Shown in pieces: positions 1 to 64,000 of a stretch of 64,000 bases of DNA. Positions within the stretch are counted from its first letter, which is position 1. Every line of letters starts with the position of its first letter. The stretch spans positions 31,276 through 95,275 of the forward strand of contig JAFGOA010000223.1 in the NCBI GenBank assembly GCA_016926735.1. The letters run 5' to 3'. The position numbers were made by a program, and so were the translations under genes. The stretch comes from Promethearchaeota archaeon (GTDB taxonomy: Archaea; Asgardarchaeota; Lokiarchaeia; Sigyniarchaeales; SOKP01). Below the pieces are notes generated by a model. That model was not told the origin of the DNA. It worked only from the letters and a program-made list of their open reading frames with translations, and did not search any database.

Positions 1-22
1 ATTTCTCCAAGACCCAAATAAA

Positions 23-556
23 ATGTTCCAATCAAAAGAATTTCAACATATGTTTAAAAAAGTATATGAAAAATTAATGGAAAATCTCCCTCCTGAATTT
101 AAAAATATTTCTCCAGAAAATTTTCAAAAAGAATTTATGAAAAATAAAGGTAAGTTTAAGCGTGGACCTTTTATGTATGGATTCAATGTTAATTTTGATG
201 CTGAGGGTAAACCAACTTTTGATTCTTTTGGAAATATAAAACCTGAAGTTCATGGACGTCCTAAAGTAGAAGATGTAAGAGAACCTCTTATTGAAATTAC
301 AGAAGAAGATGATATGATAATCGTTATTGCAGAAATGCCAGGTGTCTTAAAAGAAGATATTGAATTAAAATCAAAAACGAAGAGCTTGACAATCTCAACA
401 AAAAATCAGAATGTTACTGGTCATAGCTACTATAAGGAAATAGATTTACCATCATCTATCAATACCGATTATGCAAAAGCAAGATATCAAAATGGTATTT
501 TAGAGATAAAATTAAAAAAAATAGATGAAAAACATACAAATATTAAAATTGAATAA
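23..556 (+). CDS. small heat-shock protein, Hsp20/alpha-crystallin family
   Basis: 177-aa ORF. The C-terminal half has the alpha-crystallin pattern (IIVIAEMPGV..EDIELK...YYKEIDLP...AKARYQNGILEIKLKK). Confidence 0.85.
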   Translation: MFQSKEFQHMFKKVYEKLMENLPPEFKNISPENFQKEFMKNKGKFKRGPFMYGFNVNFDAEGKPTFDSFGNIKPEVHGRPKVEDVREPLIEITEEDDMIIVIAEMPGVLKEDIELKSKTKSLTISTKNQNVTGHSYYKEIDLPSSINTDYAKARYQNGILEIKLKKIDEKHTNIKIE

Positions 557-574
557 CTGAATTACTTATTACTT

Positions 575-997
575 TTACCTATATAAATCTTTACTGCGAT
601 CCTCAGTAGATTTTTGGTTTTTCTCAATATTTTCTAATATTTTTGCTCCCTGATCCGATTTTCTTAAGACTATTTTAGCTAGTGCATTTTGACGTTCTCT
701 TATCTCAGCTAAAGAGTTAGCTATATGATTCATTACTTGAAATTGGAGATCACACATTAAAATTTTCTCTTCTTCTCCACATTCATCACAGTGTTCAGAA
801 CAATTCCTCCAATCTTCAAAAAGAAAGTCAATATTAACATCATGAGGATTAATCATACTCTTCTCACATTCCTCACAATTTTTTTCTGCTCGGATATTTA
901 AATCTTCTATAATCTTATAGAGTGATTTTACATAACTCCATTTGCTTGATTCTTTTAAAGTTTCAAATTCTTTTTCGGTTAAAAATTTTTGACTCAT
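575..997 (-). CDS. hypothetical Cys-rich protein (CxxC pairs, possible metal binding)
   Basis: 140-aa ORF with CEECEKS and CSEHCDECG motifs. No family recognised. Confidence 0.45.
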   Translation of the reverse strand: MSQKFLTEKEFETLKESSKWSYVKSLYKIIEDLNIRAEKNCEECEKSMINPHDVNIDFLFEDWRNCSEHCDECGEEEKILMCDLQFQVMNHIANSLAEIRERQNALAKIVLRKSDQGAKILENIEKNQKSTEDRSKDLYR

Positions 998-1519
998 TTT
1001 TTACTACCCTCTAAATTAAAAAATTGATTTATATCAGTTAAAATATATTTCCTTATTTAAATATGACTTTTATAAGTGAATATTATTTTAAAATCTATCT
1101 TAATTAAATAGTTGTGAACGATTTAGATAGATTCCATAAGAATAGTAGATTAGATATTCATTCATAATTAACTTTGGGTTAATGCTAATAACTCTATAAA
1201 CAGAATTTGATTTATAATAAGTCTATCCTGTTCTGTTATTTGGTCATTTGAGATAAGAATATCATTAATATAAATATCCTCTCTAGATTGATGTTCCTTT
1301 ACCATTTCTAACAAAGTAAGCTTTCACTCTTTTTGAATTCTATATTTAATAATATTAGGGTGCTTTTTAAGATTTTCATTTTTATAACTCGATAAAAATG
1401 AAAATAATTTATAAGCAAAATTTTTTTCTTTGAAAGATCTTTATTTTTTTTATATATAAAAATTAATATTAACAGAGTAAGACCTAACAAAATTTTACAG
1501 ATTTCTTCTATCTAAATTG

Positions 1520-1957
1520 CTAAAAAAGGTCTAATAATTCTTTTATCTTTTCATTTTCACTACTTTCCAGAAGTTTTTTTGAAAGTATTTTTTTATTTTC
1601 AAAATATAATTCTAGTCTTTCTGACATTGTTAAATTTGGATATAGGGTTTCTAATACGATATCTCTCTTTGAACATCCTCTACGCCTCATACAGCAATAT
1701 GAAAGAGAACCAAAACATACTAAATCTGAATTCCAATTATTTTGATTGGAAAATTCTTCCTTTATCATTATATATTTCTCTATTGATAAACAAATTTCCG
1801 CTAATCGTTCATCTCTTTTACATTTATCTCCAGATGATAGGTAATAGCCTGGTTTACAACAAAATGTTAGCGCTCTATAATCTCCTCCGATACAAATAGG
1901 AACTGGTGCATCTTTTCCCCATCCCGGGATCTCTCTTACTTTTTTATTTATAATCAT
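1520..1957 (-). CDS. hypothetical Cys-rich protein
   Basis: 145-aa ORF with many Cys (PICIGG, FCCKPG, SYCCMRRRGC). The overlapping + strand ORF 1579..1899 is low complexity and taken as a shadow. Confidence 0.5.
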   Translation of the reverse strand: MIINKKVREIPGWGKDAPVPICIGGDYRALTFCCKPGYYLSSGDKCKRDERLAEICLSIEKYIMIKEEFSNQNNWNSDLVCFGSLSYCCMRRRGCSKRDIVLETLYPNLTMSERLELYFENKKILSKKLLESSENEKIKELLDLF

Positions 1958-2055
1958 TTTTTGAAAGTTTAAGATTTTTTTTTAGGTATTTTATTCTAAT
2001 TTGATATAATTTAAAGAGGGAAAAATAGGACCCGGAGCGGGAATTGAACCCGCGT

Positions 2056-2084
2056 TTCCTCAGCATAAGAATAATCTTAAACTT
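2056..2084 (-). other. tRNA-His intron 2 (29 nt, variable loop), BHB type
   Basis: 4-bp helix CCTT/GAGG (one T.G). 3-nt bulges AGA and AAA. 9-position inner helix AGTTTAAGA/TCTTATGCT with one T.T mismatch and loop TTAT. Excision leaves a 4-nt variable loop AGAC. Confidence 0.7.
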
Positions 2085-2114
2085 CTAAGGATTCACAGTC
2101 CCCAATACTAACCA

Positions 2115-2144
2115 TTATACAAATTACAGTAGAACTGGAATTTT
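2115..2144 (-). other. tRNA-His intron 1 (30 nt, D-loop, between nt 15 and 16), BHB type
   Basis: 4-bp helix GTAT/GTAT (2 A-U plus 2 G.U). 3-nt bulges AGA and AAT. Inner hairpin AAATT-C-CAG/CTG-T-AATTT. Excision gives the canonical D-loop AGTGGTTA. Confidence 0.75.
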
Positions 2145-2488
2145 CTATACAATCCGGGTCATAAATAACAATAATATTATCTAATTTATATTTCTAAAAA
2201 AATTTTAGCTTTTAATAAGCAATTTGATCAATGATATTATGATTTTTGTTTTAAAATAATTTAAAAAGATATAAATAAGAATTTTAGAGATTTTAGAATG
2301 TATTTAAGCTCTTGAAAAAATTAAAATTAAGGATAAGAAGTCTGGAAGATTTATTTCATTCTAAATACTAAACAATATGTTTTTAAGTTAATTATTTTAA
2401 ATATTATTAAGTCAAACTAATAAATTTTTAATTTTTATTCTGATTTAATCCTAATTAGAATATAGAAGATCTTGGAAATTTGATTGAT

Positions 2489-2899
2489 ATGGCTGAAAAG
2501 AATAATCTAGATGATATCCCTGAAAGTTATCAAAGATATCTGGATGAGATATATACAATCGCAAGTAAAAAAAGAGGTGGTTGGGTGACAAATAAAGAAA
2601 TTGCTTTAAGTTTAGGTGTTGAGCCCGCTAGTGTTTCTGGTATGTTAGAAAAATTAAAAGAAAATAATTTAATTAATTGGGAGCCAAGAAAAGCAATCCG
2701 TCTTTCAAAAAAAGGAAAAGAAATTGCTATGCAACTCAATGAAAATCATCAACTATTGCTACTCTTTTTTAAGAAAGTCTTAAAATTAAAAGATAATCTT
2801 ACGATTGATGCCTTAGCTTGCCAAATTGAGCATCATATTTCACAAGATGTTAAAGAATCATTAAAGATATTTTTGGATAAATATTTAAATCAAAATTAA
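2489..2899 (+). CDS. DtxR/MntR-family metal-dependent transcriptional repressor
   Basis: N-terminal winged HTH (TNKEIALSLGVEPASVSGMLEKLKENNLI) followed by a dimerisation helix region. ATG at 2489 is preferred over the TTG at 2480 in the ORF track. Confidence 0.8.
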   Translation: MAEKNNLDDIPESYQRYLDEIYTIASKKRGGWVTNKEIALSLGVEPASVSGMLEKLKENNLINWEPRKAIRLSKKGKEIAMQLNENHQLLLLFFKKVLKLKDNLTIDALACQIEHHISQDVKESLKIFLDKYLNQN

Positions 2900-2948
2900 T
2901 TAATTGAATAAATTTTTAAAAAGAAACCATTAGAATTCTGAGAAAAAC

Positions 2949-3707
2949 ATGTCAGATAATTTAAATAAAAAAATAATGTTAATCGAGACATATTTTAAAG
3001 ATTTTTCCACTTTTATTGAATTAAAAAATTTTAGAGATTTCCTATTATTCACTCTTAACAGTCAAGCATCAGCGAATATACTTGCTCAATTAGGAATAGG
3101 TGGTTCTAAGGATATAATCAATATTCCATATAATCCTATTTCTGAAATTTATTATCAAAAAATCAGTTTGATTTCATCAGGCTCTCTAATCTTATATATA
3201 AAAAGCAAATCGTTATTTGATGAATTTGTTATTAAAAAAGAAAATCCCCAATTTAAAGAATACTTAAGTTCAAATGAGATGGAATTGGCATTCAGAGGAA
3301 AAGAGAAATTTTTAATTCCTAAAGTATGTGATTGCTCTAATTTAGAAAAAGAAAATGAATCACTTATACTAAAAATTGATGACCTCTACTACGATCTAGA
3401 AAGTTTTATGGCAGTTGTAGAACCTAACATTTTATTTGTATTAGATTCTAAAAAACAATCTGATCCTGATTTACTTTTCGCTTTTAATTTAATGCCAGAA
3501 ATGCCCGGAAGATCCGATAAAAATATTCTTAAAATAGATGTATATCTTGATCCTGAACATAAAACTAAAGATATAAACTATATTAAAAAAAAAGAAGATT
3601 TTAATCTTATTTTCTTAAAGAATATCAAAGATATAAGTCATTCAGATATTTTTAAATCAGCATTTTCATTAGTTCTGCATATTAAATCATTTGATCGTCC
3701 CTATTAA
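2949..3707 (+). CDS. hypothetical protein
   Basis: 252-aa ORF, non-repetitive, no recognisable motif. Confidence 0.45.
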   Translation: MSDNLNKKIMLIETYFKDFSTFIELKNFRDFLLFTLNSQASANILAQLGIGGSKDIINIPYNPISEIYYQKISLISSGSLILYIKSKSLFDEFVIKKENPQFKEYLSSNEMELAFRGKEKFLIPKVCDCSNLEKENESLILKIDDLYYDLESFMAVVEPNILFVLDSKKQSDPDLLFAFNLMPEMPGRSDKNILKIDVYLDPEHKTKDINYIKKKEDFNLIFLKNIKDISHSDIFKSAFSLVLHIKSFDRPY

Positions 3708-3927
3708 CTATAAATTTCTCTTACTTTCTTTTTTATAATATTTAATTAAAATAATTATTATTCTTAGAAAAAATAGAGTTATTAATTATTAAATTCTCTT
3801 TTTAAATCTACTTATTCGTCTAACATCAATGGATTAACAAATCAAAGGATTAATATCTTTGATTTAAATATAATCCGACAAAATATAATAAATATAAAGT
3901 GAATTAATTTCCTAATTGAGAGTAAGA

Positions 3928-4140
3928 ATGCAAATAATAACGATAAATTTACCTGAGAAATATTTGGAAGCCATCCAAATATTAAATGATTATAAAATCT
4001 ATCCTTCAAGAAGTGAAGCTATTAGAATTGCTTTAGAAAGATTCTTAACAAATGAACTTAAAATGGATAAGGAACTTGAAGAAGATAATTTTAAAATGCT
4101 TACAAAAGGCAGAATTAATAAAAAAAAAATAAAAAGATAA
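3928..4140 (+). CDS. ribbon-helix-helix (CopG/Arc-like) DNA-binding protein
   Basis: MQIITINLPEKYLEAIQIL...SRSEAIRIALERFL is a typical RHH beta-alpha-alpha pattern. ATG at 3928 is in the frame of ORF 3916..4140. Confidence 0.6.
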   Translation: MQIITINLPEKYLEAIQILNDYKIYPSRSEAIRIALERFLTNELKMDKELEEDNFKMLTKGRINKKKIKR

Positions 4141-4158
4141 ATATTCTGCTTCTCTTGC

Positions 4159-4170
4159 TTTTTTTTTTTT
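4159..4170 (+). terminator. oligo-T archaeal-type terminator after the RHH gene
   Basis: Run of 12 T starting 19 nt after the stop codon. Confidence 0.45.
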
Positions 4171-4277
4171 CTAAAATACAAATTAAAAAAATACATGATT
4201 TTTATTTGATTAGAAGATTTTTTTAATTTTTTTTGACACATACAATTATAAGAAGTTACTAAATTTGTGAAATTACA

Positions 4278-5327
4278 ATGAAAGTCGCAAAATACTATAA
4301 TAATAAAGATGTAAGAATAGAGCAAATTTCAAAACCTACTATTAATCCAGATGAATTTTTAGTAAAAATAAGAAAATCTGGTATTTGTGGTTCTGATATT
4401 CTTGAATATTATCGTTTTGCAAAAATGAAGAAACTTGGTGTAGATAATCTTATATTAGGGCATGAAATAGCTGGGGATATTGTAGAAATTGGAAATAACG
4501 TAAAAGAATTTAAGATTGGAGATCGAGTATTCGTATCTCATCATGTACCATGTTTTAATTGTCATTTTTGTAAACAAGGTCATCATACAGCATGTCATTT
4601 ATTGCATAATACAAACTTTGACCCTGGTGGATTCTCAGAGTATGTTAGAATTCCTTCTATTAATATTGAGAAAAAAGGTGTATATGTCTTTAATGAAAGT
4701 ATGTCGTATGAAGATGGTGTTATGTTGGAACCATTAGCTTGTGTATGCAGAGCTCAGAGACTTGCAAATATAAAAGAGGGACAGACTATTTTGATTCTAG
4801 GAAGTGGTGTATCTGGTATACTGCATCTTAAATTAGCAAAAATGAAAGGAGCAGCTAAAGTAATAATGACAGATATTAGTGAGAATCGATTAAAACAAGC
4901 TCAGAAATATGGCGCTAATGAAATAATTAATGCTAATGAAGATATATTCTCTATTATAAAAAATCTTAATGAAGATCGAATGCCCGATTCTATAATAGTA
5001 TGTACAGGAGCACTAACAGCCGCTAATCAAGCGCTTAAATGTGTCGGAGCAGGATCCACCATCTTATTTTTTGCCGTACCAAAACCGGGTATAAACCTTG
5101 ACATCCCAATTAATGATTATTGGAGAAATGAAGTGATCATTATGACCTCCTATGGTGCAGCGCCCCCAGATTTGGATGAAGCATATGAATTAATTTCAAA
5201 TAAAAAAATAAATGTCAGTGATATTATTTCACATCGTTTTCCTTTAAATAAAGTTCAAGAAGCATTTAATATGGTATGTAATGCCGATAATTCATTAAAA
5301 GTGATTATAGATTTTGATATGAAATAA
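4278..5327 (+). CDS. zinc-dependent alcohol/polyol dehydrogenase (MDR superfamily, threonine/sorbitol dehydrogenase-like)
   Basis: GICGSD, GHEIAGDIVEIG, structural-zinc Cys cluster (CFNCHFCKQGHHTAC) and Rossmann GSGVSG. Confidence 0.85.
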   Translation: MKVAKYYNNKDVRIEQISKPTINPDEFLVKIRKSGICGSDILEYYRFAKMKKLGVDNLILGHEIAGDIVEIGNNVKEFKIGDRVFVSHHVPCFNCHFCKQGHHTACHLLHNTNFDPGGFSEYVRIPSINIEKKGVYVFNESMSYEDGVMLEPLACVCRAQRLANIKEGQTILILGSGVSGILHLKLAKMKGAAKVIMTDISENRLKQAQKYGANEIINANEDIFSIIKNLNEDRMPDSIIVCTGALTAANQALKCVGAGSTILFFAVPKPGINLDIPINDYWRNEVIIMTSYGAAPPDLDEAYELISNKKINVSDIISHRFPLNKVQEAFNMVCNADNSLKVIIDFDMK

Positions 5328-5417
5328 TTGAAATTTTTATAGTTTTACCCTTTTTTATTTTTGAGAGAAATACTTCTTTTTCAAAAACTAATTAGGTTAT
5401 CAAAATTACTAAAAGTG

Positions 5418-6695
5418 TTAAGAAATACTAACCGATTCTAATAAAAATTGTTTATACGAAGTTTGGAACATGTCCCTTATTCGCACAGGCTGAAACCAGT
5501 AGCCTCTATCGGATAGATCTTGAATAAAACCATCTCCGACTACTTTTCTGAGAATATTTAACGCTCCATTTACATCAGCATTAAGAATGTAATTCGAGCC
5601 TTTAAATATTCCCCGTTTTATCCTTTTACCAACATAATGTTGATGTTTCTGTATTGGTTCTAAATCTAATGAACTACATTTTGACGTGTAGGATTCATTG
5701 ACATCATGAACTTTAATTCCTACAAGGCGAGCTTTATAAGTTATCATTTGTTTAAGCTTTTGAATGGGGATATTCAAAAAATTTTGGTTATTTCGTTTGC
5801 CCATTCGAATATTTTGTTTTATATTATCTAATTTACCCAAACAAATGTGTCCTATCTGTTTTTCCAAACAATAACCGACAATGAATTGAGCTGTTTTATG
5901 CAAATAATCCTTTACAATTGAGTTTCTCCTTATTGTAATCTTATCGAGTCTATCAGTCCACTTTAGTTCTTGTTTATCCTTAATAGAAAAAAATCTTGCT
6001 TTCTGTTTATTCCATTGCCGATTAATTGATTTTAGAATTCTCCCTGAAATAATAATTGGTTTAGTATTCATATTCTCTGCTGTAGTGATTAAATTATTCA
6101 ATCCAAAATCGATTGATAAATATCTCGTGGTATCTAATTTTGACGTTTCTATTTCTTTTTTATATATTATTTCAATTTCATAAAATCCTTTTCGTGGCAA
6201 AATCCTTATCTGTTGATACTCTCCAAAACGCTTGTTTTTATACGTAGGAATTTTAATTTCAATAGGGTTTTCAAACTCAGGAAATAGTTCTTTAAAAAGG
6301 TGAGACATTGTAAGAACGATTTTATCCTGTTTAATCTTGCTATTCTGGTTAGTAAATATCAAAATGTTGTTACAACCTTTCTTGTATTTAGGTGGTCTCG
6401 GTCTTCCATTGAATCTTTTCCTATCTTTTTTCCACTCCTTTATAGCATTGAAGAAACTTTTCCAGTTTTTATCCAAGACTTTAAGAATTTGTTGAGAGGT
6501 TTGAGCTTTTAACAATTTATATTGGCTATATTTTTTCATTATGAAATCTAAATCGTTATATCGAAGCCAATTCTCTAGATGAAAGAAATCCTGTCGAATA
6601 TACCAATTAGCTTGATTATAAAGCTTCTTAGAAATTGAACAGAGCACATCTAAATGCTCAGTTCTCAGAGTCCTGAATTTATATACTAATTTCAT
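5418..6695 (-). CDS. tnpB: TnpB / OrfB_IS605-family protein (RNA-guided nuclease family), no tnpA partner
   Basis: 425 aa. RuvC-I-like SIDFGLNN. C-terminal YTSK...NADVNGALNILRK is typical of TnpB. The expected RuvC-II Glu and the CxxC..CxxC zinc finger are not evident (see findings). Confidence 0.8.
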   Translation of the reverse strand: MKLVYKFRTLRTEHLDVLCSISKKLYNQANWYIRQDFFHLENWLRYNDLDFIMKKYSQYKLLKAQTSQQILKVLDKNWKSFFNAIKEWKKDRKRFNGRPRPPKYKKGCNNILIFTNQNSKIKQDKIVLTMSHLFKELFPEFENPIEIKIPTYKNKRFGEYQQIRILPRKGFYEIEIIYKKEIETSKLDTTRYLSIDFGLNNLITTAENMNTKPIIISGRILKSINRQWNKQKARFFSIKDKQELKWTDRLDKITIRRNSIVKDYLHKTAQFIVGYCLEKQIGHICLGKLDNIKQNIRMGKRNNQNFLNIPIQKLKQMITYKARLVGIKVHDVNESYTSKCSSLDLEPIQKHQHYVGKRIKRGIFKGSNYILNADVNGALNILRKVVGDGFIQDLSDRGYWFQPVRIRDMFQTSYKQFLLESVSIS

Positions 6696-7503
6696 CCTGA
6701 AATTCCTCTTTCTTTTTTGTTACAAACTCTTTTCTTCTCCTTGAATTAATTGACATAGCATAACAATTAAACTCTTAACAGATTTAAGACTTCATAAGCT
6801 TTCATATTATTAAATGAATAATTCTTAATAAAAAAGGTAAGTGAGTCTTATGATTTTTAATAAAAATGGGGATGATATTATCTCAACTACTTATTGGAAT
6901 TTTATAAAAATCTATAATTATTTATAATAGTTAAAAATTCATTACACTTTTGGGATTTAAATGGATATTTAGATAGAAATACTCAAGCATTTATCTTCCG
7001 TAACCCTAATTATTATACTGAAATAAAAGAAATTATGAATAGTGATTGGATACATAGATTATTCAATCAGGCTCTCGATAATTTATAACAATTTAAAAAT
7101 TCTATTTCTTTTCTAAAAACACATAGTTTTGAAAAATTATTTTTATTTCAAAATACGATATATTTATCCAATTATATATGTATAGATTAACATAACTTGA
7201 AGATACTTCAAATAATTTAATATTTTTGTTTTCTTTAGGAAAAAAAAATTTTCCCTAATATTTTAGGATGGTAAATTTTCAAACGAGCTTTTTTTTGTTT
7301 TTTACTACATCCTAAGAGTATATGATTTTATAAATACAAAATCTATAGAATAATCTCAAATAAAAAAAAAAAATTGAGAAAATAATGTAAGAAAATTGTA
7401 CTATATAATGAAGGGATTTGATATCTATACAAAATAGATTTTAATGAAAAGGAGATTAATAAGAGAAAATTTTAGGTAAAATTTTAATATAAGGTGAATA
7501 AAA

Positions 7504-8595
7504 ATGAAAAAAATACGATATCCTACTGAAAATGAAAAAGAAGGGATTACTAAGCTAGAAAATTTGATTAAAAATTATCCATTTCATTTTTTGAAGGTTT
7601 ATAACGAATTTAAACAAGATCAAGAATTCCCTATGCTTCAAATAATTATTTCTTGTAAGATGAAAGGATTTTCTATTCCCTCTTCAAATAATTATATGCG
7701 AAATATAATGCGATATAGAGGATTAAATACAGATGATATCAATCGATTTGAAAATTTAGTTATTAATCATCTAAATTCTTTAATAGAGGAAATAGGATAT
7801 ACAGAAACTAAAGAATATTTAGAAATGAATAATTCATTTAAAGAACTTAATGTGTGGATTGAAGAAATGTATAAAAGATTAAGTTATTTTGATAATGATG
7901 GTGGGTGGAATAAAGTTGGAGTGGATGACTACCAAAGAATCGAAGAAATTTTAAAAAGAGAAAAAATATATAGAGGGACAGAAAACGATGTAAAGGTTAA
8001 ATTCAAACAAATTTTTGGTTTTCAAGATTTAGTTATAAGAGAAGAAACATACAAGAATCTTACTACTTCAGAAGAATTTGATGAGATTATTTCGAATATA
8101 TTAATGTTACTCGGAAAGGGATCATATAAATGCAATGGTGGAAAGGTTAGATTAATTGGATCTTCAGTAGAAGATATCGAAGAAAGTTGCATCTATTCTT
8201 CCCTTCAAAAATATCCCAGAGTATTGAAAAATATGGATCAAGCATTGGAACATAAAATTAAGAAGAAATGGAATGAAGTAGCATTGTATTGCTGTAAAGC
8301 TATTGAATATTTTTATAAAATAATATTAGGTAATAAAAAAAAATATGAAAAATTAACACTTAGATCATTAACAGAAGCAATAAGAAGAAATCAAAATAAA
8401 TTATTAAAAATTGATGATACTGTGTGGCTGGGAGTTGATAAATTATTACAATCTTGTGTTAATTTAGTTGGGACAATAAGAAATTCCAGAGACTCAGGTC
8501 ACGGAAATGATCGAGATGTTGAAAAATGGGAAAGTCAAATGGTATACAATTATACAATCGTATTATTAAGAACTCTAATACAAATTATAAAATAA
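7504..8595 (+). CDS. Abi_C/HEPN-like C-terminal domain protein (abortive-infection-like)
   Basis: The C-terminal ~110 aa resemble the Abi_C family. They include VGTIRNSRDSGHGN, an R-x(n)-H HEPN-type motif. The N-terminal 250 aa are uncharacterised. Confidence 0.55.
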   Translation: MKKIRYPTENEKEGITKLENLIKNYPFHFLKVYNEFKQDQEFPMLQIIISCKMKGFSIPSSNNYMRNIMRYRGLNTDDINRFENLVINHLNSLIEEIGYTETKEYLEMNNSFKELNVWIEEMYKRLSYFDNDGGWNKVGVDDYQRIEEILKREKIYRGTENDVKVKFKQIFGFQDLVIREETYKNLTTSEEFDEIISNILMLLGKGSYKCNGGKVRLIGSSVEDIEESCIYSSLQKYPRVLKNMDQALEHKIKKKWNEVALYCCKAIEYFYKIILGNKKKYEKLTLRSLTEAIRRNQNKLLKIDDTVWLGVDKLLQSCVNLVGTIRNSRDSGHGNDRDVEKWESQMVYNYTIVLLRTLIQIIK

Positions 8596-8712
8596 TTGAA
8601 TTTCAACAATAAGTTTTGGAGTTTTATAAAAAATTACCAATTTTTATAAATAATTTAAAGGTTATAAATAATTACTAATCTATAATTTTTTAAATCTTTA
8701 AAAAAGATAAAA

Positions 8713-9138
8713 ATGAGCGAACAATGGAAACATGCTGATTTAGCCTCTCTTATTGGAAAATTAGCATGGATTATTGGTGTTATTTGTGGTGTGATTCAAT
8801 TAATTATTGGAATTGCATATGGATCTTTCACCTTATTAGGTACTCTCTATATTGTTCCAATAAATATATTTTGGGCGATTGGCGGTGTGATTATTATAAT
8901 AATATCCCTTTTAATTATTAAACCCCAATTTTCAGATAAATGTGCAAATAAGGAATGGGACGCACTATATGATTGGGCATTAGATCTTGGAGGAACTAAA
9001 ATATGGTGGATGTTAATTTGGATTGTTGTATTTATTATTTTTGGCTGGGGATATAGTGCTGGTCCAATTATAATAGTCTTTCTTCTTCTTTTCCTTGCTG
9101 GTCCAGAGAATACTAAATGGGACAAAAATAAAAAATAA
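8713..9138 (+). CDS. small integral membrane protein (about 4 TM helices)
   Basis: 141 aa with four hydrophobic stretches. Sits directly downstream of the Abi_C-like gene. Confidence 0.55.
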   Translation: MSEQWKHADLASLIGKLAWIIGVICGVIQLIIGIAYGSFTLLGTLYIVPINIFWAIGGVIIIIISLLIIKPQFSDKCANKEWDALYDWALDLGGTKIWWMLIWIVVFIIFGWGYSAGPIIIVFLLLFLAGPENTKWDKNKK

Positions 9139-9283
9139 TTATTTTTTTTTCTTTTTCTGCTAATCTTGAAAATATGTTAAAAATAAAAATTATTTTATTA
9201 AATTATCTAAAAGTATTACCTATGATTAAAAAAAAGCACGTATAATCATTAAAAATTAAAAAAGAAATTAAAAAAAAGAGATG

Positions 9284-9414
9284 TTATAGTCCTTTAGGGC
9301 CATTTTCATATATTTTATATGCTTCATCAACAGATGTATTATCATGAACAATTGCTCTTACAGCTTTGATCATACCAATAGGACTATCACTTTGAAAAAT
9401 ATTTCTTTCCATAT
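9284..9414 (-). pseudogene. orphan second copy of the aldolase last exon (no upstream exons)
   Basis: Gap-free alignment with 10764..10894; I count 20 mismatches over the 129 nt from ATG to stop. It encodes [42 protein letters not shown], with the conserved GRN glycine changed to Glu. Confidence 0.75.
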
Positions 9415-9430
9415 ATTCAATTACGATATT

Positions 9431-10579
9431 TTATTTTAATTCTTCAAATTTCTTTCCTTTAAGTTGCTTATGCCAATAATGTGGTTTTGGTTTTTTAATA
9501 TTCCATTTTAAACATATTTCATTAACAATCCTTGGATATACATTATATATTTCACATATTTTTTTAATTGGCATTTTCCAAACTAATTTTATCAGTTCAT
9601 CCTTTTGAATGGAGTCTTCAAAAATATTTTTAGATGCAACTCTAAAATATTTCCTCTTTCGCGATAAACTATCTGGAAAATTATCTAACATTTCATTAAA
9701 TAGTTTTCCGCCCAAACTAAAATAATAATTCCCTTTACCATCGGGATTGATTTTATGAGGAATATTAAATCTTTTTTTTATTTCTTCTAAAATTAATTTA
9801 CTACCAATATGAAATTGATTAGTCCCTTCTTTTCCATCACCATCAAAAAAACCTAGTAAAAATGCCAGATCTAATTCTCTATTATCTAAATTAGGAAATC
9901 TTGTTCTTTTTTTACTACTTTTTACATAACCTAATGTGTATAGATCACTTTGAACATTAGAATTTTTAAAAGTAATCCTTACATATGTTCTTAGTTCATT
10001 TTTAGTCATTTTTGTTCGATATTTCTTGTATTTAGGATTTAAACCTATCGCTTTACAATACCTATCTATTAAAATTTCATCATTTTTGCTTAATTCAAGT
10101 TTTAATTCTCCTCTTTCTCCTAAATAAACTTCAGCCCACAATATTCCAAGCCAATAAGCTTTATTTTTTGAATTAATTTTTTTAAAGTAATTTATATTTA
10201 AATCAAGATGATAGTTTAAAACTTTTAGACCTTTTTTTCTAGATATTGGTAATTCTTCATTTGATTCTTGGTATTTCTTAATAAATTTTAATGTATTCTT
10301 CCCACGTAAGCCAAAATAAGCTTTAATATTATTACTCCATTCGTTTAATTCATCTAAAGCAATTTTAAATTGAGGATTCACTTTAATATTTCTTATAATT
10401 CTTTTTATACGTCTTTCATAATCACATAATATAAGACTTAATTTTTTATAAGATAAACTTCCATTATGAATTATTTTAACTTTAAAACCATTAATAAATA
10501 AGGTGGATGATACAATCTTAAAAATCTCGTTTCTTAAATCTTTTATTAATTCTGATGCAGAATAAGTAAGTCTTCTCAT
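9431..10579 (-). CDS. LAGLIDADG-family homing endonuclease-like protein with C-terminal HTH
   Basis: Two LAGLIDADG-type motifs (KAYWLGILWAEVYLG and LAFLLGFFDGDGKEG). The C-terminus PIKKICEIYNVYPRIVNEICLKW is HTH-like. Confidence 0.75.
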   Translation of the reverse strand: MRRLTYSASELIKDLRNEIFKIVSSTLFINGFKVKIIHNGSLSYKKLSLILCDYERRIKRIIRNIKVNPQFKIALDELNEWSNNIKAYFGLRGKNTLKFIKKYQESNEELPISRKKGLKVLNYHLDLNINYFKKINSKNKAYWLGILWAEVYLGERGELKLELSKNDEILIDRYCKAIGLNPKYKKYRTKMTKNELRTYVRITFKNSNVQSDLYTLGYVKSSKKRTRFPNLDNRELDLAFLLGFFDGDGKEGTNQFHIGSKLILEEIKKRFNIPHKINPDGKGNYYFSLGGKLFNEMLDNFPDSLSRKRKYFRVASKNIFEDSIQKDELIKLVWKMPIKKICEIYNVYPRIVNEICLKWNIKKPKPHYWHKQLKGKKFEELK

Positions 10580-10763
10580 TCCTCAATTATTTTGTTGTGT
10601 TTATTTCTGGTCTTTTTTCTATTTTTATCTAATTGAATTACTTCTCTAGTTTAAAGAATCTTTATTGATTTATATGGTTTTTATTAATATATATTTTAAT
10701 AGAGTCTGCAGATTTTTTTAAATAAAATATTTATATTATAACAAGAAAAAAAAAATAAAAAAA

Positions 10764-11608
10764 TTAAAGTCCTTTTGGACCGTTTTCATATATGCTATAT
10801 GCTTCATCAATAGACTTATTCTCATGAACTATAGCTCTTACTGCTTTAATCATGCCAATAGGGCTGTCACTTTGGAATATATTTCTTCCCATATTTGCGC
10901 CTATAATTATAAAAAATAGTTATAGTCTACGCCGACAGCTCCTTTATCAATAGCATTCCTTGCCATAATTAAAGCATCACGCTCCTCAATCTTCTTTCCA
11001 CCAGCTATTACAACCGGTACTGGAGCGATAGAAGTGACTTCGTCGAAGTTCTCACAATAATATGTTTTTACAAAAGTGGCACCTATTTCTGCTGCCATTC
11101 TACTTGCCATACCCAAATATCTTGCATCTCTAACCATTTCCCGTCCAACTGCTGTTACTGCTAAGACTGGAATACCATAATCTTGTCCCCAATTTACAAT
11201 CTTAGTTAAATTCATTAAAGATTGTTTTTCAAATTCACCACCTACAAAGATGGAACAGGTAATTGCTGAAACATTTAATCTTATCGCATCTTCAATTGTA
11301 ACATTTATTTCTTCATTTGAAAGTTCTTTTAACATACTTGCTCCGGCAGATACTCTTAGAACGATAGGTACATCAAAATCCGGTGAAACACAATTTCGAA
11401 GCATACCTCGTGTTAACATTAAAGCATCAGCATATTCAAAAAGGGGTTCTAACTTCTTAAAAGATTTTAACATTCCTGGGATATTGCCAAAATATTCATG
11501 AGTATGTATTAATTATACATATTTTCCATGATCGACAGCAAGCATGACGCAATGCCCAGATTTAGGTTTAATTATTCGGGATAATCTATTTTGCATTCCC
11601 CAATCCAT
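10764..11608 (-). CDS. class I aldolase of the DhnA family (fructose-bisphosphate aldolase / ADH synthase type), split into three exons by two BHB mini-introns
   Basis: Exons are 11608..11525, 11494..10927 and 10894..10764. The joined product is 260 aa. It has MLAVDHG-YFGNIPG, the Schiff-base Lys context ATFVKTYY, and GAVGVDMGRNIFQ. Unspliced, it contains an in-frame TAA and a frameshift. Confidence 0.8.
10895..10926 (-). other. aldolase intron 2 (32 nt), BHB type
   Basis: Helix GCGT(10932-10929)/GCGC(10900-10897). Bulges AGA and AAA. Inner helix CTATAA/TTATAG. Excision corrects the frame and gives GAVG-VDM-GRN spacing. Confidence 0.7.
11495..11524 (-). other. aldolase intron 1 (30 nt), BHB type
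   Basis: Helix CATG(11530-11527)/CATG(11500-11497). Bulges GAA and AAT. 9-position inner helix with one A.C mismatch and loop AATTA. Excision removes the in-frame TAA and gives AVDHG|YFGNIPG. Confidence 0.7.
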
Positions 11609-11733
11609 AGTTTTATCACTTATTTCTTATAATAATTTTATTTTGATATCGTAATAAGTAATGAAATTATTATAAATTTTAAGTTTAATAGCTAAAATAA
11701 GATATTTTAAAAATTTGTATTAAATATTGTTTT

Positions 11734-11997
11734 TTATTTCAATTCTGTTGTTTTGGTTGCCAAAATAAGATCTATTTTTTCATATCCTCTAATTATACCC
11801 TTTTGATCGATAAATACAACGAATTGATGATCAGAACAGACAATCCCTGCAGGAACATGTATTTTAACACAGCCAGATTCTTTTTTTGAAAAAATTTCTG
11901 TTGGAATTTTAACTATTTTATCAATTCCGCAAGTTGGACAAGATATATTGAACTCTCTCATGATTGATTCTAATTTCTTATAATTAATATTTAACAT
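11734..11997 (-). CDS. hypothetical zinc-ribbon protein
   Basis: 87 aa; CPTCG near the N-terminus with further Cys/His downstream. Confidence 0.45.
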   Translation of the reverse strand: MLNINYKKLESIMREFNISCPTCGIDKIVKIPTEIFSKKESGCVKIHVPAGIVCSDHQFVVFIDQKGIIRGYEKIDLILATKTTELK

Positions 11998-12087
11998 TTT
12001 TTCTTACTTAGATATATTAAATACTGAGAAGTCAAATAAAAATGTTCACTTTTCCTATGAAATAAAGGAAAAAAAATTAAAAAAAAA

Positions 12088-14721
12088 TTATTCTCTTTTT
12101 AGAATTTGTGAATTTTGAGTTGTGTATACAAACAATATAATTAGTATCATTGGTATAATCCCAATAAAAATGATACTATATATTCCTTCTAAAAGGGTAC
12201 TATCAAAAACTATTGGTATAAATAGAGTACCGAAAACATTGAAACAATAGTGAATAATAATACAAGGGATCAAGCTTCTTGTCTTAAAATAGGTATAAGA
12301 TAGGGTAATACCCATAAATGAAGCATATATTATTTGTTCAACTGTTGATAAAGGAGATTCACCAATAAGTGTTAGAAAATTGATTAGATGAGATAATCCA
12401 AATAGGAGTCCACACATTATAATGGTATTAATAGTATTATATTTTTCTTTAAATATTGATGTATTTATCCCTCGGAATGCTATCTCTTCCCAAATAGCTG
12501 GAATTAACATATATAGGAAAATAAAAGCTCCAAGTCCAAAATAGACCGTATCTAAAATATGGAAAATCCTATCAAAACTAAATGTATAGTTACCAAATAT
12601 TAAACTTCCCATATATAATGAGAATACAATGATTAAAAAGGATATGATTCCAATTAAAATATTTTTTATATAGTTTTGTTTGTTAGTAATTTTGATATCC
12701 TTTAAATATTGGTTTAATTTTTTCGATCCATATGGAAGTGACAACCATTTAGGAACTATTATAATAAAAATTAATGCTAAAACGCTAAATTCTGTAATTG
12801 GACCAACTATTCTCCTTATATTATTAAAACCTATTGGATCTATTATTGGATTTATGAATAATGATATTGTTAAATAGATTAAATTCAATACAATAAAGGG
12901 TAAACACCAATATAAAAGCAAAACAGCAATAGCTCCAAAAATAGGATTTTTTCTCAATGATCCTCCTGTTATATATGATTTATATCCTTTAAAAGAAGGA
13001 AACATCTTATCGAATGCAACAAATAACACACATAAAATTATTCCACCAATAAGTAACATAGCAGATGCTAAGAACCAAACTTCCATATATATTGAAGCTA
13101 AAACCATTATTATCGTAAAATTCAAGAATACAAGTCCTAAATTCATAAGACCAATTAGAAGCCATTTTCTTATCTTCTTTTCTTTATAGATTTCTTCTGT
13201 AATATATTTATATTTCATTTTGCCAAAAAGCATTATTTTCATCATAAATGCGATAAAAAGAAATCCTAAGGATATAGGCAATGCACATAATCCTACTATC
13301 ACAACCCAAAAGCTTTGTATGATTATTGAAGCGAATATAGTAGACACAATAAATGAAATTGATTGTATTATGATCATTAGTATTAATTTTGCTTTTGCTT
13401 GATCTCTTGGAAGAATTGGTAAGGAAGAGGTAATTGCAAATCCTGATTCTTCCATATTCATCAATCCCATCACAAGCATAAGTGGATTCATAGTACTTAT
13501 TATAAGTAAACTAACCATTAAAAATGATAATAGTTGTATATTAAGATCTGATACTTCTGTTAATCCTGAAGAGAATGAAATGATCATAATAATGGTCATG
13601 ATCATTGGCATGATTAATAACATAGCTGATTGAGGATCTCTTGCAGCTGTTGTCAAATCTTTTTTAATATATGCTTTTATTGGACCATATTTTGCTACCT
13701 CAATCTTTATTTCTTCAATATTTAGATCTTCGATTTTTCTTTTATATTTCTTTTCTTTTCGCCCTCCAATAACAGCTGATAATGATTTTAATGCTTTTCT
13801 ACTCATAAGATATGTTATTCCTAAAAATAATAGAAATCCAATAGTAGAAGTCGCCCATAATGATAATGATGTATTTGTTGGAGATATAAATAATGATATG
13901 AAATAAATTGGCGCGAAAGGATATGGAATTAAACTCAATATAAGGTTCCAAATATTTGTATATGGAGATAACGAAAAATAAGCAAGAGTACCTTCTAATG
14001 TAAAAAATACTAATTGTAATGTAATATTCATTCCAATAGAAAGACCAATAATCACACTAAATACTAAAATTTTCATTCTTGTAGATTTTTTTGAAGTGGT
14101 TTCAGGATTGAATATTACTCTGCTTACTCTTTCTCCAATGAAAATTAAGAAACATAAACAAAAAATGGCATTTGGAATTGAAATTAAGAAACTTAAAAAT
14201 GTTAATACTAAATTATGGGTAAATATAAACATCATTATTGGTATAGCTAAGCATAATGAAATTAATTGGAGATCTATACTCCTAAATAAAGTCATGAAAG
14301 CATATTTTCTCAATTTTGGTTTTGATATTGGCAATGTTCTTAACCAATAGAAAGATTCACCCGACATATATGCTCCCATTGTATATAATCCAAATAAAAC
14401 TAGATATGATAAATAGGATGTCATTAGTATAGAAAAAATTATTCCATAAGTGATTACTGTTATTTCCATATTACTATTGGGAACCAATAAATCTAAAACA
14501 TTAGGACCACTTACAAGATATATTAATGGTAATAAAACTATCATAAAAGAACTAATTATTTTAAGGAGCACTACCATATTACCTATATATTTCTTATTTT
14601 TCTCACATTTTTCCAAAAAACTGGCTTGTCTTGAACCTGCTTGTTTCATTTGGGCTTCATAAAAAACCTCGTGAGAAATAAATTTCGCCATAGAATAATA
14701 TTCTATAAATTTGTTTTTCAT
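12088..14721 (-). CDS. large polytopic membrane protein: ABC-2-like permease region fused to a C-terminal CPBP (CAAX/Abi) intramembrane protease domain
   Basis: 877 aa with more than 20 hydrophobic segments. The C-terminus carries CPBP motifs WEEIAFRG, FGLSHL and HYCFN. The gene is adjacent to, and co-oriented with, an ABC ATPase. Confidence 0.7.
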   Translation of the reverse strand: MKNKFIEYYSMAKFISHEVFYEAQMKQAGSRQASFLEKCEKNKKYIGNMVVLLKIISSFMIVLLPLIYLVSGPNVLDLLVPNSNMEITVITYGIIFSILMTSYLSYLVLFGLYTMGAYMSGESFYWLRTLPISKPKLRKYAFMTLFRSIDLQLISLCLAIPIMMFIFTHNLVLTFLSFLISIPNAIFCLCFLIFIGERVSRVIFNPETTSKKSTRMKILVFSVIIGLSIGMNITLQLVFFTLEGTLAYFSLSPYTNIWNLILSLIPYPFAPIYFISLFISPTNTSLSLWATSTIGFLLFLGITYLMSRKALKSLSAVIGGRKEKKYKRKIEDLNIEEIKIEVAKYGPIKAYIKKDLTTAARDPQSAMLLIMPMIMTIIMIISFSSGLTEVSDLNIQLLSFLMVSLLIISTMNPLMLVMGLMNMEESGFAITSSLPILPRDQAKAKLILMIIIQSISFIVSTIFASIIIQSFWVVIVGLCALPISLGFLFIAFMMKIMLFGKMKYKYITEEIYKEKKIRKWLLIGLMNLGLVFLNFTIIMVLASIYMEVWFLASAMLLIGGIILCVLFVAFDKMFPSFKGYKSYITGGSLRKNPIFGAIAVLLLYWCLPFIVLNLIYLTISLFINPIIDPIGFNNIRRIVGPITEFSVLALIFIIIVPKWLSLPYGSKKLNQYLKDIKITNKQNYIKNILIGIISFLIIVFSLYMGSLIFGNYTFSFDRIFHILDTVYFGLGAFIFLYMLIPAIWEEIAFRGINTSIFKEKYNTINTIIMCGLLFGLSHLINFLTLIGESPLSTVEQIIYASFMGITLSYTYFKTRSLIPCIIIHYCFNVFGTLFIPIVFDSTLLEGIYSIIFIGIIPMILIILFVYTTQNSQILKRE

Positions 14722-14736
14722 ATAGGTTTGCCTCTG

Positions 14737-15549
14737 TTATTTATTATTAAAAGATTCTCGTAATTTTTTTATAATTTCCATTACAGAGATATCTTGATCA
14801 GTTAATCTTAAAAACACATCTTCTAAACTTGCTCCTAATTTATTTGATTGTTTGCGTAATTCATCTATAGTGCCTATTCCTACCATTTTACCTTTACTAA
14901 TGATTCCAATCCTATCACATAGTTCTTCAGCTATTTTCATAATATGGGTCGAAAATAAAACAGCTCCTCCATTCTCTATATGCATATCTAATATTTCCTT
15001 AAAGACTTTAACTGATTTTGCATCCAATCCTGCTAAAGGTTCATCTAAAATCAATATTTTTGGATTATGTATTATTGAAGCGATAATTTGCATTTTTTGC
15101 TTATTTCCATGAGATAATGTATCTAAAATTTGTTCATAATATTGAATTGCTTCAAAACTTTCTAAATATTCTCGTAACATCTTTTGTGTCTTGGAAGGAT
15201 TTAATTTTCTTATTGAGGATATAAAATTAAATAAATCCTTTGTAGTTAAAGATCTAAATATCAATGGTTCTTCAGCAACATATCCAATGTGCTCTTTTAT
15301 TTTAACATCTTCTCTTTGAGGGTTCATTCCAAAAATATTTATACTTCCTTCATTTGGTTCTAGAAGGCCTAGTAGTAATTTAATAGTTGTAGTTTTTCCT
15401 GCTCCATTTGGTCCTAATAAACCAAATATTTCTCCTTTTTTAACATTAAATGAAATACCATCAACGGCTTTAGTTTGAACATGTTGATTATTTATATTTT
15501 GTTCAAAATATTTTTTCAAATCTTGAACTTGAATTAATGTTTCTGTCAT
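14737..15549 (-). CDS. ABC transporter ATP-binding protein
   Basis: Walker A GPNGAGKTT, signature LSHGNKQK, Walker B ILILDEP. Confidence 0.9.
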   Translation of the reverse strand: MTETLIQVQDLKKYFEQNINNQHVQTKAVDGISFNVKKGEIFGLLGPNGAGKTTTIKLLLGLLEPNEGSINIFGMNPQREDVKIKEHIGYVAEEPLIFRSLTTKDLFNFISSIRKLNPSKTQKMLREYLESFEAIQYYEQILDTLSHGNKQKMQIIASIIHNPKILILDEPLAGLDAKSVKVFKEILDMHIENGGAVLFSTHIMKIAEELCDRIGIISKGKMVGIGTIDELRKQSNKLGASLEDVFLRLTDQDISVMEIIKKLRESFNNK

Positions 15550-15728
15550 TTTTTCTCAATTTAAATTAATATTAGTTAATATATGTCAATATATTACACT
15601 ATATAAATATTATTATTCGTACGTATATTACTCTTAGATGTCTTATATTATATATTTAATAATAAAATAATTGTAATAAGAAAGAAATATATTTATATAT
15701 TTTCTATTAGGGGGAATTAGAATAAAAA

Positions 15729-16670
15729 TCATTTTTCTCTAATAATCATAATTATAGAGAGTACTATAATAATCGTACCAATTAAGTGATATATTGTAAA
15801 TAATTCTCCTAAAATAATCATTGAAAAAATAGCTGTTACAATTGGGGTAGGTGCCATTATGATTGTTGCTTTAGAGACCTCTAGATAATTAAGTGATGAA
15901 TACCAGCATAAAAGATCAATTCCATAAGCTAATGCCATAGCAATGAAAATTAATTGATTATAGGGATTTAAAAACAATTTAAAATTTTCTATTGGAAAAA
16001 AGATTATATAAAGAATAATTATAAAAATTCCATTCATAAAATTTCGGAATAGAACCAATTGACTGGGTAAAATTTGAGAATTGTTTAATATTGGTTTAGT
16101 TATAGAATGAGCTAGCATCCATAACATTGATGTAATTATTATTAGAATTACTCCTAAATTAAAATTAAGAAGATTGAATTGACCTTGAGTTGTTGAAATA
16201 ATCAGCCCTGTCATTAATATAAACGAGAAAAATATTTGTTTCCGAGTCACTTTTTCTTGATTAATTAAATATCCAAATAGCAATCCAAAAAGAATAGTAG
16301 TTTTTTGAGTGAGAGCTCCATTCACAGCTCCTGCTATATCAAGCCCAGTAAAATATAGAATTTGTGAGATAGAAAAGCTTATTCCGATATATAGTAGAAA
16401 ATTAGCATTTTTCTTTTTTTTCCAACTATATAGAAGTGAATTATTCAAATGAAATTGATTTGGTTCTTTTAAAAGTTGATTTTTTAGTTTTCTTCTATGA
16501 ATTAACGTTATAGGAATAAAAAGTATTGCTTGATAGAGACACGTTATCCCTGTAAAAAAATAAGGATCTAAAGCCTCATCACGACCTAAAGCAATAATGG
16601 GTTGTAGTCCAACTAAAATCATAGCTATGAAGGCATATGATAAACCAATACTTAATTTTTTATTTTTCAC
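15729..16670 (-). CDS. EamA/DMT-superfamily transporter
   Basis: 313 aa, about 10 TM segments arranged as two similar halves. Confidence 0.6.
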   Translation of the reverse strand: MKNKKLSIGLSYAFIAMILVGLQPIIALGRDEALDPYFFTGITCLYQAILFIPITLIHRRKLKNQLLKEPNQFHLNNSLLYSWKKKKNANFLLYIGISFSISQILYFTGLDIAGAVNGALTQKTTILFGLLFGYLINQEKVTRKQIFFSFILMTGLIISTTQGQFNLLNFNLGVILIIITSMLWMLAHSITKPILNNSQILPSQLVLFRNFMNGIFIIILYIIFFPIENFKLFLNPYNQLIFIAMALAYGIDLLCWYSSLNYLEVSKATIIMAPTPIVTAIFSMIILGELFTIYHLIGTIIIVLSIIMIIREK

Positions 16671-16912
16671 GCTACAATTTGAAATCTGGCAAGGTTAATG
16701 AATTTTTAGAAATTATTCACATCGATAAAAGTAATAGTCTGTAATTATTTTTCTCTTGACGTCGATTTGTAAAAATTATCTTCGGTGATTTATTTGTTAC
16801 AGTTATCTGAAATTTATAAAAGAATATAAATATAGGATTTTTATATATAACCAAATTTTGACATAAGTGAAAAGTTTTGATATTAGGAGAATTAAGATAC
16901 AATCATCAAAAT

Positions 16913-19063
16913 ATGAAAAGAGGGTATACAAACAGAACTCTTTATATTAATCTTACCAAAAAGGAAATTAAAATAAAATCTGTCTCTGATGAAATGAAAG
17001 AGAAATTTATTGGAGGAAGGGGTTTTGATATTTGGTTAATGTGGAATAGTTTACCAAAAGATCGAATAGTCAAGTGGAATGATCCTGAAAATGAAATATG
17101 TTTGGCAACTGGGCCTCTTGGTGCATCTACGTATTATCCTGGAGGGGGAAAATCAATAGTTACTTCAATATCTCCTTTAACAGGTATAATTATCGATAGT
17201 AATGTAGGAGGTTATTTTGGGTCATATTCGAAATATTCTGGTTTCGATGCAATTGAGATTCAAGGTAAAGCAGAAAAAGAAGTTCTCATCTTTATAAATG
17301 GACAGGATCATATTATTCAATTAATAGAAGCAAATGATTTTGAAGAATTATCCGATAATTCCCATTTGCTTACCCAACAATTAACAGAAAAATTTGCAAA
17401 AGAACCCTCAGAAAAAGAAAAACAATTAGTTTCAGTTGTATCTACAGGACCAGGCGCTAAATATACAAGATGGGGATTGTTAAATTTCTCTTGGTATAAT
17501 AGGAAAAGAAAATGGGCTTCATGTAAACAAGCAGGTCGAGGAGGGATTGGAACTGTTTTTGCAGATAAAAAAATTAAAGCGCTTATATGTAGGGCTCCTA
17601 TTTATGATGTAAAAAGAAATAACCCAGCGAATCCAGAGAAATTAGCAGAGTTAGGTAAGAAACATAATAAAAATATCATAAAATTTGATCCTACAATGAA
17701 TCAAATGAGATTTGTTGGAACTGGCTATCTACCTGATATTATGAATATAACCGACCTACTTCCAACTGAGAATTATCGTTTTGGACAACATAGAGAAATT
17801 AAGGATAAAAATATTCCATACAAAAGACAAGTATGGTTTGAATTATTTGGAGAGCATACCGGAAAAGGAGCGGATGGGTGTTGGCTTGGATGTTCTGTGA
17901 GCTGTTCACATTGGATTAGTGATTATGAAGTTATGACAGGACCTTTTAAGGGTCAGAAAGTTATAGTTGATGGTCCTGAATATGAAACAATTGCAGGATG
18001 TGGTTCCAATTGGGGTGTGTGGGATCCAAAATGGGTAGTAGAAGTAAATTTTTATTGTGATACCTATGGTCTAGATACAATTGGAGTTGGTACTGGTATA
18101 GCATTTGTAATGGAATGTTATGAAGAAGGGATAGTTAATAAAGATATTACTGGGGGTCTTGAATTAAATTTTGGGAATATTGAGGCTGCTATAGAATTAA
18201 TACATCAAATGGCTCGAGGAGAAGGATTTGGTGTTGTTGTTGGTCAAGGAATAAAGAAAATGAAAAAGAAATTTGCAGAAGAATACGGAGGAGATCCTCA
18301 ATTTTTACAAGATATTGGAATGGAACATAAAGGATTAGAATTTTCAGAATATATAACAAAAGAAAGTCTTACTCAGCAAGGAGGTTATGGTTTAACAAAT
18401 AAAGGACCTCAACATGATGAAGCGTGGTTAATTTTTGAAGATATTGTACGACACTCAATACCTACTTTTGAAGATAAGGCAAAAGCACTCTATTGGTTTC
18501 CCCTTTGGAGAACATGGTTTGGGTTATGTGGACTATGTAAATTACCTTGGAATGATGTTCCTCCTCCATCTAATTTTGAATTACCTATTAAAATGGCCGG
18601 TGAATTACTCCAAGCTAAAATCCCACAACATGTTCAATGGTATGCTGATTATTTTTCAGCAGTAACAGGAATTCATACAGAACCAGATGATTTGATACAA
18701 ATGTCTGAGAGAGTATATAATCTTCAGAGAATTTTTAATATAAGACAAGGTAAAGGACTAAAGGAGCATGATTCAAATTTACCATATCGAGCAATGGGAC
18801 CGGTAACAAAAATGGAATATGAAAGTCGACAAGAAAGATATGATAATCAATTAAAAGAACTTGAAATAGATGTGAAAGACCTATCAACTGAGGAGAAAAT
18901 GAAGATTCTAAGAAAAAATAGAGAAATTCAATATTTTAAACTTCAAGAAGCAGTATACGAGAAAAGAGGATGGAATGCTTTTGGTTGCCCAACTATCGAT
19001 CTTTTAAAAAGATTGGAAATAAATTATGAAGATCTTATCCATGTAATTAAACCATATCAGTAA
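16913..19063 (+). CDS. aldehyde:ferredoxin oxidoreductase family (tungstopterin enzyme)
   Basis: N-terminus MKRGYTNRTLYINLTK...GGRG and central EYETIAGCGSN, GLDTIG and CKL motifs are typical of the AOR family. ATG at 16913 is in frame with the track ORF that starts at 16877. Confidence 0.9.
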   Translation: MKRGYTNRTLYINLTKKEIKIKSVSDEMKEKFIGGRGFDIWLMWNSLPKDRIVKWNDPENEICLATGPLGASTYYPGGGKSIVTSISPLTGIIIDSNVGGYFGSYSKYSGFDAIEIQGKAEKEVLIFINGQDHIIQLIEANDFEELSDNSHLLTQQLTEKFAKEPSEKEKQLVSVVSTGPGAKYTRWGLLNFSWYNRKRKWASCKQAGRGGIGTVFADKKIKALICRAPIYDVKRNNPANPEKLAELGKKHNKNIIKFDPTMNQMRFVGTGYLPDIMNITDLLPTENYRFGQHREIKDKNIPYKRQVWFELFGEHTGKGADGCWLGCSVSCSHWISDYEVMTGPFKGQKVIVDGPEYETIAGCGSNWGVWDPKWVVEVNFYCDTYGLDTIGVGTGIAFVMECYEEGIVNKDITGGLELNFGNIEAAIELIHQMARGEGFGVVVGQGIKKMKKKFAEEYGGDPQFLQDIGMEHKGLEFSEYITKESLTQQGGYGLTNKGPQHDEAWLIFEDIVRHSIPTFEDKAKALYWFPLWRTWFGLCGLCKLPWNDVPPPSNFELPIKMAGELLQAKIPQHVQWYADYFSAVTGIHTEPDDLIQMSERVYNLQRIFNIRQGKGLKEHDSNLPYRAMGPVTKMEYESRQERYDNQLKELEIDVKDLSTEEKMKILRKNREIQYFKLQEAVYEKRGWNAFGCPTIDLLKRLEINYEDLIHVIKPYQ

Positions 19064-19100
19064 AAATTGGGTTATAAAAATTTTAAATTTTCTTTTTCTT

Positions 19101-21236
19101 TTAAAAATTTACAATAAGGAAATAGCCCCAATTAACAATAGATCCAATTATAATTGCTATAGTTATTTCAAGTAGTGAAATTTGAAGTGCATATTTCCAA
19201 TTGGTCTGTTTTGCAATTATAATAATAGTTGCAAAACAAGGAATATATAACATCGTTACCAGACTAAAAACGAACATCTGAATTGGACTTAACAATAACG
19301 AAACCGAACCAACCCCAATTGAGACAGCTAAAACTTCAAGTAATGCAAAAGTTAGCTCTTTCCTTAGTATACCGTAAATTAAAAATATGCCTGTTACTGC
19401 TGGGAGTCCCAAACAAAAGACAGTTATTGGAGTAAGTATAATATTTACAGACTCTAATACGCTGAAGATATACATCACTTCTAATAAAATACCGATGAGT
19501 ATAATTATCGGTAAAGATCTAAAAACAAATTCTCTTGTGCGTACCCATGTTTGTTTTATTATAACTCTTGTATTTGGTTTTCGATATTCATGCATCTCCA
19601 TGATTAATTCTGTACATTCACCCGGCATTGTCTTATTTAGTATCCGTCCAACAAAAATAATAACTATAAAATTAATTAGAAATAATAGTCCTACGAATCC
19701 TATTCCAAGATATTCTCCAACTAATCCCATTACAACTACCATAGTTGCTGCACATGGAATTAATGAAGTTAAAGCAATAGAAATCTTTTTTTCTCTCTCT
19801 GTCTCCATAATCCTACATCCAGCACATGCAGGAACATTACATCCGAAACCTAATATCATAGTGATAATTGTTTTACCATGTACACCTAAAACATGCATAA
19901 ATTTATCTAATAAAAAAGCAGCTCTAGGTAAATACCCTGAATCCTGTAAAATTTCAATCAATAAAAAGAAAGGAATAACATATACTAATACTCCGCCTAC
20001 TGCCCCAAAAAATCCTCCTACAGCACCTTCCCACAATATTTTTCCCGCAACTGTACTAGTATCTATATCTGTACTTAGATAAGTATATAATTGATCCACC
20101 AGTCCTCCCAGAAAATCCCCAATTATAAATGTAAAATAATATATTCCAATCAATACCAATGCTAATATTACATATCCCAAAATTGAATGTGTAGTTAGAT
20201 GATCTATAATATCCGTAATAGATTGTTTCTTTGTTTCTTTTCTTGTGTCTATTATTAGAATACTATCAATTATTTTGTTGATATTTTGATATATCTCTGA
20301 AGATATAATAGTAGAGATCTCTTCTCCATGGTATTCTTCCAAATTTTTTCTATAATCCTTTGAAGTTTTAATAATTTCTGAATTATGAATATCTTTTGAT
20401 ATTAATTTTTCTATTTCTCTATCATTTTCTAAAAGTTTTAAAGCTATAAACCGAGAAGGATAATGATATTTTTCAGTATCTCCTATATTTTGCTCAATAT
20501 TATCTTCTAGCAATTGGATTTTCTCTTCAACTTCCTTACCAAATGAAAGTAAAGGTGATAAATCTGGAAATTGAAATAATTCTCTGGATGATGTATTTAA
20601 TTCTAATTTTGGATACATATGTTTGATTTTAAAATGATGGTGATGAGTTCTTCTTTTTTTTCTATGTTCTTTTTTATGTGGGTTAAATTTATGCTCATAT
20701 ATTAATTCTATAGCTTCTTCAAGCAATTGATATACTCCAACTCCATGAACAGCAACTACTGGAATAACAGGAACTTTAAATATTTGTTCAAACATTTCGA
20801 AATTAATGTCTTTATTTCTTTTTCTAAGTATATCCATTTGATTTACTGCGATTACAATTGGAATTTTTAATTCAAGTAATTGAAATGTAAAAAATAAATT
20901 TCTTTCTAAATTGGTTGCGTCTATTACATTAATTATTAGATCTACCTCATCTGAGGCGATATATTCTCGACTTACAATTTCCTCTAAAGAATATGCTGAT
21001 AATGAGTATATTCCAGGTAAATCAACAATATTGATATTATGCCCCAAGAAATTAAGATGTCCTTCCATTTTTTCTACTGTCTTTCCTGGCCAATTTCCAA
21101 TTGTCTGAGAAAGCCCTGTAAGTTGATTAAATATAACACTTTTCCCCACATTTGGATTTCCAGCTAAAGCAATATTGATTTTATTTCCTATAAATTGATT
21201 TTTCTTTCTTTCTTTATGAGAACAACAATCTTTCAT
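19101..21236 (-). CDS. feoB: ferrous iron transporter FeoB
   Basis: N-terminal G-domain (GNPNVGKS, DLPG, NQMD) followed by a polytopic permease. Contains a His-rich insert (RRTHHHHFKIKH). Confidence 0.95.
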   Translation of the reverse strand: MKDCCSHKERKKNQFIGNKINIALAGNPNVGKSVIFNQLTGLSQTIGNWPGKTVEKMEGHLNFLGHNINIVDLPGIYSLSAYSLEEIVSREYIASDEVDLIINVIDATNLERNLFFTFQLLELKIPIVIAVNQMDILRKRNKDINFEMFEQIFKVPVIPVVAVHGVGVYQLLEEAIELIYEHKFNPHKKEHRKKRRTHHHHFKIKHMYPKLELNTSSRELFQFPDLSPLLSFGKEVEEKIQLLEDNIEQNIGDTEKYHYPSRFIALKLLENDREIEKLISKDIHNSEIIKTSKDYRKNLEEYHGEEISTIISSEIYQNINKIIDSILIIDTRKETKKQSITDIIDHLTTHSILGYVILALVLIGIYYFTFIIGDFLGGLVDQLYTYLSTDIDTSTVAGKILWEGAVGGFFGAVGGVLVYVIPFFLLIEILQDSGYLPRAAFLLDKFMHVLGVHGKTIITMILGFGCNVPACAGCRIMETEREKKISIALTSLIPCAATMVVVMGLVGEYLGIGFVGLLFLINFIVIIFVGRILNKTMPGECTELIMEMHEYRKPNTRVIIKQTWVRTREFVFRSLPIIILIGILLEVMYIFSVLESVNIILTPITVFCLGLPAVTGIFLIYGILRKELTFALLEVLAVSIGVGSVSLLLSPIQMFVFSLVTMLYIPCFATIIIIAKQTNWKYALQISLLEITIAIIIGSIVNWGYFLIVNF

Positions 21237-21361
21237 AAATATCAGATTTTTTTTAGTTTAATTAAGCTCTTTTTTTTAAAAATTTTAAGATTAAAAATAT
21301 TTTGGAAGTGTTTTTAATGCAAAATCTTACTTTCCATCTATATATAAAAAATTTGTATTTT

Positions 21362-21661
21362 TTAAATATTACATTCTTTATTACAATTTACTAATATTTT
21401 CGAAGCAATTCCTCTTCCAATGACAATTTTTGATCCTTTAACTTCGATCTCCAATGGTCCTCTAAGTGGTGCTTCTTTTTTTTTCTTAATTATTGATCCA
21501 GGAACAATTCCTAAATTAGCTAAATGATTTTTTGCTTTCATACCTGAGTTAACAGATAAAACTATAACATCCTCATTTTTCTGACATAATGTTAAGCATT
21601 TAATCAATGTTTTTCCTATCTTAGATATTTGATCTGAATCATTGAATTTAATTTCATTCAT
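21362..21661 (-). CDS. feoA: FeoA-family protein
   Basis: 99 aa SH3-like FeoA pattern (LANLGIVPGSII...GPLEIEVKGSKIVIGRGIASKILV). Confidence 0.85.
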   Translation of the reverse strand: MNEIKFNDSDQISKIGKTLIKCLTLCQKNEDVIVLSVNSGMKAKNHLANLGIVPGSIIKKKKEAPLRGPLEIEVKGSKIVIGRGIASKILVNCNKECNI

Positions 21662-21717
21662 AACTAAACAGTTTTTTATTCTATAATATAAAAATAGTTT
21701 TTATTATATTTAAACTT

Positions 21718-21731
21718 TTAGGCATGCCTAA
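21718..21731. promoter_or_regulatory. perfect 14-bp palindrome TTAGGCATGCCTAA upstream of feoA; candidate metalloregulator operator
   Basis: The only GC-containing palindrome in the AT-rich feoA-feoA spacer, 57-70 nt upstream of the feoA start at 21661. It has TTAGG/CCTAA arms like DtxR-type boxes. Confidence 0.45.
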
Positions 21732-21914
21732 TAAACAATATAAAATATCTTAATTTAAGATATTTAAATAATTAAGAAATACTATTCTTATCAATAATAT
21801 AAATATCTAATAAAATATTCACGGAAATCAAAAATTAATCGTATATTTTCCTAATTTCTCTTCTTTATTGTATTTAATAAAAAATAGTTTTTGTTTATAT
21901 AATTAATAATATCA

Positions 21915-22211
21915 TTAACCCATACAAATATTATTACAGCTTACAATAATTTTTGCTACCAAACCTCGTCCTAATACAATCTTAGTACCTTTGACAATTA
22001 TTTCGACAGGACCATTAAATGGTGCTGATTTACTTTTTATAATCTTTACACCCGGAACAATTCCTAATGTTGCTAATCTTTGAGTTGCTGTACCTCCAGC
22101 ATCCACTTTTATTACTTCTAGTTCATCACCAATCTCACATTCACCTAAACATTTAATTAATGAACTGCCCCTTTCTTTATTTAATATTGATTTTCTGTTT
22201 TGAATATCCAT
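21915..22211 (-). CDS. feoA: FeoA-family protein (second copy)
   Basis: 98 aa, paralogous to 21362..21661 (LATLGIVPGVKI...GPVEIIVKGTKIVLGRGLVAKIIV). Confidence 0.85.
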   Translation of the reverse strand: MDIQNRKSILNKERGSSLIKCLGECEIGDELEVIKVDAGGTATQRLATLGIVPGVKIIKSKSAPFNGPVEIIVKGTKIVLGRGLVAKIIVSCNNICMG

Positions 22212-22456
22212 TTTATTCTTATATAGAAAAAGTTTTTTCTTCTCTATGTATTGTTAATCATACTTGGTATTTAAATTATTAGTGTTTCCTAAATATAATA
22301 TATTAATTCTTTTCCTTATAAAAGATAAACTGAAATAAATAAATATATTTGATTTTTAAAAAGAAATAATAAAAATCTTAAGAATAATATTGTTATTTTA
22401 TTTAATTTGATAATATTTTGAATAATTATTTAAAAATTACTCCTTTTTTTCTCTTA

Positions 22457-22470
22457 TGAATAATTATTCA
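22457..22470. promoter_or_regulatory. palindromic box TGAATAATTATTCA (member of the ATGAATA-N-TATTCAT set)
   Basis: Perfect 14-bp palindrome in the feoA/DUF5320 divergent spacer. Confidence 0.45.
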
Positions 22471-22638
22471 GAAAAATAAAATAATAATGTTCATAATCTT
22501 GGATTATTAAATTTATTAATTTTAACACATAAAACTAGCAATAGCTATAAATAATTCTTAAATGATAAATTCAACATTGTATTCTTATCAATTTAATATC
22601 CGTATGAGGATATTTCATATTTTGAATTCTTTTTTATT

Positions 22639-22654
22639 ATGAATATATATTCAT
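22639..22654. promoter_or_regulatory. palindromic box ATGAATATATATTCAT
   Basis: Perfect 16-bp palindrome, 61-76 nt upstream of the DUF5320 start (22715). Confidence 0.5.
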
Positions 22655-22714
22655 AAAACTTAAATATCATTATATCTATTAATAACATAATAAATAAAAA
22701 AAGTGATTATAAAA

Positions 22715-23080
22715 ATGCCAAGTGGAGATGGAACTGGTCCAAATGGTTTTGGACCAAGAACTGGAAGGGCGTTAGGATATTGTGCCGGATATAATGTACC
22801 TGGATATCTTAGGGGTCCTGGAAGAGGAGGTTTTAATAGAGGATTAGGCTTTGGAAGAAACTTTTATGGAAGGCGATTTGATTATCCCTTTCATAGAGGA
22901 GATCTATTAACTCCTATAAATCCAATTAATAATATAGGACTTAATTCAGAGATCACTCCTGAATCTAAAATAGCTATTTTAAATAGAGAAAAAGAATATT
23001 TGGAGTCAGAAATGGAAAATCTTAAGACAATTATTGGTAATATTGAAAAAAATATCACTCAAATTAAAAAACAAGAATAA
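22715..23080 (+). CDS. DUF5320-family protein
   Basis: MPSGDGTGPNGFGPRTGRALGYCAGY... is a Gly/Arg-rich N-terminus, followed by a C-terminal coiled coil, as in DUF5320. ATG at 22715. Confidence 0.65.
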   Translation: MPSGDGTGPNGFGPRTGRALGYCAGYNVPGYLRGPGRGGFNRGLGFGRNFYGRRFDYPFHRGDLLTPINPINNIGLNSEITPESKIAILNREKEYLESEMENLKTIIGNIEKNITQIKKQE

Positions 23081-23109
23081 TTTATTTTATTTTTTATTTA
23101 ATTTTAAAA

Positions 23110-23565
23110 TTAAAGAGAATTTACTTTAGATATATTTTTTTTATATTTTTTTATTGTATCTTTTAGAGCGTTTATAGCTAATTCTGCACAATGTTTATGA
23201 TCTTTTGGTAAGCCTTTAAGTGATTGATCGATATGTATAGTTTTTAATGATTCTATATCTTCTAGTGGTTTTCCTCGAGCCATAATGGTTGTTTGACTTC
23301 CTGCTGCAACTAATGCACCACATCCATCTGTAATAAAAGTTATGTCTTTAATTATGTTTTCTTCTATTTTTATAAAATATTTTATTGATTCTCCGCATTT
23401 TCCTTTATAATTATTTTTTACACTTAAATTATGCTCCTCCAATTTTCCCCAATTCTTGGGATTATGAAATAATTCTACGATATATTCATTAAATTCTTCA
23501 ATTTCTTTTGCAATTATTTCTTTCTGAAGCTCCTCTATAAATCTATCAAATTCTTTATTTGACAT
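23110..23565 (-). CDS. IscU/NifU N-terminal-like Fe-S scaffold protein
   Basis: Three conserved Cys contexts (GKCGESI, TDGCGALVAAGS, HCAELA). Confidence 0.8.
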   Translation of the reverse strand: MSNKEFDRFIEELQKEIIAKEIEEFNEYIVELFHNPKNWGKLEEHNLSVKNNYKGKCGESIKYFIKIEENIIKDITFITDGCGALVAAGSQTTIMARGKPLEDIESLKTIHIDQSLKGLPKDHKHCAELAINALKDTIKKYKKNISKVNSL

Positions 23566-23593
23566 TTTATAAACTCTAAAGTGTTCTTAATAA

Positions 23594-24466
23594 CTACTTT
23601 TCCAATAAATTTTGAATTTTATCTACTATTTGTTTAAATGATGTTGCACTTTCATTATCTGTGTTATTAATTACAAAAGGTAAGCCTTGATCTCCTTGAA
23701 GACTTACTTCAACCTCGAAAGGTATTTTCCCTAAAAGAGGTATATTAAAATCCTTAGCTGCCTTTTCCGCACCACCTGGAGGATAAAGATTAATATATTC
23801 ATTACAATGTGGACATTGAAATCCGGACATATTTTCAATAATTCCTAAAACATGTCTCTTCATAATCTGAGCCATCTTAATGGTTTTTCGAGCATCCATC
23901 AAAGCAACTTCTTGAGGTGTTGTAACAATAATCACATTTTCATCCGGAATAAGTTGTAATATATCCAATGTTTCATCAGATGTACCTGGGGGTAGATCAC
24001 ATATAAGAAAGTCTAATTCTCCCCATAAAGCATCTCCTAGAAATTGTCTTACAGCCCCCATTTTCATAGGACCTCTCCAAATTACTGGTGAATCAGAATT
24101 ATCTATAAGAAAAGCCATACTCATTACTTTGGTATTAAGTGGACCATCTATAGGATAAAATTTTTTTAATTCTTCATTTATTCTTGGTTTTTTACTAGAA
24201 TCAATTCCTAGCATTTTATTTACATTCGGACCAGTTATATCTACATCTAATAGTCCTACTCGAAGGCCTATACTTGCGAGACTCATTGCTAAATTTACGG
24301 ATACTGTTGTTTTACCGACCCCTCCCTTACCTGAAATAACAACGATTTTATGTTTTATCTTTGCCATGTTATTTTTTATATTATCTGTCGTTTCATCCAT
24401 TTTTTCTTTTTTAGCTTGTTTTATAGTATCTTTAAGATTAATATCTTCGATTTTTTCATCTTTCAT
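23594..24466 (-). CDS. Mrp/NBP35/ApbC-family Fe-S cluster carrier ATPase
   Basis: Deviant Walker A ISGKGGVGKTT, DLPPGTSD, and the CPHC motif. Confidence 0.9.
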   Translation of the reverse strand: MKDEKIEDINLKDTIKQAKKEKMDETTDNIKNNMAKIKHKIVVISGKGGVGKTTVSVNLAMSLASIGLRVGLLDVDITGPNVNKMLGIDSSKKPRINEELKKFYPIDGPLNTKVMSMAFLIDNSDSPVIWRGPMKMGAVRQFLGDALWGELDFLICDLPPGTSDETLDILQLIPDENVIIVTTPQEVALMDARKTIKMAQIMKRHVLGIIENMSGFQCPHCNEYINLYPPGGAEKAAKDFNIPLLGKIPFEVEVSLQGDQGLPFVINNTDNESATSFKQIVDKIQNLLEK

Positions 24467-24557
24467 ATGGTTTCACTTTAATTCTAATTTTTTTCCTTTT
24501 TCAATCTTTTTTTTTATTATTTAGATTAAATTTAAATATTTTAATAAGTTTATTATT

Positions 24558-24573
24558 ATGAATAAATATTCAT
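24558..24573. promoter_or_regulatory. palindromic box ATGAATAAATATTCAT (one mismatch)
   Basis: Lies in the divergent spacer between mrp (start 24466, minus) and the NifX-like gene (start 24618, plus). Confidence 0.5.
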
Positions 24574-24617
24574 AAAAAAGAATAAAAAAAATACAAATAA
24601 AAATAGTTGATTAAGAA

Positions 24618-25025
24618 ATGGTTATTATAGCAATACCTTCGATGAATGATGGTGGATTAAATGATTTTCTAAATCCACGATTTGGGAGATGTCCTTGTTT
24701 TACATTTATTGAACTAGAAAATAAAGAAGTTACAGCGGTGAAGATTATAAATAATGTTGCTACTAATTCAATGGGGGGCGCAGGAATACAAGCGGCACAA
24801 ATTGTTGGAGAAAATAAAGCGGATACAGTTATTATAAATTTCTTGGGTCCTAATGCAATCCAAGCACTTAAATCTTTTAATATTAAAATCTTTGAGCTTA
24901 GAAACGATAAAATTTCCATAAAAGATGTTCTAGATCTATATAATAAGGGGGAATTAGCAGAGATAAATGCTTCAAATGTTAATTCTCATTTTGGAACTAA
25001 TAAAAATATAACTAATCCGAATTAA
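24618..25025 (+). CDS. NifX/NifB-C-terminal-like (dinitrogenase FeMo-cofactor-binding fold) protein
   Basis: IAIPS...L...FGRCPCFTFIE...GGAG...ADTVI...GPNA is the pattern of the DUF269/NifX-like family. Confidence 0.8.
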   Translation: MVIIAIPSMNDGGLNDFLNPRFGRCPCFTFIELENKEVTAVKIINNVATNSMGGAGIQAAQIVGENKADTVIINFLGPNAIQALKSFNIKIFELRNDKISIKDVLDLYNKGELAEINASNVNSHFGTNKNITNPN

Positions 25026-25071
25026 ATTATTAAAAAATTAATTTTATACATATTTTAATAAAAGCTTTAAA

Positions 25072-25986
25072 ATGTCAAAAAATCTTAAAATTATTTGTGT
25101 AACTGGAGGAAAAGGTGGTACTGGAAAAACTTTAGTCGCCGTTAATTTAGCAGTGATGTTAAAAAATCAAGGTAATAAAATACTGCTTATTGATGGAGAT
25201 GTTGAAAATCCTAACACTCACTTATTATTAAATAGGGAATTATTAAATGATAAACCCGTATATATGTTCAAACCAAAAATTTCAGAACATTTATGCTATA
25301 AATGTGGAACATGTGCTGAAAATTGCTCTGCTCATGCATTATTATACATAACAAATTCTGTTCCTATTCCAATGCTTACTGTGTGCTCTGGATGTAAATT
25401 ATGTTATAAAATTTGTCCTTCAAATGCTATTGAGGAAGATTATAAAATAATTGGATGGACTTATTACTCCACCAAGGATAATCTTTCTCTTATGGTTGGT
25501 GAATTAAAACCATCTGAGGCTCGTTCTGCTGCAATCATTGAAGCATTATTTAAACGAATGGAAGATATTCAACAAAACAATATAGAAGATTTTGATTTTA
25601 TTATTTTTGATAGTGCTCCTGGAGCTCATTGTGATGTTGAATTATTAATAAATAAAGCCGATATCATCATTCCAGTTACTGAACCAACGAAATTCGGTGA
25701 ATTAGATTTAATGCGAATAATAGAATTAATTAATCTTTTGGAAAAAGAATACCAAATCATAATTAATCGATCAACTTTACCTGGGTATAAAGATGTATTT
25801 TTAAAGAAATTAAATGACAAAAATATTAACATTCTTGGTGAAATACCTTTCGATGAAGATATTGTACTATCTTATTGTCAAGGTATCCCTCTAATGAGTG
25901 AAGAAAGCATATTTAATACAAAAAATGAAGGATATTTATCATTTCAAACAATATTTAAAAATTTATTAAGTTGGATAAATAGTTAA
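25072..25986 (+). CDS. MinD/ParA-superfamily P-loop ATPase with inserted 2x[4Fe-4S] ferredoxin domain
   Basis: TGGKGGTGKT deviant Walker A. CYKCGTCAENC and CSGCKLCYKICP ferredoxin motifs. DSAPGAHC. Confidence 0.85.
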   Translation: MSKNLKIICVTGGKGGTGKTLVAVNLAVMLKNQGNKILLIDGDVENPNTHLLLNRELLNDKPVYMFKPKISEHLCYKCGTCAENCSAHALLYITNSVPIPMLTVCSGCKLCYKICPSNAIEEDYKIIGWTYYSTKDNLSLMVGELKPSEARSAAIIEALFKRMEDIQQNNIEDFDFIIFDSAPGAHCDVELLINKADIIIPVTEPTKFGELDLMRIIELINLLEKEYQIIINRSTLPGYKDVFLKKLNDKNINILGEIPFDEDIVLSYCQGIPLMSEESIFNTKNEGYLSFQTIFKNLLSWINS

Positions 25987-25999
25987 CTGGGAATGAATA

Positions 26000-26926
26000 A
26001 TGAAAAACAAGAAAGTTGGAGTTATTTCTGGTAAGGGAGGGGTCGGTAAAACCTCACTTGTAGCTTCATTAGCATATTTGACTGAGAATGATAGAGATAT
26101 CAATTCTATTGTTATTGATTGTGATGTCGATGCACCTAATTTAGCTCTGATTTTATCACCAAGTCCAAATAATAATCTAAAAAGAAAAGATGTATATTCA
26201 ACCTTAAAGGCTTCATTTCAAAAAGAAAAATGCACACAATGTAAACGCTGTATTGATGATCATTTTTGTGAATTTAATGCTTTAAGTTGGGATTTTGATA
26301 ACAACATCCCATTGATTGATTATCTTTCATGTGAAGGATGTGGTGCCTGCAAATTATTGTGTCAAGGATATGCTTTTGAAATAAATCCTGTTAAAAGTGG
26401 TGAAATTATTTACTATATTTCAGATATTGGTATACCTATTGTTTATGGTAAAACAAGATTAGGAAGTACAACCTCTGGAAAACTAGTTACAGAATGTAAA
26501 TCTTACATTGAAAAATTAGATGGTTTAGAAAAAATAAATCTAATTATAATTGATGGTCCTCCTGGAATTGGCTGTCCTGTTATTGCAACTATATCAGGAT
26601 TAGATTATCTAATTATTGTCACTGAACCAACACCCTCAGGATTACACGACCTTAAGAGAACTATCGAACTAGTTCAAAATTTTAAAATTCCTTTTGGAAT
26701 TGTGATAAATAAATTTAATATTGATACTCCTTTTCAAGTTGAGTTTAAAAAATATTTTAATGAAACAGGTTTTGATATTATTGGTAAAATTCCTTTTGAT
26801 TTAACAATACCTGAAGCTATGTCATATGCAAAACCAGTTATTGAATTTAATCATGAATCTGAAGCAAGTAAAGCTATTAAAAATATATATACACAAATAA
26901 AGAATATTTTATGGAACGGAAAATAA
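26000..26926 (+). CDS. MinD/ParA-superfamily P-loop ATPase with inserted ferredoxin domain (paralog)
   Basis: SGKGGVGKTS, CTQCKRCIDDHFC, CEGCGACKLLC, DGPPGIGC. Confidence 0.85.
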   Translation: MKNKKVGVISGKGGVGKTSLVASLAYLTENDRDINSIVIDCDVDAPNLALILSPSPNNNLKRKDVYSTLKASFQKEKCTQCKRCIDDHFCEFNALSWDFDNNIPLIDYLSCEGCGACKLLCQGYAFEINPVKSGEIIYYISDIGIPIVYGKTRLGSTTSGKLVTECKSYIEKLDGLEKINLIIIDGPPGIGCPVIATISGLDYLIIVTEPTPSGLHDLKRTIELVQNFKIPFGIVINKFNIDTPFQVEFKKYFNETGFDIIGKIPFDLTIPEAMSYAKPVIEFNHESEASKAIKNIYTQIKNILWNGK

Positions 26927-26962
26927 TTAATTTATTTATTTTAAAAATCTCTATCTTTAAAA

Positions 26963-27382
26963 TTAAATTTGTTCTCTAACAAAGAAATATACATTTTTTG
27001 AATTGCAATTCACACAATTAATTTTCTTATCTTTTGAAGCAGAAACATCTTCCCATTCATGATTACAATCAATACAACCATAACCAATGAATTTTACTTT
27101 ATAGTCGAAAGTACCTCCAAAAATTTTTATATTTTTTCCTTCAATGAGAGCTTGGGTTGTTTTCTGATGAGCACTTTCGAGAATACGTGAGAAGGTTGGT
27201 TGACTAATACCCATCTCGTCAGCAGCTGTTTTTTGATCTAAATTTAAATAATGTTTTAATCTCATAGATTCGAATTCTGAGATTGTCAAAATAATAGATT
27301 CTTCAAAAGAGGGATCTTCACTTGCAAAATAGAAATTATTGGGTGTTTCTCTTACCCATCTTCTTCTTTTTCTTCTCCCCAT
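26963..27382 (-). CDS. DUF134 (UPF0251) predicted DNA-binding protein with C-terminal zinc ribbon
   Basis: GRRKRRRWV..., sigma-70-region-4-like HTH (LDQKTAADEMGISQPTFSRILESA), and C-terminal CIDC..CVNC. Confidence 0.75.
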   Translation of the reverse strand: MGRRKRRRWVRETPNNFYFASEDPSFEESIILTISEFESMRLKHYLNLDQKTAADEMGISQPTFSRILESAHQKTTQALIEGKNIKIFGGTFDYKVKFIGYGCIDCNHEWEDVSASKDKKINCVNCNSKNVYFFVREQI

Positions 27383-27405
27383 ATTTAATCAATTGAAATC
27401 TTGAT

Positions 27406-27415
27406 GAATTAATTC
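27406..27415. promoter_or_regulatory. short-spacer variant palindrome GAATTAATTC upstream of the DUF134 gene
   Basis: Occurs in the context TGATGAATTAATTCTT, 24-33 nt upstream of the start at 27382. It shares the TGAAT/ATTC half-sites. Confidence 0.3.
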
Positions 27416-27496
27416 TTTTAAAAAAACTAATTATCTTTTAATTATTAAAACTAATTATAACAATAAATTTATTCCTATTTTTCTGATATCATAATT

Positions 27497-27856
27497 TTAG
27501 TGATGACAACTTGGTCCTTCTAATTTGTCCAATTTATCACTAAGAAGTAACTCTATATTTTCTTTTACAGTTTTCTCAGATATTCCTTGATAAAGATTAA
27601 TTCCTACTTGAATAAATCCCATATAAGGTCTACCTCCAATCCCTCCAATAATCATATCAGTTACATCTCTATCTTTCATATTCAAAACAGGTTCCATACA
27701 ACTTGAATGACCTTTATTTTGTAGTAAAAATGCAATCTCACCAATGTGATTATCATTGGTGTTGATCCCAATAAAAAAATTACAATGACCAAAATGATCA
27801 GACATAACATCATCTATTTTTGAACCATCTGAAGGAATAGCTATTATTCTTTTCAT
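27497..27856 (-). CDS. NifX/NifB-C-terminal-like protein
   Basis: IAIPSDG...HFGHCNFFIGI...GGIGGRP; same family as 24618..25025. Confidence 0.8.
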   Translation of the reverse strand: MKRIIAIPSDGSKIDDVMSDHFGHCNFFIGINTNDNHIGEIAFLLQNKGHSSCMEPVLNMKDRDVTDMIIGGIGGRPYMGFIQVGINLYQGISEKTVKENIELLLSDKLDKLEGPSCHH

Positions 27857-27877
27857 TTTTACCTTACCTTTTTATTT

Positions 27878-27893
27878 ATGAATAATTATTCAT
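27878..27893. promoter_or_regulatory. palindromic box ATGAATAATTATTCAT
   Basis: Perfect 16-bp palindrome, 22-37 nt upstream of the NifX-like start at 27856 (minus). Confidence 0.5.
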
Positions 27894-27970
27894 TTTATAT
27901 AAATTTACATATATACAAATCTTCCTGGTTAGAAAAATATATAATATTTAAAAAAAATTACATCATTATA

Positions 27971-28234
27971 ATGGATTTTTTACATGCTTTATTATTTTTA
28001 TTTATAATTTTGTATTTTTCTTATGTTATAAAAGCTAACTACTTTTACCTTGTTTTTATAGCAGTTGTTTTCTTATTTTTTTTTATTTCTCTATTATTTT
28101 TAGAGCCAATGCAATTTATAAATGCTATAGTAAATCAGATAATTTTAACACCTTGGGGATTGATTATCTTAATTATTTTGGGTATTTTGTTGATATTCAC
28201 TTCAAAACTAAAAAAAAAAGTTGAATATAAGTAA
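27971..28234 (+). CDS. possible small membrane protein
   Basis: 87 aa counted from the internal ATG, with three hydrophobic stretches. The 5' part of track ORF 27878..28234 overlaps the operator palindrome and is probably not coding. Confidence 0.35.
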   Translation: MDFLHALLFLFIILYFSYVIKANYFYLVFIAVVFLFFFISLLFLEPMQFINAIVNQIILTPWGLIILIILGILLIFTSKLKKKVEYK

Positions 28235-28259
28235 AATAATTAATTTATAAGAATAATTT

Positions 28260-29939
28260 TCAATAAAATCTATTTATTTTTCTTAATCCAAAAAATAATA
28301 GGAAAATAGTAGGGAATATAAGAAGAATCTGATGCAACAGAAAAATTAACTCAAGTAGATCAAGATTTATAGCAGAATTTGGCAAAAAATAAAGTATAAT
28401 ATTTAAAGAAATAAATAAGCAAATAAGTTGTAGTATTATAATATAGTATGTATTAATAAACACTATTTTTTTCTCGTATTTAAATAATGGATTATAGCAT
28501 TGTAGTCCTACTCCCAAAAATAATAAAGTAATATTATTTGATAAAATAAGCAAAAAGAGAAATAAAATAAGCAAAATATCAAATAAGAATATTAACGAAA
28601 TTAAACAGGTAATTAAAATATCTACTATCAATATAATTAAGAATTGAGAATAAATATATGAAATTATAAGAGACTTCAAACCTCTTGGAGATTTTCGAAA
28701 ATGAAAGATAAGTTCTTTTGAATCTAAAAATGAAGATGTACTATTAAAAATACTATAGAAAAATGAACCTGTCCATGTAATTAAGAAAATAACTAAAAAT
28801 TTATATTGATCAAAATTAATAGTAATTTCTATAGTTTCATTAAAAGGAGAATCTTCAAGAAATTGAATTAGATTTGGATAAGAAAAAAAGAATACGATTC
28901 CAGATAAAATTAATATTGCTACTGTAAAAAACAATTTCGCAATATTTTCTTTTTCTCGAAAGAATTCTTTTAATTGTGTTATTACTAAAATTTTCCATTT
29001 ATTGAGAATTAACTTACTAAATATTTTAAAAATTTGATTATTATATGTAAGAAACTTTGATTTAGAGTTTTGATAAGTATTTTCTGAAATTATTGAACTA
29101 TTGACACTTTTATAATATATAAATAAGGTAATAATTGGTAATAAAACAGATAAAATTATTGTTATCCATAATATTGTTTCAGATATAGTCAAGAAAGTAG
29201 GATCAATAACATAAGCAATTATATTTGAATACCAAAATGGAGGTAAGAAATTAAGATATATTTTATAATCTTGCGAAACTGAAAGAAAAAGCACAAGAAA
29301 TTGAAGGCTGTATACTATTATTTTTATCAAAAGAGTGAAAGTATAAATAAAATAGACTCGATTTCTCTGTAATTTATAAATTCTAAATGCATTATATTTA
29401 ATGATATTCATTATTATCATTCCAAGAAGGAGGCTAAAAATAAGTAATAAAAACAAATTGAGATATATAAAAAAAAAATCGATTATTTGAATCTCTTTTA
29501 TTAAACCTAAAATAGATATGAAAAAAGGACCAACAATTAACACAATCATTAAATAAAAGGGAATTCTCCATAAGAAATCTGCCATAACTACATCTCTAAT
29601 CTTTATTGGTGATGATAAATAGATTTCTCTCATATCTATTTCTGCTTTTCTATTAAAATCGTAAATTGGAACTAAAAAATTAACTAAAAAAATTATAAAA
29701 AAGAAACTCCCTAAAATATTAAGGAAATAATCTCTTATATACTCAGAACCGAATACCTTAAAAATTGAAGGAATAATTGAATTCAAGACAATAGGTCCAA
29801 AATATATCCCCCAAAATATAAGAAAGCCTATAATAAAAATTAAGAATCTTTTTCTATTTTTTTGAAATCGAAATGTAAAAATACGAAATTCTTTTTTTGC
29901 TATTGTTAGCCAAATTCTTATATTTTTTTTTTCAAGCAT
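28260..29939 (-). CDS. polytopic membrane protein, probable ABC-2-type permease partner
   Basis: 559 aa, very hydrophobic. Divergently paired with the ABC ATPase at 30163. Confidence 0.5.
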   Translation of the reverse strand: MLEKKNIRIWLTIAKKEFRIFTFRFQKNRKRFLIFIIGFLIFWGIYFGPIVLNSIIPSIFKVFGSEYIRDYFLNILGSFFFIIFLVNFLVPIYDFNRKAEIDMREIYLSSPIKIRDVVMADFLWRIPFYLMIVLIVGPFFISILGLIKEIQIIDFFFIYLNLFLLLIFSLLLGMIIMNIIKYNAFRIYKLQRNRVYFIYTFTLLIKIIVYSLQFLVLFLSVSQDYKIYLNFLPPFWYSNIIAYVIDPTFLTISETILWITIILSVLLPIITLFIYYKSVNSSIISENTYQNSKSKFLTYNNQIFKIFSKLILNKWKILVITQLKEFFREKENIAKLFFTVAILILSGIVFFFSYPNLIQFLEDSPFNETIEITINFDQYKFLVIFLITWTGSFFYSIFNSTSSFLDSKELIFHFRKSPRGLKSLIISYIYSQFLIILIVDILITCLISLIFLFDILLILFLFLLILSNNITLLFLGVGLQCYNPLFKYEKKIVFINTYYIIILQLICLFISLNIILYFLPNSAINLDLLELIFLLHQILLIFPTIFLLFFGLRKINRFY

Positions 29940-30162
29940 CTGAAGCAGGCTAAATTAGAATATGTATCATTTCCCAATTTATTTAATAATATAGTATACA
30001 AAATACCTTTGGAGTTTTAAATTTATTTAGAAGATTTTTAAATATATTTTAAGAGAGATAAATTATTAAAATTTTAGCTATTCTATATTCTATTAACCTA
30101 ATTTCATTTAAAATTTAATTATTTTATTAATATATATATTTATATCAGTTAAAAAAGAGATC

Positions 30163-30930
30163 ATGGAAAATAATTTTGCAATTAACACAGAAAATTTATC
30201 TAAATCTTATAATAACAAAATAGCTGTTTCTAATCTAAGTCTAAAAGTTAATTATGGTAAGATTTATGGGTTATTAGGCCCAAATGGAGCTGGAAAGACA
30301 ACAACTATCCAAATTTTAAATTGTATAATAAAACCTGATTCAGGTAAAGCTCAAATTCATGGATTTGATATTATGAGCCAAAGTGATAATGTGAAAAAAA
30401 ATACAGGATATCTACCAGAAACCCCTGCTTTATATGAAAAATTAACTCCAGAAGAATATCTTGAATTTATAGGAGAATTATATTTTATTCCAAAAATTGT
30501 ATTAAAAAAGCGTATAATTGATTTATTGGAACTTTTTGATTTAGACAATAGAAAAGATGATTTAATCGGGAATTATTCAAAAGGAATGAAACAAAAAGTT
30601 AACATATGTGCTGCATTAATTCCAGATCCTCCAATTATTTTTTTAGATGAACCAACCTCGAATTTAGATCCTGCTTCGGCAAAGATTATTAAAGATTTGT
30701 TTAAATCATTGATTTTAAATGCTCAAAAAACCATTTTTCTCTGTACTCACCTTCTTGATGTTGCTAAAGAACTATGTGATAGAATTGGTATTATTAATAA
30801 CGGTTGTTTATTAATTGAAGGAACTCCTAAAGAAATTGTAGATTCTGGAAATTATCTAAATTTAGAAGATGCTTATCTGAATATTTTAGATATTTCTCAT
30901 AATAAAGATCTATTAAAATGGAGAAGTTAA
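30163..30930 (+). CDS. ABC transporter ATP-binding protein
   Basis: GPNGAGKTT, YSKGMKQK, IIFLDEPTSNLD. Confidence 0.9.
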   Translation: MENNFAINTENLSKSYNNKIAVSNLSLKVNYGKIYGLLGPNGAGKTTTIQILNCIIKPDSGKAQIHGFDIMSQSDNVKKNTGYLPETPALYEKLTPEEYLEFIGELYFIPKIVLKKRIIDLLELFDLDNRKDDLIGNYSKGMKQKVNICAALIPDPPIIFLDEPTSNLDPASAKIIKDLFKSLILNAQKTIFLCTHLLDVAKELCDRIGIINNGCLLIEGTPKEIVDSGNYLNLEDAYLNILDISHNKDLLKWRS

Positions 30931-31119
30931 AAAAGATATTATATAAAAATAACAACCTATTGGGAGTATACATTTTATTTTCGAAAGCTATTTAAATATA
31001 TTTTTTATGAAATAACATTATGATTTAAAAAAATATAATATTTAAAATAAGTCTAAAGATACTTAGCATAAGCCTAATTAAAGTTTAACTTTTAAATATA
31101 TTGAATAATTTATAAAAGT

Positions 31120-33123
31120 ATGAGTAAAAATAAATACGAATTTAAAGCAGAAATTAAAAAACTATTAGATATCTTGAGTAAATCCCTTTATCAACATAAA
31201 GAAGTTTTCCTCAGAGAATTGATTAGTAATTCTGTAGATGCACTTAAAAAAATTCATTTTTTATCATTAACAGATAAAAATATAGAAGATATTGAAGATA
31301 ATCTTAAAATTGAAATTATCATTGATTCTGATTCTAAAACAATTACTGTTAAAGATACAGGAATTGGAATGAATAAAGAGGAGCTTATTAATAATTTAGG
31401 AACTATTGCTGGAAGTGGTTCTCAAAAGTTTCTAGAACAACTTAATAATACCCAAAAAATAGATAATAAAAATGTGGATTTAGATGTTATAGGTCAATTT
31501 GGTGTTGGGTTTTATTCGATTTTCATGGTTGCTGATAAAGTTAAAGTAATTTCGAAATCATATATTAAAGAAGAGAACGCTTATGAATGGGAATCAGATG
31601 GAACTGGAGAATTTATTGTAAATAATAATGATAAATCTACAAGAGGAACAGATGTAATATTATTTCTTAAAGAAGATGAGAAAGAATACCTTGATAAATT
31701 TAGGATTGAATCAATAATAAAAAAATATTCTAATTATGTCTCTTTTCCAATTTACGTTTCTGAAATAAAAAAAGAAGCAGAAGAGGAAAAAGAGAAAAAA
31801 GTTGAGGAAGTGGAAGATAAAAAAAAACCTGAACCTATTAATGAATTAACTCCTTTATGGAAAAAAAATTCAAAAGATATTACTGAAGAGGAATATAAAA
31901 GCTTTTACCATTTTATTTCCAATAGATATGATAATTATTCACATGTTATTAATTATAGTATAGATGGCACTGTTCAATTTCGTTCTATACTTTTCATACC
32001 TGAATCTGATATCAATCAATTTATAAGACCTGATGATGAATATGGCTTAACTCTTTATTCTAAAAATGTAATGATTATGAAAAATTGCAGTGATTTAATT
32101 CCAAAATGGATGAGATTTATAAAAGGAGTTGTTGATTCAAATGATATTCCATTAAATATCAGTAGAGATACCATTCAAACTAATCGGGTAATGATGAAGA
32201 TAGAAAAATTACTAATTAAAAAAATATTAAGAGAACTTGATAATATCGCTGAAAATGAACCAGAGAAATATAAGAAATTATGGGAAAGTTTTTCTCCATA
32301 TATAAAAGAGGGTATTCTTTCTGACGCTTTTAGAACAGATAAACTTCTTACTTATCTTCGCTTTAATAGCTCAAAATCAAAAGAGGGCGAATATAGAAGT
32401 ATTGAAGATTATATAAAAGATATGCCTGAAACTCAAAAAGAACTATATTATTTAATTGGCGAAAATCTAAATACTTTGAAGTTATCACCTCATTTAGGAT
32501 ATTATAATGAAAATAATATGGAAGTTATATTATTAGATGAACCTATTGATAATTTCTTAATGATGAATGTACGTGAATATAAAAAAACAATACTGGAAGG
32601 TGAAAATGAAGAAATTAAATCATACACCTTTACTCCCATAGATGTAACAGAACCTACTAAGGAAGATAAAGAAGCATCAGAGGATGAGGGTAAAAAAGAT
32701 AAAACTGAAGAACTTATTCCTGAGAATATAAAGAAATTCTTTGAATATGTAAAATCTACTCTTGGAGAAAAGATTCTTGAGGTTAAACTGTCTGATCGTC
32801 TCTATCAAAATGTATGTAGATTGGCAAATCCTGCTGGTGGTATGACTTCAAGTATGCAAAGAGCTATGAGATATTGGACAAAAACAGAATATGGAAAAGA
32901 TTTTGAAATTCCGAGGAAAATTTTAGAGTTTAATAAGGATCATCCTATTTTTAATAAATTAATTGAACTTTATGAAAATGATCCAAAAGATGATAAAGTC
33001 ACATTAATTATAACTCAACTTTTTGAAAATTGCCTTTTAGCTGAAGGTGATCTACCAAATCCATCTCTTATGGTTCCAAGAATAAATCAATTAATTGAGT
33101 TATTATTAGTTGAAAAAAAATAG
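31120..33123 (+). CDS. htpG: Hsp90-family chaperone HtpG
   Basis: GHKL ATPase motifs (FLRELISNSVDALKK, DTGIGM, GQFGVGFYS), middle-domain NISRD, 667 aa. Confidence 0.9.
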   Translation: MSKNKYEFKAEIKKLLDILSKSLYQHKEVFLRELISNSVDALKKIHFLSLTDKNIEDIEDNLKIEIIIDSDSKTITVKDTGIGMNKEELINNLGTIAGSGSQKFLEQLNNTQKIDNKNVDLDVIGQFGVGFYSIFMVADKVKVISKSYIKEENAYEWESDGTGEFIVNNNDKSTRGTDVILFLKEDEKEYLDKFRIESIIKKYSNYVSFPIYVSEIKKEAEEEKEKKVEEVEDKKKPEPINELTPLWKKNSKDITEEEYKSFYHFISNRYDNYSHVINYSIDGTVQFRSILFIPESDINQFIRPDDEYGLTLYSKNVMIMKNCSDLIPKWMRFIKGVVDSNDIPLNISRDTIQTNRVMMKIEKLLIKKILRELDNIAENEPEKYKKLWESFSPYIKEGILSDAFRTDKLLTYLRFNSSKSKEGEYRSIEDYIKDMPETQKELYYLIGENLNTLKLSPHLGYYNENNMEVILLDEPIDNFLMMNVREYKKTILEGENEEIKSYTFTPIDVTEPTKEDKEASEDEGKKDKTEELIPENIKKFFEYVKSTLGEKILEVKLSDRLYQNVCRLANPAGGMTSSMQRAMRYWTKTEYGKDFEIPRKILEFNKDHPIFNKLIELYENDPKDDKVTLIITQLFENCLLAEGDLPNPSLMVPRINQLIELLLVEKK

Positions 33124-33177
33124 TTTAAAAAAGAACGAATAAGATCTTATTTTTCCTTTTCTTTTTTATAGTTTTTT

Positions 33178-34533
33178 TTAGTCTAAATCATCAAAGATAT
33201 TATAGATTTCATCGATTATATTATCAAATTCAACTATTTTTTGTTCTTCAGTTACCATATTCTTTATCGTGATTCTATTTTGTTCCATTTCTTTTGGTCC
33301 TAATATTAAAGAAACTCTAACACCAAGTTCACTTGCTTTTTTAAGTTGATTTCCTAAATTTTCAAATCTATAATCAATTATGCATGGAAATTCTTCATAT
33401 CTTAATTCTCTTGCTATTTTGTGAGCATATTGAGATTGTTTTATATTTATTGAAGCAATATAAATAACATCAGAATAATCGCTATTCATAATTTCCTCTG
33501 GAATTAGATTATATGTTTCAAGAAAAAGTTTTAACATTAATAATCCCATTCCAAATCCAATTCCTGATAATTCTTCATTTGAGAATAAAGATAATAAATT
33601 ATCATATCTTCCTCCACCAAAAATCGCTCGTCTATTTTCTTTACCAGTATCAAAAACCTCAAAAACAGTACCAGTATAATAATCTAGACCTCTGACAACA
33701 TTTGATGCAAATGAGCAATATTCTGTGATATCTAAGTCTTGTATAAGATTTTCTATTTCAGATAATTCTTTATAACCTTGACTCTCAAGAAATTGATCTG
33801 GGATATTATTAAATTTATTAAGAACTTCTTGTATACTTTTTGCATCCTTTAGGATTAAAATACCTTGTTTTATTATTTCTTCTTTGAAATTATCATTAAT
33901 GGTCTCTAAAAATTCCTTTTCTTCTAATTTATTGGATTTATCTAAAAGATTATATATCAATGATATTTTATTCTTTGGAACCTTTAAAATAAAATCACAA
34001 ATTGCATCAATAAATCGTCTATTATTGTAATATATTTGAAATTGTTCTGAAGTTGCCCCAAAACTCGTTAAAATATCTATAATTATATTCAAGATTTCTA
34101 ATTCTGCATAAAGACTGTTTTCACCTAAGATATCAACATTGAATTGAATAAATTCTCTTCTTCTTCCTCGTTGTGTATCTTCATATCTATAGCAAGTTGG
34201 AACAGAATACCATCTAATTGGTTTTTTAAATTCTTGACTTTTTCTTGCAATCATTCTTGCAAGTGTGGGGGTGATTTCAGGTCTTAAAATAAGTTTTTTA
34301 TTTCTTTTATCTTTAATCCAATATGCTTGTTCTTGGACTAATTCTTCAGATGATTTTGCTGCAAAAATTTCAATTGGTTCTAATAAAGGACCAGAATATT
34401 CTTCATAACAATAAACCTCAATGATATCTCTAATTTGGTCTATTATCCAATTGTCCAATCTTAAATTTGAAGGATATGAATCCTCCATACCTTTAAGAGG
34501 TTGTGTCGAAAATCTTTTGTTTTCTTCTTCCAT
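33178..34533 (-). CDS. hisS: histidyl-tRNA synthetase
   Basis: Class II motifs (LRPEITPTLARM, YRYEDTQRGRRREFIQFNVDILG, GGGRYDNL) and a C-terminal anticodon-binding domain. Confidence 0.9.
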   Translation of the reverse strand: MEEENKRFSTQPLKGMEDSYPSNLRLDNWIIDQIRDIIEVYCYEEYSGPLLEPIEIFAAKSSEELVQEQAYWIKDKRNKKLILRPEITPTLARMIARKSQEFKKPIRWYSVPTCYRYEDTQRGRRREFIQFNVDILGENSLYAELEILNIIIDILTSFGATSEQFQIYYNNRRFIDAICDFILKVPKNKISLIYNLLDKSNKLEEKEFLETINDNFKEEIIKQGILILKDAKSIQEVLNKFNNIPDQFLESQGYKELSEIENLIQDLDITEYCSFASNVVRGLDYYTGTVFEVFDTGKENRRAIFGGGRYDNLLSLFSNEELSGIGFGMGLLMLKLFLETYNLIPEEIMNSDYSDVIYIASINIKQSQYAHKIARELRYEEFPCIIDYRFENLGNQLKKASELGVRVSLILGPKEMEQNRITIKNMVTEEQKIVEFDNIIDEIYNIFDDLD

Positions 34534-34609
34534 TAATTATAAATAAAGAAGGTTCTAAATTAAATATTCCATATACAATAATTTTTAAAATTAAAATAAA
34601 AATTTAATG

Positions 34610-34622
34610 TGACCGACGGTCA
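34610..34622. promoter_or_regulatory. palindrome TGACCGACGGTCA, candidate TetR operator
   Basis: Perfect 13-bp palindrome about 100 nt upstream of the TetR-family gene. Confidence 0.5.
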
Positions 34623-34669
34623 ATAAGTGACCAAAAGTTTAAATAAAAAAATAGATTCTATAATATTAA

Positions 34670-34682
34670 TGACCCTTGGTCA
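34670..34682. promoter_or_regulatory. palindrome TGACCCTTGGTCA, candidate TetR operator
   Basis: Same TGACC-N3-GGTCA arms, 36-48 nt upstream of the start at 34718. There is an extra half-site GTGACC at 34628. Confidence 0.5.
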
Positions 34683-34717
34683 ACTATTGAATAATAGTCA
34701 AAAGAAAAATATTTAGT

Positions 34718-35401
34718 ATGAATTCTTCAAATAAAGAAAAATTAAGCAGAACAAGATTAAGAAGAGAAAAAGAACGAGAGCAAAAACGGTTAAAAATTAT
34801 TGCAGTTGCTGAAAAATTATTTTTTTCGCAAAGTTTTGATAATACAACTATGGAACAAATAGCATATGAATCAGAATTTAGTAAGGGTACTTTATATAAT
34901 TATTTTAGATCAAAAGATGAATTATATATAGCTATTGGAGTAAAAGCTTATGAATTAATTATACAATATACTATAGATTTTACAAAAAAACATGATCTTG
35001 GATTAAGACAACTTATGGCAATCGGATATGCCTATTATGAATTTACTAAAGATTATCCTAATTTTGCTTCTATTTTTCATGATATTTCATTAAAAGTACC
35101 TAATATTATCTCAAAGTCAAAGAATGAAATATCTGAAATTGAAGATCAATATCTTAAATTAGGGAATTCATATTGGGAGATCATGTTTAGTATATTAGAT
35201 AATGCAATAAAAAATAAGAAAATAAGAGCAGATAAAGACCCTTCCATGATCGCTTATGTGCTAGCAACTCTTACAAAAGGATTAATTGAAGATTTAATGC
35301 AAACTCCTGAAATAATAAAAAGAGAATTTAAAATGGAACCAGATAAAATAATAGATTTTACCTTTGAATTATTAGGAGATGGATTAAAACCAAGGGAATA
35401 G
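34718..35401 (+). CDS. TetR/AcrR-family transcriptional regulator
   Basis: N-terminal HTH (FDNTTMEQIAYESEFSKGTLYNYFRSKDELY). Confidence 0.85.
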   Translation: MNSSNKEKLSRTRLRREKEREQKRLKIIAVAEKLFFSQSFDNTTMEQIAYESEFSKGTLYNYFRSKDELYIAIGVKAYELIIQYTIDFTKKHDLGLRQLMAIGYAYYEFTKDYPNFASIFHDISLKVPNIISKSKNEISEIEDQYLKLGNSYWEIMFSILDNAIKNKKIRADKDPSMIAYVLATLTKGLIEDLMQTPEIIKREFKMEPDKIIDFTFELLGDGLKPRE

Positions 35402-35424
35402 ATACTAAAGGAGGATAATAAATA

Positions 35425-35916
35425 ATGTCAAATATTTTAATTGTATATTTTTCTCTTACGGGAAATACAAAAACAATAGCAGAAAAAATAGCCACAATTT
35501 GTAATGCGGATATTTTAGAATTAAAACTTAAAAAAGAATTAAAACCTGATAAAGGAATGACATATTTCTGGGGAGGATTTCAAGCTACTATGAAAAGAAA
35601 ACCTAAATTAGTAGAATTCGATATAAATCCTTTTGATTATGAATTAATCATTATAGGCACTCCTGTATGGGCTTGGACCTTTTCTCCACCAATTCGATCT
35701 TTCATATCAAAATTTAAATTAAATGGTAAAAATGTTATTCTATTTGTTTCTTGTGATGGAAATGGTGAAAAAGCTATGAAAAGGTTTAAAGAAGCTTTAA
35801 AAGAAACTAATATCATTAGTGATTCTATTTTTCAAAATCATAAACAAGAGGGAATTGATGAAAAAAAAGAGAAAGCTATAGAATGGGCAAAGAAAATCTC
35901 TGAAAATTACATCTAA
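35425..35916 (+). CDS. flavodoxin-like protein
   Basis: ILIVYFSLTGNTK FMN-phosphate loop, 163 aa. AGGAGG lies upstream, and the gene is apparently co-transcribed with TetR. Confidence 0.75.
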   Translation: MSNILIVYFSLTGNTKTIAEKIATICNADILELKLKKELKPDKGMTYFWGGFQATMKRKPKLVEFDINPFDYELIIIGTPVWAWTFSPPIRSFISKFKLNGKNVILFVSCDGNGEKAMKRFKEALKETNIISDSIFQNHKQEGIDEKKEKAIEWAKKISENYI

Positions 35917-36178
35917 CAAATATCTTAAAATGTAATCATCCAGATGTAATTTATCTTTATTCCTTTGTGTATTACATTTTTCTTTTTTTGTTTTAATCTA
36001 AATTGATTCAAATAAAAAACAAATTACAATTAGAAATCAAATCAAAATTTTAAATTTTGGAATTTTATAGAAATTACACTATCTTTATAGAATTTACCAA
36101 TATTTTATAAATAATTTAAAGGTTATCTTATGAACTATAAACATCATATTTAATTCTTGTTTGATTAAATGATTATAT

Positions 36179-36712
36179 ATGGAAAAAAAAATCAGCAAAA
36201 CCTTAATAATGGGATTAAGAAATAGTGGTAAATCATCCATCTTGGAATATTTTCAAGGGATACGTAACCTAGTTTTATTCGGAAATATAAAACCAACAGT
36301 CCATATCGACAGAGTAATTTATCAAGCAGTTGATTATGAACATCTTATTTGGGATTTTGGAGGTCAAATCGATTATTTAAGTGATTACTTAGAACAATTC
36401 TATGAATATGCTTATGAAGCAGATGAGATAATATATGTGATTGATATTCAAGATCAAGAGAAATATAATCCTTCTATCAATTTTTTAAAAAAAATTATTA
36501 AACTTTTAGTTGATAAAGAACTATATATAGATATTAAAGTGTTTTTGCATAAATTTGACCCGGATTTGGATCATACACATCCAGAGATAAATGAAGAAGT
36601 AATTATTAATCTTCTAAAAGATGTTAAAAATATTTTTTCTGATAATATTAGCTACAGTATTTTTAAAACATCTCTTTATGTTGATTTTAAAAAATATCAA
36701 ATAATAGGATGA
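36179..36712 (+). CDS. small GTPase, Rag/Gtr-like (Ras superfamily), single G domain
   Basis: G1 GLRNSGKSS, G3 WDFGGQ, G4 HKFD (the HKxD variant typical of Rag/Gtr), G5 FKTSLY (compare the FRTSIW context of Rag). Confidence 0.7.
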   Translation: MEKKISKTLIMGLRNSGKSSILEYFQGIRNLVLFGNIKPTVHIDRVIYQAVDYEHLIWDFGGQIDYLSDYLEQFYEYAYEADEIIYVIDIQDQEKYNPSINFLKKIIKLLVDKELYIDIKVFLHKFDPDLDHTHPEINEEVIINLLKDVKNIFSDNISYSIFKTSLYVDFKKYQIIG

Positions 36713-36924
36713 AATATTTCTTTAAAATTCATCCTGAATTTGCTTTAAATTTATTTAAGATTGAATTTTCTTGAAGAAGTAGGTCCTCTCTATACAGTAA
36801 TTTTTTGACAATAGAATGCTCTTTTTCCGTTAATATAAACATTTACTTTATCCTCTTCTTTCTGGATCATAATTTACTCGTTGATCTCAAATTCCTGCAT
36901 ATTTTGTTTTATTTACACTTTATT

Positions 36925-37695
36925 TTATAATACATATGACCTTTTTCCTTCATTTATATTTATTCTATATTGAAGCTTTTCATCATCATAATAGGGATAC
37001 ACATCTTTAGTATTATGTTTTATAAAGAACTCTAATACATCTTCTGGTGTAGAAAATAAAGGTGCGTTATAATACTCCCCATCATCTCTAAATGTACTTA
37101 CTCCAACCTGAACATAATTCTTTTCACGATTAGACTTGCCTCCATCGTGATGAAAGGCATCAAATAAGTTTCTGGTAATTTCTTTATAATTAACAGATCC
37201 TAATTCAAAATTCTCTGAGTATTGTTCTGGAATATTCTCAATGAATTCAACAGCAGATCTTTCTCCATAAACTGTTATAAAAGGCAGAGGACATGTGAAA
37301 TACCATTCAATAACGGATTTTAACTTTCTATATGCTAATGTTCTTTTAATTAATGCCATTTTTTTGTCATAATTCTCCTGTTTTTTTCTTACTTCGTCCT
37401 CAGTTAATCGAAATTTTGCAAGATTTTTTTCATTCCAGGTATTTTTTATCAATCTTAATTCCTTTGTCTCATAGTTATAAATAACAGCACCATGAGACCA
37501 TGAATCTCTCAGATAATACCAATCATTAAATTCCTCTATGGGAACCATTGGAGTATTAGAAAAACAATCCATCGGAAATAATTGAAAATATCTTAGAACT
37601 TGAATTTGATTAAATCCCATCTTTTTCTCTAAAGCTTCTGCACATCCTTCAATAATTTTATTAATATCATGCTTAAATCCCGTATCTTGAGTCAA
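36925..37695 (-). CDS. hypothetical protein
   Basis: 256-aa ORF with normal composition; no motif recognised. Confidence 0.45.
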   Translation of the reverse strand: MTQDTGFKHDINKIIEGCAEALEKKMGFNQIQVLRYFQLFPMDCFSNTPMVPIEEFNDWYYLRDSWSHGAVIYNYETKELRLIKNTWNEKNLAKFRLTEDEVRKKQENYDKKMALIKRTLAYRKLKSVIEWYFTCPLPFITVYGERSAVEFIENIPEQYSENFELGSVNYKEITRNLFDAFHHDGGKSNREKNYVQVGVSTFRDDGEYYNAPLFSTPEDVLEFFIKHNTKDVYPYYDDEKLQYRININEGKRSYVL

Positions 37696-38179
37696 TTTTA
37701 CCCCTTCTTAATTTTTTCTTTAATTCTATTTTTATTTATTAATTCTAGTCTTAACCTATATTGAATACAACAGAAATATATCTTTTATTGTAAAATTTCT
37801 TAGGATTAACATCATATTTATAAAATATATTAATATTGATATCTTTTTTTAACTTCTGTTGAAATAATGGTACTAAATTCAGTTCTCTTATCCTCGCTTT
37901 AATCCTATAAGGTCTAATAATACAAATAAAGCTTCTCGCTTTAGAAATAATTAAATTTCGAATTATTTGTGAAATTTAGTCTTTGGGAATTGTAAATAAC
38001 TTTAATTTTTGATAAAATTTACTAAGAATCTTACTAATATTATATTTTTAGACAAAAAGTTTTAAAATATCATAAAACAACTATAAATCAAAAAAATACA
38101 ATATTAAAATGAATTTCTCAAAAATTTTTGTTAATTTTTAAAAATTAACGTTATTTACAAAGAAATTAGCAGATTTATC

Positions 38180-39109
38180 ATGTCTTTTATAAGCAATCTT
38201 ATAACAGTAATAAAAGAAAAGAAAAGTGTTGTATGTATGGGACTTGATCCCCAACTCGAAGGAGTTAATAGAATCCCTGAATGTTTAATAGAACAATATA
38301 ATAACCCAAATGATATTATATTAAATTTTAACAAAGAGTTAATTGAAAAAACTTATGATTTGATTCCAATAATAAAACCTCAAATTGCATTTTATGAAAA
38401 ATATGATGCTTTAAATGCTTTAAAGGAAACAATTAAATTTGCTCATAAAAAAGATTTATTAGTTCTTTTAGATTCTAAAAGAAATGATATAGGTGCTACT
38501 TCAGAAGCATACGCTTTTTCTAATTATGAAGTTTTTAATGCTGATGCATGTACTATCAATGCCTATTTAGGTTATGATTGTATCAAACCTTTTCTTCAAT
38601 ATGAAAATAAAGGTAAATTCATTTTAGTTAAGACTTCTAATCCAAGTAGTAAAGATTTTCAAGATTTATTTAGTTTAAATTTAGAAAATATTTCAAATGA
38701 GGAATATGAAATAGCTATTGATAAATTGAATCCAGATTTAAAACTAAAACGAAATTACATCCAAATGGCTGAGCTTATTCAAAAATGGGGAGTGAATTTA
38801 GAAAGATATAACGATTATCATAATTTAGGGATTGTTGCAGGTGCAACATTTCCAGAAGAATTAAAAATTCTGAGAAAAATAGTTAAAAATTCTTTTATTC
38901 TAATTCCGGGATTTGGAGCACAAGGCGCTACTGCAAAAGATGTAAAATATGGATTTAATCAAGAAGGATTAGGAGCAATTGTTAATTCTTCAAGAGGAAT
39001 TACCTATGCATATGTGAATAATAAGTTTAAACCTGAGAAATTTGCTGATGCAGCAAAAAATGAAATCAAGAGAATGAATTTAGAAATAAAAAAAGAAATT
39101 AATCTATAA
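38180..39109 (+). CDS. pyrF: orotidine 5'-phosphate decarboxylase, type 2
   Basis: VCMGLDP, KPQIAFYE, LDSKRNDIGATSEAYA, PGFGAQG. Confidence 0.85.
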   Translation: MSFISNLITVIKEKKSVVCMGLDPQLEGVNRIPECLIEQYNNPNDIILNFNKELIEKTYDLIPIIKPQIAFYEKYDALNALKETIKFAHKKDLLVLLDSKRNDIGATSEAYAFSNYEVFNADACTINAYLGYDCIKPFLQYENKGKFILVKTSNPSSKDFQDLFSLNLENISNEEYEIAIDKLNPDLKLKRNYIQMAELIQKWGVNLERYNDYHNLGIVAGATFPEELKILRKIVKNSFILIPGFGAQGATAKDVKYGFNQEGLGAIVNSSRGITYAYVNNKFKPEKFADAAKNEIKRMNLEIKKEINL

Positions 39110-39227
39110 CTATTTTTTTATCATATATTGATATTATTTGATTTATATTCTATTTTGAATATAATATTTGTTTCATGAAAAAATGAAAATATTGTATTAT
39201 CAGGAAAATTAAAAAAGAAATTAATTG

Positions 39228-39698
39228 TTATTCTTGGTCTTTTGATTCATTAAAATTTCTTCCCAAATGAGCAATTTCAAAATATTCTTTATATTTTTCA
39301 ATTTCGTCATGAACTTCTTTCAATTCTTTAGTTTCTAACATTTGATCTAAAGTTTTTTTGGTTGATATATAAATTTCAGGAATGAAAGTGTTGACTTGAG
39401 AAAGTTGATAAGCTAAATCTTTAATGGAAGATAAATCTAATCTTAAATCAATTTCTTTTTGTTTAATTTGTTCAATAATTTTCTTTTCAAGTTTTCTTCT
39501 TGATATATTACTCCAAGTTATTTCATATGCGAAATAATTCACACTTTGAACTGCTTCCGTTAAAAGAGCAGTTCCAGTTGCAATTGCAATACTTCCTGTA
39601 ATTATATATGCTGTCAAAGTACCTAAAACTAAAGTAAGTGCTCGATAAATTAAACTTTTAACAAGTGTTTGCTTCCATTCTATTTTTCGTGATTTCAT
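39228..39698 (-). CDS. membrane protein with DUF2061-like N-terminus and coiled-coil tail
   Basis: KSLIYRALTLVLGTLTAYIITGS and a second TM helix. Confidence 0.45.
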   Translation of the reverse strand: MKSRKIEWKQTLVKSLIYRALTLVLGTLTAYIITGSIAIATGTALLTEAVQSVNYFAYEITWSNISRRKLEKKIIEQIKQKEIDLRLDLSSIKDLAYQLSQVNTFIPEIYISTKKTLDQMLETKELKEVHDEIEKYKEYFEIAHLGRNFNESKDQE

Positions 39699-39865
39699 TT
39701 AAAATACCATTCTCATTCATTTATAATAGTTGTATTCTGAGATATTAACTATATTAAAATCACCATTATTAAATCTTATTTGAAAATATCTTAACGACTT
39801 ACTAAAAATGAGTATATTTCATCTTATTTAATTCAAGAATAAGACCTAGCGTTCAAAAAATGTAT

Positions 39866-40264
39866 TTAAGGAGATAATATCTGAACTAATGACCATATTT
39901 CCATAAACATAAAGAAACCAAGAGGAATCATAAAAACCAAGAAAATGAATATAGATTTTCCAATTCCCACTTCATACAAAATATTTACTAGATTAATATT
40001 TATAAAAATCGCTAAAAATAATACTGGAAACATCTCTGGAGGAGGACCCTCATCATTAAATGCTCCAGAAAATCCTGCTAATATTATTGGAATTGAACAT
40101 AACATTACTACACCAACTTGCAGTCCAATACTTATTAGAATCCATTTTATATCTGTTCTTTTTTCTGCTTTAGTTATTTTCAAACATATCTTTAAAACAA
40201 TAATTCCTAAAATTACAAATAAAATTGGTGCTACGCTTGCTATTATAATTGGTTCTTCATCCAT
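39866..40264 (-). CDS. small integral membrane protein
   Basis: 132 aa with four hydrophobic helices. Preferred over the overlapping + strand ORF 39945..40286. Confidence 0.45.
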   Translation of the reverse strand: MDEEPIIIASVAPILFVILGIIVLKICLKITKAEKRTDIKWILISIGLQVGVVMLCSIPIILAGFSGAFNDEGPPPEMFPVLFLAIFININLVNILYEVGIGKSIFIFLVFMIPLGFFMFMEIWSLVQILSP

Positions 40265-40448
40265 AATTTATCTCAATTATTTTTAAATTACTTTCTTATA
40301 AAACTAATAAAAAAGATTTTTGATTTAAATTTATTTTTTATTTATAGAGATGATGTTTTAAATAATATAAAATATTTTGAATTAGTAAATAATAATATCA
40401 GAATTATTTGGAGGTTACCAATAAAAAATAAATAAAGATTGATATGCA

Positions 40449-42410
40449 ATGGAAAAAAAAGAAAACAAAGATATACGGAGTTTTGTTGTTGTCTGTCGAT
40501 GTGGTATTAACATTTCAGAAATAATCGATTGTCCTTCCCTAGTTGAATTCTCTAAAAAATTACCTACTGTTGTTGATGCTGATGAATATATTAGTATTTG
40601 TACTGAACCAGGTGCAGAATTTATAAAAAAAAAAATGACAGAAGCTAATGCCAATAGATTGATTGTTGTTGCTTGTACCCCTAAAACTCATGAACCTGTG
40701 TTTAAAACTGTTCTTGAGTCGATGAATTTAGATCCTTCTTATCTTGAATTTGCAAATATAAGAGAACATAGTAGTTTTGTTCATAGAAATGATATTGAAG
40801 GTGCTCAAAAAGTAGCTAAAGATATAGTTAAATCTGCTGTTGCAAGAGCATCCTTGTTAGAACCTATTAAAATAAAAGAAGTAGATATCACCAAAGAAGT
40901 TTTAATACTTGGTGGAGGTGTTTCAGGGTTAACTTGTGCAATAGATCTAGCTGAAGAAGGGTATATAGTACATCTAGTTGAAAAATCTCCTACAATTGGA
41001 GGTAAGATGGCTCAATTAGATAGAACGTTTCCAACTGATGATTGTTCAATCTGAATTTTAGGACCAGTAATGTTACAAGCAGCGAGAACCAAAGGACTAA
41101 ATATATACACATATAGTGAATTAGAGAACGCTAATGGATTTGTCGGGAATTTTGATGTAAAAATCAGAAAAAGAGCAAGATTTGTAACAAATGATTGTAA
41201 TGGATGTGGTGCTTGTGAACCTGTTTGCCCTGCAATTAGTTCAAATGAATTTAATGAAGGATTAAATCCAAGATCAGCAATTTATACAGCATTTGCTCAA
41301 GCAGTACCCTCTATCGCACAAATTGATATGACAAAATGTATAAAATGTGGTCTATGTCAAAAAGCATGTGAACTAAATGCTATAGATTTTGATCAAAAAG
41401 ATGAAATTCAAGAGATAAAAGTAGGAGCAATTGTCGTAGCTACTGGTTGGGATGAATATATACCTCCTATTGGAATGTTAGGATTTAATATATATCCTAA
41501 TGTTATTACTCAAATGAAATTAGAGAGAATTCTTGCCCCAAATGGTCCTACAATCGGACATTTAGCAAGACCTTCTGATGGAAAAACACCAAAAAAAATC
41601 TTATTCATTCAGTGTGTTGGTTCACGAGATTTAAATAAAAATACTTATTGTAGCTCAGGAGTATGTTGTATGATTTCAATAAAAAATACAAAGCTTATTA
41701 AACAACATTATCCTGATTGCGAAATAACCGTAGCATATATGGATATTCGTGCAGCAGGAAAAGATTATGAAGAGTATTTTACAGCATCTAGAAAGGAAGG
41801 GATAAGATATATCAGAACTAATATTAGTAAGATAGAAGAAAATCTTGAAAATCACAATTTAATCATTAAAATGCAAAATACTCTCAGAGATTCTAAGAAA
41901 TTTCAGGAAAATGAATTTGAAATGGTTGTACTTTCTTGTGCTATGACTCCCCCTAGAGGAATAAAAAAAATACAAACCTTACTAAAATTAGAGACAAGCA
42001 GAGATGGCTTTTTCAAAGAATTTCATGCAAGATTGAATCCAATTGATACAAAAATACCTGGAATTATTCTTGCAGGGGTTAGTCAAGGTCCTAAATCTAT
42101 AGCTGAATCGATATCTCAAGGAAGAGCCGCAGCCTCATCCGCAGCTCGATTAATGAGTAAGGATAAATTTAGAATTGCTCTAATTAGAGCAAAAGTAGAT
42201 AAAGAAAAATGTGCTAAATGCGGTTTATGTGAATTTAATTGCCCTTATAATGCTATTACTTTGAAAGATGATGGCGCAGATGTTGATGAAATTTTATGTA
42301 GAGGATGTGGTTCATGTTTAGCTAATTGTCCATCAGAAGCAATAAGTTTAAGATATTATAAAGAGAATCAGTATGAAAAACAAATAGATGCGATTCTTGA
42401 GAATACATAG
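40449..42410 (+). CDS. hdrA: heterodisulfide reductase subunit A (HdrA) selenoprotein; in-frame TGA = Sec
   Basis: Track ORFs 40449..41054 and 41070..42410 are in one frame, separated only by TGA 41052-41054. That TGA sits at FPTDDCSI-U-ILGP, where HdrA homologs have Cys or Sec. FAD motif GGGVSG and four ferredoxin-type Cys clusters. 653 codons. Confidence 0.85.
41052..41054 (+). other. UGA selenocysteine codon in hdrA
   Basis: Aligns with the conserved Cys of the DCSxC motif. Confidence 0.75.
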
Positions 42411-42418
42411 AGAGGTTG

Positions 42419-42895
42419 ATGATTATTACAAAATCAGATTTAAAAATTATTAGCTTTATGTGTTGGAAATGAGGATATGGTGCTGGAGATATGGCAGGAA
42501 CAATTCGTGCTCAATATCCCGCTACAATCAGACCTATTCGAATTAATTGTACTGGAAGAGTCACTCCAAGTTTAATGATGCGTACATTAGGAAAAGGTGC
42601 TGATGGAATTATAGTAGCTGGATGATATCCTGGAGAATGTGATTTTGAAACAGGTAATCTTGTTGCTGAAAAAAATGTTCAATATGTAAGAGAAATTTTG
42701 AAAACAATTGGACTCTCCGAAGAACGAGTACACATGTTTAATTGTAGTGCAGCAGAAGGACAGAGATTTCAAGAGGAGATTACTAGAATTTCTGAAATAA
42801 TTGAGACACTTGGCAACAACCCTTTTAAAGAATCTAATACATTAAAAAAAGTATCTGATTCTAAAGAAGGAAAAAAAATAAACCGAATTGAATGA
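42419..42895 (+). CDS. vhuD: MvhD/VhuD-like hydrogenase delta subunit with two in-frame TGA (Sec) codons
   Basis: Reads FMCWK-U-GYGAGDMAG...RINCTGRV...GADGIIVAG-U-YPGECDF..GN...NCSAAEG. Both TGAs (42470, 42623) fall on conserved Cys positions of MvhD. Starts 9 nt after the hdrA stop, with GAGAGG upstream. Confidence 0.8.
42470..42472 (+). other. UGA selenocysteine codon 1 in vhuD
   Basis: Occupies the position of the second Cys of the CxxC-type N-terminal motif. Confidence 0.7.
42623..42625 (+). other. UGA selenocysteine codon 2 in vhuD
   Basis: Occupies the Cys position in the G-C-x-P-G-x-C motif. Confidence 0.7.
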
Positions 42896-43088
42896 TTTTT
42901 ATGAAGAAAATTTGGTCATAAAATGACAACCTTGTGATGGTTTATTCGGTATTTTCAATTTATAACCTAATTTTTAACTAAAAAAATTATTTAGATAATT
43001 TATTATCAACTCAAATTAGAATAAAAGAAAAATTTAATTTAAATGAAGAAAAATAAAAAATAATCTAATAAGAATAATTCAAACTATT

Positions 43089-44399
43089 ATGTCAAATGTT
43101 CAGAAAGACAAAATCGAAAAATTATATGAAAAAGCAGAGCAACTTTATAAGGCAATTCAATATAAAAAGGCAGGTAAGACTTATTATCGCGTGGGAGAAA
43201 GCTTTTATGAAATAAAAGAATTTAAAATTGCTCAAGAAGCTTACTTTAAAGCAGCAGATTCTTTTATACAAAAAGAAGATCATGAAAAAGTCATAAAATC
43301 TCTAAGAAAATCTATAGATTCTTATTTAGAATTAGATGATATTGAAAATGCTCTTAAATTGTTGGAAAAATCAATTGATTATATAGAGAAATTAAATAAT
43401 CAAGATCTTAGAGAATCTTCTTATATCTTATTCTCATTCCTATCTTATTTATGTTATTATGCATTAGGTGTTCCAGATAAGGGGCTCAACGTTGTTAAAA
43501 GAGCTCAAAAGAGAGTAGATAAAGAATATTTCAAACAAAATTCTACAATCCACCTTATAACTAATTTTACTATCGCTTTAAGAGATAAAAAGAAAAAAAA
43601 AATTGATAAACTAACTGAAGATCTGCATCATATACAATTATATAATGGTGAGCTAAAATTAGTTAAAAATATTCTCTTAATTGCAACAATTAATGTTGAT
43701 AATACGCCTGAAATTAAATTAGATAAAGAAGATTACATAACAAATGAAATTATCCAAATGAATATGGATATTAATATTCAATCTATGTTAGAGACCGCAA
43801 AAAAAGATTTCTTTGATTTTAGAATAGATGAAATTACGATTAAAGGAATTAAAATAAATCTTACTGACAATTTATCAATTCAAACAAAACCTAGATTACC
43901 TTTAATTCTTGACTTGGAAAGTAATTTTAACTTTAATTTTTCTATAAAACCACAATTTATTACAGAGATGAGTACAATAGGTCCTATTAAAATTGAATTT
44001 TTGATAAATAATCTATACTCATTTTATATTGAAAATAGAAATGAATTTCCAATAAATCTTTCAGCTCCTCCAACTTCTCTTGAGATCTCCTTAAAAAGTT
44101 TGAAAACTCCTTTGATTGATAAGACTTTTCCACTAGAAATATTGATAGAAAATAAAAGTGAGGGAGATGCTTCTGATTTGAATATAAATATTAAATTTCC
44201 CGAACAAATTAGAGTTATTAGAGGTACAATTGAAAAACAGATATATTCTCTAAGATCTAATGAAACAATTAAATGGGAAATCAGCTCAAGACCTCTTGAA
44301 GCAGGAGATTTTGAGATTCAAATTGATTTTAGCTTTAAAGATCCTGATAATAATAATATAGAAGAAAAAATAACATTTCCATTAGCAATAAAATTGTAA
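43089..44399 (+). CDS. hypothetical protein, TPR-like helical N-terminus plus beta-rich (CARDB/DUF11-like) C-terminus
   Basis: 436 aa. Repeated helical hairpins (YKKAGKTYYRVGESFYE...AQEAYFKAADSF) are followed by a beta-sandwich-like tail. Confidence 0.45.
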   Translation: MSNVQKDKIEKLYEKAEQLYKAIQYKKAGKTYYRVGESFYEIKEFKIAQEAYFKAADSFIQKEDHEKVIKSLRKSIDSYLELDDIENALKLLEKSIDYIEKLNNQDLRESSYILFSFLSYLCYYALGVPDKGLNVVKRAQKRVDKEYFKQNSTIHLITNFTIALRDKKKKKIDKLTEDLHHIQLYNGELKLVKNILLIATINVDNTPEIKLDKEDYITNEIIQMNMDINIQSMLETAKKDFFDFRIDEITIKGIKINLTDNLSIQTKPRLPLILDLESNFNFNFSIKPQFITEMSTIGPIKIEFLINNLYSFYIENRNEFPINLSAPPTSLEISLKSLKTPLIDKTFPLEILIENKSEGDASDLNINIKFPEQIRVIRGTIEKQIYSLRSNETIKWEISSRPLEAGDFEIQIDFSFKDPDNNNIEEKITFPLAIKL

Positions 44400-44544
44400 G
44401 AATTCGTTTATTAGGAAATAAATTCCTAATATATTATATTTTAAATTATTAGTTAAAAATAAAGAACTATTTTTATAAAAGGATCAATTTAATAGTATGT
44501 TCTAAGCTTATTATTATACAACATAATGTAAAAAAAATGATAGT

Positions 44545-46113
44545 ATGAGATTAATAGTAAAAAAAATAAATTTTGAAACTGGTAATATGAAAGACGTTGT
44601 GCTTAACCATAATGATGCTGAAAAAATAGGACAAAAAGTTGGAGAACGTGTTATTATTCAAAATATAAATACTAAAAACTTAAGTGAAAAATATTGGGTT
44701 GCTATATTAAAAATTTCATATTCAGATTCTATAGTAGCTCCAGGAGAAATAGGAATTTTTGCTGACACATTTAAAGATATAAAAAATTTAAAAGAAAATT
44801 CCAAAGTCTCAGTTTTAGCTGCTGAAGCACCTACATCATATAAAAATATCCAAAAAAAAATTAAAGGTTTTAAACTTAATTCTGATGAAATTCATAGTAT
44901 TATAAAGGATGCAGTATCTGGGAAATTGTCACAAATAGAAATTGCATCATTTATTACTGGTATTTCTATTAATAATATGGATTCTGATGAAATGACAGCA
45001 TTAACATTAGCAGAAGGTAACAGTGGAAGAAAATTTGATTTTGGTCCGGAAGTCTATGACAAACATAGTACATAAAATTGCACTCTGTAATTTTAGCTAA
45101 AAGGTGGAGTTCCGGGTAATAAAGTAACACTTATAATCGTTCCAATAATTGCAGCTGCAGGATTAATTATTCCGAAAACAAGTACTCGTGCTATAACATC
45201 TCCTTCAGGTACAGCCGATTCAATGGAGGTTCTAGCGCCAATCTCTTTTAATTCAGAAGAAGTAAAAGAATTTATCTCAAAAAGAGGAGCATGTATTATT
45301 TGGGGAGGTGCTTTAGATATAGCACCTGCAGATAATGTTTTTATAGAAGTTGAACGTCCACTTCATTTTGATCCTATGGGTTTAATGATACCTTCAATTT
45401 TAGCTAAAAAACTTAGTATGGGTGTAAAAAACCTAGTATTAGATGTACCTATTGGTAAAGGAACAAAATTTCCTACACTTAAAGATGGACAAAATTTTGC
45501 TCTCATATTCAATCAAATTGCCAAAAATATTGGTATTCATAGTGAGTGTGCTTTAACCTTAGCTCATCAACCTGTGGGTCACTGTGTTGGACCGGCAATT
45601 GAAGCTCAAGAAGCAATTTCTCTTCTGAGGGACTATAAAGTAGGACCTAATTCTTTAATAGAAAAATCAACTTCATTAGCAGGTATTCTTTTAGAGATGG
45701 CAGGAAAAGCTAAAAATGGAGAAGGACAATTATTAGCTAAAGATATCTTAAAATCAGGGAAAGCTTATACAAAAATGAAAGAAATTATTGAAATGCAAGG
45801 TGGTAATCCTAATATTTTGCCAGAAGATATAGAATTAGGTCCATATAAACTTGATATCTATGCTCAAAAATCAGGTCATATCACTCAAGTGGATAATGCT
45901 TTAATTAATCAAATTGCAAAAGCAGCAGGCTGCCCCTATTCTAAAACTTCAGGAGTTAGAATTTATAAAAAACAAGGTGCTAAAATAAATAAAGGTGATA
46001 TTATTTTTACAATCTATTCTAATACTGAAAATAAGTTAAAAAGAGCTGAAAAATTATACAATAGTTCTGGAGGGCCTATTATATTAGGAGGAATGCTCAT
46101 AGAACGTATTTAA
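44545..46113 (+). CDS. AMP phosphorylase (archaeal DeoA-type, thymidine phosphorylase family) interrupted by one 30-nt BHB intron
   Basis: Exons 44545..45071 and 45102..46113 give 512 aa. The spliced product has [49 protein letters not shown]. The N-terminal extension is typical of AMP phosphorylase. Confidence 0.85.
45072..45101 (+). other. AMP phosphorylase intron (30 nt), BHB type
   Basis: Helix TAGT/GCTA, bulges ACA and AAA, inner 7-bp helix TAAAATT/AATTTTA. The insert carries three in-frame stop codons. Confidence 0.75.
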
Positions 46114-46134
46114 TAAGTATTTTTTTTAATTTTT

Positions 46135-47892
46135 CTATTGTGTTTTGTATAATTGGATGATTTCATTTACAGTAGTAATATCTTTTACTGATTTATCTGG
46201 TCTGAATCGTTGAAATACAGGAAACCTCATTGAATATCCTAATGTAGAGAATTTTTCACTTATTGTAATTTCATCTCCAATTATTTCTATTACAATTTCA
46301 GGAGAAAACCAAATATCTGGTTTTTCTTCACATATTATGTTTTTGAGTTTATTTTGAGTTTTATATTCTTTCATTTGATTTGTTAAATCTTCAAGTTGTT
46401 CATCTGTTAATCCTGAAGCAAACCTAGTGAAAGCTATAAATTGATCTTTTTCAGTATCATAAACCGCTCCTATATATGTACCATAAACTCCACTCCTTCG
46501 GCCTCTTCCAAAATATGCTCCAATGAGGACAATATCAATTGAATCTTTAAGTTTTCCCCCTTCTAACGCCTTCAATTTTATCCAAGAAAACCCTCTATTA
46601 CCTGCTTGATAGAATGAATCTTCTTTAATAGATTTAGCAATTATTCCTTCAGTACCATTCTTTCTTGCTTCATTAAAGAAATCTTTTAATTGTTCAGTAG
46701 AACTAATTGTTCTTGCCTTCACTAATTTTAGTTCATCCTTAACTATTACTATCTTTTCTAATTGTTTCCGTCGCTCTGGTAATGTCTTATAAATATAATC
46801 TTCTTCTTCATGTTTTAATATATCAAATAAAAATAAACAAACTGGGACTTCTTTTTTTATATCTTCTATATCATATTTTCGTCTTCTTTTACTTAATACT
46901 TGGAATGGAAGCATTTTTTCATAGAAAGCATCCATTGCTACTACTTCTCCTTCCAAAATAACATTATTTGATTTTATATTATCGATAATAACCTTACATA
47001 CATCAGGATATTGATCTGATACATTTAGTAATCTTCTAGAGAATAATTTTACAATATCAGATTGTTTGTGAATTTGTAGTCTTTCTCCATCTAATTTATA
47101 CTCTGCTGTAAATGGAATTCCTAATTTTTCAATTATTTCTAAGAAGGGTACGCGAGAAGCTAACATAACTCTTATTGGAATTCCATATGAAATTTTTATA
47201 TCCTTTAGTTTTTTAATTCCATTTTTTACCAAATCAATACTTATTTCACCTAAATCGGGATGGAGATTATAAGTGTGCTCAATAATATCTCGATTTTCTT
47301 TTTTATCTGTAATCCCAATAGCTAAACCGTCTATGATTGTTTGAGTTGAAACACCTATACGTAAAGTTGACGTTATAATACGAAGTAAATATTTCGTTTC
47401 TAAAGGAGTTAATTTTCTGAATAAACCTCGTAAAATTCCTAATTTTGTATCATGAGAACCACTTCCTTCTGTTATTGCAATTTTGCTAAGTTCTGAATAT
47501 AATTCTGAAATTTCTATTGAGGGTTGGTTTTTTTCATTATTTTTATCAAAGTCCATTAAAGATTTTTGTTTTTTCTTTTGAGAAAGCAAAATTTCTGCTG
47601 TTAATCCTATATCTCCCTTTTTAATTAGAATTTCTCTAATTTTATTTTTATTCATTCCTGAATGAAGAGATAAAGCTTCAATAAGCATCTTTTCTGCGAT
47701 TCCCATTTTTTTAGATTGTTGGATGTTTGAAACCAGTTGTCCATGCAAAAGATATATGATTTTATCAAGATCATTGAAATTTTTACTAATCTTAATTTCT
47801 CTGAAAAAATTTGATAATATATCTATCATTTCAAGTCTTTTAGATGTATTTTCTAGAGTAGAAAATAACTCAGCTAATATTTTGAACTTCAT
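46135..47892 (-). CDS. lig: ATP-dependent DNA ligase
   Basis: Adenylation motif EYKLDGERLQIH, 585 aa, archaeal/eukaryotic Lig1-like layout. Confidence 0.95.
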   Translation of the reverse strand: MKFKILAELFSTLENTSKRLEMIDILSNFFREIKISKNFNDLDKIIYLLHGQLVSNIQQSKKMGIAEKMLIEALSLHSGMNKNKIREILIKKGDIGLTAEILLSQKKKQKSLMDFDKNNEKNQPSIEISELYSELSKIAITEGSGSHDTKLGILRGLFRKLTPLETKYLLRIITSTLRIGVSTQTIIDGLAIGITDKKENRDIIEHTYNLHPDLGEISIDLVKNGIKKLKDIKISYGIPIRVMLASRVPFLEIIEKLGIPFTAEYKLDGERLQIHKQSDIVKLFSRRLLNVSDQYPDVCKVIIDNIKSNNVILEGEVVAMDAFYEKMLPFQVLSKRRRKYDIEDIKKEVPVCLFLFDILKHEEEDYIYKTLPERRKQLEKIVIVKDELKLVKARTISSTEQLKDFFNEARKNGTEGIIAKSIKEDSFYQAGNRGFSWIKLKALEGGKLKDSIDIVLIGAYFGRGRRSGVYGTYIGAVYDTEKDQFIAFTRFASGLTDEQLEDLTNQMKEYKTQNKLKNIICEEKPDIWFSPEIVIEIIGDEITISEKFSTLGYSMRFPVFQRFRPDKSVKDITTVNEIIQLYKTQ

Positions 47893-47959
47893 TACGCATA
47901 TTGAAATAATTAATGAAAATAAAAATGTATTGTTATTTTAAAAAAAAAAGAATAAAAAA

Positions 47960-48793
47960 TTATTTTAAAAGTTTGTTTAAATCCACAAATTTCTTTTGAA
48001 TTGCATTTTTAATATTAGTTGATATTCCTGAGAAAGAATTTGAACTAAATTTTATTCTATCTTCCGTAATGGAGAAACTACAGATTGGACCATCCATCAT
48101 TTCTACAGAATAAGATCCATCATCTTTCTTACTTATCCATATATCAGAATAATGATCTAATATCGATATTATTACAAAAGAAACTTTTGCTTTTATAGAA
48201 TCATCTTCACTAATAGATGGAGTTGCTGTTTTTTTTGCTTCTTCTATAGGTCCTGGGTGTACTACTGGTTTAGGAAGCGATTTTTTAATTAGTTCAGGTG
48301 ACGCTTGAGACATTATTTCAGGTTTTAAATTTATTTTTGGTTCAGGTTTAGCTGCCGGTTTTGGCTCTTTTTTAGTACTTGATGCTGTGATCGGCTTGGT
48401 TACGGAAGTTCCCCCTGATAAATCAAAATTAACTATAAAATTATCTAACTTCTTATGTTTTTTTTCTAATACTTGCTGTAATTCATCATTTAACTCCGTA
48501 TCTAAAGGAACTCTTTTTACTTTCCGAGCATCTATCTCTTTAAGTTCTTTAATGTCTCTTCCGATAATACTTTTTCCAATTGTATAACCATGCCCTTTTA
48601 ATGATTCTGCTTGCCTAAGCGCAGTCCTTCTAGCAACCAAACCTTGTTTTGCTCCATGCCAGAGATATAAAGACATTTGAGATTCATCTAAAACTATAAT
48701 AGATCGATCTGGTTGAAATTGATCCTTACTCCAATCAATAGGGTCTATAACTCCTCCTTCTAAAACATTAAACATTATTCCAAATTGTACCAT
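47960..48793 (-). CDS. gelsolin/villin-homology-domain-like protein with a Pro/Lys-rich linker and C-terminal domain
   Basis: The N-terminal ~100 aa (RSIIVLDESQMSLYLWHGAKQGLVARRTALRQAESLKG) match the gelsolin-repeat pattern. The assignment is from memory of the motif only. Confidence 0.45.
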   Translation of the reverse strand: MVQFGIMFNVLEGGVIDPIDWSKDQFQPDRSIIVLDESQMSLYLWHGAKQGLVARRTALRQAESLKGHGYTIGKSIIGRDIKELKEIDARKVKRVPLDTELNDELQQVLEKKHKKLDNFIVNFDLSGGTSVTKPITASSTKKEPKPAAKPEPKINLKPEIMSQASPELIKKSLPKPVVHPGPIEEAKKTATPSISEDDSIKAKVSFVIISILDHYSDIWISKKDDGSYSVEMMDGPICSFSITEDRIKFSSNSFSGISTNIKNAIQKKFVDLNKLLK

Positions 48794-48952
48794 TTTCCAA
48801 CAATATCTTCTTTTCTTTGATTATAAGATAATTTAATAAATACAATATATATCTCAATTATTTATTTTTTTTTAAAAAGTATATTTTTTTATGAATATAA
48901 CCAATACTAAAATTATTCTGAAAATATAGAAATTGTATAAAAAGAAAAAAAA

Positions 48953-51900
48953 TTAAGAGACATAATTAGAGGCAACTAATAATGAATCGACTATATCAAT
49001 AGAATTATCATTATTGACATCAGCAAGCTCTGGATATTTCATTCCAGAAGGATTTAATCCAACATAATATTGAGCAATTAAAAGTGCATCAATTATATCT
49101 ACGATAGAATCTCCATTTACATCACCCATTTTGAGATCTCCATCTGAATATGTTATTTTATTGAGCATAAGATTATCTGTTGTATCTGAACTTCCAGTAA
49201 CAAATACAACTCCAAAATTATCAACATAGATACTTTCTCCCACCAGATTATCTGTAATAATTACTGAGGACATATAAATAGAAGTTACAATATTTGATTG
49301 ATCATGGTTCTCAACAATATAGTTCCAAACAAAGTTGCCTGATGATCTAAATTTCAAGATCACGATTCCTGTATAAGAAGGAGGGGCTCCAATATTTCCA
49401 ACTATATAAACATTCTCAAATAAATCTAATGCAATATCCCTTCCTTCTTGCCATCCTTCATCACCATATGTAACTGCCCACTTGAATTCTCCCTCTAAAC
49501 CTAATTTTAAGAGAAAAATATCAGAAGATCCTTTACCATAACTTAGTGTTGAACCTGTGATATAAATACATTTAGAAGAGTGTGCTAAAACAATACTTTC
49601 TCCTAAATCCTTCTTATTCCCTCCCCATAACATACTCCAAAGGTGATTTGCTTCTGAAGAATATTTCAACACACAAATATCAGCATTTGCTGTACCTGTA
49701 ATATAAATATTATCTAAATTATCAATAACAATATCATTCCCTTTATCATCTCCATCTGTCCCCCATGTAATGTTCCATTCTATAAATCCCTCCGGATTTA
49801 TCTTCAACAAACATATTTCCGTAGAAATCAAACCATAACTATTTGTAGAGCCAACAACATAAATATTATTATTAGAATCTATTGCTACGCTGTTTCCCTC
49901 GTCATTATTATCTCCGCTCCATATAAATTCCCATATAAATTCTCCTTTTGAATTATATTTTAGCAGAAAGATATTATTATCTCCTAAAGTATTAATTGTA
50001 GTACCTGTAACATATACATTTCCGTTTGAATCAAGAGCAACCCCTGTTGCGAATTCATAGCTTCCAGAATTCCAAATACATTCGAAAATAAGTGTTCCTA
50101 CTATATTAAATTTTAGTAAATATACATCTGATTCACCTGTATTGAGATCAGTTACCATTCCTACAACATAAAGATTTCCAATATTATCAACATGTATGTC
50201 CATTCCAATATCATATTGTAAAAATGGTTCTAATATCGTGTTTACAAATGGAATATTTGGATGCTCAATCGGTATATTTTCCTCTGGAGGAGTAATCTTT
50301 ATTTGAATGGCTTCACAATTTGATAATGACGACTTATAGATAGCATTTTCAGCTACAATTGCATAGTAAAATCTTCCATCTGTAGTAAGTTCATCGATAA
50401 AAGATGTTTCTAATTGTGTTGTTAAAAGAATAACATTATTATCTATCTGTGTTATTGGAGATGTAGATCTATATAATAGGTATTTTTCTGCTTCTGAAAT
50501 ATGATTCCAAGATAAATAGACTTTTCCATTAGTTGAAGGAAAAGGGACTATTGGATCTAATTTTGGCGCTTTTAAACCCAAGAATATTATTTCTATTGCT
50601 TGACAGTTTGATAGAAGAATACCATTTTCATTTGAGGTTGCTATTACATAATAATATGTTCCATCTTCAGAGATGTGATCAACAAATTCTAAATTCTTTA
50701 TTGTAGATACTAATATTGTTTTTTCATTTATTTCTGTAATTGGAGAAGTATAACGATAAATTGTATAATTATTTGTATTTAAAGCTTTTGTCCACTCTAA
50801 ATGAATATTATTTGTTAGATTATTATATTGTATATTTTTAAGATAAGTTTTTCCTGGAGGAATGGGAATATCAATTTTAATAGTTTGTATTCCTATTTCA
50901 AAGACTACAAACAGATAATCTCCTTTAATTTCAAGTTCTATAACACTTCCAGATGTCTCATATTTTCCCTTTAATTTAGGATTTTTAAGATCATTAATAT
51001 CAAGATGAACCACACCATCTGCTAATTCTGCTATGTATAAATCATCACCGTCCACTTCTATGGAGACGCCTAAAAATATTGTATTATAATGACTAACAAT
51101 ATTAGGATCTATAGGATTTTTTATATCTAAAATATAAAGCTCTCGAGAATTTGTTGTAACAAAAGCATAATCATCTTTAATTGTAATATATTCAATATAA
51201 CCTAGACTTTCAAAATTACCAAGAAAATCAATATTTAAAGGGTCGCTTATATTGAAAATTAATAAATTTAAATTATCAAGAACAAAGAGAATATTATCAT
51301 AAATTTCAACATATCGAGCAACAGATCCGATATTGTGCTTTCCTATAATATACGGATTATAAACATTACTAACATTTACTACAATTATTCCTGAAATATC
51401 GCAAGCAATATATGCGATGTTATCCTTTAATTTTAAATTCATTGCATATCCAGGTATTGTAAGATTCCCTACTAAAACAGGATCGTAAGGATTACTAATA
51501 TTCACACATTCTAATCCATTATTTCCACATGCAAGAAATGCTATGTCCTCATTTAATACAATACTTCTTGAAGATGTAGTAGATTTGTATACTCCTATTT
51601 TTACCAGATTCAAAGGATTTTTGATATCAAATATCGAGAGACCATAATCAGCTATATATGCTTTATCTTCTCGAATAACTATATCATATCCTCTGTTTTG
51701 AAGTCGACCAAAACCTTGAATCATGGATGGTTGAACATTAGTGATATCCACACATTCAATTCCAAATACATGAGCTGTACTAGCATAACATATTTCTTTA
51801 CTAATTGCTATCTCATAAATATTATTATCCTCTAATTTACAGGATCCAATACATATAGGATTTAATCTATCTGATATATTATAAAATCCGATTCCTCCAC

Positions 51901-52741
51901 CAACATTTCCTAAATAGGCTATTTCATCTTGGATTTTAATATCGTCAATTCTTTCTGATAGTTCTATTTTATTGATTTCATTTGGATTATACGGATCACT
52001 TATATTAAAAATTAAAATCTCATGATAAGAACATAGATATGCTATATCATCTTTAATATCCATGTTCCAAGTTCCGAATATATAAGAACTCCCTATAATC
52101 TCTGGTTTCCGTGGATTAGACACATTTATGCAATATATGCCCTCTCTTCCTGTAATATATACAATATTACCTTTTACTATCACATCTTTTACATTTGGAA
52201 TATTTAATTGACTTAAAAATGTTGGATTATATAGATCAGAAATATTTACAATTGAAAATGCCTTACTTGATCCACAATAAGCATAATTTCCATAGGCGAC
52301 TACATTGCGTGTTTCATTAGGAATATAAACACGTCCTATTTCAATAGGATTCTCTAAATCGTTAAAATCAACAATTGCCATATCTCTAGCATCAGATACA
52401 AAAATAATGTTATTAACAGCAAAAACATCGTAACAACTCCATTTTGTTGGAAAAAAATCTATTATGGTAGGATTAGTCGGATCAACAACATCAATATAAT
52501 AGATACCAGGAGTTGTAGCTACATATATTATATTATTAGAATATGTGATCCCATATCCACTTTCACTTAGATTGAGTCTACCTATATTTCTATTAGATAA
52601 TGCAAGAGATTTTATTTCCTCTTTTACAGGGATATTATCTTTATCTTCTGAGAAATTATTATTATTAACCAATAAAAAAAGAAAAGAAGAACTTATCAAA
52701 AAAAAAAAAAGTAATATTCTTTCCATATCCTTTATTTTCAT
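48953..52741 (-). CDS. secreted giant beta-propeller protein: LVIVD-type repeats, Fn3-like modules, SBBP-type repeats, C-terminal dockerin
   Basis: N-terminal signal/anchor. About 14 repeats of the ...A(Y/F)VA...GL.I.DISNP..P type. YVTG/YITG...D..LLK(Y/F) repeats. C-terminal duplicated Ca-binding segment GDVNGDSIVDIIDALLIAQYY...ADVNNDNSIDIVDSLLVASNY. Confidence 0.75.
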   Translation of the reverse strand: MKIKDMERILLFFFLISSSFLFLLVNNNNFSEDKDNIPVKEEIKSLALSNRNIGRLNLSESGYGITYSNNIIYVATTPGIYYIDVVDPTNPTIIDFFPTKWSCYDVFAVNNIIFVSDARDMAIVDFNDLENPIEIGRVYIPNETRNVVAYGNYAYCGSSKAFSIVNISDLYNPTFLSQLNIPNVKDVIVKGNIVYITGREGIYCINVSNPRKPEIIGSSYIFGTWNMDIKDDIAYLCSYHEILIFNISDPYNPNEINKIELSERIDDIKIQDEIAYLGNVGGGIGFYNISDRLNPICIGSCKLEDNNIYEIAISKEICYASTAHVFGIECVDITNVQPSMIQGFGRLQNRGYDIVIREDKAYIADYGLSIFDIKNPLNLVKIGVYKSTTSSRSIVLNEDIAFLACGNNGLECVNISNPYDPVLVGNLTIPGYAMNLKLKDNIAYIACDISGIIVVNVSNVYNPYIIGKHNIGSVARYVEIYDNILFVLDNLNLLIFNISDPLNIDFLGNFESLGYIEYITIKDDYAFVTTNSRELYILDIKNPIDPNIVSHYNTIFLGVSIEVDGDDLYIAELADGVVHLDINDLKNPKLKGKYETSGSVIELEIKGDYLFVVFEIGIQTIKIDIPIPPGKTYLKNIQYNNLTNNIHLEWTKALNTNNYTIYRYTSPITEINEKTILVSTIKNLEFVDHISEDGTYYYVIATSNENGILLSNCQAIEIIFLGLKAPKLDPIVPFPSTNGKVYLSWNHISEAEKYLLYRSTSPITQIDNNVILLTTQLETSFIDELTTDGRFYYAIVAENAIYKSSLSNCEAIQIKITPPEENIPIEHPNIPFVNTILEPFLQYDIGMDIHVDNIGNLYVVGMVTDLNTGESDVYLLKFNIVGTLIFECIWNSGSYEFATGVALDSNGNVYVTGTTINTLGDNNIFLLKYNSKGEFIWEFIWSGDNNDEGNSVAIDSNNNIYVVGSTNSYGLISTEICLLKINPEGFIEWNITWGTDGDDKGNDIVIDNLDNIYITGTANADICVLKYSSEANHLWSMLWGGNKKDLGESIVLAHSSKCIYITGSTLSYGKGSSDIFLLKLGLEGEFKWAVTYGDEGWQEGRDIALDLFENVYIVGNIGAPPSYTGIVILKFRSSGNFVWNYIVENHDQSNIVTSIYMSSVIITDNLVGESIYVDNFGVVFVTGSSDTTDNLMLNKITYSDGDLKMGDVNGDSIVDIIDALLIAQYYVGLNPSGMKYPELADVNNDNSIDIVDSLLVASNYVS

Positions 52742-52887
52742 GATATTATCATTTTCTGAAAATTAAAATCATCTTTTAAAAAGATCTAGTACAATATTGA
52801 AAGAAAAATCGAATATCAAAAATATAATAAATTTCATAATTGCTAATGAATTAATTTAATTGAAATATAAAAAAGGAATAACTCAAA

Positions 52888-53874
52888 ATGGAAAAAAAAC
52901 AATTAAAATTAACAATTCCAAAAGGAAGTCTTCAAGAAGTGGTTACTTCATTTTTCAAACGTGCAGGATTATATTTACAATTTTCTTCAAGTAGAGATTA
53001 TCGTCCAAGTGTTAATGATTCTGAATTATATATTAAGTTGTTAAGACCACAAGAAATTCCTAATTATTTAATTGGAGAAGATGAGTTTGATTTGGGTATT
53101 TCTGGTATAGATTGGGTAAAAGAAACAAATGCAGATGTCGAAAATATTTTAGATTTAGAGATCGGTGGTGTAAAAATAGTCTTTTGTGTTCCTAATAATT
53201 GGGAAGATATTACATCTCTTGATGATGTTCTTAAAAAATTCAATAATGATGGTAAAACTTTAAGGATTTCAACAGAATATTTAACATTATCTTTAAATTA
53301 TCTAAAAAATAATGCGACATATAAACAACTTTATGGTGATAAAGCCCCTATTGTAATAACTCCTTGGAGGAAATGGGGTGAAAATGAATTAATAAAAATA
53401 TTCCTTTCTTTTGGCGCTACAGAAGCTAAACCGCCAGAAGAGGTTGATGTAATTATTGATAATACACAAACGGGTTCAACATTAAGAGCTAATAATCTTA
53501 AAATTATTGAAGTTCTTGATACATCTACTGCTGTTCTAATTGCTAATAAAAATGCATTAAAAGATGCATGGAAACATGAGAAAATAAAAGATTTAAAAGT
53601 TCTCCTTATGGGAGTAATTGAAGCATCTAAAAAACTTCATATATTTATGAATGTTAAAAAAGAAAATCTGAATATAGTTTTATCTAACCTTCCTGCATTA
53701 AAAAGACCCACTATCTCAAAATTAGCAGGTGATGATACAGAAGAATGGTGTGCAATTAATACTATTATTAAAAAGGATGAATTTATTAATTTAATTCCTG
53801 TTTTAAGAAAATACGCCCAAGGACTTGTTGTTCATGAACCAAGACAAATTTTACCTTTTGAGAAAATTAAATAA
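52888..53874 (+). CDS. hisG: ATP phosphoribosyltransferase
   Basis: LTIPKGSL...RPQEIP.YL..G..DLGISG.D and the DNTQTGSTLRAN motif. Confidence 0.9.
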   Translation: MEKKQLKLTIPKGSLQEVVTSFFKRAGLYLQFSSSRDYRPSVNDSELYIKLLRPQEIPNYLIGEDEFDLGISGIDWVKETNADVENILDLEIGGVKIVFCVPNNWEDITSLDDVLKKFNNDGKTLRISTEYLTLSLNYLKNNATYKQLYGDKAPIVITPWRKWGENELIKIFLSFGATEAKPPEEVDVIIDNTQTGSTLRANNLKIIEVLDTSTAVLIANKNALKDAWKHEKIKDLKVLLMGVIEASKKLHIFMNVKKENLNIVLSNLPALKRPTISKLAGDDTEEWCAINTIIKKDEFINLIPVLRKYAQGLVVHEPRQILPFEKIK

Positions 53875-53891
53875 TTTTGAGGTAATGTGAT

Positions 53892-55193
53892 TTGGAGGAC
53901 TTAAGAGTTTTTAATTCAAAAGAAATTAATCGTAATTCACTAAAAGATCTTAAATCTCTATATGAAGTACAATTTGAGAATATTGAAAATGATATAAAAA
54001 AAATTATTTTTGATGTCAAAAATGAAGGAGATAAAGCTTTAATACGGTATACAAAGAAATTTGATAATGTAAAATTAGATTTGGCGGATCTTAAAGTAAA
54101 AAAATCAGAAATTGATGATGCCTATAGTTCTATTGATGAAAAACTATTAAAAGCGATTCAATTTAGTAAAAGAAATCTGATTAAATTTCATACTGCTCAA
54201 TTAAAAAAAGAATGGAATATAAATATTATTGAAGGAGTAAATGCTGGTCAAATTTATCGTTCTATAGATTCGGTTGGAATTTATGTTCCTGGAGGAAAAG
54301 CTATTTATCCTAGTACTGTGTTAATGGCTTGTGCACCAGCATCTGTCGTTGGAGTTGATAAAATAACAATATGCTCTCCTCCCCAAAAAAATGGAAGCAT
54401 TGCTCCTGAAATTCTTGTAGCTGCTAATGAATTCAATATAGAAAATATATGTAAAATAGGTGGAGCTCAAGCTATTGCTGCGATGGCTTACGGCACTGAA
54501 ACAATTCTTCCTGTCCAAAAAGTTATTGGACCTGGTAATAAATGGGTAAATACAGCAAAACAATTATTATCTAAAATTATTGCTATAGATAATCCTGCTG
54601 GTCCTTCAGATATTTTAATAATTGCAGATAAGTATGCTAATTATGAATATGTAATTTTAGATTTTATATCTCAAATAGAACATGATCCTGATAATATCGG
54701 AATAATTGTTAGCGATTCTAATGAATTAATCAAATCTATAACCAGCAATATAAATTCTTTTATTGAAAAAGCTAAGAGAAAAGATATTATTAAAAAAGCT
54801 CTTAAAAATAGTTTTATAGTGAAAGCAGATAATCTTGATGATTGTATAAGAATCTCTAATTTAATAGCTCCAGAACATTTGGAAATTCAAACTAAAAATC
54901 CAAGAGAAATATTAGCAGAAATTTATAATGCAGGAGCAATATTTTTAGGTCAATACACTCCAGTTCCTCTTGGAGATTATTCAGCAGGAACAAATCATAT
55001 ATTACCGACTGGAGGTTATGCTAAAACATATTCAGGGCTAAACATATATGATTTCATAAAAATTATTGATGTACTCGAATGCACAGAACAAGGATTATAT
55101 GAATTAAGTGATTCTGCTATTACATTTTCTAAATTCGAGAACCTTAATTCTCATGGGGATGCTATTAAAGGAAGATTAAAAGATAAAAAATAA
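53892..55193 (+). CDS. hisD: histidinol dehydrogenase
   Basis: GIYVPGGKA.YPSTVLM, GGAQAIAAMAYGTE, GPGNKWV, PEHLEI, GDY.AGTNHILPT. TTG start. Confidence 0.95.
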   Translation: MEDLRVFNSKEINRNSLKDLKSLYEVQFENIENDIKKIIFDVKNEGDKALIRYTKKFDNVKLDLADLKVKKSEIDDAYSSIDEKLLKAIQFSKRNLIKFHTAQLKKEWNINIIEGVNAGQIYRSIDSVGIYVPGGKAIYPSTVLMACAPASVVGVDKITICSPPQKNGSIAPEILVAANEFNIENICKIGGAQAIAAMAYGTETILPVQKVIGPGNKWVNTAKQLLSKIIAIDNPAGPSDILIIADKYANYEYVILDFISQIEHDPDNIGIIVSDSNELIKSITSNINSFIEKAKRKDIIKKALKNSFIVKADNLDDCIRISNLIAPEHLEIQTKNPREILAEIYNAGAIFLGQYTPVPLGDYSAGTNHILPTGGYAKTYSGLNIYDFIKIIDVLECTEQGLYELSDSAITFSKFENLNSHGDAIKGRLKDKK

Positions 55194-55278
55194 AATGAAT
55201 GTAAATTTTATTTTATTGATATTTCAACTAATTGAAACATGTAACTTTAAAATTCAAAATTAATATTTTTGATAAATA

Positions 55279-56364
55279 ATGAATGTAAATCAGTTAATTC
55301 GGGCACACTTAAGAAAATTTGCCGAATATATTCCTGGGGAACAACCTATAGAAAATGATTGGATAAAATTGAATGCAAATGAAAATCCTTATCCACCACT
55401 CCCAGAAATTATAAATGATATTAAAAAAAAAACAAATGAAAGACTTCGTCTCTACCCAGATCCATTGGCAAAGGAATTAAAAACTAAAATAATAAATAAA
55501 CTCCTTAAAAAACATAATCCACCTCAATCTATAGATTCTTATTTTGTTGGAAATGGAACTGATGAAGTATTAGAAGTTATATATAAGGTCTTTATAGACA
55601 TAGGGGATGATATAATTTATTTAGATCCCTCATATGGTATGTATAAAACCCTTTCAGATTTATTTGGAGCAAATTCGATTGAAATAAAACTTAATAAAGA
55701 TTTTTCACTCCCAGAATCATTATTTGAAGCAAAAGGAAAATTACTGATTATTTGCTCCCCGAATAATCCTACTGCCAAATCATTTGATAATCATCTTATA
55801 TCAAAAATTTGTGAGACTTTTCCTGGTATAGTAATTGTTGATGAGACCTATTCCGATTTTACAAATAAAACATCTATACCACTACTAAACAGAACAAAAA
55901 ATTTAATCATTACCAGAACTTTCTCTAAAAGCTTTTCACTAGCTTCATTAAGAGTCGGATTTGCTATCTCAAATCCAGATATAATCAAAGTCATGAATCA
56001 AGTAAAATTACCATACAATCTTAATTACTTGTCACAAGTTGCAGCTATATCTTGTATAGATAATATGGAAAAAATATTTGAGAGAAATAAAATAATTATC
56101 TCTGAAAGAGAAAAAATCACTGAAATATTAAATAACTATGAAAATGTAGAAGTAATACCCTCAGATGCTAATTTTATTTTAGTTAGATTAAAAAATAAAT
56201 CTCAAGCTATGTATATCTTTAATGAAATGAAAAAAAATAAGATCCTCATTCGATATTTTCCAAAACCAAGTTTAGAAAATTATCTTAGAATATCAATTGG
56301 TACTGAAGAAGAAAATAAACAATTATTGAAAGTTTTCAATGATATTGCTAATAATTTTCTTTAA
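55279..56364 (+). CDS. hisC: histidinol-phosphate aminotransferase
   Basis: LNANENPYP, NPNNPT and RTFSKSFSLASLRVG (PLP lysine context). Confidence 0.9.
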   Translation: MNVNQLIRAHLRKFAEYIPGEQPIENDWIKLNANENPYPPLPEIINDIKKKTNERLRLYPDPLAKELKTKIINKLLKKHNPPQSIDSYFVGNGTDEVLEVIYKVFIDIGDDIIYLDPSYGMYKTLSDLFGANSIEIKLNKDFSLPESLFEAKGKLLIICSPNNPTAKSFDNHLISKICETFPGIVIVDETYSDFTNKTSIPLLNRTKNLIITRTFSKSFSLASLRVGFAISNPDIIKVMNQVKLPYNLNYLSQVAAISCIDNMEKIFERNKIIISEREKITEILNNYENVEVIPSDANFILVRLKNKSQAMYIFNEMKKNKILIRYFPKPSLENYLRISIGTEEENKQLLKVFNDIANNFL

Positions 56365-56434
56365 TCAAATAACTTAAAATATATATTAGTTCGAATCTTA
56401 ATTTAAAAATAAAAATTCAAAAAATAGAGTTGTA

Positions 56435-57588
56435 TTGGAATTTCAATTTTTTATTCTGATAATACCATAAAGTGTCAAAATTGTGGATATAGTATAACAA
56501 AACCATATCCTAAAGAACATTTTTGTCCACGATGTGGAAAATATGTTCCTGAACTTACTGATAAATTAAATTTAATTAAAGATTCAAAAAAACCACAAGA
56601 ATTTAAGACACAAAAAACTCAAATTCCTTCAAAATTAAAAGGAAAAGTAAAAATTAAAGAATCTACTCCAAAATTATCTACAAATGGGAATATAATAGAA
56701 TTAAAAAAAGGAGAATTTGTAAAGTTAATTGGAATAACTTCTGTTAATCGAACTCCACTATTTTGTAGTAATGATAATTACTCTTATCTATTGGAATTAA
56801 CAAATAATCTTGATTATATAGCAACCAGTATTTTGGGAGGAGTTCTAGATAAAATGCTCCTTATTTCTCAAGAGACATATACTAAAGAAAAATGTCAATT
56901 CCTTGAAAAAGATGGGATAATATATCTTGTATATGGATTATTTCCAGATAAAAAGGGTAAGTGGTTATTAGAACAAATAGCAAAATACTATATAGAACTT
57001 TTAGAAAATAAAAATGCTGATAAATTAGATAAATTGGAACAATACGAAATAAATAATAAATTCAAAAGAATAATAAATTTTATTCTTCAAGAATATTTTA
57101 AACTTCAAGATGTTTTTTCTGATCAAGAAATACCTTCTGTTGAAGATAATCTTAGAGTCGATTATTTAGGTCTATCTTCTAAATCAATAGGAGTAATTTC
57201 TCTTTTAATTGGAAATGAATTAAATATAGATATTCCAGGTCAATTTGATGATCCTGCTGAAATGAAAGAGATGAAAGAATCTCTTCTTACAGCAAAGATT
57301 GAAGCTATTGCTGCGAATACCCTTGGTAATACTGGAGCAGTCCCTAGATGGATTTCTGTAAAATTGGGATTTCAAAGTTATAGATTTTTAACCTTTCGAA
57401 AATATCCAAACGACTTTTATCTCTCTCTTCTTTTGGATGGTAATCTTAAGAAATTAGATTCTGTAGAAAATGAATTAAAACCATCTCTTTTGAGAGTTAC
57501 TGAACAACAATTCACAGGGGATCTGAAAAAATATAACCTGCTTAAACCCGATTTGATAAGTTTATTTAAAAGAAAAAGAAATTTTTAA
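56435..57588 (+). CDS. zinc-ribbon protein with uncharacterised alpha/beta C-terminal domain; 5' end unresolved
   Basis: The frame is open from 56428 and encodes CQNCG..17 aa..CPRCG 100 codons upstream of the first canonical start (TTG 56791). There is no in-frame ATG/GTG/TTG before that. A TTG at 56435 joins the frame if a 17-nt BHL-type element (56443..56459) is removed. Confidence 0.45.
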
Positions 57589-58019
57589 AAATGTATCATT
57601 TCTAATTCTTCTTTATTTCTTCCTTTACCAGATATTAAGCAATTTTCAACTGATAAATTCTCAAAATTTAGAATTGAATTATTTATAATTATGCAATTGT
57701 TTAATTTAAATAAATTTCCAATGATAACATTATCAAAAATAATAGAATTTGAAGCTTCACTGAATTCTCCAATTTTACAATTATCCCCTATAAAAACATT
57801 AGGTCCTAATAAAACATCATCACCAATTTCAACATTTTTACCAAGTACGACTGGTTCTATAAAGGAGGGGTAATCACCAATGTAGCTATTAATGTTATGT
57901 TTTTGTTTCACGAATTTTATCATGAATTCTTCTAAATAGCTATTAAATTCTTCTGAATCTCCTCTTTCTTTAATTATAAAAATATCTTTTAATTCTTTTC
58001 TTATATTCATATTAATCAT
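57585..58019 (-). CDS. left-handed beta-helix (hexapeptide-repeat) protein
   Basis: Tandem hexapeptide pattern VVLGKNVEIGDDVLLGPNVFIGDNCKIGE... There is no nucleotidyltransferase N-domain. Confidence 0.55.
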   Translation of the reverse strand: MINMNIRKELKDIFIIKERGDSEEFNSYLEEFMIKFVKQKHNINSYIGDYPSFIEPVVLGKNVEIGDDVLLGPNVFIGDNCKIGEFSEASNSIIFDNVIIGNLFKLNNCIIINNSILNFENLSVENCLISGKGRNKEELEMIHF

Positions 58020-58040
58020 AATTTTTAATTTAATTATTGA

Positions 58041-58748
58041 TTAAAGGTTCAATTCTTTAACGATTTCTTCTATTCCCTCATTATTTTTAGCGCTTGTTAG
58101 AATCACTTTAATATTTGGATTTATCTCTTTAGCATCATTGACCATTTTATCTAGATCTGTTCCTAATCTTTCTTTCAGATCGATTTTATTTATGATTGCT
58201 ATCTCTGACATTCTAAATAATAACGGATGTTTTTCTATAACCCATTCACCTTCAGTAGTGGAAACTATAATAATTCGTTTATCCATTCCCAATTGAAATT
58301 CAGCTGGGCAAATTAGATTTCCTACATTTTCTATAAAAATAAGATTGTATTTTTTTAGGTCGATATTTTTCACAATCTTAAGAATATAATATGCATTTAG
58401 AGCACATTCTCTTCCTGTATTTATTTGAATAGTGTCAACATTTTTTTTTTGAATACGATCAGCATCCACTCGAGTTGTTATATCTCCACATATAACCAAA
58501 ATTTTATATTTCTGAGAAAGTATATCTGTTATTTTTTCTAAAATTGCTGTTTTTCCAGCACCGATTGCTCCAACAATATCAAATGATTTTATATTGTGTT
58601 CATGAAGCTTATTATTGATTAATTCCGCAATAGAATCATTATTTTTTTCCACTTCTTTTTGTGTTTGAATGATAATTTGACGATTGTGTTCTTGTGCTAA
58701 TTTTCTACTTTCTAATTCCATGACTCTTTCGTATTCTTGATCTTTCAT
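58041..58748 (-). CDS. hypB: hydrogenase nickel-incorporation GTPase HypB
   Basis: GAIGAGKT, ENVGNLICPA, NKIDL. Confidence 0.9.
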   Translation of the reverse strand: MKDQEYERVMELESRKLAQEHNRQIIIQTQKEVEKNNDSIAELINNKLHEHNIKSFDIVGAIGAGKTAILEKITDILSQKYKILVICGDITTRVDADRIQKKNVDTIQINTGRECALNAYYILKIVKNIDLKKYNLIFIENVGNLICPAEFQLGMDKRIIIVSTTEGEWVIEKHPLLFRMSEIAIINKIDLKERLGTDLDKMVNDAKEINPNIKVILTSAKNNEGIEEIVKELNL

Positions 58749-58964
58749 CTGAGCATTCTTTTTTTTTCTTTTTTCAAATCTCTAGTTTAATTAATATAAA
58801 TCAATAAATTAAATTTTGGATTAAATAATTGATTCCATTTAGATTAAAAAGGATTTTAATATTCTTAATTTTTAAAATCTATCAAAGATTTAAATATCTA
58901 ATTAACAAATATTGATTTGACACAATCTAATTATAAAAATTCATAAATTAATTTAAAAATAACA

Positions 58965-59720
58965 ATGTCCTCATCTCAATTACCAAAGGATACATTTTGG
59001 ATATATCAATTTATAGAAAAATTTTCTCATTTTTTTATAAAGATTTATTTTAAAAATGAAGATATAAATATAGAAGATATAAAATTTAATTTTAAAATCA
59101 AATTGGAGGGTTTTAATGGAATTCTGTTTTATATCTACAAAAGTGATGCTAATAAGATCACATTTGATTTGTTAAATCATCCAATGGATCAGATGCATAC
59201 TATAAGTGATTTAGTATACTCTCCTAAAGATAACTCAAGTATGAATTTAGATTTTTTTCTAATTCCTTTTGGTAGATTTAAAAATGATAATCAAATTTCT
59301 CTGATAATTACATCAGCAGATTTTCAAGTCAAATTCAAATTCTATATTTGGACACCTTCATTGCTATTTAAAAATATTAAATCAATCATTAAAATAAACA
59401 ATCAATATGCAGAATTAGAACCTATCTATAAAGGACATAATAATTTTTATCAAATTGAAAACTGGTTTAAAGCAAATGAAAATAGTACCATTTTTCAAAT
59501 GATTAATTTGCTAACTGAAGTTGATGAATATTGTGGAATTGATAATATTAAAAATTTAATTTCTAAATCTAATGCACTAGTTTTTAAAAAACCTAAAGAG
59601 CATATAAAAAGTCTTATTGATGATTTAAATGAACTTAAAAATAAAGCAATAGATATGTCAAAAGAAGATATTATTAATTCTTTAAAAGATGTTATCTCTT
59701 TCTATTCAAATGAAGAATAA
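58965..59720 (+). CDS. hypothetical protein
   Basis: 251-aa ORF; no motif recognised. Confidence 0.4.
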   Translation: MSSSQLPKDTFWIYQFIEKFSHFFIKIYFKNEDINIEDIKFNFKIKLEGFNGILFYIYKSDANKITFDLLNHPMDQMHTISDLVYSPKDNSSMNLDFFLIPFGRFKNDNQISLIITSADFQVKFKFYIWTPSLLFKNIKSIIKINNQYAELEPIYKGHNNFYQIENWFKANENSTIFQMINLLTEVDEYCGIDNIKNLISKSNALVFKKPKEHIKSLIDDLNELKNKAIDMSKEDIINSLKDVISFYSNEE

Positions 59721-60040
59721 CCTAGAGAATTTTCCCAATGAAGGTAATTTTCTTAATGTCTTATAATAATTAAGCTTCACCACCTCTCATTAAATAAATC
59801 TTATAAAAGTATAACTCCTAAATGTCTAAATGTGATTGATAATCCCAACATTCATGAATGGGGTCTATTTTACCAAATTCTCAGAGAGTATCTTATTTTT
59901 TATCTATAAGGATTGATAGGGATGAATTAATGGTTAATATCCAAAAAAGGCTATAATCATGAAGAAAATAATTAAAGCTATATAAAATTTTATATGAAAA
60001 GTAGTCTTTTTACAATTATTACGAAAATCTAATGTAAAAA

Positions 60041-62446
60041 ATGTTAGTTATGAAACAAAACAGTAAAATTAAATATACATTATTTTTACTTGGCATGCTG
60101 TTGATAACAATCCCTAACTTTACACCTCTGTTATCAGCAAATTATGGAATAGATTCGTCTAAAACAGATGAATTAGAAAAAATTACATTTAACCCCGCTT
60201 ATACTAATGATGATGATAAAAAATACATCTTTCTCTATGATGCAGATTATAATCAAATCTATGTTACAGCTTTTAGAAAAGTATCTTCTTTTACGATATT
60301 AAATACTCAAGTCCCTTGGAATCTTGAACATCTTGATTATATAATTATAGTTAATACAGATTCTTCAAATGATGGTGATGCTGATGATTGGAAGTTAAAA
60401 TCTGTGAAAATATATGATAAATATCGGGGTATCGTTATACCAACAGGTCCGGGTCAAGTTTACCAACACAATCCTACACTAAGTTATAATAATAATGTGG
60501 AATTTGGTGAATATTGGGATCAAAAAGATGGAGATACTGCAATATTAACGCTGAAGGTAACTTCGACATCAATGAAATCTGATTCAAATAAAAATAATCT
60601 ACTTTTTAATTCTGATGGATTTATTTCTCTCTATAAATATGATGATGTAGAAGCATTTAAAAAATCTATACAACAAACATTATTCAATATAAAGGCTCAA
60701 ATTTATAAAGAACAAATCCCATCGGATATTCCAACTATTCGAAGAGGATTATGTGTTGTTACCGATTTCTATGATTTCAAGTTAGAGCAACTTGATACAT
60801 CAATTAATTCTATTGGAGAAATTCGAACTCTTCTTGATACGAGTAAAGCACAATGGGAGCAGATGTCCCAACGAAAAGAATCCACCGTATGGGATATAAT
60901 CCGTATGCGATTACCTCAAAAATTGACTCAAAATGCATTTGAACATCCAACGTTTTATCGAGAATGGGTTATAAATACGCTTCAACAGCAATTAGGTAAA
61001 TTACTAACAAATTGTAATCTAATTTATATTATTCCCTCAGCACCAGTAAATCGCTATTCTTTTGATATTATTCTTGATGGATTATCTATAGATGGCGGTT
61101 TTAAGAATTTTATTCTTAATTTGGCTAGCTCTAGGACTATTCCTGAATTTATAAATTATAAATGGGGTTATGCTTTAGATCAAATCTATTTAGGAAATTA
61201 TGACGAAACCTTACAAGAATTTTCTTTAATGTCAGGAAAATTTGGTGTAAGTTCTACAAACATTATGTTTTCTGCATTCGAAAAAATAAAACTAGGATGG
61301 GTTAATCCTCAAATCATTACTAAATCAACAAATGATATTGAGTTACGTCCTGCAGAACAATATTTAGAGGTTGTTAAAATATCGGTATCACCAACAGAAT
61401 ATTTTCTAGTAGAATATCGTCAAAAACCTGATTTATCTAATAGTTTTGAATTTGATGGGTTAGTCGTTTATTATATTAATGAATCTGTATTACCCTCTGA
61501 TTCTGGTAGAATATTTATACGCCCTGATGTTCATATTCAAACAGTTTCTGCAAGAGATTACCCTGAAGCAGTAGAACCCATAGATGTATGGTATCCGGAT
61601 AATCCTGAAAGTCCTGGAATGTTAGATGTTTATTTTATGCATAATGCATATATTTCTGGTTTTCGAATGGAAAACCTTACTTGGTCAGAGGAGGGTATTC
61701 TTTTTGATATAAAGATTACATTGAACGAAGATTATGAACCCCCTCTCACACCTGAAAATCCGAATCCGAATCCAGAAGCTGAAAAAATAGCTGTATTTCT
61801 CTGGGATTCTAGTGTTGATCAAAGGGAACACATGGAAACTTATGAATCTATGTTAAGAACGAGGGGATATAGTGTTTTTATTTATATGGAAGATTGTCCA
61901 GATTTTGATGCATTTTTCAGTGAAATTGATGAGCGAGAGGGACCAGAAGATACTATCTTTATCTATATGCATGGTCATGGTTCTTATACTTGGAATGAAG
62001 ACAATCATCAATATGATTCTCGGGTGGGTGTATCTAATCATCCTTTATATTCAAGTAATTTAAGAACATATTTTGACCAATTTGAGGCTGAAAATAAAGC
62101 ATTTTTTACCGCAGCATGTCATTCAGGGGGATTTGTAGAGGACTTTAAAGGAAGTGATGTATTTGCAATGTCATCATCTTGTATTTCTGAAATGAGCACA
62201 GCTAATAGACTTCATCCAAAAGGTGAAAATGTTATTTTCGGTCATTTTGTCCGTGTTTTAGAAAGAAAAAGATTTGATGGCTCCTTTAGAAAATCTGGTG
62301 TAACTGCATTTAACTGGGCAAAACAATTTGGTCAAGGTTGGGGAATTGGTCTATGTTTTTACCCTAGTGGTATATTTTGTTATCCAATGATGCCAAGTTA
62401 TCCTCAAATGTATTGTGGAAATGATTATTATCAAAATAATTTTTAA
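60041..62446 (+). CDS. secreted multidomain protein with C-terminal clan-CD (legumain/gingipain-like) cysteine peptidase domain
   Basis: Signal-like N-terminus. The central region resembles M6/InhA-type peptidase accessory regions, but no HExxH was seen. The C-terminus has IFIYMHGHGS ... AFFTAACHSGGF, a His-Gly / Ala-Cys catalytic dyad following hydrophobic strands. Confidence 0.55.
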   Translation: MLVMKQNSKIKYTLFLLGMLLITIPNFTPLLSANYGIDSSKTDELEKITFNPAYTNDDDKKYIFLYDADYNQIYVTAFRKVSSFTILNTQVPWNLEHLDYIIIVNTDSSNDGDADDWKLKSVKIYDKYRGIVIPTGPGQVYQHNPTLSYNNNVEFGEYWDQKDGDTAILTLKVTSTSMKSDSNKNNLLFNSDGFISLYKYDDVEAFKKSIQQTLFNIKAQIYKEQIPSDIPTIRRGLCVVTDFYDFKLEQLDTSINSIGEIRTLLDTSKAQWEQMSQRKESTVWDIIRMRLPQKLTQNAFEHPTFYREWVINTLQQQLGKLLTNCNLIYIIPSAPVNRYSFDIILDGLSIDGGFKNFILNLASSRTIPEFINYKWGYALDQIYLGNYDETLQEFSLMSGKFGVSSTNIMFSAFEKIKLGWVNPQIITKSTNDIELRPAEQYLEVVKISVSPTEYFLVEYRQKPDLSNSFEFDGLVVYYINESVLPSDSGRIFIRPDVHIQTVSARDYPEAVEPIDVWYPDNPESPGMLDVYFMHNAYISGFRMENLTWSEEGILFDIKITLNEDYEPPLTPENPNPNPEAEKIAVFLWDSSVDQREHMETYESMLRTRGYSVFIYMEDCPDFDAFFSEIDEREGPEDTIFIYMHGHGSYTWNEDNHQYDSRVGVSNHPLYSSNLRTYFDQFEAENKAFFTAACHSGGFVEDFKGSDVFAMSSSCISEMSTANRLHPKGENVIFGHFVRVLERKRFDGSFRKSGVTAFNWAKQFGQGWGIGLCFYPSGIFCYPMMPSYPQMYCGNDYYQNNF

Positions 62447-62607
62447 TTCTTTTTTTATTTTTATCTTTCTATATTATAAAACGTAGAAAGTCCTATATAA
62501 AACAAAAAGTGACAATTATAAATGTTTAATATGAAAAGATAATGAATATTGGGAAAAATTTTTTAAATTACTCCGAAAAGATGTTAATCTAAAAAAAATA
62601 AAAAGAA

Positions 62608-63711
62608 TTAATTTTTTACTTTTGATGCTTTTTTTTGTTCTAAAAATGTATTTTCTAAAACTGTTAGATATTCAGATAAAACTTTATCAGCTTTTGACTT
62701 TTGTACATATTCTCTTTTTATAATATTCAATATATATTTAGGAAATAGCTTGTTTACATAGAAATCTGATAATAATGCATAATATTCATTGTTATCCTTA
62801 TCTTGAAATACTTGAATCATTTGATTATTCCATAATTTTTTAAGTACATCACTAACATTTTCTACTCCTTTTTTTTTGAGTTTTTCTAACTCACTCCTTG
62901 TTACAACTGCTGTACGTAATAATCTAATTGTTTCATAAACCTCAGGATCACTTAGAATATTAATAATACTTAAATTATCTTCTTCTGAAGGTCTATAATT
63001 CTGGAAGAATTTTCGACATTCAACAATAAAATCTTCTGATAATTGAGCTGGTAAGCCTTTTTCCGTAGGATTATTAATTAATTCTTCTGGTGGGATTCGC
63101 ATCATAAATATATCATTCGTAAGAAATATTAATTCAGAGGGCATACCTTTAACAGATGCTTCCTTAATAATTTCTTGTTTTATAAGCTCGATTACTATAC
63201 CCTCTAAATCAACAAAACCATGCTTATATTGATCTTTCAACCAAATACTTAATTCCGATTTTGAAATAACACCTTCTTCTCTTAATCGTTTAATAATCAT
63301 ACGTTTTATTTCTTCTCCATATGTAATTGCCAGTTTTTGTTCTTCTCTATATGTAGGATATACAGATAATCTACGGAATAAAGTTGGTACCATATTTAGA
63401 TACACATCTTCATCTATGTTCAAAAGAACCGTCCTCGCAACATCGGTTAACCCTCCCTCATATGCATCAGGATCTTCATCAATATTTAGTAATAGAATCA
63501 AATAATACCCTGTATTTGGTCCTGTATAGTATGAAGCAATATTTAATGATCCAATCATTAAACTTATCATTCCCGATTCTCCTCCATATTCATGAGTTGA
63601 ATAGATCTGCATAAGCGTTTTATCATTTACAGAAATTTCAGGAGGGAATTTAGCTAGAATTTCTGTACCTATTCTTTCATCCCATCTCATGATCACAATA
63701 CCAACTGGCAT
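62608..63711 (-). CDS. hypothetical protein (N-terminal alpha/beta domain, C-terminal winged-helix-like repeats?)
   Basis: 367 aa. GGAGGTG lies just upstream of the ATG, which overlaps the upstream gene's stop (ATAATG). Confidence 0.5.
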   Translation of the reverse strand: MPVGIVIMRWDERIGTEILAKFPPEISVNDKTLMQIYSTHEYGGESGMISLMIGSLNIASYYTGPNTGYYLILLLNIDEDPDAYEGGLTDVARTVLLNIDEDVYLNMVPTLFRRLSVYPTYREEQKLAITYGEEIKRMIIKRLREEGVISKSELSIWLKDQYKHGFVDLEGIVIELIKQEIIKEASVKGMPSELIFLTNDIFMMRIPPEELINNPTEKGLPAQLSEDFIVECRKFFQNYRPSEEDNLSIINILSDPEVYETIRLLRTAVVTRSELEKLKKKGVENVSDVLKKLWNNQMIQVFQDKDNNEYYALLSDFYVNKLFPKYILNIIKREYVQKSKADKVLSEYLTVLENTFLEQKKASKVKN

Positions 63712-63998
63712 TATTTAACACCTCCAGATTTTTTTTCTTCATATTTTTTCATTTTTTTTCCCTCAAGCCTTAAAGTATCTTCTAAAGATAATCCAAGTTT
63801 TTTCCATTTATCTCCAAGAATTTTTGCAATAAAAAATTCTTTAGAGGGATATAGAGTAGAATCAGAAATTGTTTTATTTGAATTAATTTCTTTCTTTAAT
63901 TTTCTCGATTTCTTAATAAACTCTGGGATTCTTGCTATTTGTATATATCTATATCCTACTAAACTCCCAGTTATTGCACCAATACCTATAACTATCAT
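63711..63998 (-). CDS. small N-terminally membrane-anchored protein, possibly truncated by the window edge
   Basis: 95-aa ORF with one TM helix (IVIGIGAITGSLVGY). Translationally coupled to 62608..63711. Confidence 0.4.
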   Translation of the reverse strand: MIVIGIGAITGSLVGYRYIQIARIPEFIKKSRKLKKEINSNKTISDSTLYPSKEFFIAKILGDKWKKLGLSLEDTLRLEGKKMKKYEEKKSGGVK

Positions 63999-64000
63999 TA

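Follow-up and report, generated by a model that had tools for sequence, protein, structure and literature searches.

Predicted BHB mini-introns interrupt the coding sequence of an LsrF-type aldolase gene in a Lokiarchaeon

Pre-mRNA introns of cbf5, which encodes a pseudouridine synthase, were reportedly described in Crenarchaeota by Watanabe in 2002 and Yoshinari in 2006, and noncanonical tRNA introns with relaxed HBh′ or hBH motifs are said to have been reported by Marck and Grosjean in 2003. BHB introns in archaeal rRNA encode LAGLIDADG homing endonucleases, and in collaborative homing, as with psbA and F-CphI of cyanophages, an intron that lacks an endonuclease is paired with a free-standing endonuclease gene. 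The HAC1 and XBP1 mRNAs are spliced unconventionally by Ire1 together with RtcB or Trl1. The cbf5 introns of Crenarchaeota measure 16 to 44 bp, are located within a catalytic motif, and in some cases shift the reading frame (Yokobori 2009, PMC2738675). tRNA introns span 11 to 129 nt (PMC4090602), and noncanonical ones with relaxed motifs occur in Thermoproteales and in Atabeyarchaeia and Freyarchaeia (PMC11291895). The HVO_1309 mRNA of Haloferax volcanii carries a BHB intron in its 5′ UTR that was verified in vitro as a substrate of EndA (PMC7714728). In literature of 2009, 2018, 2020, and 2025, crenarchaeal cbf5 was the only coding sequence cited as containing a splicing-endonuclease intron, and the literature searched, with incomplete coverage, yielded no BHB intron within protein-coding genes of Asgard archaea or Lokiarchaea.

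We analyzed a 64,000-nucleotide stretch of DNA (the window) from an Asgard archaeon, a Lokiarchaeota MAG. Judged by its sequence, the segment 10926..10895 on the minus strand is very probably an archaeal BHB intron (intron 2) within the coding sequence of an LsrF-type enzyme. The LsrF introns resemble those of cbf5 in being short (30 to 37 nt against 16 to 44 bp), of BHB type, and located in coding sequence; both sets interrupt a conserved or catalytic motif, shift the frame in some cases, encode no ORF, are patchily distributed among relatives as a result of gain and loss, and are found in lineages whose EndA is heterotetrameric and of broad specificity. Whereas cbf5 encodes an RNA-modification enzyme, the host gene here is metabolic and contains up to three introns, the lineage belongs to the Asgard archaea (Lokiarchaeia), another gene within these 64 kb is interrupted, and a LAGLIDADG-like gene adjoins the host gene. 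Moreover, splicing of cbf5 was demonstrated by experiment, whereas that of the LsrF transcript is predicted. Noncanonical tRNA introns share motif architecture and size range with the LsrF introns, and a variable-region insert in a tRNA-His gene of the window bears the same signature, but the substrate here would be an mRNA in which codons build the central helix, coupling the exon's synonymous sites (GGC GUA) to the intron. Like HVO_1309, the LsrF transcript contains a predicted EndA substrate within an mRNA, but the HVO_1309 intron lies in an untranslated leader, whereas here the reading frame is interrupted and needs repair. HAC1 and XBP1 offer a further parallel in the spliceosome-independent, structure-guided excision of a short frame-changing mRNA intron and joining by a tRNA ligase, but they are eukaryotic and stress regulated, and their endonuclease, Ire1, acts on another stem-loop motif.

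The host gene occupies 10764..11608 of the minus strand and encodes an LsrF-type class I aldolase/thiolase of the DeoC/LacD family in three exons separated by two mini-introns. Removal of both introns in silico gave a coding sequence of 783 nt and a product of 260 aa. The NF006081 model scored 387 bits against this product (cutoff, 297) and covered residues 1 to 256 of the 260, and PF01791 matched with an E value of 1.5e-19, which places it in the LsrF/DhnA-type class I aldolase family. The ADH synthase mentioned in the initial annotation was dropped, as the ADH-synthase models fell below their cutoffs (179 bits). Over 255 residues, the spliced product showed 55% identity to E. coli LsrF (3GKF), and the alignment ran across both junctions without gaps; its identity to uninterrupted proteins of Lokiarchaeota/Promethearchaeota was 80 to 88%. 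An identical full-length protein was absent from a set of 5.8 billion proteins, in which the best match was 88% identical. The segments DHG, VKTYY, and GVDMGRNIFQ aligned to 3GKF and were invariant among orthologs; VKTYY is what we take to be the LsrF motif with the Schiff-base lysine. Exon 1 (11525..11608, minus strand) falls within an ORF at 11513..11608 and ends in DHG, directly after which orthologs continue with YFGN. Exon 2 (10927..11494, minus strand), delimited by ortholog alignment and an ORF at 10907..11473, runs from YFGNIPGM to GAVGV plus the first base of an Asp codon, and exon 3 (10764..10894, minus strand; ORF 10764..10892) supplies the last two bases of that codon, MGRNIFQ through GPKGL, and the stop codon. 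Gene callers treat exon 3 as an ORF of its own with 42 aa, both here and in four further lineages, and intron-bearing LsrF genes are currently called as fragments of 188 to 228 aa plus 42 aa.

The 188-aa ORF at 10907..11473 and the ORF that continues it at 10764..10892, both on the minus strand, lie in different frames, as the initial annotation had pointed out. Removal of the 32-nt, frame-shifting intron 2 (10895..10926, minus strand) joins the two frames as GTA G/AT ATG GGA and recreates GAVGVDMGRNIFQ, a sequence that is invariant in 15 uninterrupted Lokiarchaeal orthologs and ungapped in E. coli LsrF. The GAVG-VDM-GRNIFQ spacing that had been expected of the product is thereby matched, down to the GVDMG that is invariant in the same 15 orthologs. 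Every fold element that had been proposed for intron 2 was also recovered. The central helix has 4 bp, formed by the exonic 5′ strand GCGU (10929..10932, minus strand; codons GGC GUA) and the 3′ strand GCGC (10897..10900, minus strand), such that 10932-10929 pairs with 10900-10897 through three Watson-Crick pairs and one U.G. The 5′ bulge is AGA (10926..10928, minus strand), with a predicted cut after 10927, and the 3′ bulge is AAA (10894..10896, minus strand), with a predicted cut after 10895. Between them lie the inner helix h′ of ten pairs and its loop (10901..10925, minus strand), which include CUAUAA (10925-10920) paired with UUAUAG (10906-10901), for 9 to 10 pairs in all. RNAfold returned, as the minimum-energy structure of 10885-10945, exactly both helices and the AGA bulge. 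A 3-nt bulge thus stands 3′ of each strand of a 4-bp helix, as in the BHB. The outer helix h consists of a single G.U/G-C pair and departs from a strict hBHBh′; because this helix is almost absent, the motif is the relaxed HBh′ form, not the full hBHBh′. The relaxed form falls within the family described for (αβ)2 and ε2 enzymes (PMC4090602, PMC5829648). The predicted spliced junction is GGCGUAG/AUAUGGG (10927/10894). Cuts shifted by one base 3′ on both sides would give an identical product, so the product alone fits either cut base; a cut that follows the second base of the bulge agrees with the canonical 37/38 rule for tRNA implied in PMC4090602. We conclude that every sequence-level test run agrees with the original proposal, in which a frameshift is repaired by removal of a BHB intron.

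Intron 2 was found at the same site, and always with 32 nt, in seven further loci (L010, L082, L083, L084, L085/86, L087, and L089/90). Intron-bearing copies came from NCBI (JXA99 MAG / Logan SRR13394437, JAGXOA01, SDBT01, and SDNY01) and from JGI (Ga0209976, Ga0114923, Ga0568890, and Ga0493988). Across seven distinct intron 2 sequences from independent assemblies, 94.3% of the pair cells were paired, compared with 23 to 47% in slid controls, and the central helix was paired in every cell. Six pairs were altered on both sides, and none of 500 shuffles reached the observed covariation; within the inner helix, double-sided changes affected 5 of 10 pairs. The C-G pair 10931/10898 is replaced by U-A in L010, the first bulge reads UGA in L082 and L083, and the AAA of the second bulge is invariant in all seven sequences. 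A U.G pair closes the central helix in six of the seven copies and would be a C.A mismatch on the opposite strand, which assigns the pairing to the sense RNA. When the 32 nt were shuffled 200,000 times, 0.06% of the shuffles gave a 4/4 central helix and at least six inner pairs in the frame-restoring register. The stability of the hairpin was ordinary relative to dinucleotide shuffles (z = −0.38; 26% G+C DNA).

Intron 1 (11495..11524, minus strand) follows DHG, is 30 nt long with an in-frame TAA, and displays the full hBHBh′ motif. Its pair table gives an outer helix of 3 bp (11533-11531/11493-11491), a CAUG/CAUG central helix (11530-11527/11500-11497), GAA and AAU bulges (11526-11524 and 11496-11494), and an inner hairpin (11523-11501), all on the minus strand. 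The DHGYFGN of orthologs was obtained only by removal of 30 nt, with a predicted junction of CAUGGA/UAUUUUGG (11525/11494), and a 27-nt intron with the product DHGKYFG was ruled out by the ortholog alignment. L010 and L087 also carry intron 1; across the copies, 97.9% of cells were paired and there were two double changes. The shuffle probability of intron 1 was 2.7e-4. The strict BHB conformer had an energy of −2.4 kcal/mol versus −11.3 kcal/mol for the minimum-energy structure, in which the central helix is kept and the bulges are partly paired. Relatives carry an intron 3 at GG/KK, which measures 36 nt in L010 and 37 nt in L084, and intron presence in the LsrF gene differs between close relatives. 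The second interrupted gene in the window is that of AMP phosphorylase, with a 30-nt intron of the same kind at 45072..45101. The tRNA-His gene of the window has a variable-region insert with helix H closed by U.G and with AGA and AAA bulges; no strict BHB was found in the 5′ insert of that gene in any register giving the mature sequence. When every BHB-spliced variant of the tRNA-His region was submitted to ARAGORN, the program proved too permissive to be informative. The BHB cutting rule holds beyond intron 2: it applies to intron 1, to the third introns of L010 and L084, to the AMP-phosphorylase intron, and to the variable-region intron of tRNA-His. Their shared signature consists of a closing U.G pair, A/G-N-A as the first bulge, and AAA or AAU as the second.

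A generic scan of the window that asked for a helix of 4 bp with 3-nt bulges and an inner helix returned approximately 10,000 to 13,000 raw BHB matches per strand, of which 78 to 240 candidates were left after ORF-merging filters in this 26% G+C DNA. A check by homology left three: the two LsrF introns and that of AMP phosphorylase. ORF-joining matches at HisG/HisD, at two ParA-Fer4 genes, at a DNA ligase and its neighbor, and at HypB/LbH were rejected, the adjoining genes being Pfam complete. A split HdrA-like gene (40449..41054 and 41070..42410) was likewise rejected as an intron candidate, its in-frame TGA being a selenocysteine codon in the motif FPTDDCSI-U-ILGP.

Asgard archaea have an (αβ)2 EndA of broad specificity, with an L1 loop that is associated with cleavage of relaxed BHB motifs (PMC5829648), and noncanonical introns are abundant in their tRNA genes (PMC11291895). 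We infer that intron 2 is spliced in vivo by enzymes of this kind. The LsrF-type gene would be transcribed together with the insertion, and in the pre-mRNA, the GCGU at the exon end would pair with the GCGC at the insertion's 3′ end to form the 4-bp central helix, flanked by the AGA and AAA bulges and the 10-bp inner hairpin. The tRNA-splicing endonuclease EndA, as an (αβ)2 enzyme with the L1 loop, would cut in both bulges, and an RtcB-type ligase would join the exons. The mature mRNA would then encode GAVGVD/MGRNIFQ across the junction and, with intron 1 removed likewise, the complete 260-aa enzyme. With transcription and translation coupled, unspliced mRNA would give rise to truncated products.

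One alternative is that the gene is a pseudogene broken by small insertions and that the BHB-like folds are chance hairpins of AT-rich inserts. The splitting of LsrF-type genes by gene callers and a hairpin stability no higher than that of shuffles could be read in this way, as could the L082 copy, which is 5′ truncated and has an extra A in an A-run and an early stop but still retains intron 2. The coding sequences of the window and L010, both of which contain introns 1 and 2, nevertheless gave a dN/dS of 0.065 at a dS of 0.76, the value was 0.035 between the window and L084, and purifying selection covers all exons, the 42 codons of exon 3 included. On the strength of the substitution ratio between the window and L010, two insertion-carrying lineages, we conclude that the LsrF-type gene is under strong purifying selection and is not a pseudogene. 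Decay with additional lesions in close relatives had been named in the initial annotation as evidence that would speak against splicing, but only the truncated L082 copy shows such lesions, whereas the genes of the window, L010, L084, L085, L087, and L089 are free of others and splice in silico to intact ORFs of 260 to 264 aa. Moreover, the insert covaries and keeps its length and site, and a BHB in the required register would arise by chance with a probability of about 6e-4, 3e-4, and 1e-3 at three separate introns. Gene decay is thus highly improbable.

Covariation demonstrates structure rather than ligation, and the conserved fold might have another role, for example as a regulatory or processing site at which EndA cuts but no ligation follows, or as a hairpin bound by a protein. 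In that case, the enzyme would come from another recoding route or be made as fragments. EndA does process rRNA precursors and a 5′ UTR (PMC7714728), but canonical cuts restore motif and frame at three or four independent sites, the lengths involved (30, 32, 36/37, and 30 nt) include nonmultiples of three, and selection acts on every exon, even the 42-codon exon 3, so we regard such a role as quite improbable. Translational recoding, in which ribosomes would bypass (hop) or frameshift over the insert, seems to us scarcely credible. The take-off context of T4 gene 60 comprises a hairpin and a nearby stop codon, and the insertions recall both, but take-off and landing codons are unmatched: intron 1 has a GGA take-off codon and no GGN at the landing site, and at intron 2, GUA/GAC finds no match before AUAUGG. 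Bypassing would also leave unexplained the strict 4-bp helix with 3-nt bulges and the copy of the motif in a tRNA gene. Finally, every sequence comes from a metagenome assembly, which speaks for an assembly or sequencing artifact, but the same site and length recur in independent assemblies of different projects, in copies that have diverged with compensated substitutions. The G.U pairs indicate RNA and argue against excision at the DNA level before expression, and the likelihood of either an artifact or DNA-level excision is negligible.

A free-standing LAGLIDADG-like gene of 382 aa (9431..10579, minus strand), located 185 nt downstream of the intron-bearing gene, is possibly linked to intron mobility. 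Two motifs separated by about 100 residues, with catalytic residues that are acidic, characterize LAGLIDADG homing endonucleases; in this ORF, YWLGILWAEV (near residue 145) and LLGFFDGDG (near residue 243) were recognized by eye. PF14528 scored 16.4 bits against it, below the cutoff of 22.5, and 34.4 bits against the LAGLIDADG-like neighbor in L084; the full-length homologs of the ORF were PF14528-bearing Asgard proteins (E, 1e-40 to 1e-63). Among the eight intron-bearing loci that were retrieved, five (the window, L084, L085/86, L087, and L089/90) have a LAGLIDADG-like gene directly downstream of the LsrF gene; none of nine intronless Asgard loci has one. As in rRNA BHB introns and collaborative homing, an ORF-less intron at a highly conserved site is combined with a LAGLIDADG-family gene adjoining the host gene, and both are patchy. 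The putative endonuclease would cut intronless alleles at the conserved GVDMGRN-coding site, and intron 2 would shield its host allele from cleavage, amounting to collaborative homing. The resemblance has limits, as the copy in the window falls below the Pfam cutoff and L010 and L083 carry intron 2 with no such gene in the flank available for them. Near intron 2 and in exon 3, third-codon-position identity was also not clearly higher among intron-bearing alleles (0.54 versus 0.49 to 0.51), and this test for co-conversion thus lends no support to recent transfer at the DNA level. That BHB mini-introns have spread generally in coding genes of a group of Lokiarchaeia, with intron 2 and the LAGLIDADG-like gene perhaps forming a mobile unit, is a tentative proposal that we hold to be somewhat doubtful.

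The LsrF gene is a metabolic Asgard gene with two such introns, and with three in relatives, and the window contains three predicted BHB mini-introns in two metabolic genes. Gene callers report these genes as fragments, and genes interrupted in this way may therefore be overlooked or misscored when the metabolism of Asgard MAGs is reconstructed. The intron polymorphism of the LsrF gene provides a natural system for gain and loss of BHB introns, and a mechanism of mobility becomes directly testable through the neighboring LAGLIDADG-like gene that is associated with it. If true, collaborative homing would be a DNA-level route of mobility new for endonuclease-less BHB introns. Likewise, if BHB mini-introns have spread generally in coding genes, splicing of mRNA by the tRNA-splicing machinery would be a routine need of these Asgard archaea. 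Asgard archaea are the closest archaeal relatives of eukaryotes, and protein-dependent mRNA splicing in this group may exceed what was known.

Within the window, the LsrF-type gene (10764..11608, minus strand) is interrupted twice. ORF 10907..11473 (-) stops before ORF 10764..10892 (-), which lies in a different frame, and a second interruption was found near the 5′ end. The initial annotation had proposed ORF ends, a frame change, and a bulge-helix-bulge (BHB) fold for a 32-nt element, intron 2, and all were recovered at the coordinates it named. Deletion of those 32 nt (10926..10895) gives ...GAVGVDMGRNIFQ... and leaves the frame open to the stop codon at 10764. With both interruptions removed, a 260-amino-acid product resulted that scored 387 bits against NCBIfam NF006081 (3-hydroxy-5-phosphonooxypentane-2,4-dione thiolase, LsrF; cutoff, 297) and also matched Pfam PF01791; all ADH-synthase models scored below their cutoffs on it. 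Escherichia coli LsrF (PDB 3GKF) aligned to the spliced product over 255 residues with neither junction gapped, and at the intron 1 junction AFDHGYFQG stood opposite AVDHG.YFG. The closest relatives of the product were uninterrupted proteins of about 260 amino acids (80 to 88% identity) from Lokiarchaeota/Promethearchaeota MAGs; the window itself comes from a Lokiarchaeota MAG (locus-tag prefix JXA99) and is 26% G+C. A Logan assembly holds the same DNA, and the gene is called there as pieces of 188 and 42 amino acids.

An alignment of 15 uninterrupted orthologues indicated that G217 V218 D219 M220 G221 is invariant and that YFGN follows directly after DHG. Because GVDMG is invariant in the orthologues, the 32-nt removal predicted by the RNA fold would recreate a conserved motif exactly. 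The same alignment requires that intron 1 be 30 nt (11524..11495), and our first guess of 27 nt was ruled out.

On the minus strand, the central helix of intron 2 is formed by GCGU (10932-10929) and GCGC (10900-10897), paired as G-C, C-G, G-C, and U.G. The first bulge is AG|A (10928-10926), the second is AA|A (10896-10894), and the inner helix comprises CUAUAA (10925-10920) and UUAUAG (10906-10901) plus three further pairs, for 9 to 10 pairs. Both helices and the AGA bulge were present in the unconstrained RNAfold minimum. With BHB topology defined as a 3-nt bulge 3′ of each strand of a 4-bp helix, intron 2 is predicted to have that topology in the relaxed HBh′ form, as its outer helix is a single G.U pair. 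The BHB central helix of canonical pre-tRNAs includes the first two anticodon bases, and the cut site, 37/38, comes just after the second bulge base (PMC4090602). Intron 1 has the full hBHBh′ form, with a 3-pair outer helix, a CAUG/CAUG central helix, bulges GA|A and AA|U, and an 8-pair inner helix. When the inserts were shuffled with exons fixed, the required geometry (4/4 central helix pairs and 6 or more inner pairs, in the register that restores the frame) arose in a fraction of 5.8e-4 of intron 2 shuffles and 2.7e-4 of intron 1 shuffles. Fold stability relative to shuffles was unremarkable (z = -0.38 and -0.77, respectively), and the strict BHB conformer of intron 1 (-2.4 kcal/mol) was less stable than its minimum free energy structure (-11.3 kcal/mol), which kept the central helix with the bulges partly paired. 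We consider these energies neutral to mildly negative evidence for a BHB.

Homologous loci were found in other assemblies. The GTDB species representatives included one further genome (L010; JAGXOA010000101.1) with both insertions at the same sites, and nine other Asgard LsrF loci were uninterrupted. Scanning JGI metagenomes with a gapped DNA pattern added three copies of intron 2 (L082, L083, and L084), and further intron 2 lineages (L085/86, L087, and L089/90) were reached via the neighboring gene; in these last three, intron 2 was always 32 nt, and L087 also carried intron 1. Across seven distinct intron 2 sequences, 94.3% of pair cells were standard, and six pairs had changed on both sides; for example, U-A replaces C-G within the central helix and again at the first inner pair, and G-C replaces A-U deeper in. 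None of 500 shuffles reached values as high as these, and sliding the partners by 1 to 3 columns left 23 to 47% paired. Moreover, the AAA bulge was invariant, and the closing U.G pair was kept in 6 of 7 copies. As the opposite strand would have a C.A mismatch in its place, the predicted structure is assigned to the sense RNA. The three intron 1 sequences were 97.9% paired with two double changes, a number of sequences too small to permit a shuffle test.

A third intron, absent from the window, lies at the GG|KK codons in relatives and follows the same rule, with canonical central helices and bulges in both versions (L010:4615-4650, 36 nt; L084:1818-1854, 37 nt). The central helix is AGGU/GCCU or CGGU/GCCG, and the bulges are AA|U or AA|A with AA|A. 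Its length differs between lineages, and the frame is shifted in L084, which is without intron 1.

At 10929..10937 (minus strand) and homologous sites, the exon codons pairing with intron 2 read GGC GUA. Intron-less orthologues have GGA GUA, GGC GUC, and similar codons at these positions. The synonymous positions were nearly fixed in intron-bearing alleles, with both partners changed in L010, indicating that intron 2 constrains synonymous sites of its host.

Several explanations other than splicing were weighed. Ribosomal bypassing was rejected, as no matching take-off and landing codons were present, and assembly error was excluded because independent assemblies hold copies that have diverged and carry compensating changes. 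Cleavage of a structured element without ligation is another possibility, but it would not explain why, at every site, cuts at the canonical positions restore both frame and motif. The initial annotation had also named decay in relatives, with extra lesions, as evidence that would count against splicing, and such lesions were found at L082 alone. There, a 5′-truncated LsrF remnant (L082:654-1100, minus strand; residues 122-259 only) keeps intron 2 but shows one additional A within the A-run at the intron 3 site and an early stop. L082 either is decaying or was poorly assembled, and its lesions indicate that single copies are able to decay.

Splicing in silico by rule yielded intact ORFs of 260 to 264 amino acids from six intron-bearing genes. 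Introns 1 and 2 are common to the window and L010, and the insertions are therefore older than their split. Between the spliced coding sequences of these two, 81 synonymous and 29 nonsynonymous changes were counted (dS, 0.76; dN/dS, 0.065), and dN/dS between the window and L084 was 0.035 with synonymous sites saturated. We conclude that the intron-bearing LsrF gene, as judged from sequence, is not a pseudogene.

The six intron 2-bearing genes were scattered in the Lokiarchaeal LsrF tree, such that the smallest clade with all six held 121 of 126 leaves, and each had intron-less neighbors at 92 to 95% amino acid identity. Even so, copies of intron 2 were 50 to 88% identical (16 to 28 of 32 bases), with third codon positions near 50%. 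Directly downstream of the LsrF gene in the window is a 382-amino-acid ORF (9431..10579, minus strand) with two LAGLIDADG-like motifs, the own Pfam match of which is below cutoff but which has full-length homology to Asgard proteins with PF14528. Genes of this kind lie 50 to 190 nt downstream of intron 2-bearing LsrF at five loci, namely the window, L084 (2132-3145; 33 to 35% identical and on the opposite strand), L085/86 (L085:3987-5120), L087 (2706-3872), and L089/90 (L089:4001-5158). None was found at the nine intron-less Asgard loci or in the short flanks of intron-bearing L010, L082, and L083. The LAGLIDADG-like gene may be a homing partner of intron 2. The association is partly ascertained, because the endonuclease-like gene itself led to three of the positive loci, and no co-conversion signal was found; for both reasons, we put forward collaborative homing as a hypothesis.

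A crude, homology-filtered BHB scan indicated another 30-nt intron, with an in-frame TAA, at 45072..45101 (+) within 44545..46113. It has a UAGU/GCUA central helix, bulges AC|A and AA|A, and a 10-bp inner helix. Its removal joins two ORFs into a 512-amino-acid AMP/thymidine-phosphorylase with three Pfam domains in order, and the junction (...DKHST|GGVPGNK), which falls in the KHST|GG motif, is ungapped against Thermococcus kodakarensis 4GA5. Other BHB-joinable ORF pairs in the window were separate complete genes or the TGA of an HdrA-like gene (40449..42410, plus strand), where an in-frame TGA (41052..41054) separates ORFs of 201 and 446 amino acids. This TGA is probably selenocysteine rather than an intron. 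Its context (FPTDDCSI-TGA-ILGP) matches the Cys/Sec site of HdrA. Separately, the first ATG/GTG/TTG in the reading frame at 56428..57588 (+) is at 56791, after about 120 open codons that include a zinc-ribbon-like stretch (CxxC...CxxC). The gene could have a noncanonical start codon or a missing first exon; BHB candidates joining it to upstream hisC look spurious. A tRNA-His(GUG) gene missed by ARAGORN, with a G-1:C73 pair, lies at about 2037..2160 (-). Its 29-nt variable-region insert forms a BHB (central CCUU/GAGG; bulges AGA and AAA) with the same signature as the mRNA introns, and no strict BHB was found for its 30-nt 5′ insert, which separates U8/N9 from the D stem.

Asgard archaea are reported to have an (alpha-beta)2 tRNA-splicing endonuclease (EndA) whose L1 loop is associated with cleavage of relaxed BHB motifs (PMC5829648), and in some, over 90% of tRNA genes carry introns, often at noncanonical positions (PMC11291895). 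The cbf5 introns of Crenarchaeota are the only coding-sequence cases cited in publications dated 2009, 2018, 2020, and 2025 (PMC2738675, PMC7714728, PMC12397907); they are 16 to 44 bp and lie within a catalytic-residue codon (PMC2738675). Haloferax is also reported to have one BHB intron in a 5′ untranslated region (PMC7714728). Our full-text literature search, of incomplete coverage, found no report of BHB introns in Asgard protein-coding genes. We conclude that intron 2 is one of two predicted BHB introns in the LsrF gene and of three in the window. The mechanism for the predicted introns would be the known EndA/ligase pathway, and the novelty lies in the host gene, in their multiplicity, in the Asgard lineage, and in a linked LAGLIDADG-like gene.

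Follow-up and report, generated by a model that had tools for sequence, protein, structure and literature searches.

Cluster-biogenesis genes are controlled by Fe-S- or redox-sensing repressors such as IscR, SufR, RirA and NsrR: small HTH proteins that carry Cys ligands, regulate themselves and act on Fe-S scaffold and carrier genes (IscU, Mrp-like). Their families (Rrf2, ArsR-like) are unrelated to DUF134. Another comparison is with the orp operons of Desulfovibrio vulgaris, whose regulator OrpR, a sigma-54 enhancer-binding activator, senses redox through a PAS-[4Fe-4S] module and is described as restricted to deltaproteobacteria (PMC8359166, PMC6345978). Two further systems bear on the site described here: the operator half of B. 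subtilis DeoR, ATTGAACAAAATTTCAAT, which reads TGAA-N6-TTCA (PMC11229326), and the ChIP-seq motif of TroR, TTTAGGC-NNN-CCTAAA (PMC10783522). Here we analysed 64 kb of Lokiarchaeota MAG sequence (the window), in which a palindrome marks the promoters of an island of iron-sulfur-protein genes that encodes its own DUF134 protein. We believe, with a probability of roughly 0.8 based on comparative sequence evidence, that this 20-bp palindrome serves as operator for the DUF134/zinc-ribbon protein which the island encodes. The features to which the text refers are as follows.

21718-21731, no strand: DtxR/TroR-type box TTAGGCATGCCTAA, not a DUF134 site, 63 bp upstream of feoA (start 21661, minus strand), marking the edge of the putative DUF134 regulon
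22279-22292, no strand: DtxR-type box TTAGTGTTTCCTAA, not a DUF134 site, 74 bp upstream of feoA (start 22211, minus strand)
22419-22432, no strand: S0, weak fifth site TGAATAATTATTTA, one arm degenerate, 1 mismatch to the 14-mer core, 38 bp from S1
22454-22473, no strand: S1 TTATGAATAATTATTCAGAA in the feoA/DUF5320 divergent spacer, 26.1 bits (at 22457); includes ATGAATAATTATTCAG (22456-22471), exact in the 14-mer core with one mismatch at the 16-mer level
22637-22656, no strand: S2 TTATGAATATATATTCATAA, centre 68.5 bp upstream of the DUF5320 start codon (22715), 25.2 bits (at 22640); palindrome copy ATGAATATATATTCAT at 22639-22654
22715-23080, plus strand: DUF5320, predicted target gene (Pfam)
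23110-24466, minus strand: mrp and iscU, predicted target operon (Pfam, synteny)
23110-23565, minus strand: iscU/NifU_N (Pfam)
23594-24466, minus strand: mrp, like the MrpORP P-loop domain (NCBIfam MrpORP 330 bits, under the 450 cut-off)
24556-24575, no strand: S3 TTATGAATAAATATTCATAA in the nifX-like 1/mrp divergent spacer, 27.4 bits (at 24559); palindrome copy ATGAATAAATATTCAT at 24558-24573
24618-26926, plus strand: nifX-like 1 and two MinD-ferredoxin genes, predicted target operon (Pfam, synteny)
24618-25025, plus strand: nifX-like 1, first gene of that operon
25072-25986, plus strand: first MinD-ferredoxin gene, Orp3/Orp4-like (Pfam; ORP complex composition, PMC6345978)
26000-26926, plus strand: second MinD-ferredoxin gene, Orp3/Orp4-like (Pfam; ORP complex composition, PMC6345978)
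26963-27382, minus strand: DUF134, proposed regulator, 139 aa (Pfam DUF134, E=1.5e-19)
27497-27856, minus strand: nifX-like 2, predicted target gene (Nitro_FeMo-Co/Di-Nase domain, Orp8-like; Pfam)
27876-27895, no strand: S4 TTATGAATAATTATTCATTT, centre 29.5 bp upstream of nifX-like 2 (27856, minus strand), 24.8 bits (at 27879); palindrome copy ATGAATAATTATTCAT at 27878-27893

The initial annotation had placed four palindromes in the island and had noticed none in other intergenic regions. Direct checking of the window confirmed all four at their coordinates, and a position weight matrix derived from 212 sites in other genomes (window excluded) found only one more match, the degenerate TGAATAATTATTTA at 22419 (17.1 bits), with no further intergenic match in the whole window and a next score of 8.3 bits. 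This fifth site, S0, was missing from the earlier list. The 14-mer core TGAATANNTATTCA occurs exactly four times in the 64 kb, always within the island, whereas dinucleotide shuffles average 0.0575 copies and never hold more than 1 (0/2000 reach 4); the 16-mer occurs three times against 0.0065 expected. With two mismatches allowed, the window holds 7 copies against 4.0 expected, which is not significant; the signal thus resides in the near-perfect copies. The gene assignments of the initial annotation also proved correct by Pfam: DUF5320, NifU_N, an Mrp/NUBPL ParA protein, two Nitro_FeMo-Co proteins, two MinD-ferredoxin proteins and DUF134 with a zinc ribbon.

S3 lies 52.5 bp from nifX-like 1 (24618, plus strand) and 99.5 bp from mrp (24466, minus strand). 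S1 is ~252 bp from both the feoA and the DUF5320 start codons. Its distance to S2 is 183 bp (3 x 61), and the same pair of sites occurs in the close relative L002 at a distance of 179 bp. That S0 and S1 are about 215-290 bp away from the nearest start codons counts against the proposed operator reading. Immediately past S4, on its gene-distal side, lies TTTATATA. The order seen at S4, with the site ahead of nifX and then DUF134, is repeated in L001, L002, L011, L017 and L020, while most other loci have it placed directly between nifX and DUF134. In the window, the 114-bp spacer upstream of DUF134 itself is without a site, so that autoregulation hinges on co-transcription with nifX-like 2, and control most likely extends to the DUF134 gene from the site ahead of nifX-like 2. 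A short-spacer variant, GAATTAATTC, had been proposed as an operator upstream of DUF134. It is present at 27406-27415, yet it gives no matrix match, the loose pattern GAAT-N0-6-ATTC occurs 31 times in the window, and the variant is kept only in the 98%-identical relative L001 and not in L002, L011, L017 and L020, which share the nifX-DUF134 arrangement. We have dropped this candidate, which is best read as a chance occurrence.

Footprinting in relatives with the same island, suggested by the initial annotation as a check, found the palindrome (consensus TTATGAATAATTATTCATAA) at the orthologous nifX-like, mrp-iscU, DUF5320 and DUF134 promoters of 46 other Asgard loci (698 kb) and nearly exclusively there: 216 of 217 matches of at least 15 bits adjoin island gene families. 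Among promoter-bearing spacers, 148/347 headed by island families but only 1/200 others carry a match (Fisher p=1e-34; window included), counts which span phylogenetically related loci and, like the co-variation statistic given below, overstate the number of independent events. The site is present upstream of DUF5320 in 28/29 Asgard loci, upstream of mrp/MinD in 36/40 and upstream of nifX-like genes in 46/47, and its position between divergent nifX and mrp-iscU genes is conserved among relatives. The positions of the site centres are fixed: the distance is 59-64 bp to nifX, 31 and 92 bp in the case of DUF5320, and 37 and 98 bp for a small Cys-rich gene. Tandem copies are phased at 61 bp, and conservation of the arm G and C is about 98%.

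The site also accompanies DUF134 outside the island. Of 32 Asgard loci where DUF134 lies in another neighbourhood, with neither island genes nor a DtxR gene, 25 have the best matrix match of the whole locus no more than 120 bp upstream of DUF134 (0.3 expected), in a version weaker than the island sites. Among 76 bacterial-type DUF134 loci from metagenomes (GC 0.39-0.68), 67 carry TTATGRRCATATGYYCATAA with at most 4 mismatches within 130 bp upstream of DUF134, against 3/1363 control windows; this palindrome was not found in the other 9/76, nor in the Desulfolucanica locus L083. The bacterial palindrome (TTATG-N10-CATAA) has the same architecture as the Asgard site and lies over the inferred transcription start of DUF134 operons, since a TTGACA-like -35 box begins 31-32 bp before it in 51/67 loci, which places it at about -5 to +15. 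Behind it lie the same families, namely DUF5320, nifX-like, two MinD-ferredoxin and Mrp. DUF5320 is the most constant partner of DUF134 and adjoins it also in bacteria and DPANN-type archaea.

In a structure model of moderate confidence (pLDDT 76, pTM 0.48), the DUF134 protein has an HTH of the sigma-70-region-4/DeoR-like type, with helices at about 34-81. A beta-strand follows at 84-87, and the C terminus holds a Cys4 zinc ribbon (C103, C106, C123, C126). The four cysteines and the SQPTFSR motif are invariant across 31 Asgard homologs. Residue x of S-R-P-T-F-x-R co-varies with the half-site: Q goes with AGC/GGC (59/60 half-sites), H with GAC/AAC (44/48) and A with GTC/GAC, and the mutual information between helix and operator, subject to the same relatedness of loci, amounts to 1.155 bits, with shuffles giving at most 0.376 (0/5000). 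SQPT in place of SRPT goes with T in place of C at operator position 8, and this T, predicted beforehand, was then seen in two DPANN-type loci (TTATGAATATATATTCAATA, TAATGAATTAGTATTCATAA).

At the level of sequence, the site is thus real, conserved and promoter-specific, and it tracks the DUF134 gene in archaea and bacteria with protein-DNA co-variation. We assign the candidate operator to DUF134 because it follows this gene into unrelated Asgard and bacterial contexts, because one residue of the recognition helix changes together with the inner bases of the operator, and because the closest solved HTH, that of B. subtilis DeoR, binds the same half-site and spacing; together with promoter conservation, these lines support the regulator-operator pair put forward by the initial annotation. 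The same account had overlooked a second possible regulator family, DtxR/MntR-like, and the two neighbouring feoA units carry boxes of another kind, of DtxR type. In the mechanism that we propose, the palindrome (core TGAAT-N4-ATTCA) would serve as the operator of a DUF134 dimer whose two sigma-70-region-4/DeoR-like recognition helices enter successive major grooves and read TGAA...TTCA half-sites separated by one helical turn. As the sites overlap or abut core promoters, binding would most likely repress rather than activate, more tentatively so at the Asgard sites, where TATA boxes cannot be placed reliably in this 27% GC genome. Repression would cover four units, namely nifX-like 1 with two MinD-ferredoxin genes, mrp-iscU, DUF5320, and nifX-like 2 with DUF134, the last of which, if co-transcribed as we infer, would make DUF134 autoregulated. 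More speculatively, the effector could be a redox, Fe-S or metal signal sensed through the C-terminal Cys4 (Asgard) or Cys/His (bacterial) module, an idea drawn from regulon content and the analogy with OrpR; DPANN-type homologs are devoid of the Cys module, which therefore cannot serve as a universal sensor. This pairing, which recurs in many archaea and bacteria, would give the large DUF134 family of unknown function a first testable role.

It is improbable that another factor, either DUF5320 or a regulator encoded elsewhere, binds the palindrome while DUF134 is merely co-regulated. The Gly/Arg-rich, coiled-coil DUF5320 accompanies DUF134 in Asgard, DPANN-type and bacterial loci; however, DUF5320 has no recognisable DNA-binding fold (only PF17253 was found) and is absent from the 32 Asgard loci that lack the island, where the motif still lies upstream of DUF134. 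Operator bases co-vary with residues of the DUF134 recognition helix, and the DUF134 HTH resembles one that binds TGAA-N6-TTCA. We consider it very unlikely that the palindrome is explained as a general promoter element of an AT-rich archaeon, for example a symmetric TATA/BRE at bidirectional promoters. The core AATAATTATT looks like a TATA box, and several loci have a lone site at the distance expected of a shared TATA box, about 56-60 bp from each of the two divergent start codons; the site may overlap a TATA box. It is nevertheless not generic: the AT-rich artefact that the initial annotation had itself considered was tested and rejected, with a match at 1/200 unrelated promoter spacers of the same genomes and at none elsewhere in the window, and the near-invariance of the arm G and C and the recurrence of the motif behind sigma-70 -10 boxes in bacteria of 39-68% GC also argue against it.

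The iron-related gene content, the adjacent feoAB, a DtxR/MntR-like gene in the window (2480-2899) and an Fe_dep_repress-family gene conserved in relatives' islands (behind DUF5320 in 31, downstream of two palindromes) could suggest that the palindrome belongs to a DtxR/MntR-like metalloregulator and the island to an ordinary iron or manganese regulon. We regard this as highly improbable, since such a protein has other boxes, TTAGG-N4-CCTAA, which match the TroR motif (PMC10783522), lie 47-86 bp upstream of feoA in nearly all feoA-bearing Asgard loci and precede both feoA genes of the window. The TGAAT palindrome, by contrast, co-varies with the DUF134 helix and occurs upstream of DUF134 without a nearby DtxR gene in Asgard, DPANN-type and bacterial loci; the neighbouring feoAB is under a separate, predicted DtxR-type operator. 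Least credible of all are RNA or DNA hairpins acting as terminators, 5'-UTR stem-loops or inverted-repeat remnants of mobile elements. Perfect inverted repeats can fold, bacterial versions reach -5.8 to -8.8 kcal/mol as RNA, and a G-U-compatible asymmetry (GGAC...GTTC) is common among them, but the window sites fold at just -1.5 to -4.1 kcal/mol with neither a G+C-rich stem nor a T-run, lie upstream of genes in divergent spacers with tandem copies phased at 61 bp, and show no flanking repeat or transposase pattern around the loci, while the inferred bacterial transcription start falls within the left arm.

Reading the palindrome as a DUF134 operator places it closest to DeoR (SorC family, sigma-70-region-4-type HTH subclass; dra-nupC-pdp operator; PDB 7bhy, 8r7y; PMC11229326), whose DNA-binding domain is the nearest solved HTH (E=1.6e-4; 41 residues superpose with rmsd 0.7 A and 34% identity). 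Half-site and spacing are alike (TGAA-N6-TTCA), the recognition helices read ISRPTVSRLL in DeoR and VSQPTFSRIL in DUF134, DUF134, like DeoR, would be an autoregulated repressor-type protein with paired sites, and the strand through which the DeoR domain dimerises after its HTH has a counterpart at the same place in the DUF134 model. Unlike DeoR, DUF134 has no SorC sugar-phosphate effector domain and instead carries an N-terminal basic stretch and the Cys4 zinc ribbon; its putative targets are metallocluster rather than nucleoside catabolism genes, and its putative tandem sites are 61 bp rather than about 21 bp apart. Compared with the Fe-S- or redox-sensing repressors such as IscR, its Cys4 module has a zinc-ribbon fold. 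The DtxR family (e.g. TroR of Haloferax volcanii; PMC10783522) likewise uses a palindromic operator near the core promoter of metal-related genes, but differs in fold (winged helix with a metal-binding dimerisation domain), in operator (TTAGG-N4-CCTAA against TGAAT-N4-ATTCA) and in its feoAB targets. A member of this family and its boxes occur right beside the DUF134 regulon, at feoA. Finally, the predicted DUF134 targets have homologs among the metallocluster genes for the Desulfovibrio ORP (orange protein): the orp operons share MinD ATPases with two ferredoxin motifs (Orp3/4), a Di-Nase/NifX-like protein (Orp8) and an Mrp/NBP35 carrier (MrpORP), and both systems have divergent operons, a palindromic regulator site between them and a regulator gene in the cluster (PMC8359166, PMC6345978). 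The OrpR site GGGCGYRTTTTGCGCCC has 0 matches in the 64-kb window, and unlike OrpR, DUF134, a small HTH protein, would probably act as a repressor through an AT-rich operator of unrelated sequence; it occurs in archaea and many non-deltaproteobacterial anaerobes.

All four palindromes described in the initial annotation were found again at the exact positions claimed there. The string TGAATANNTATTCA occurs four times in the 64 kb (22457, 22640, 24559 and 27879) and nowhere else, against a mean of 0.0575 and a maximum of one copy in 2000 dinucleotide-preserving shuffles of the window, whose G+C content is 26.8%; the 16-mer ATGAATANNTATTCAT was seen three times in the window against 0.0065 expected. 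If two mismatches are tolerated, the window count is 7, not significantly above the 4.0 expected, and the signal therefore resides in near-perfect copies. A matrix built from 212 sites of other genomes with the window left out (consensus TTATGAATAATTATTCATAA, arm G and C 98% conserved) scored the four sites at 24.8-27.4 bits and a degenerate fifth site (22419) at 17.1 bits, and no further match above 8.3 bits was found in the 64-kb window, in agreement with the earlier remark that the full motif had not been noticed in its other intergenic regions. The gene assignments of the island were also correct by Pfam families, namely DUF5320, NifU_N/IscU, Mrp/NUBPL, two Nitro_FeMo-Co (nifX-like), two MinD-ferredoxin and DUF134 (139 aa, with a C-terminal zinc ribbon), and feoA, feoA and feoB adjoin it.

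22419-22432, S0, weak fifth site
22454-22473, S1, palindrome in the feoA/DUF5320 spacer
22637-22656, S2, palindrome in the same spacer
24556-24575, S3, palindrome in the mrp/nifX-like 1 spacer
26963-27382 (-), DUF134 gene
27876-27895, S4, palindrome upstream of nifX-like 2

At S4, TTTATATA lies just upstream of the site and the start codon 29.5 bp downstream, and S0 and S1 are distant from every start codon. DUF134 has no site of its own in the window and probably depends on S4 via co-transcription with nifX-like 2. The proposal that a short-spacer variant upstream of DUF134, GAATTAATTC at 27406, serves as its operator did not hold up, as this element gives no matrix match and is kept only in a 98%-identical relative. 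The palindrome supplies the ATG of a 118-aa ORF (27878-28234, plus strand); in L003 (L-numbers denote loci fetched from other genomes) the homologous ORF starts at an internal Met (window about 27971), and the small hydrophobic protein therefore probably begins at ~27971, with the palindrome about 85 bp upstream. Elsewhere in the window, a borderline Rfam tRNA match at 2037-2120 on the minus strand (29.4 bits, 84 nt, no ARAGORN call) may be an intron-containing archaeal tRNA.

An identical copy of the window's DUF134 protein is on record for a Candidatus Lokiarchaeota MAG under the NCBI name 'DUF134 domain-containing protein', and homologs that are 57-98% identical occur in Loki-, Hod-, Thor- and Hermodarchaeota MAGs. 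Among species-representative genomes, 80 Asgard loci were retrieved, in 46 of which (group A) DUF134 lies in the same island as in the window. Footprinting of the motif in relatives with the same island, an approach named in the initial annotation, found the site again at the corresponding promoters of these 46 loci. Across all 80 loci the 14-mer has 128 exact copies, with few exceptions at one recurring set of positions:

between nifX-like and DUF134, or upstream of the nifX-DUF134 pair (the window type)
between the nifX-MinD-MinD operon and the mrp-iscU-radical-SAM operon
upstream of DUF5320, in two copies
upstream of the nifX-OsmC-ferredoxin operon and a divergent small Cys-rich gene, in one to three copies
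upstream of the CODH-type (Prismane) gene

Among group-A matches of at least 15 bits, 216 of 217 adjoin island gene families. The site centre lies 59-64 bp upstream of the start codon of nifX, 31 and 92 bp upstream of that of DUF5320 and 37 and 98 bp upstream of that of the small Cys-rich gene, and many Asgard divergent spacers contain a single site about 56-60 bp from both start codons. Of 63 spacings between adjacent sites, 47 measure 60-62 bp (Asgard loci L002-L060), a distance of six helical turns that therefore places them on the same face of the DNA. The distance between S1 and S2 is 183 bp in the window (3 x 61) and 179 bp in the close relative L002. This 61-bp phasing suggests cooperative binding, bridging of two dimers or DNA wrapping. 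TATA-like octamers showed no sharp positional peak upstream of 718 genes (loci of 27-36% GC).

We next consider two rival readings of the palindrome. The initial annotation had itself raised the concern that the motif might be a generic AT-rich promoter element, comparable to the archaeal core promoter (TATA/BRE). This is unlikely and was rejected, because, over the group-A loci and the window, matches occur in 148 of the 347 promoter-bearing spacers that precede island genes and in 1 of 200 others (p=1e-34), and nothing else in the window exceeds 8.3 bits. It is also unlikely that the palindromes act as hairpins: the sites are found upstream of genes, their A+T-rich stems contain one G-C pair only, and the folding energies, at only -1.5 to -4.1 kcal/mol, do not indicate an intrinsic terminator or stable hairpin.

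A further candidate binder is a DtxR/MntR-like protein (Fe_dep_repress), whose gene is located behind DUF5320 in 31 relatives. In these relatives it forms part of the operon and lies downstream of DUF134-type palindromes; if the palindromes control it, the result would be a regulator cascade. The homolog in the window (2480-2899, plus strand; NCBIfam MntR E=2e-16) lies apart from the island, and neither a DUF134 palindrome nor a DtxR box was found upstream of it. We consider it unlikely that the palindrome is a DtxR operator, since separate TTAGG-N4-CCTAA boxes are present at feoA, and none of the four window palindromes matches this type. In nearly all feoA-bearing Asgard loci feoA is preceded at 47-86 bp by such a box, which is usually closely followed by a TTTAAATA box. 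The box type agrees with TTTAGGC-NNN-CCTAAA, the motif obtained by ChIP-seq for the archaeal DtxR-family protein TroR (PMC10783522). The window contains two:

21718-21731, DtxR/TroR-type box, perfect TTAGGCATGCCTAA, 63 bp upstream of feoA
22279-22292, DtxR/TroR-type box, TTAGTGTTTCCTAA, 74 bp upstream of the other feoA

Their number in the window alone is not above chance (2 vs 2.6), and what counts for this box is its position and conservation. The presence of a separate, conserved and TroR-like box at feoA thus argues that the DtxR-like protein has its own operator, with feoAB as its unit, and on these grounds it was rejected as the palindrome binder; the TGAAT sites in the feoA/DUF5320 spacer are DUF5320-proximal and lie 214-367 bp from feoA. 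In L063, L065, L073, L075 and L079 a conserved, DtxR-box-like ATTAGGTATTACTAAGGGG is found between DUF134 and the next 4Fe-4S protein gene, where it overlaps the ribosome-binding site some 21 bp ahead of the latter.

The association of the palindrome with DUF134 extends to bacteria. A consensus-like bacterial DUF134 query matched 7161 family clusters, and 80 metagenome loci were fetched with an alignment of the family clusters. Bacterial sites were scored by mismatches to a degenerate consensus; a strict pattern, ATGNNNANNTNNNCAT, was abandoned, as it recovered only 30 of 77 and undercounted GAC/GTT-type sites. A site with at most four mismatches to TTATGRRCATATGYYCATAA is present within 130 bp upstream of DUF134 in 67 of the 76 loci with enough upstream sequence (G+C 0.39-0.68), compared with 3 of 1363 control windows, leaving nine of the 76 without a palindrome upstream of DUF134. 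In 51 of the 67 loci a TTGACA-like -35 box starts 31-32 bp before the palindrome, which therefore follows the -10 box by 2-3 bp and covers about -5 to +15, by its predicted placement the classical position of a repressor. The outer arms TTATG...CATAA are common to bacteria and Asgard, and the inner triplet alone differs. The bacterial operon after the palindrome encodes DUF364/DUF4213, a HypA-like zinc ribbon, DUF5320, a nifX-like protein, two MinD-ferredoxin proteins and Mrp, and its families are the same as those of the Asgard island.

Several bacterial loci have additional features. The DUF134 operons (L105, 3157-9042, and others in L087-L166) add DUF364/DUF4213 ('putative heavy-metal chelation'), HypA-like, Zn_ribbon_8 and methyltransferase genes, and a Fur-family gene lies inside five of them (L121, L122, L138, L162 and L166). 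In Thermosediminibacter litoriperuensis (L082), the promoters of the Prismane and DUF134 genes hold three TTATGAACA-type half-sites (4625, 6928, 6965); of four ATGAACA/TGTTCAT heptamers within 14 kb, three fall in the Prismane/CODH-type and DUF134 promoter regions, and one of these three overlaps a TTGACA -35 box. These half-sites suggest, anecdotally, a fit to the operator. The palindrome was not found in a Desulfolucanica locus in which DUF134 sits beside folate genes.

Protein and site are further linked by co-variation. In the bacterial set, residue x of S-R-P-T-F-x-R in the recognition helix tracks the inner operator triplet: Q occurs with AGC/GGC (59/60 half-sites), H with GAC/AAC (44/48 half-sites) and A with GTC/GAC. 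Helix residue and triplet share 1.155 bits of mutual information, whereas the highest shuffled value is 0.376 (0 of 5000 shuffles reach the observed one), although these statistics are inflated by the relatedness of the sequences. Asgard proteins carry SQPTFSR and their operators the triplet AAT, which suggests that R/Q at the second position of the helix pairs with C/T at operator position 8. T-type sites were accordingly predicted for two short SQPT proteins of the DPANN type before their contigs were fetched, and were present in both: TTATGAATATATATTCAATA and TAATGAATTA(G/T)TATTCATAA lie upstream of the DUF5320-DUF134 operon, directly after a TTTAAATA box. A Nanoarchaeota locus also agrees. 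Such a pattern would be expected for direct readout by DUF134, and it offers a small natural system for studying the evolution of HTH specificity and for predicting sites in new genomes.

Moreover, the motif accompanies DUF134 in a second Asgard context. In 32 loci (group B) the neighbours of DUF134 are an aminotransferase-like gene on one side and a 4Fe-4S protein gene on the other, and neither island genes nor a DtxR gene are present. Strong sites are absent from these loci, and in 25 of the 32 the matrix finds its best match in the entire locus (up to 20 kb) at most 120 bp upstream of DUF134, where 0.3 would be expected. These matches are versions with one good arm, for example TGAATAATTATT, 27-70 bp before the start codon. 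No MAG is common to groups A and B among the 80 loci kept. In group-B loci (L040, L044-L080) the 4Fe-4S/Cys-rich protein genes number one to three and a family B DNA polymerase-like gene lies close by, and the aminotransferase-like and Fe-S families of these loci have homologs in the window that are unlinked to DUF134. One record titled 'Candidatus Nanopelagicaceae bacterium' (L071, DATKTW010000074.1) is a typical group-B locus, syntenic with L066 and L069, and is probably a mis-binned contig.

The protein itself belongs to Pfam PF02001 (DUF134/UPF0251; 70.8 bits vs a cut-off of 27, E=1.5e-19, residues 2-93). Its AlphaFold model (pLDDT 76) shows an HTH of three helices, followed by a strand (84-87) and a zinc ribbon (98-136), and C103, C106, C123, C126 and the helix SQPTFSR are invariant among Asgard homologs. 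The C-terminal metal-binding module (window residues 98-131) is homologous between Asgard (GYGCxxCxxEWED...CxxC) and bacteria (FxCxx(C)GHEWE...CPxC); short DPANN-type proteins lack it and keep the N-terminal Cys (xCRRV). In a search of the PDB with a profile of Asgard proteins, the best solved relative was the DNA-binding domain of B. subtilis DeoR (7bhy, E=1.6e-4), whose recognition helix reads ISRPTVSRLL compared with VSQPTFSRIL in DUF134. Foldseek superimposed the HTH on 7bhy with an rmsd of 0.7 A, 34-35% identity and a probability of 1.00, and also on sigma-70 region 4 domains.

Taken together, that the site follows DUF134, that the helix co-varies with it and that the HTH is DeoR-like supports the initial suggestion of the palindrome as the operator of the island-encoded DUF134 protein, and it is unlikely that another factor, such as DUF5320, binds it. 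In the best-supported reading a DUF134 dimer is predicted to bind the palindrome and block the core promoter. The bacterial site would span the transcription start, the DPANN-type site would follow the TATA box, and the single site of Asgard divergent spacers would lie where a shared TATA box would be expected. From this arrangement we infer repression and autoregulation by DUF134.

It is plausible, though speculative, that DUF134 responds to a redox, Fe-S or metal signal, because the regulon holds IscU, Mrp, ferredoxins and CODH, with ZIP or feo genes nearby, and because the four Cys are invariant in Asgard and the bacterial C..(C)GHEWE..CPxC module is homologous. Caveats are the zinc-ribbon fold of the Cys module and its absence from DPANN-type homologs. 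A search of the full-text literature found no function or binding site for DUF134/UPF0251/COG1342/PF02001, DUF5320 or the operator strings. The proposed mechanism, an autoregulated HTH repressor with a palindromic operator, is conventional; what appears new is the family assignment, the operator, the regulon spanning bacteria and archaea and the recognition co-variation. Operator, autoregulatory layout and conserved regulon make this widespread family a testable transcription factor, and the Asgard archaea gain one of their first predicted specific regulons. At somewhat worse than even odds, we extend this to DUF134 as a large bacterial and archaeal family of autoregulated repressors that would be master regulators of ORP-type clusters (nifX-like, MinD-ferredoxin, DUF5320, Mrp) in most non-deltaproteobacterial anaerobes including Asgard/DPANN, would sense redox, Fe-S status or metal via the conserved Cys/His module or DUF5320, and would follow a simple recognition code that sets helix residue x of S-(R/Q)-P-T-F-x-R against bases 6-8 of TTATG-NNN-A..T-NNN-CATAA.

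Among known regulators, DUF134 shares with SorC/DeoR proteins the N-terminal DeoR-type (sigma-70 region 4-like) HTH. The left half-operator of DeoR, OL18 ATTGAACAAAATTTCAAT, is TGAA-N6-TTCA, and the window sites, of the TGAAtannTAtTTCA type, have the same half-site and spacing. Dimerisation of the DeoR domains involves the strand after the HTH, and the two are spaced by one turn of DNA (PMC11229326). No SorC C-terminal sugar-phosphate effector domain (double Rossmann fold, tetramerising) was found in the 139 residues, and a Cys4 zinc ribbon (residues 98-136) takes its place; DUF134 is therefore not a SorC member, even though its DNA-binding domain is predicted to work in a DeoR-like manner.

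The target genes, in turn, are homologous by family to those of the Desulfovibrio ORP (orange protein) complex, which comprises the MinD-ferredoxin ATPases Orp3/4, the Di-Nase/nifX-like protein Orp8 and the Fe-S carrier MrpORP (PMC6345978). Compared by family and layout, ORP-type domain families and the divergent arrangement are present in the window; its Mrp scores 330 bits on NCBIfam MrpORP, under the cut-off of 450, and aligns over the P-loop part only (profile 1-251 of 365). In Desulfovibrio, activation of the ORP genes is due to the sigma-54 activator OrpR, which carries a [4Fe-4S] redox sensor and has been described as restricted to deltaproteobacteria, and the ORP system has been suggested to come perhaps from archaea (PMC8359166). 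Unlike Desulfovibrio ORP, the window island bears no sign of control by a sigma-54 enhancer-binding protein: the OrpR motif GGGCGYRTTTTGCGCCC has 0 matches in the window with up to three mismatches, and no sigma-54 activator domain was found in the island proteins. Given the limited range of OrpR and the absence of its motif, DUF134 may be the regulator of ORP-like clusters elsewhere, which would give these poorly understood anaerobe clusters a regulator distinct from the deltaproteobacterial OrpR.

Follow-up and report, generated by a model that had tools for sequence, protein, structure and literature searches.

A predicted tRNA-type mini-intron within the AMP phosphorylase coding sequence of Lokiarchaeia

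Introduction

How could a full-length enzyme be made from a reading frame that is broken by stop codons inside its own phosphate-binding motif? This question is raised by the AMP phosphorylase gene (44545..46113, plus strand) of the window, by which we mean the whole 64-kb stretch of Lokiarchaeial DNA analyzed here. The gene is a single one, broken after ...DKHST by 30 nt (45072..45101), for which a first-pass annotation proposed a bulge-helix-bulge (BHB) intron of the kind cut by the tRNA-splicing endonuclease.

To our knowledge, cbf5 of Crenarchaeota has for more than 20 years been the only accepted BHB intron within an archaeal coding sequence. The intron of the cbf5 pre-mRNA is said to have been described by Watanabe et al. 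in 2002 and Yokobori et al. in 2009, and non-canonical archaeal tRNA introns with relaxed HBh' or hBH motifs were reportedly treated by Marck and Grosjean in 2003 and by Fujishima and Kanai. The literature consulted agrees with the first-pass statement that BHB introns in mRNAs are known essentially from crenarchaeal cbf5, adding one 5'-UTR case in Haloferax, and a 2025 structural paper on splicing endonucleases still cites cbf5 as the one coding-sequence case. A literature search for mRNA BHB introns in Asgard archaea or Lokiarchaeota, or for an intron in AMP phosphorylase, found nothing.

The interrupted AMP phosphorylase gene

The ORFs at 44545..45075 and 45223..46113 lie in the same frame, and their earlier assignment to one AMP phosphorylase gene is borne out by the homology of the joined product. 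With 45072..45101 removed, this product scores 578.6 bits against TIGR03327 (cut-off 535) over profile positions 2-500 of 500, and it matches the T. kodakarensis AMP phosphorylase (4ga5) with an E-value of 3e-131, gapless through HS(T/I)GGVPGNK. The 4ga5 alignment places the insert within the contiguous phosphate-binding loop HSTGG and not at a domain border. Read out over 45060..45105, the codons ...CAT AGT ACA are followed by TAA AAT TGC ACT CTG TAA TTT TAG CTA AAA and then by GGT GGA..., which is the 30-nt, three-stop insert reported before between DKHST and GGVPGNKV, with in-frame stops at its codons 1, 6 and 8. Deletion of 45073..45102 gives the same product as deletion of 45072..45101. 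The boundary of the insert has no start codon or ribosome-binding site, and the first in-frame ATG after it lies 40 codons further 3'.

The exon 1 fragment is 100% identical to an N-terminal fragment held at NCBI as [quoted passage not shown], and a search of the protein collection gave no full-length sequence above 74% identity to the spliced product, and none that derives from a spliced transcript. The predicted parts of the gene and its RNA products are listed below, including a circle junction, as RtcB ligation of BHB introns normally yields a circular intron.

44545..45071 (+): exon 1, MRLIVKK...EVYDKHS plus 2 nt of the Thr codon (ORF; TIGR03327, 4ga5)
45072..45101 (+): predicted HBh' intron, 30 nt, ATAAAATTGCACTCTGTAATTTTAGCTAAA, three in-frame stops (same-site 29- or 30-nt inserts at 24 other loci)
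45102..46113 (+): exon 2, last nt of the Thr codon plus GGVPGNK...LIERI and the stop (TIGR03327, 4ga5, dN/dS)
45071 joined to 45102 (+): predicted spliced junction, GTCTATGACAAACATAGTAC joined to AGGTGGAGTTCCGGGTAATAA
Unspliced boundaries: ...ATAGTACATAAAATTG... and ...TAGCTAAAAGGTGG...
Predicted circle junction of the 30-nt intron: ...TTTTAGCTAAA joined to ATAAAATTGC...

Inserts at the same site among relatives

Does the insert exist outside this contig? An insert of 29 or 30 nt stands at exactly the same site in 25 independent loci from Lokiarchaeial/Promethearchaeota genomes and metagenomes, while at the 45 loci of insert-free relatives the 30 nt are missing and the phosphate-loop motif is unbroken, as had been stated for the family. 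The ten codons are never sense-only: stops are present in 25 of 25 inserts. The five inserts that are 29 nt long shift the frame, yet the shifted frame has no stop over the next 336 codons; wherever an intron-bearing locus is complete, its C-terminal half is of full length. The intron-bearing genes have a median dN/dS of about 0.08, with 0.047 over the first 40 codons past the intron, at divergences where pS is about 0.68. The databases hold 79 proteins of 173-183 aa that end at DKHST plus 0-8 junk residues, one of them from Lokiarchaeum GC14_75; because gene callers split the gene, AMP phosphorylase is logged in many Asgard MAGs as a "hypothetical protein" of 176-181 aa.

The exon codons next to the site differ between the two groups of loci. 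The Ser codon is AGY at all 25 intron-bearing loci versus 23 of 45 intron-less ones (p 6e-6), and the Thr codon is ACA at 24 of 25 versus 18 of 45 (p 2e-6). As judged from these counts, the two codons are constrained only where the predicted intron is present.

Sister lineages with and without the intron are both found, and one pair of coexisting alleles (L037/L076), one of them lacking the intron, is 99.2% identical and shows what looks like a conversion tract at the site. The intron-less counterpart of L037 comes from a metagenome scaffold and is a DNA allele, not cDNA. This allele pair and its tract suggest gain or loss by recombination. Candidates for a second intron site in the family were rejected: P0011 and P0016 are truncated proteins on short contigs that diverge after FGPEVY and then end, P0078/L075 carries a 43-nt tandem duplication, and L071 is chimeric.

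RNA structure of the insert

We turn to the fold of the insert. Taken singly, 45050..45120 folds no better than its shuffles (z = -0.96), with a competing hairpin as the minimum free energy structure. The single-sequence fold is uninformative and comparative analysis was therefore used; the significance of the structure comes from the comparison across orthologs and not from the thermodynamics of the window. De novo, RNAalifold assigns to the 22 distinct orthologous inserts a central helix H (4 bp), a bulge B (3 nt) and an inner helix h' (9 bp), and H together with both 3-nt bulges on opposite strands is kept in the 22 sequences. Across the orthologs 95.1% of the cells are paired and compensatory changes occur in 10 of 13 pairs (33 cells); none of 500 shuffles is as good, and slid controls reach at most 46%. 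The pair 45066/45099, which would join the wobble base of the exonic His codon to an intron base, is UA in 13, CG in 7 and UG in 1 of the orthologs, and the sequence of the hairpin loop is free to vary. The elements in the window are as follows.

45066..45069 (+): 5' strand of central helix H, TAGT, in exon 1 (third base of the His codon, then the Ser codon), paired with 45096..45099
45070..45072 (+): 5' bulge B1, ACA, unpaired in the consensus structure; predicted cut 45071/45072
45073..45095 (+): inner hairpin h', TAAAATTGCA / loop CTC / TGTAATTTTA; 9 consensus pairs, 8 with compensatory changes
45096..45099 (+): 3' strand of H, GCTA, intronic (covariation, RNAalifold)
45100..45102 (+): 3' "bulge" B2, AAA, without an outer helix beyond; predicted cut 45101/45102

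The pairings named in the first-pass annotation all exist. The inner helix had to be corrected from 7 bp with a 9-nt loop to 10 bp (45073-82 with 45086-95, one G.U) with a 3-nt loop. Its proposal of a tRNA-endonuclease substrate held in each element that could be checked and agrees with the RNAalifold consensus in the layout of helices and bulges. It is narrowed in one respect: within the 123-nt context no conserved pairing lies beyond H and h', and the canonical hBHBh' form is not reached. With the outer helix absent, the bulge at the 3' site stays open and the motif is classed as relaxed HBh' only. The cuts that the earlier reading proposed, 2 nt into each bulge, restore frame and phosphate-loop motif in the sequences of 24 of the 25 loci, frame-shifting 29-nt variants included; at L058 the entire motif is displaced by 1 nt and the junction is unchanged.

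No Rfam family matches the insert. A covariance model of the AMP phosphorylase introns (R1), searched against the window, finds the insert (51 bits, E 2.7e-9) as its sole significant match, with no second copy. The introns described in the next section are unmatched as well, and because R1 misses them, the AMP phosphorylase, tRNA and LsrF introns are not one repeated sequence family.

Further predicted introns in the window

Do other genes of the window carry introns of the same layout? One tRNA gene and one protein gene appear to do so. The tRNA gene contains two:

2028..2160 (-): tRNA-His(GUG) gene with two non-canonical introns (Rfam tRNA match with a 30-nt insertion; ARAGORN)
2144..2115 (-): intron 1, in the D-arm, 30 nt, HBh' layout
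2084..2056 (-): intron 2, in the variable region, 29 nt, HBh' layout

Both have AGA as B1, with AAT/AAA as B2. ARAGORN reports nothing in the unspliced gene and a 73-nt tRNA-His once both introns are cut by the same rule. These introns lend indirect support to a host endonuclease that would be able to cut relaxed motifs.

The protein gene encodes an LsrF-like enzyme:

10764..11608 (-): LsrF-like (DhnA-type) aldolase/thiolase gene; exons 11608..11525, 11494..10927, 10894..10764
11495..11524 (-): second predicted mRNA intron, 30 nt; H CATG/CATG, B1 GAA, B2 AAT
10895..10926 (-): third predicted mRNA intron, 32 nt; H GCGT/GCGC, B1 AGA, h' CTATAA../..TTATAG, B2 AAA
Predicted spliced junctions: GTCGATCATGGA joined to TATTTTGGCAAT, and CTGTCGGCGTAG joined to ATATGGGAAGAA

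Once spliced, the product reaches 387 bits against NF006081, where the cut-off is 297; it matches E. coli LsrF (3gkf; E 3e-87) without gaps through both junctions, and is 80-88% identical over the full length to 120 intact Promethearchaeota orthologs. The h' of the second intron is AATATGTAT/ATACATACT with one mismatch, and its junction reads ..LAVDHG/YFGNIPG.., where the orthologs have LAVDHGYFGN[IV]PG. Removal of the third intron mends a frame shift, with the junction ..GAVGVD/MGRNIFQ.. at a site where 85 of 120 orthologs have GAVGVDMGRNIFQ. The HBh' cutting rule thus restores DHGYFGN and GVDMGRNIFQ, and from this one sequence and its homologs the two inserts are predicted to be mRNA introns. 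In total, one cutting rule gives five correct junctions in the window, two of them in the tRNA. The predicted mRNA mini-introns number three, in 2 of about 60 genes, besides the doubly interrupted tRNA.

The first scan of the window for BHB motifs that join ORFs required at least 60 codons on either side; it returned the AMP phosphorylase intron and many chance bridges between adjacent genes, and, since the outer exons of the LsrF-like gene are short, it missed the two introns there. All three predicted mRNA introns came back in relaxed scans, together with false positives by the hundred, the DNA having 27% G+C. The decoy-offset control was not clean, so that the structure rule alone is unusable for discovery without homology. 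The most promising extra candidate of the first scan (58023..58046, minus strand) was rejected as an intron: it is a hairpin in the intergenic space that separates hypB from a hexapeptide-repeat gene. The candidates in L005/L057 and L032 were rejected for their upstream "exons", which are junk.

A model for splicing

Combining the homology, the comparative structure and the cutting rule, we consider it very probable that 45072..45101 is an archaeal BHB-type intron of the relaxed HBh' form, lying inside the AMP phosphorylase coding sequence and spliced by EndA and RtcB. In our model, UAGU of the pre-mRNA (the last His base and the Ser codon) would pair with GCUA of the intron to form the 4-bp central helix. 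The Thr codon ACA would form the 3-nt 5' bulge, with the 10-bp intron hairpin stacked on its far side, and AAA past the central helix would carry the 3' splice site. The tRNA-splicing endonuclease, a heterotetrameric (alpha-beta)2 enzyme with an L1 loop, would cut 2 nt into either bulge, and an RtcB-type ligase would join ...AGU AC to A GGU GGA..., restoring the phosphate-loop motif and a 512-aa enzyme. The unspliced mRNA would give a 176-aa fragment only. Both the cleavage and ligation of this pre-mRNA and the enzymes responsible are what we infer from these data. Neither an EndA nor an RtcB gene lies within the window, and we place them in the source genome on the strength of the phylum literature: Asgard archaea encode a broad-specificity (alpha-beta)2 EndA with an L1 loop that accepts relaxed motifs (PMC5829648).

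The intron would be old within Lokiarchaeia and retained in many lineages, with repeated precise loss or gain through recombination. A wider proposal, for which we see the prospects as evenly balanced, is that Lokiarchaeial genomes hold a whole population of mobile BHB mini-introns of 29-32 nt in coding genes, which would be spliced by the tRNA machinery and would spread and vanish by recombination with short co-conversion tracts.

Alternative explanations

If the 30 nt stayed in the mRNA, the ribosome might hop over them by translational bypassing of the phage T4 gene 60 type, taking off at the Thr or Ser codon, skipping 29-30 nt and landing on GGU. The skipped length is comparable to known hops, and in the window a stop comes straight after the last sense codon, at the point where a stable hairpin begins. 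In most orthologs, however, the intron opens with a sense codon (AAA, GAA, AGA, CAG), so that the take-off stop is missing, and there is no matching landing codon, the triplet before GGU being AAA, AAU, AUU or UAA and never ACN/AGY. Hopping gives no reason for the exonic wobble base of the His codon to covary with an intron base that lies 4 nt ahead of the 3' boundary, whereas in the central BHB helix the two form a pair. Introns of this architecture would also be removed from a tRNA, an RNA that is not translated at all, and we hold bypassing to be very improbable. Even less credit is given to a split gene, in which an N-terminal piece of 176 aa would assemble with a C-terminal protein that has its own start, and the insert would be a spacer. 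Gene callers do annotate two proteins in many genomes and PF02885, the N-terminal domain, folds as a unit of its own, but the break falls inside the loop HSTGG and not between domains, the boundary offers neither start codon nor ribosome-binding site, and the 40 codons before the first ATG are kept at a dN/dS of 0.047. A spacer, moreover, needs neither a covarying BHB-like structure with exon bases nor a fixed length of 29-30 nt.

The presence of the insert in 25 independent assemblies from different studies disposes of the assembly artefact that the first-pass annotation had allowed for. Three in-frame stops and a fragment named hypothetical protein at NCBI would suit such an artefact, a sequencing error or a pseudogene, yet both halves are under strong purifying selection and the insert is under structural constraint. 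With the 25 loci, the intact C-terminal halves, the covariation and dN/dS, this reading is already refuted and keeps practically no weight. A self-splicing group I or group II intron or an intein was likewise rejected for an insert that is 29-30 nt long, matches nothing in Rfam and contains stops. Could the insert be removed from the RNA by something other than EndA and RtcB, that is, by another structure-specific endonuclease and ligase or by a small ribozyme-like reaction? The missing outer helix of the canonical BHB and the lack of an Rfam family would be in keeping with this. On the other side, a 4-bp helix, a 3-nt bulge and cuts 2 nt into the bulges are the exact geometry of an EndA substrate, which predicts all five junctions of the window, those of the tRNA included; heterotetrameric EndA is documented to cut relaxed HBh' motifs (PMC5829648; PMC2738675), and 30 nt is far below the size of a group I or II ribozyme. 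Other machinery therefore seems very unlikely to us.

Comparison with known systems

The closest parallel to the predicted introns is that of cbf5 in Crenarchaeota, which is also very short, lies within a coding sequence and has a relaxed BHB motif (16-44 bp there, PMC2738675; 29-32 nt here). In both cases the host has a hetero-oligomeric splicing endonuclease (here from the phylum literature), the intron is too small for a homing enzyme, and its patchy occurrence among close relatives points to repeated gain and loss. The differences lie in the host genes (AMP phosphorylase and an LsrF-like aldolase), in the lineage (Lokiarchaeia, not Crenarchaeota), in more than one gene being affected within 64 kb, and in the pair of alleles, 99.2% identical, that differ by the intron and carry a conversion tract. 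Splicing has been demonstrated experimentally for cbf5, whereas for the Lokiarchaeial genes it is predicted.

Non-canonical tRNA introns share the architecture, the cut positions and the size class, as in the tRNA-His of the window (30 and 29 nt; B1 AGA, B2 AAN), and presumably the enzymes EndA and RtcB. The substrate here, in contrast, would be an mRNA, with no tRNA body to aid recognition, and the exon half of the central helix consists of codons, so that synonymous sites come under constraint. The BHB intron in the 5' UTR of HVO_1309 of Haloferax volcanii (PMC7714728) is likewise a case of mRNA processing by the tRNA-splicing endonuclease (predicted here), but it belongs to a euryarchaeon, has the canonical BHB form, is cut by an alpha'2 enzyme and sits in an untranslated leader where no reading frame is broken. 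Eukaryotic HAC1/XBP1 splicing (IRE1 with tRNA ligase or RtcB) resembles our model in that protein enzymes remove a short coding intron (26 nt in XBP1) independently of the spliceosome, with cuts in small stem-loops, RtcB-type ligation and an altered translated product. It differs in the endonuclease IRE1, the RNA motif and the regulation by ER stress, and no homology is claimed.

Conclusions

The comparative sequence evidence strongly supports the AMP phosphorylase case as the first coding-sequence BHB intron in Asgard archaea, and a widespread one. The predicted intron is conserved and its structure is kept by selection in dozens of lineages, among them that of the founding Lokiarchaeum GC14_75 assembly. 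In Lokiarchaeia, the Asgard group near the origin of eukaryotes, a tRNA-type splicing mechanism probably acts on two metabolic genes or more. The split annotation of AMP phosphorylase skews metabolic reconstructions. The finding opens the questions of how far EndA and RtcB reach into the mRNAs of the archaeal relatives of eukaryotes, of intron mobility, and of a role in the control of expression. If the proposed population of mini-introns is real, enzyme-catalysed mRNA splicing of coding sequences would be routine in these relatives, and hundreds of "truncated" or "hypothetical" Asgard proteins would be mis-annotated halves of intact genes.

The interrupted AMP phosphorylase gene

We consider the AMP phosphorylase gene of the window (44545..46113, plus strand; the window has a G+C content of 26.8%), which is split into two ORFs in a common frame, 44545..45075 and 45223..46113. 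The plus strand at 45060..45105 reads CAT AGT ACA TAA AAT TGC ACT CTG TAA TTT TAG CTA AAA GGT GGA, and translation straight through the insert gives ...DKHST*NCTL*F*LKGGVPGNK... (asterisks are stops). Once 45072..45101 is removed (the removal of 45073..45102 is equivalent), a 512-aa product results that scores 578.6 bits against the AMP phosphorylase model TIGR03327 (profile positions 2-500; cut-off 535). It aligns with the Thermococcus kodakarensis AMP phosphorylase (4ga5, E 3e-131) without a gap at the junction, the phosphate-loop motif facing DVHSIGGVPGNK. The first-pass annotation had claimed a stop-filled insert splitting one AMP phosphorylase, which the shared frame, the profile score and the 4ga5 alignment confirm, and a 30-nt deletion mending frame and motif, which the gap-free junction bears out. 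Its further interpretation, a bulge-helix-bulge (BHB) intron, is supported by covariation among orthologs, selection on both exons and a cutting rule that works at other sites. On this sequence evidence, 45072..45101 is very probably a BHB-type intron taken out of the mRNA.

Distribution of the insert

For the N-terminal ORF, NCBI has a 100% identical 'hypothetical protein' from a Candidatus Lokiarchaeota MAG. A protein search with this ORF returns 79 proteins, nearly all of 173-183 aa and nearly all ending in DKHST plus 0-8 unrelated residues; one of the truncated proteins belongs to the founding assembly of the Lokiarchaeotes, Lokiarchaeum sp. GC14_75. Among species-representative genomes, a 30-nt insert occupies this site in the three nearest relatives (95, 85 and 80% protein identity), and Promethearchaeota-labelled relatives at 70-74% identity have the phosphate-loop motif uninterrupted. 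With 62 additional loci from a metagenome scan and one further look-up, 25 loci have the insert (30 nt in 20, 29 nt in five), always precisely at the boundary of the Thr codon and GGN. It is absent from 45, where the motif is thus contiguous, as the first reading had stated for the thymidine/AMP phosphorylase family. Sense codons in place of the insert are found in no ortholog that carries it, each of the 25 inserts containing at least one stop.

Three further loci are broken in other ways. A Promethearchaeota gene (L075:3150-3260, protein P0078) is disrupted where a 43-nt stretch is duplicated in tandem (two copies of ..GGATCCTGTTGGATTAATGATTCCCTCAATTTTAGC..); we reject this break as an intron and regard it as an assembly artefact or a genuine frameshifting duplication. 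Two short metagenome contigs (L077:1170-1275 and L078:1380-1477; P0011 and P0016) depart from AMP phosphorylase immediately after ..FGPEVY, five codons upstream of the usual intron site, and end shortly after. These could be chimeras, or have a larger insertion elsewhere in the gene.

RNA structure of the predicted intron

Folded as a single sequence, the window intron is not thermodynamically special (z = -0.96). The minimum free energy structure is a competing hairpin (CUGUAAUUUU..AAAAGGUGGAG, 45084..45121, plus strand) that overlaps the intron's 3' half and the beginning of exon 2 and is unconserved in orthologs; it may slow or modulate folding toward the splice-competent form.

An alignment of 22 distinct inserts with their flanks gives, by RNAalifold de novo, a 4-bp helix (H), a 3-nt bulge and a 9-bp hairpin with a 5-nt loop. 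The structure is the same in 51-nt and 123-nt contexts, with no other conserved pairing. Standard pairs occupy 95.1% of the cells, and 10 of the 13 pairs show changes on both sides (33 cells). None of 500 column shuffles attains the observed values, and pairing falls to 29-46% when the partners are slid by 1-3 columns. The outermost H pair joins the wobble base of a His codon in the exon to an intron base, and it covaries (U-A 13, C-G 7, U.G 1). In one ortholog (L058) the whole motif has moved by one base (AGUA/UACU, bulges CAA and AAG) with the mRNA junction unchanged. The hairpin loop sequence varies freely, and the exon codons are constrained: Ser is AGY in 25/25 intron-bearing vs 23/45 intron-less genes (p 6e-6), and Thr is ACA in 24/25 vs 18/45 (p 2e-6).

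All the pairings proposed in the first-pass annotation are present where it placed them, except that the inner helix in the window extends to 10 bp with a 3-nt loop. In its predicted geometry the RNA matches a splicing-endonuclease substrate: H has 4 bp, each H strand is followed on its 3' side by a bulge, and the cuts would fall 2 nt inside the bulges. Because the consensus contains no outer helix, even in the 123-nt context, we assign it to the relaxed HBh' form.

The same cutting rule at other sites

ARAGORN calls no tRNA in the unspliced window, and an Rfam tRNA match with a long insertion (2037..2120, minus strand) barely reaches its threshold (29.4 bits vs 29). A Pfam survey also finds a DeoC/LacD-family ORF lacking its N-terminus, the absent ends of which lie in small flanking ORFs. 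Cutting 2 nt into each 3-nt bulge gives the following features.

Genes and predicted introns resolved by the cutting rule (all minus strand)
2028..2160, tRNA-His(GUG) gene holding a pair of non-canonical introns (Rfam; ARAGORN after splicing)
2144..2115, tRNA-His D-arm intron, 30 nt, HBh' (motif)
2084..2056, tRNA-His variable-region intron, 29 nt, HBh' (motif)
10764..11608, LsrF-like (DhnA-type) aldolase/thiolase gene with two predicted mini-introns (homology and rule)
11524..11495, LsrF-like insert, 30 nt, H CATG/CATG, bulges GAA and AAT (rule and homology)
10926..10895, LsrF-like insert, 32 nt, frame-shifting, H GCGU/GCGC, bulges AGA and AAA (rule and homology)

With both introns cut by the rule, a canonical 73-nt tRNA-His(GUG) is obtained and accepted by ARAGORN, so the host processes non-canonical introns of this architecture and size. 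The LsrF-like gene becomes a 260-aa protein with DHGYFGN and GVDMGRNIFQ restored, scoring 387 bits on the LsrF thiolase model NF006081 (cut-off 297) and aligning gap-free at both junctions with E. coli LsrF (3gkf, E 3e-87). It has 80-88% full-length identity with 120 intact Promethearchaeota orthologs, which show LAVDHGYFGN[IV]PG and GAVGVDMGRNIFQ just as splicing predicts. From one sequence and its intron-less orthologs, the two inserts are predicted to be BHB-type mini-introns. In all, the rule is correct at five sites in the window and at 24 of the 25 orthologous AMP phosphorylase sites.

When the window is searched with a covariance model built from the AMP phosphorylase intron, that intron is the sole match (51 bits); the various introns are therefore not copies of a single repeat. 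In structure-only scans, chance matches overwhelm in such AT-rich DNA; other candidates were inspected and discarded. One of them, a BHB-like hairpin between hypB and a hexapeptide-repeat gene (58023..58046, minus strand; TTGA ACC TTTAAT..ATTAAA TTAA AAA), would as an intron fuse unrelated genes in frame, and is probably a terminator or chance hairpin.

Other genes in the window

An HdrA-like (heterodisulfide reductase subunit A) gene (40449..42410, plus strand), broken in two in ORF lists, has an in-frame TGA at 41052..41054. In the alignment to HdrA 5odc it falls on the second Cys of the DCSIC motif and is probably a selenocysteine codon. A mobile-element nuclease, TnpB-like with OrfB_IS605 and Cas12f1-like TNB domains, is found at 5418..6695 (minus strand). 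A Gtr1/RagA/Arf-family small GTPase gene (36179..36712, plus strand) and a protein with a weakly SNAP (soluble NSF attachment protein)-like N-terminus (43089..44399, plus strand) are of the eukaryote-signature type expected in an Asgard genome.

Proposed mechanism and alternatives

In the proposed mechanism, the tRNA-splicing endonuclease EndA would cut the pre-mRNA after 45071 and after 45101, and the ligase RtcB would join the exons and probably circularise the intron; active enzyme would come from the spliced mRNA alone. Asgard archaea have an (alpha-beta)2 endonuclease with an L1 loop, which goes with a broad substrate range (PMC5829648), and relaxed motifs outside the tRNA context are cut by hetero-oligomeric endonucleases (PMC2738675). 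Removal by another RNA-processing enzyme is conceivable, though nothing calls for it.

The alternatives are constrained by selection downstream of the insert. By tblastn, the C-terminal 336 codons are intact in all complete intron-bearing loci; median dN/dS is 0.08 (median pS 0.68) over 18 complete intron-bearing genes, and 0.047 across the 40 codons from the insert to the first downstream ATG. A pseudogene or artefact, which would have to recur in 25 loci, is thereby excluded, as is a separate start at that ATG. A split enzyme of two proteins is disfavoured, the break falling within the phosphate loop and those 40 codons having no start while still under selection. In the loci with 29-nt inserts, the C-terminal half lies in a frame other than that of the N-terminal half (tblastn), which excludes every read-through model. 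Ribosome hopping across the insert is disfavoured: the landing codon does not match, the take-off site has no stop in most orthologs, and hopping gives no role to the exon-intron covariation.

Probable gain and loss of the predicted intron

When the C-terminal halves are placed on a neighbour-joining tree, genes with the intron are intermingled with those that lack it, and several close sister pairs consist of one of each. One allele pair has 99.2% DNA identity.

Allele pair compared at the DNA level
L037:2831-2868, with intron, CAT AGT ACA[30 nt]GGT GGC GTT CCA GGC
L076:671-692, metagenome scaffold, without intron, CAT TCA ACA GGA GGG GTT CCA GGT

The differences at the site include Ser AGT vs TCA and Gly GGT GGC vs GGA GGG, and 7 of the 16 differences between the alleles lie no more than 30 nt away from the intron site (p 6e-7). 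Since the differences cluster and the Ser AGT-to-TCA switch is unreachable through single synonymous steps, the intron appears to have been gained or lost with a short recombination tract; the pattern looks like a co-conversion tract. Such turnover is in keeping with the gains and losses described for cbf5 introns (PMC2738675). Because the site is inside the most conserved motif and turnover appears recombinational, we favour a tolerated selfish or neutral element over a regulatory one.

Comparison with known mRNA introns

Among known systems, the cbf5 pre-mRNA intron of Crenarchaeota comes closest. Like the Lokiarchaeia introns, it belongs to a class of short introns (16-44 bp for cbf5; PMC2738675), has a relaxed motif, is presumed to depend on the same type of enzyme and is patchily distributed. 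The host gene and the phylum differ, and several genes are affected here. Among the 2018-2026 archaeal splicing-endonuclease papers examined, the only mRNA cases cited are cbf5 and one Haloferax 5'-UTR. An earlier account of Asgard or AMP phosphorylase mRNA introns was not found in the literature searched, the coverage of which is incomplete, so that a prior report is possible. As far as that literature shows, the AMP phosphorylase intron is the first BHB-type mRNA intron in Asgard archaea, and the covariation support for this predicted intron is unusually good. It could well be the visible part of a larger population of mRNA mini-introns.
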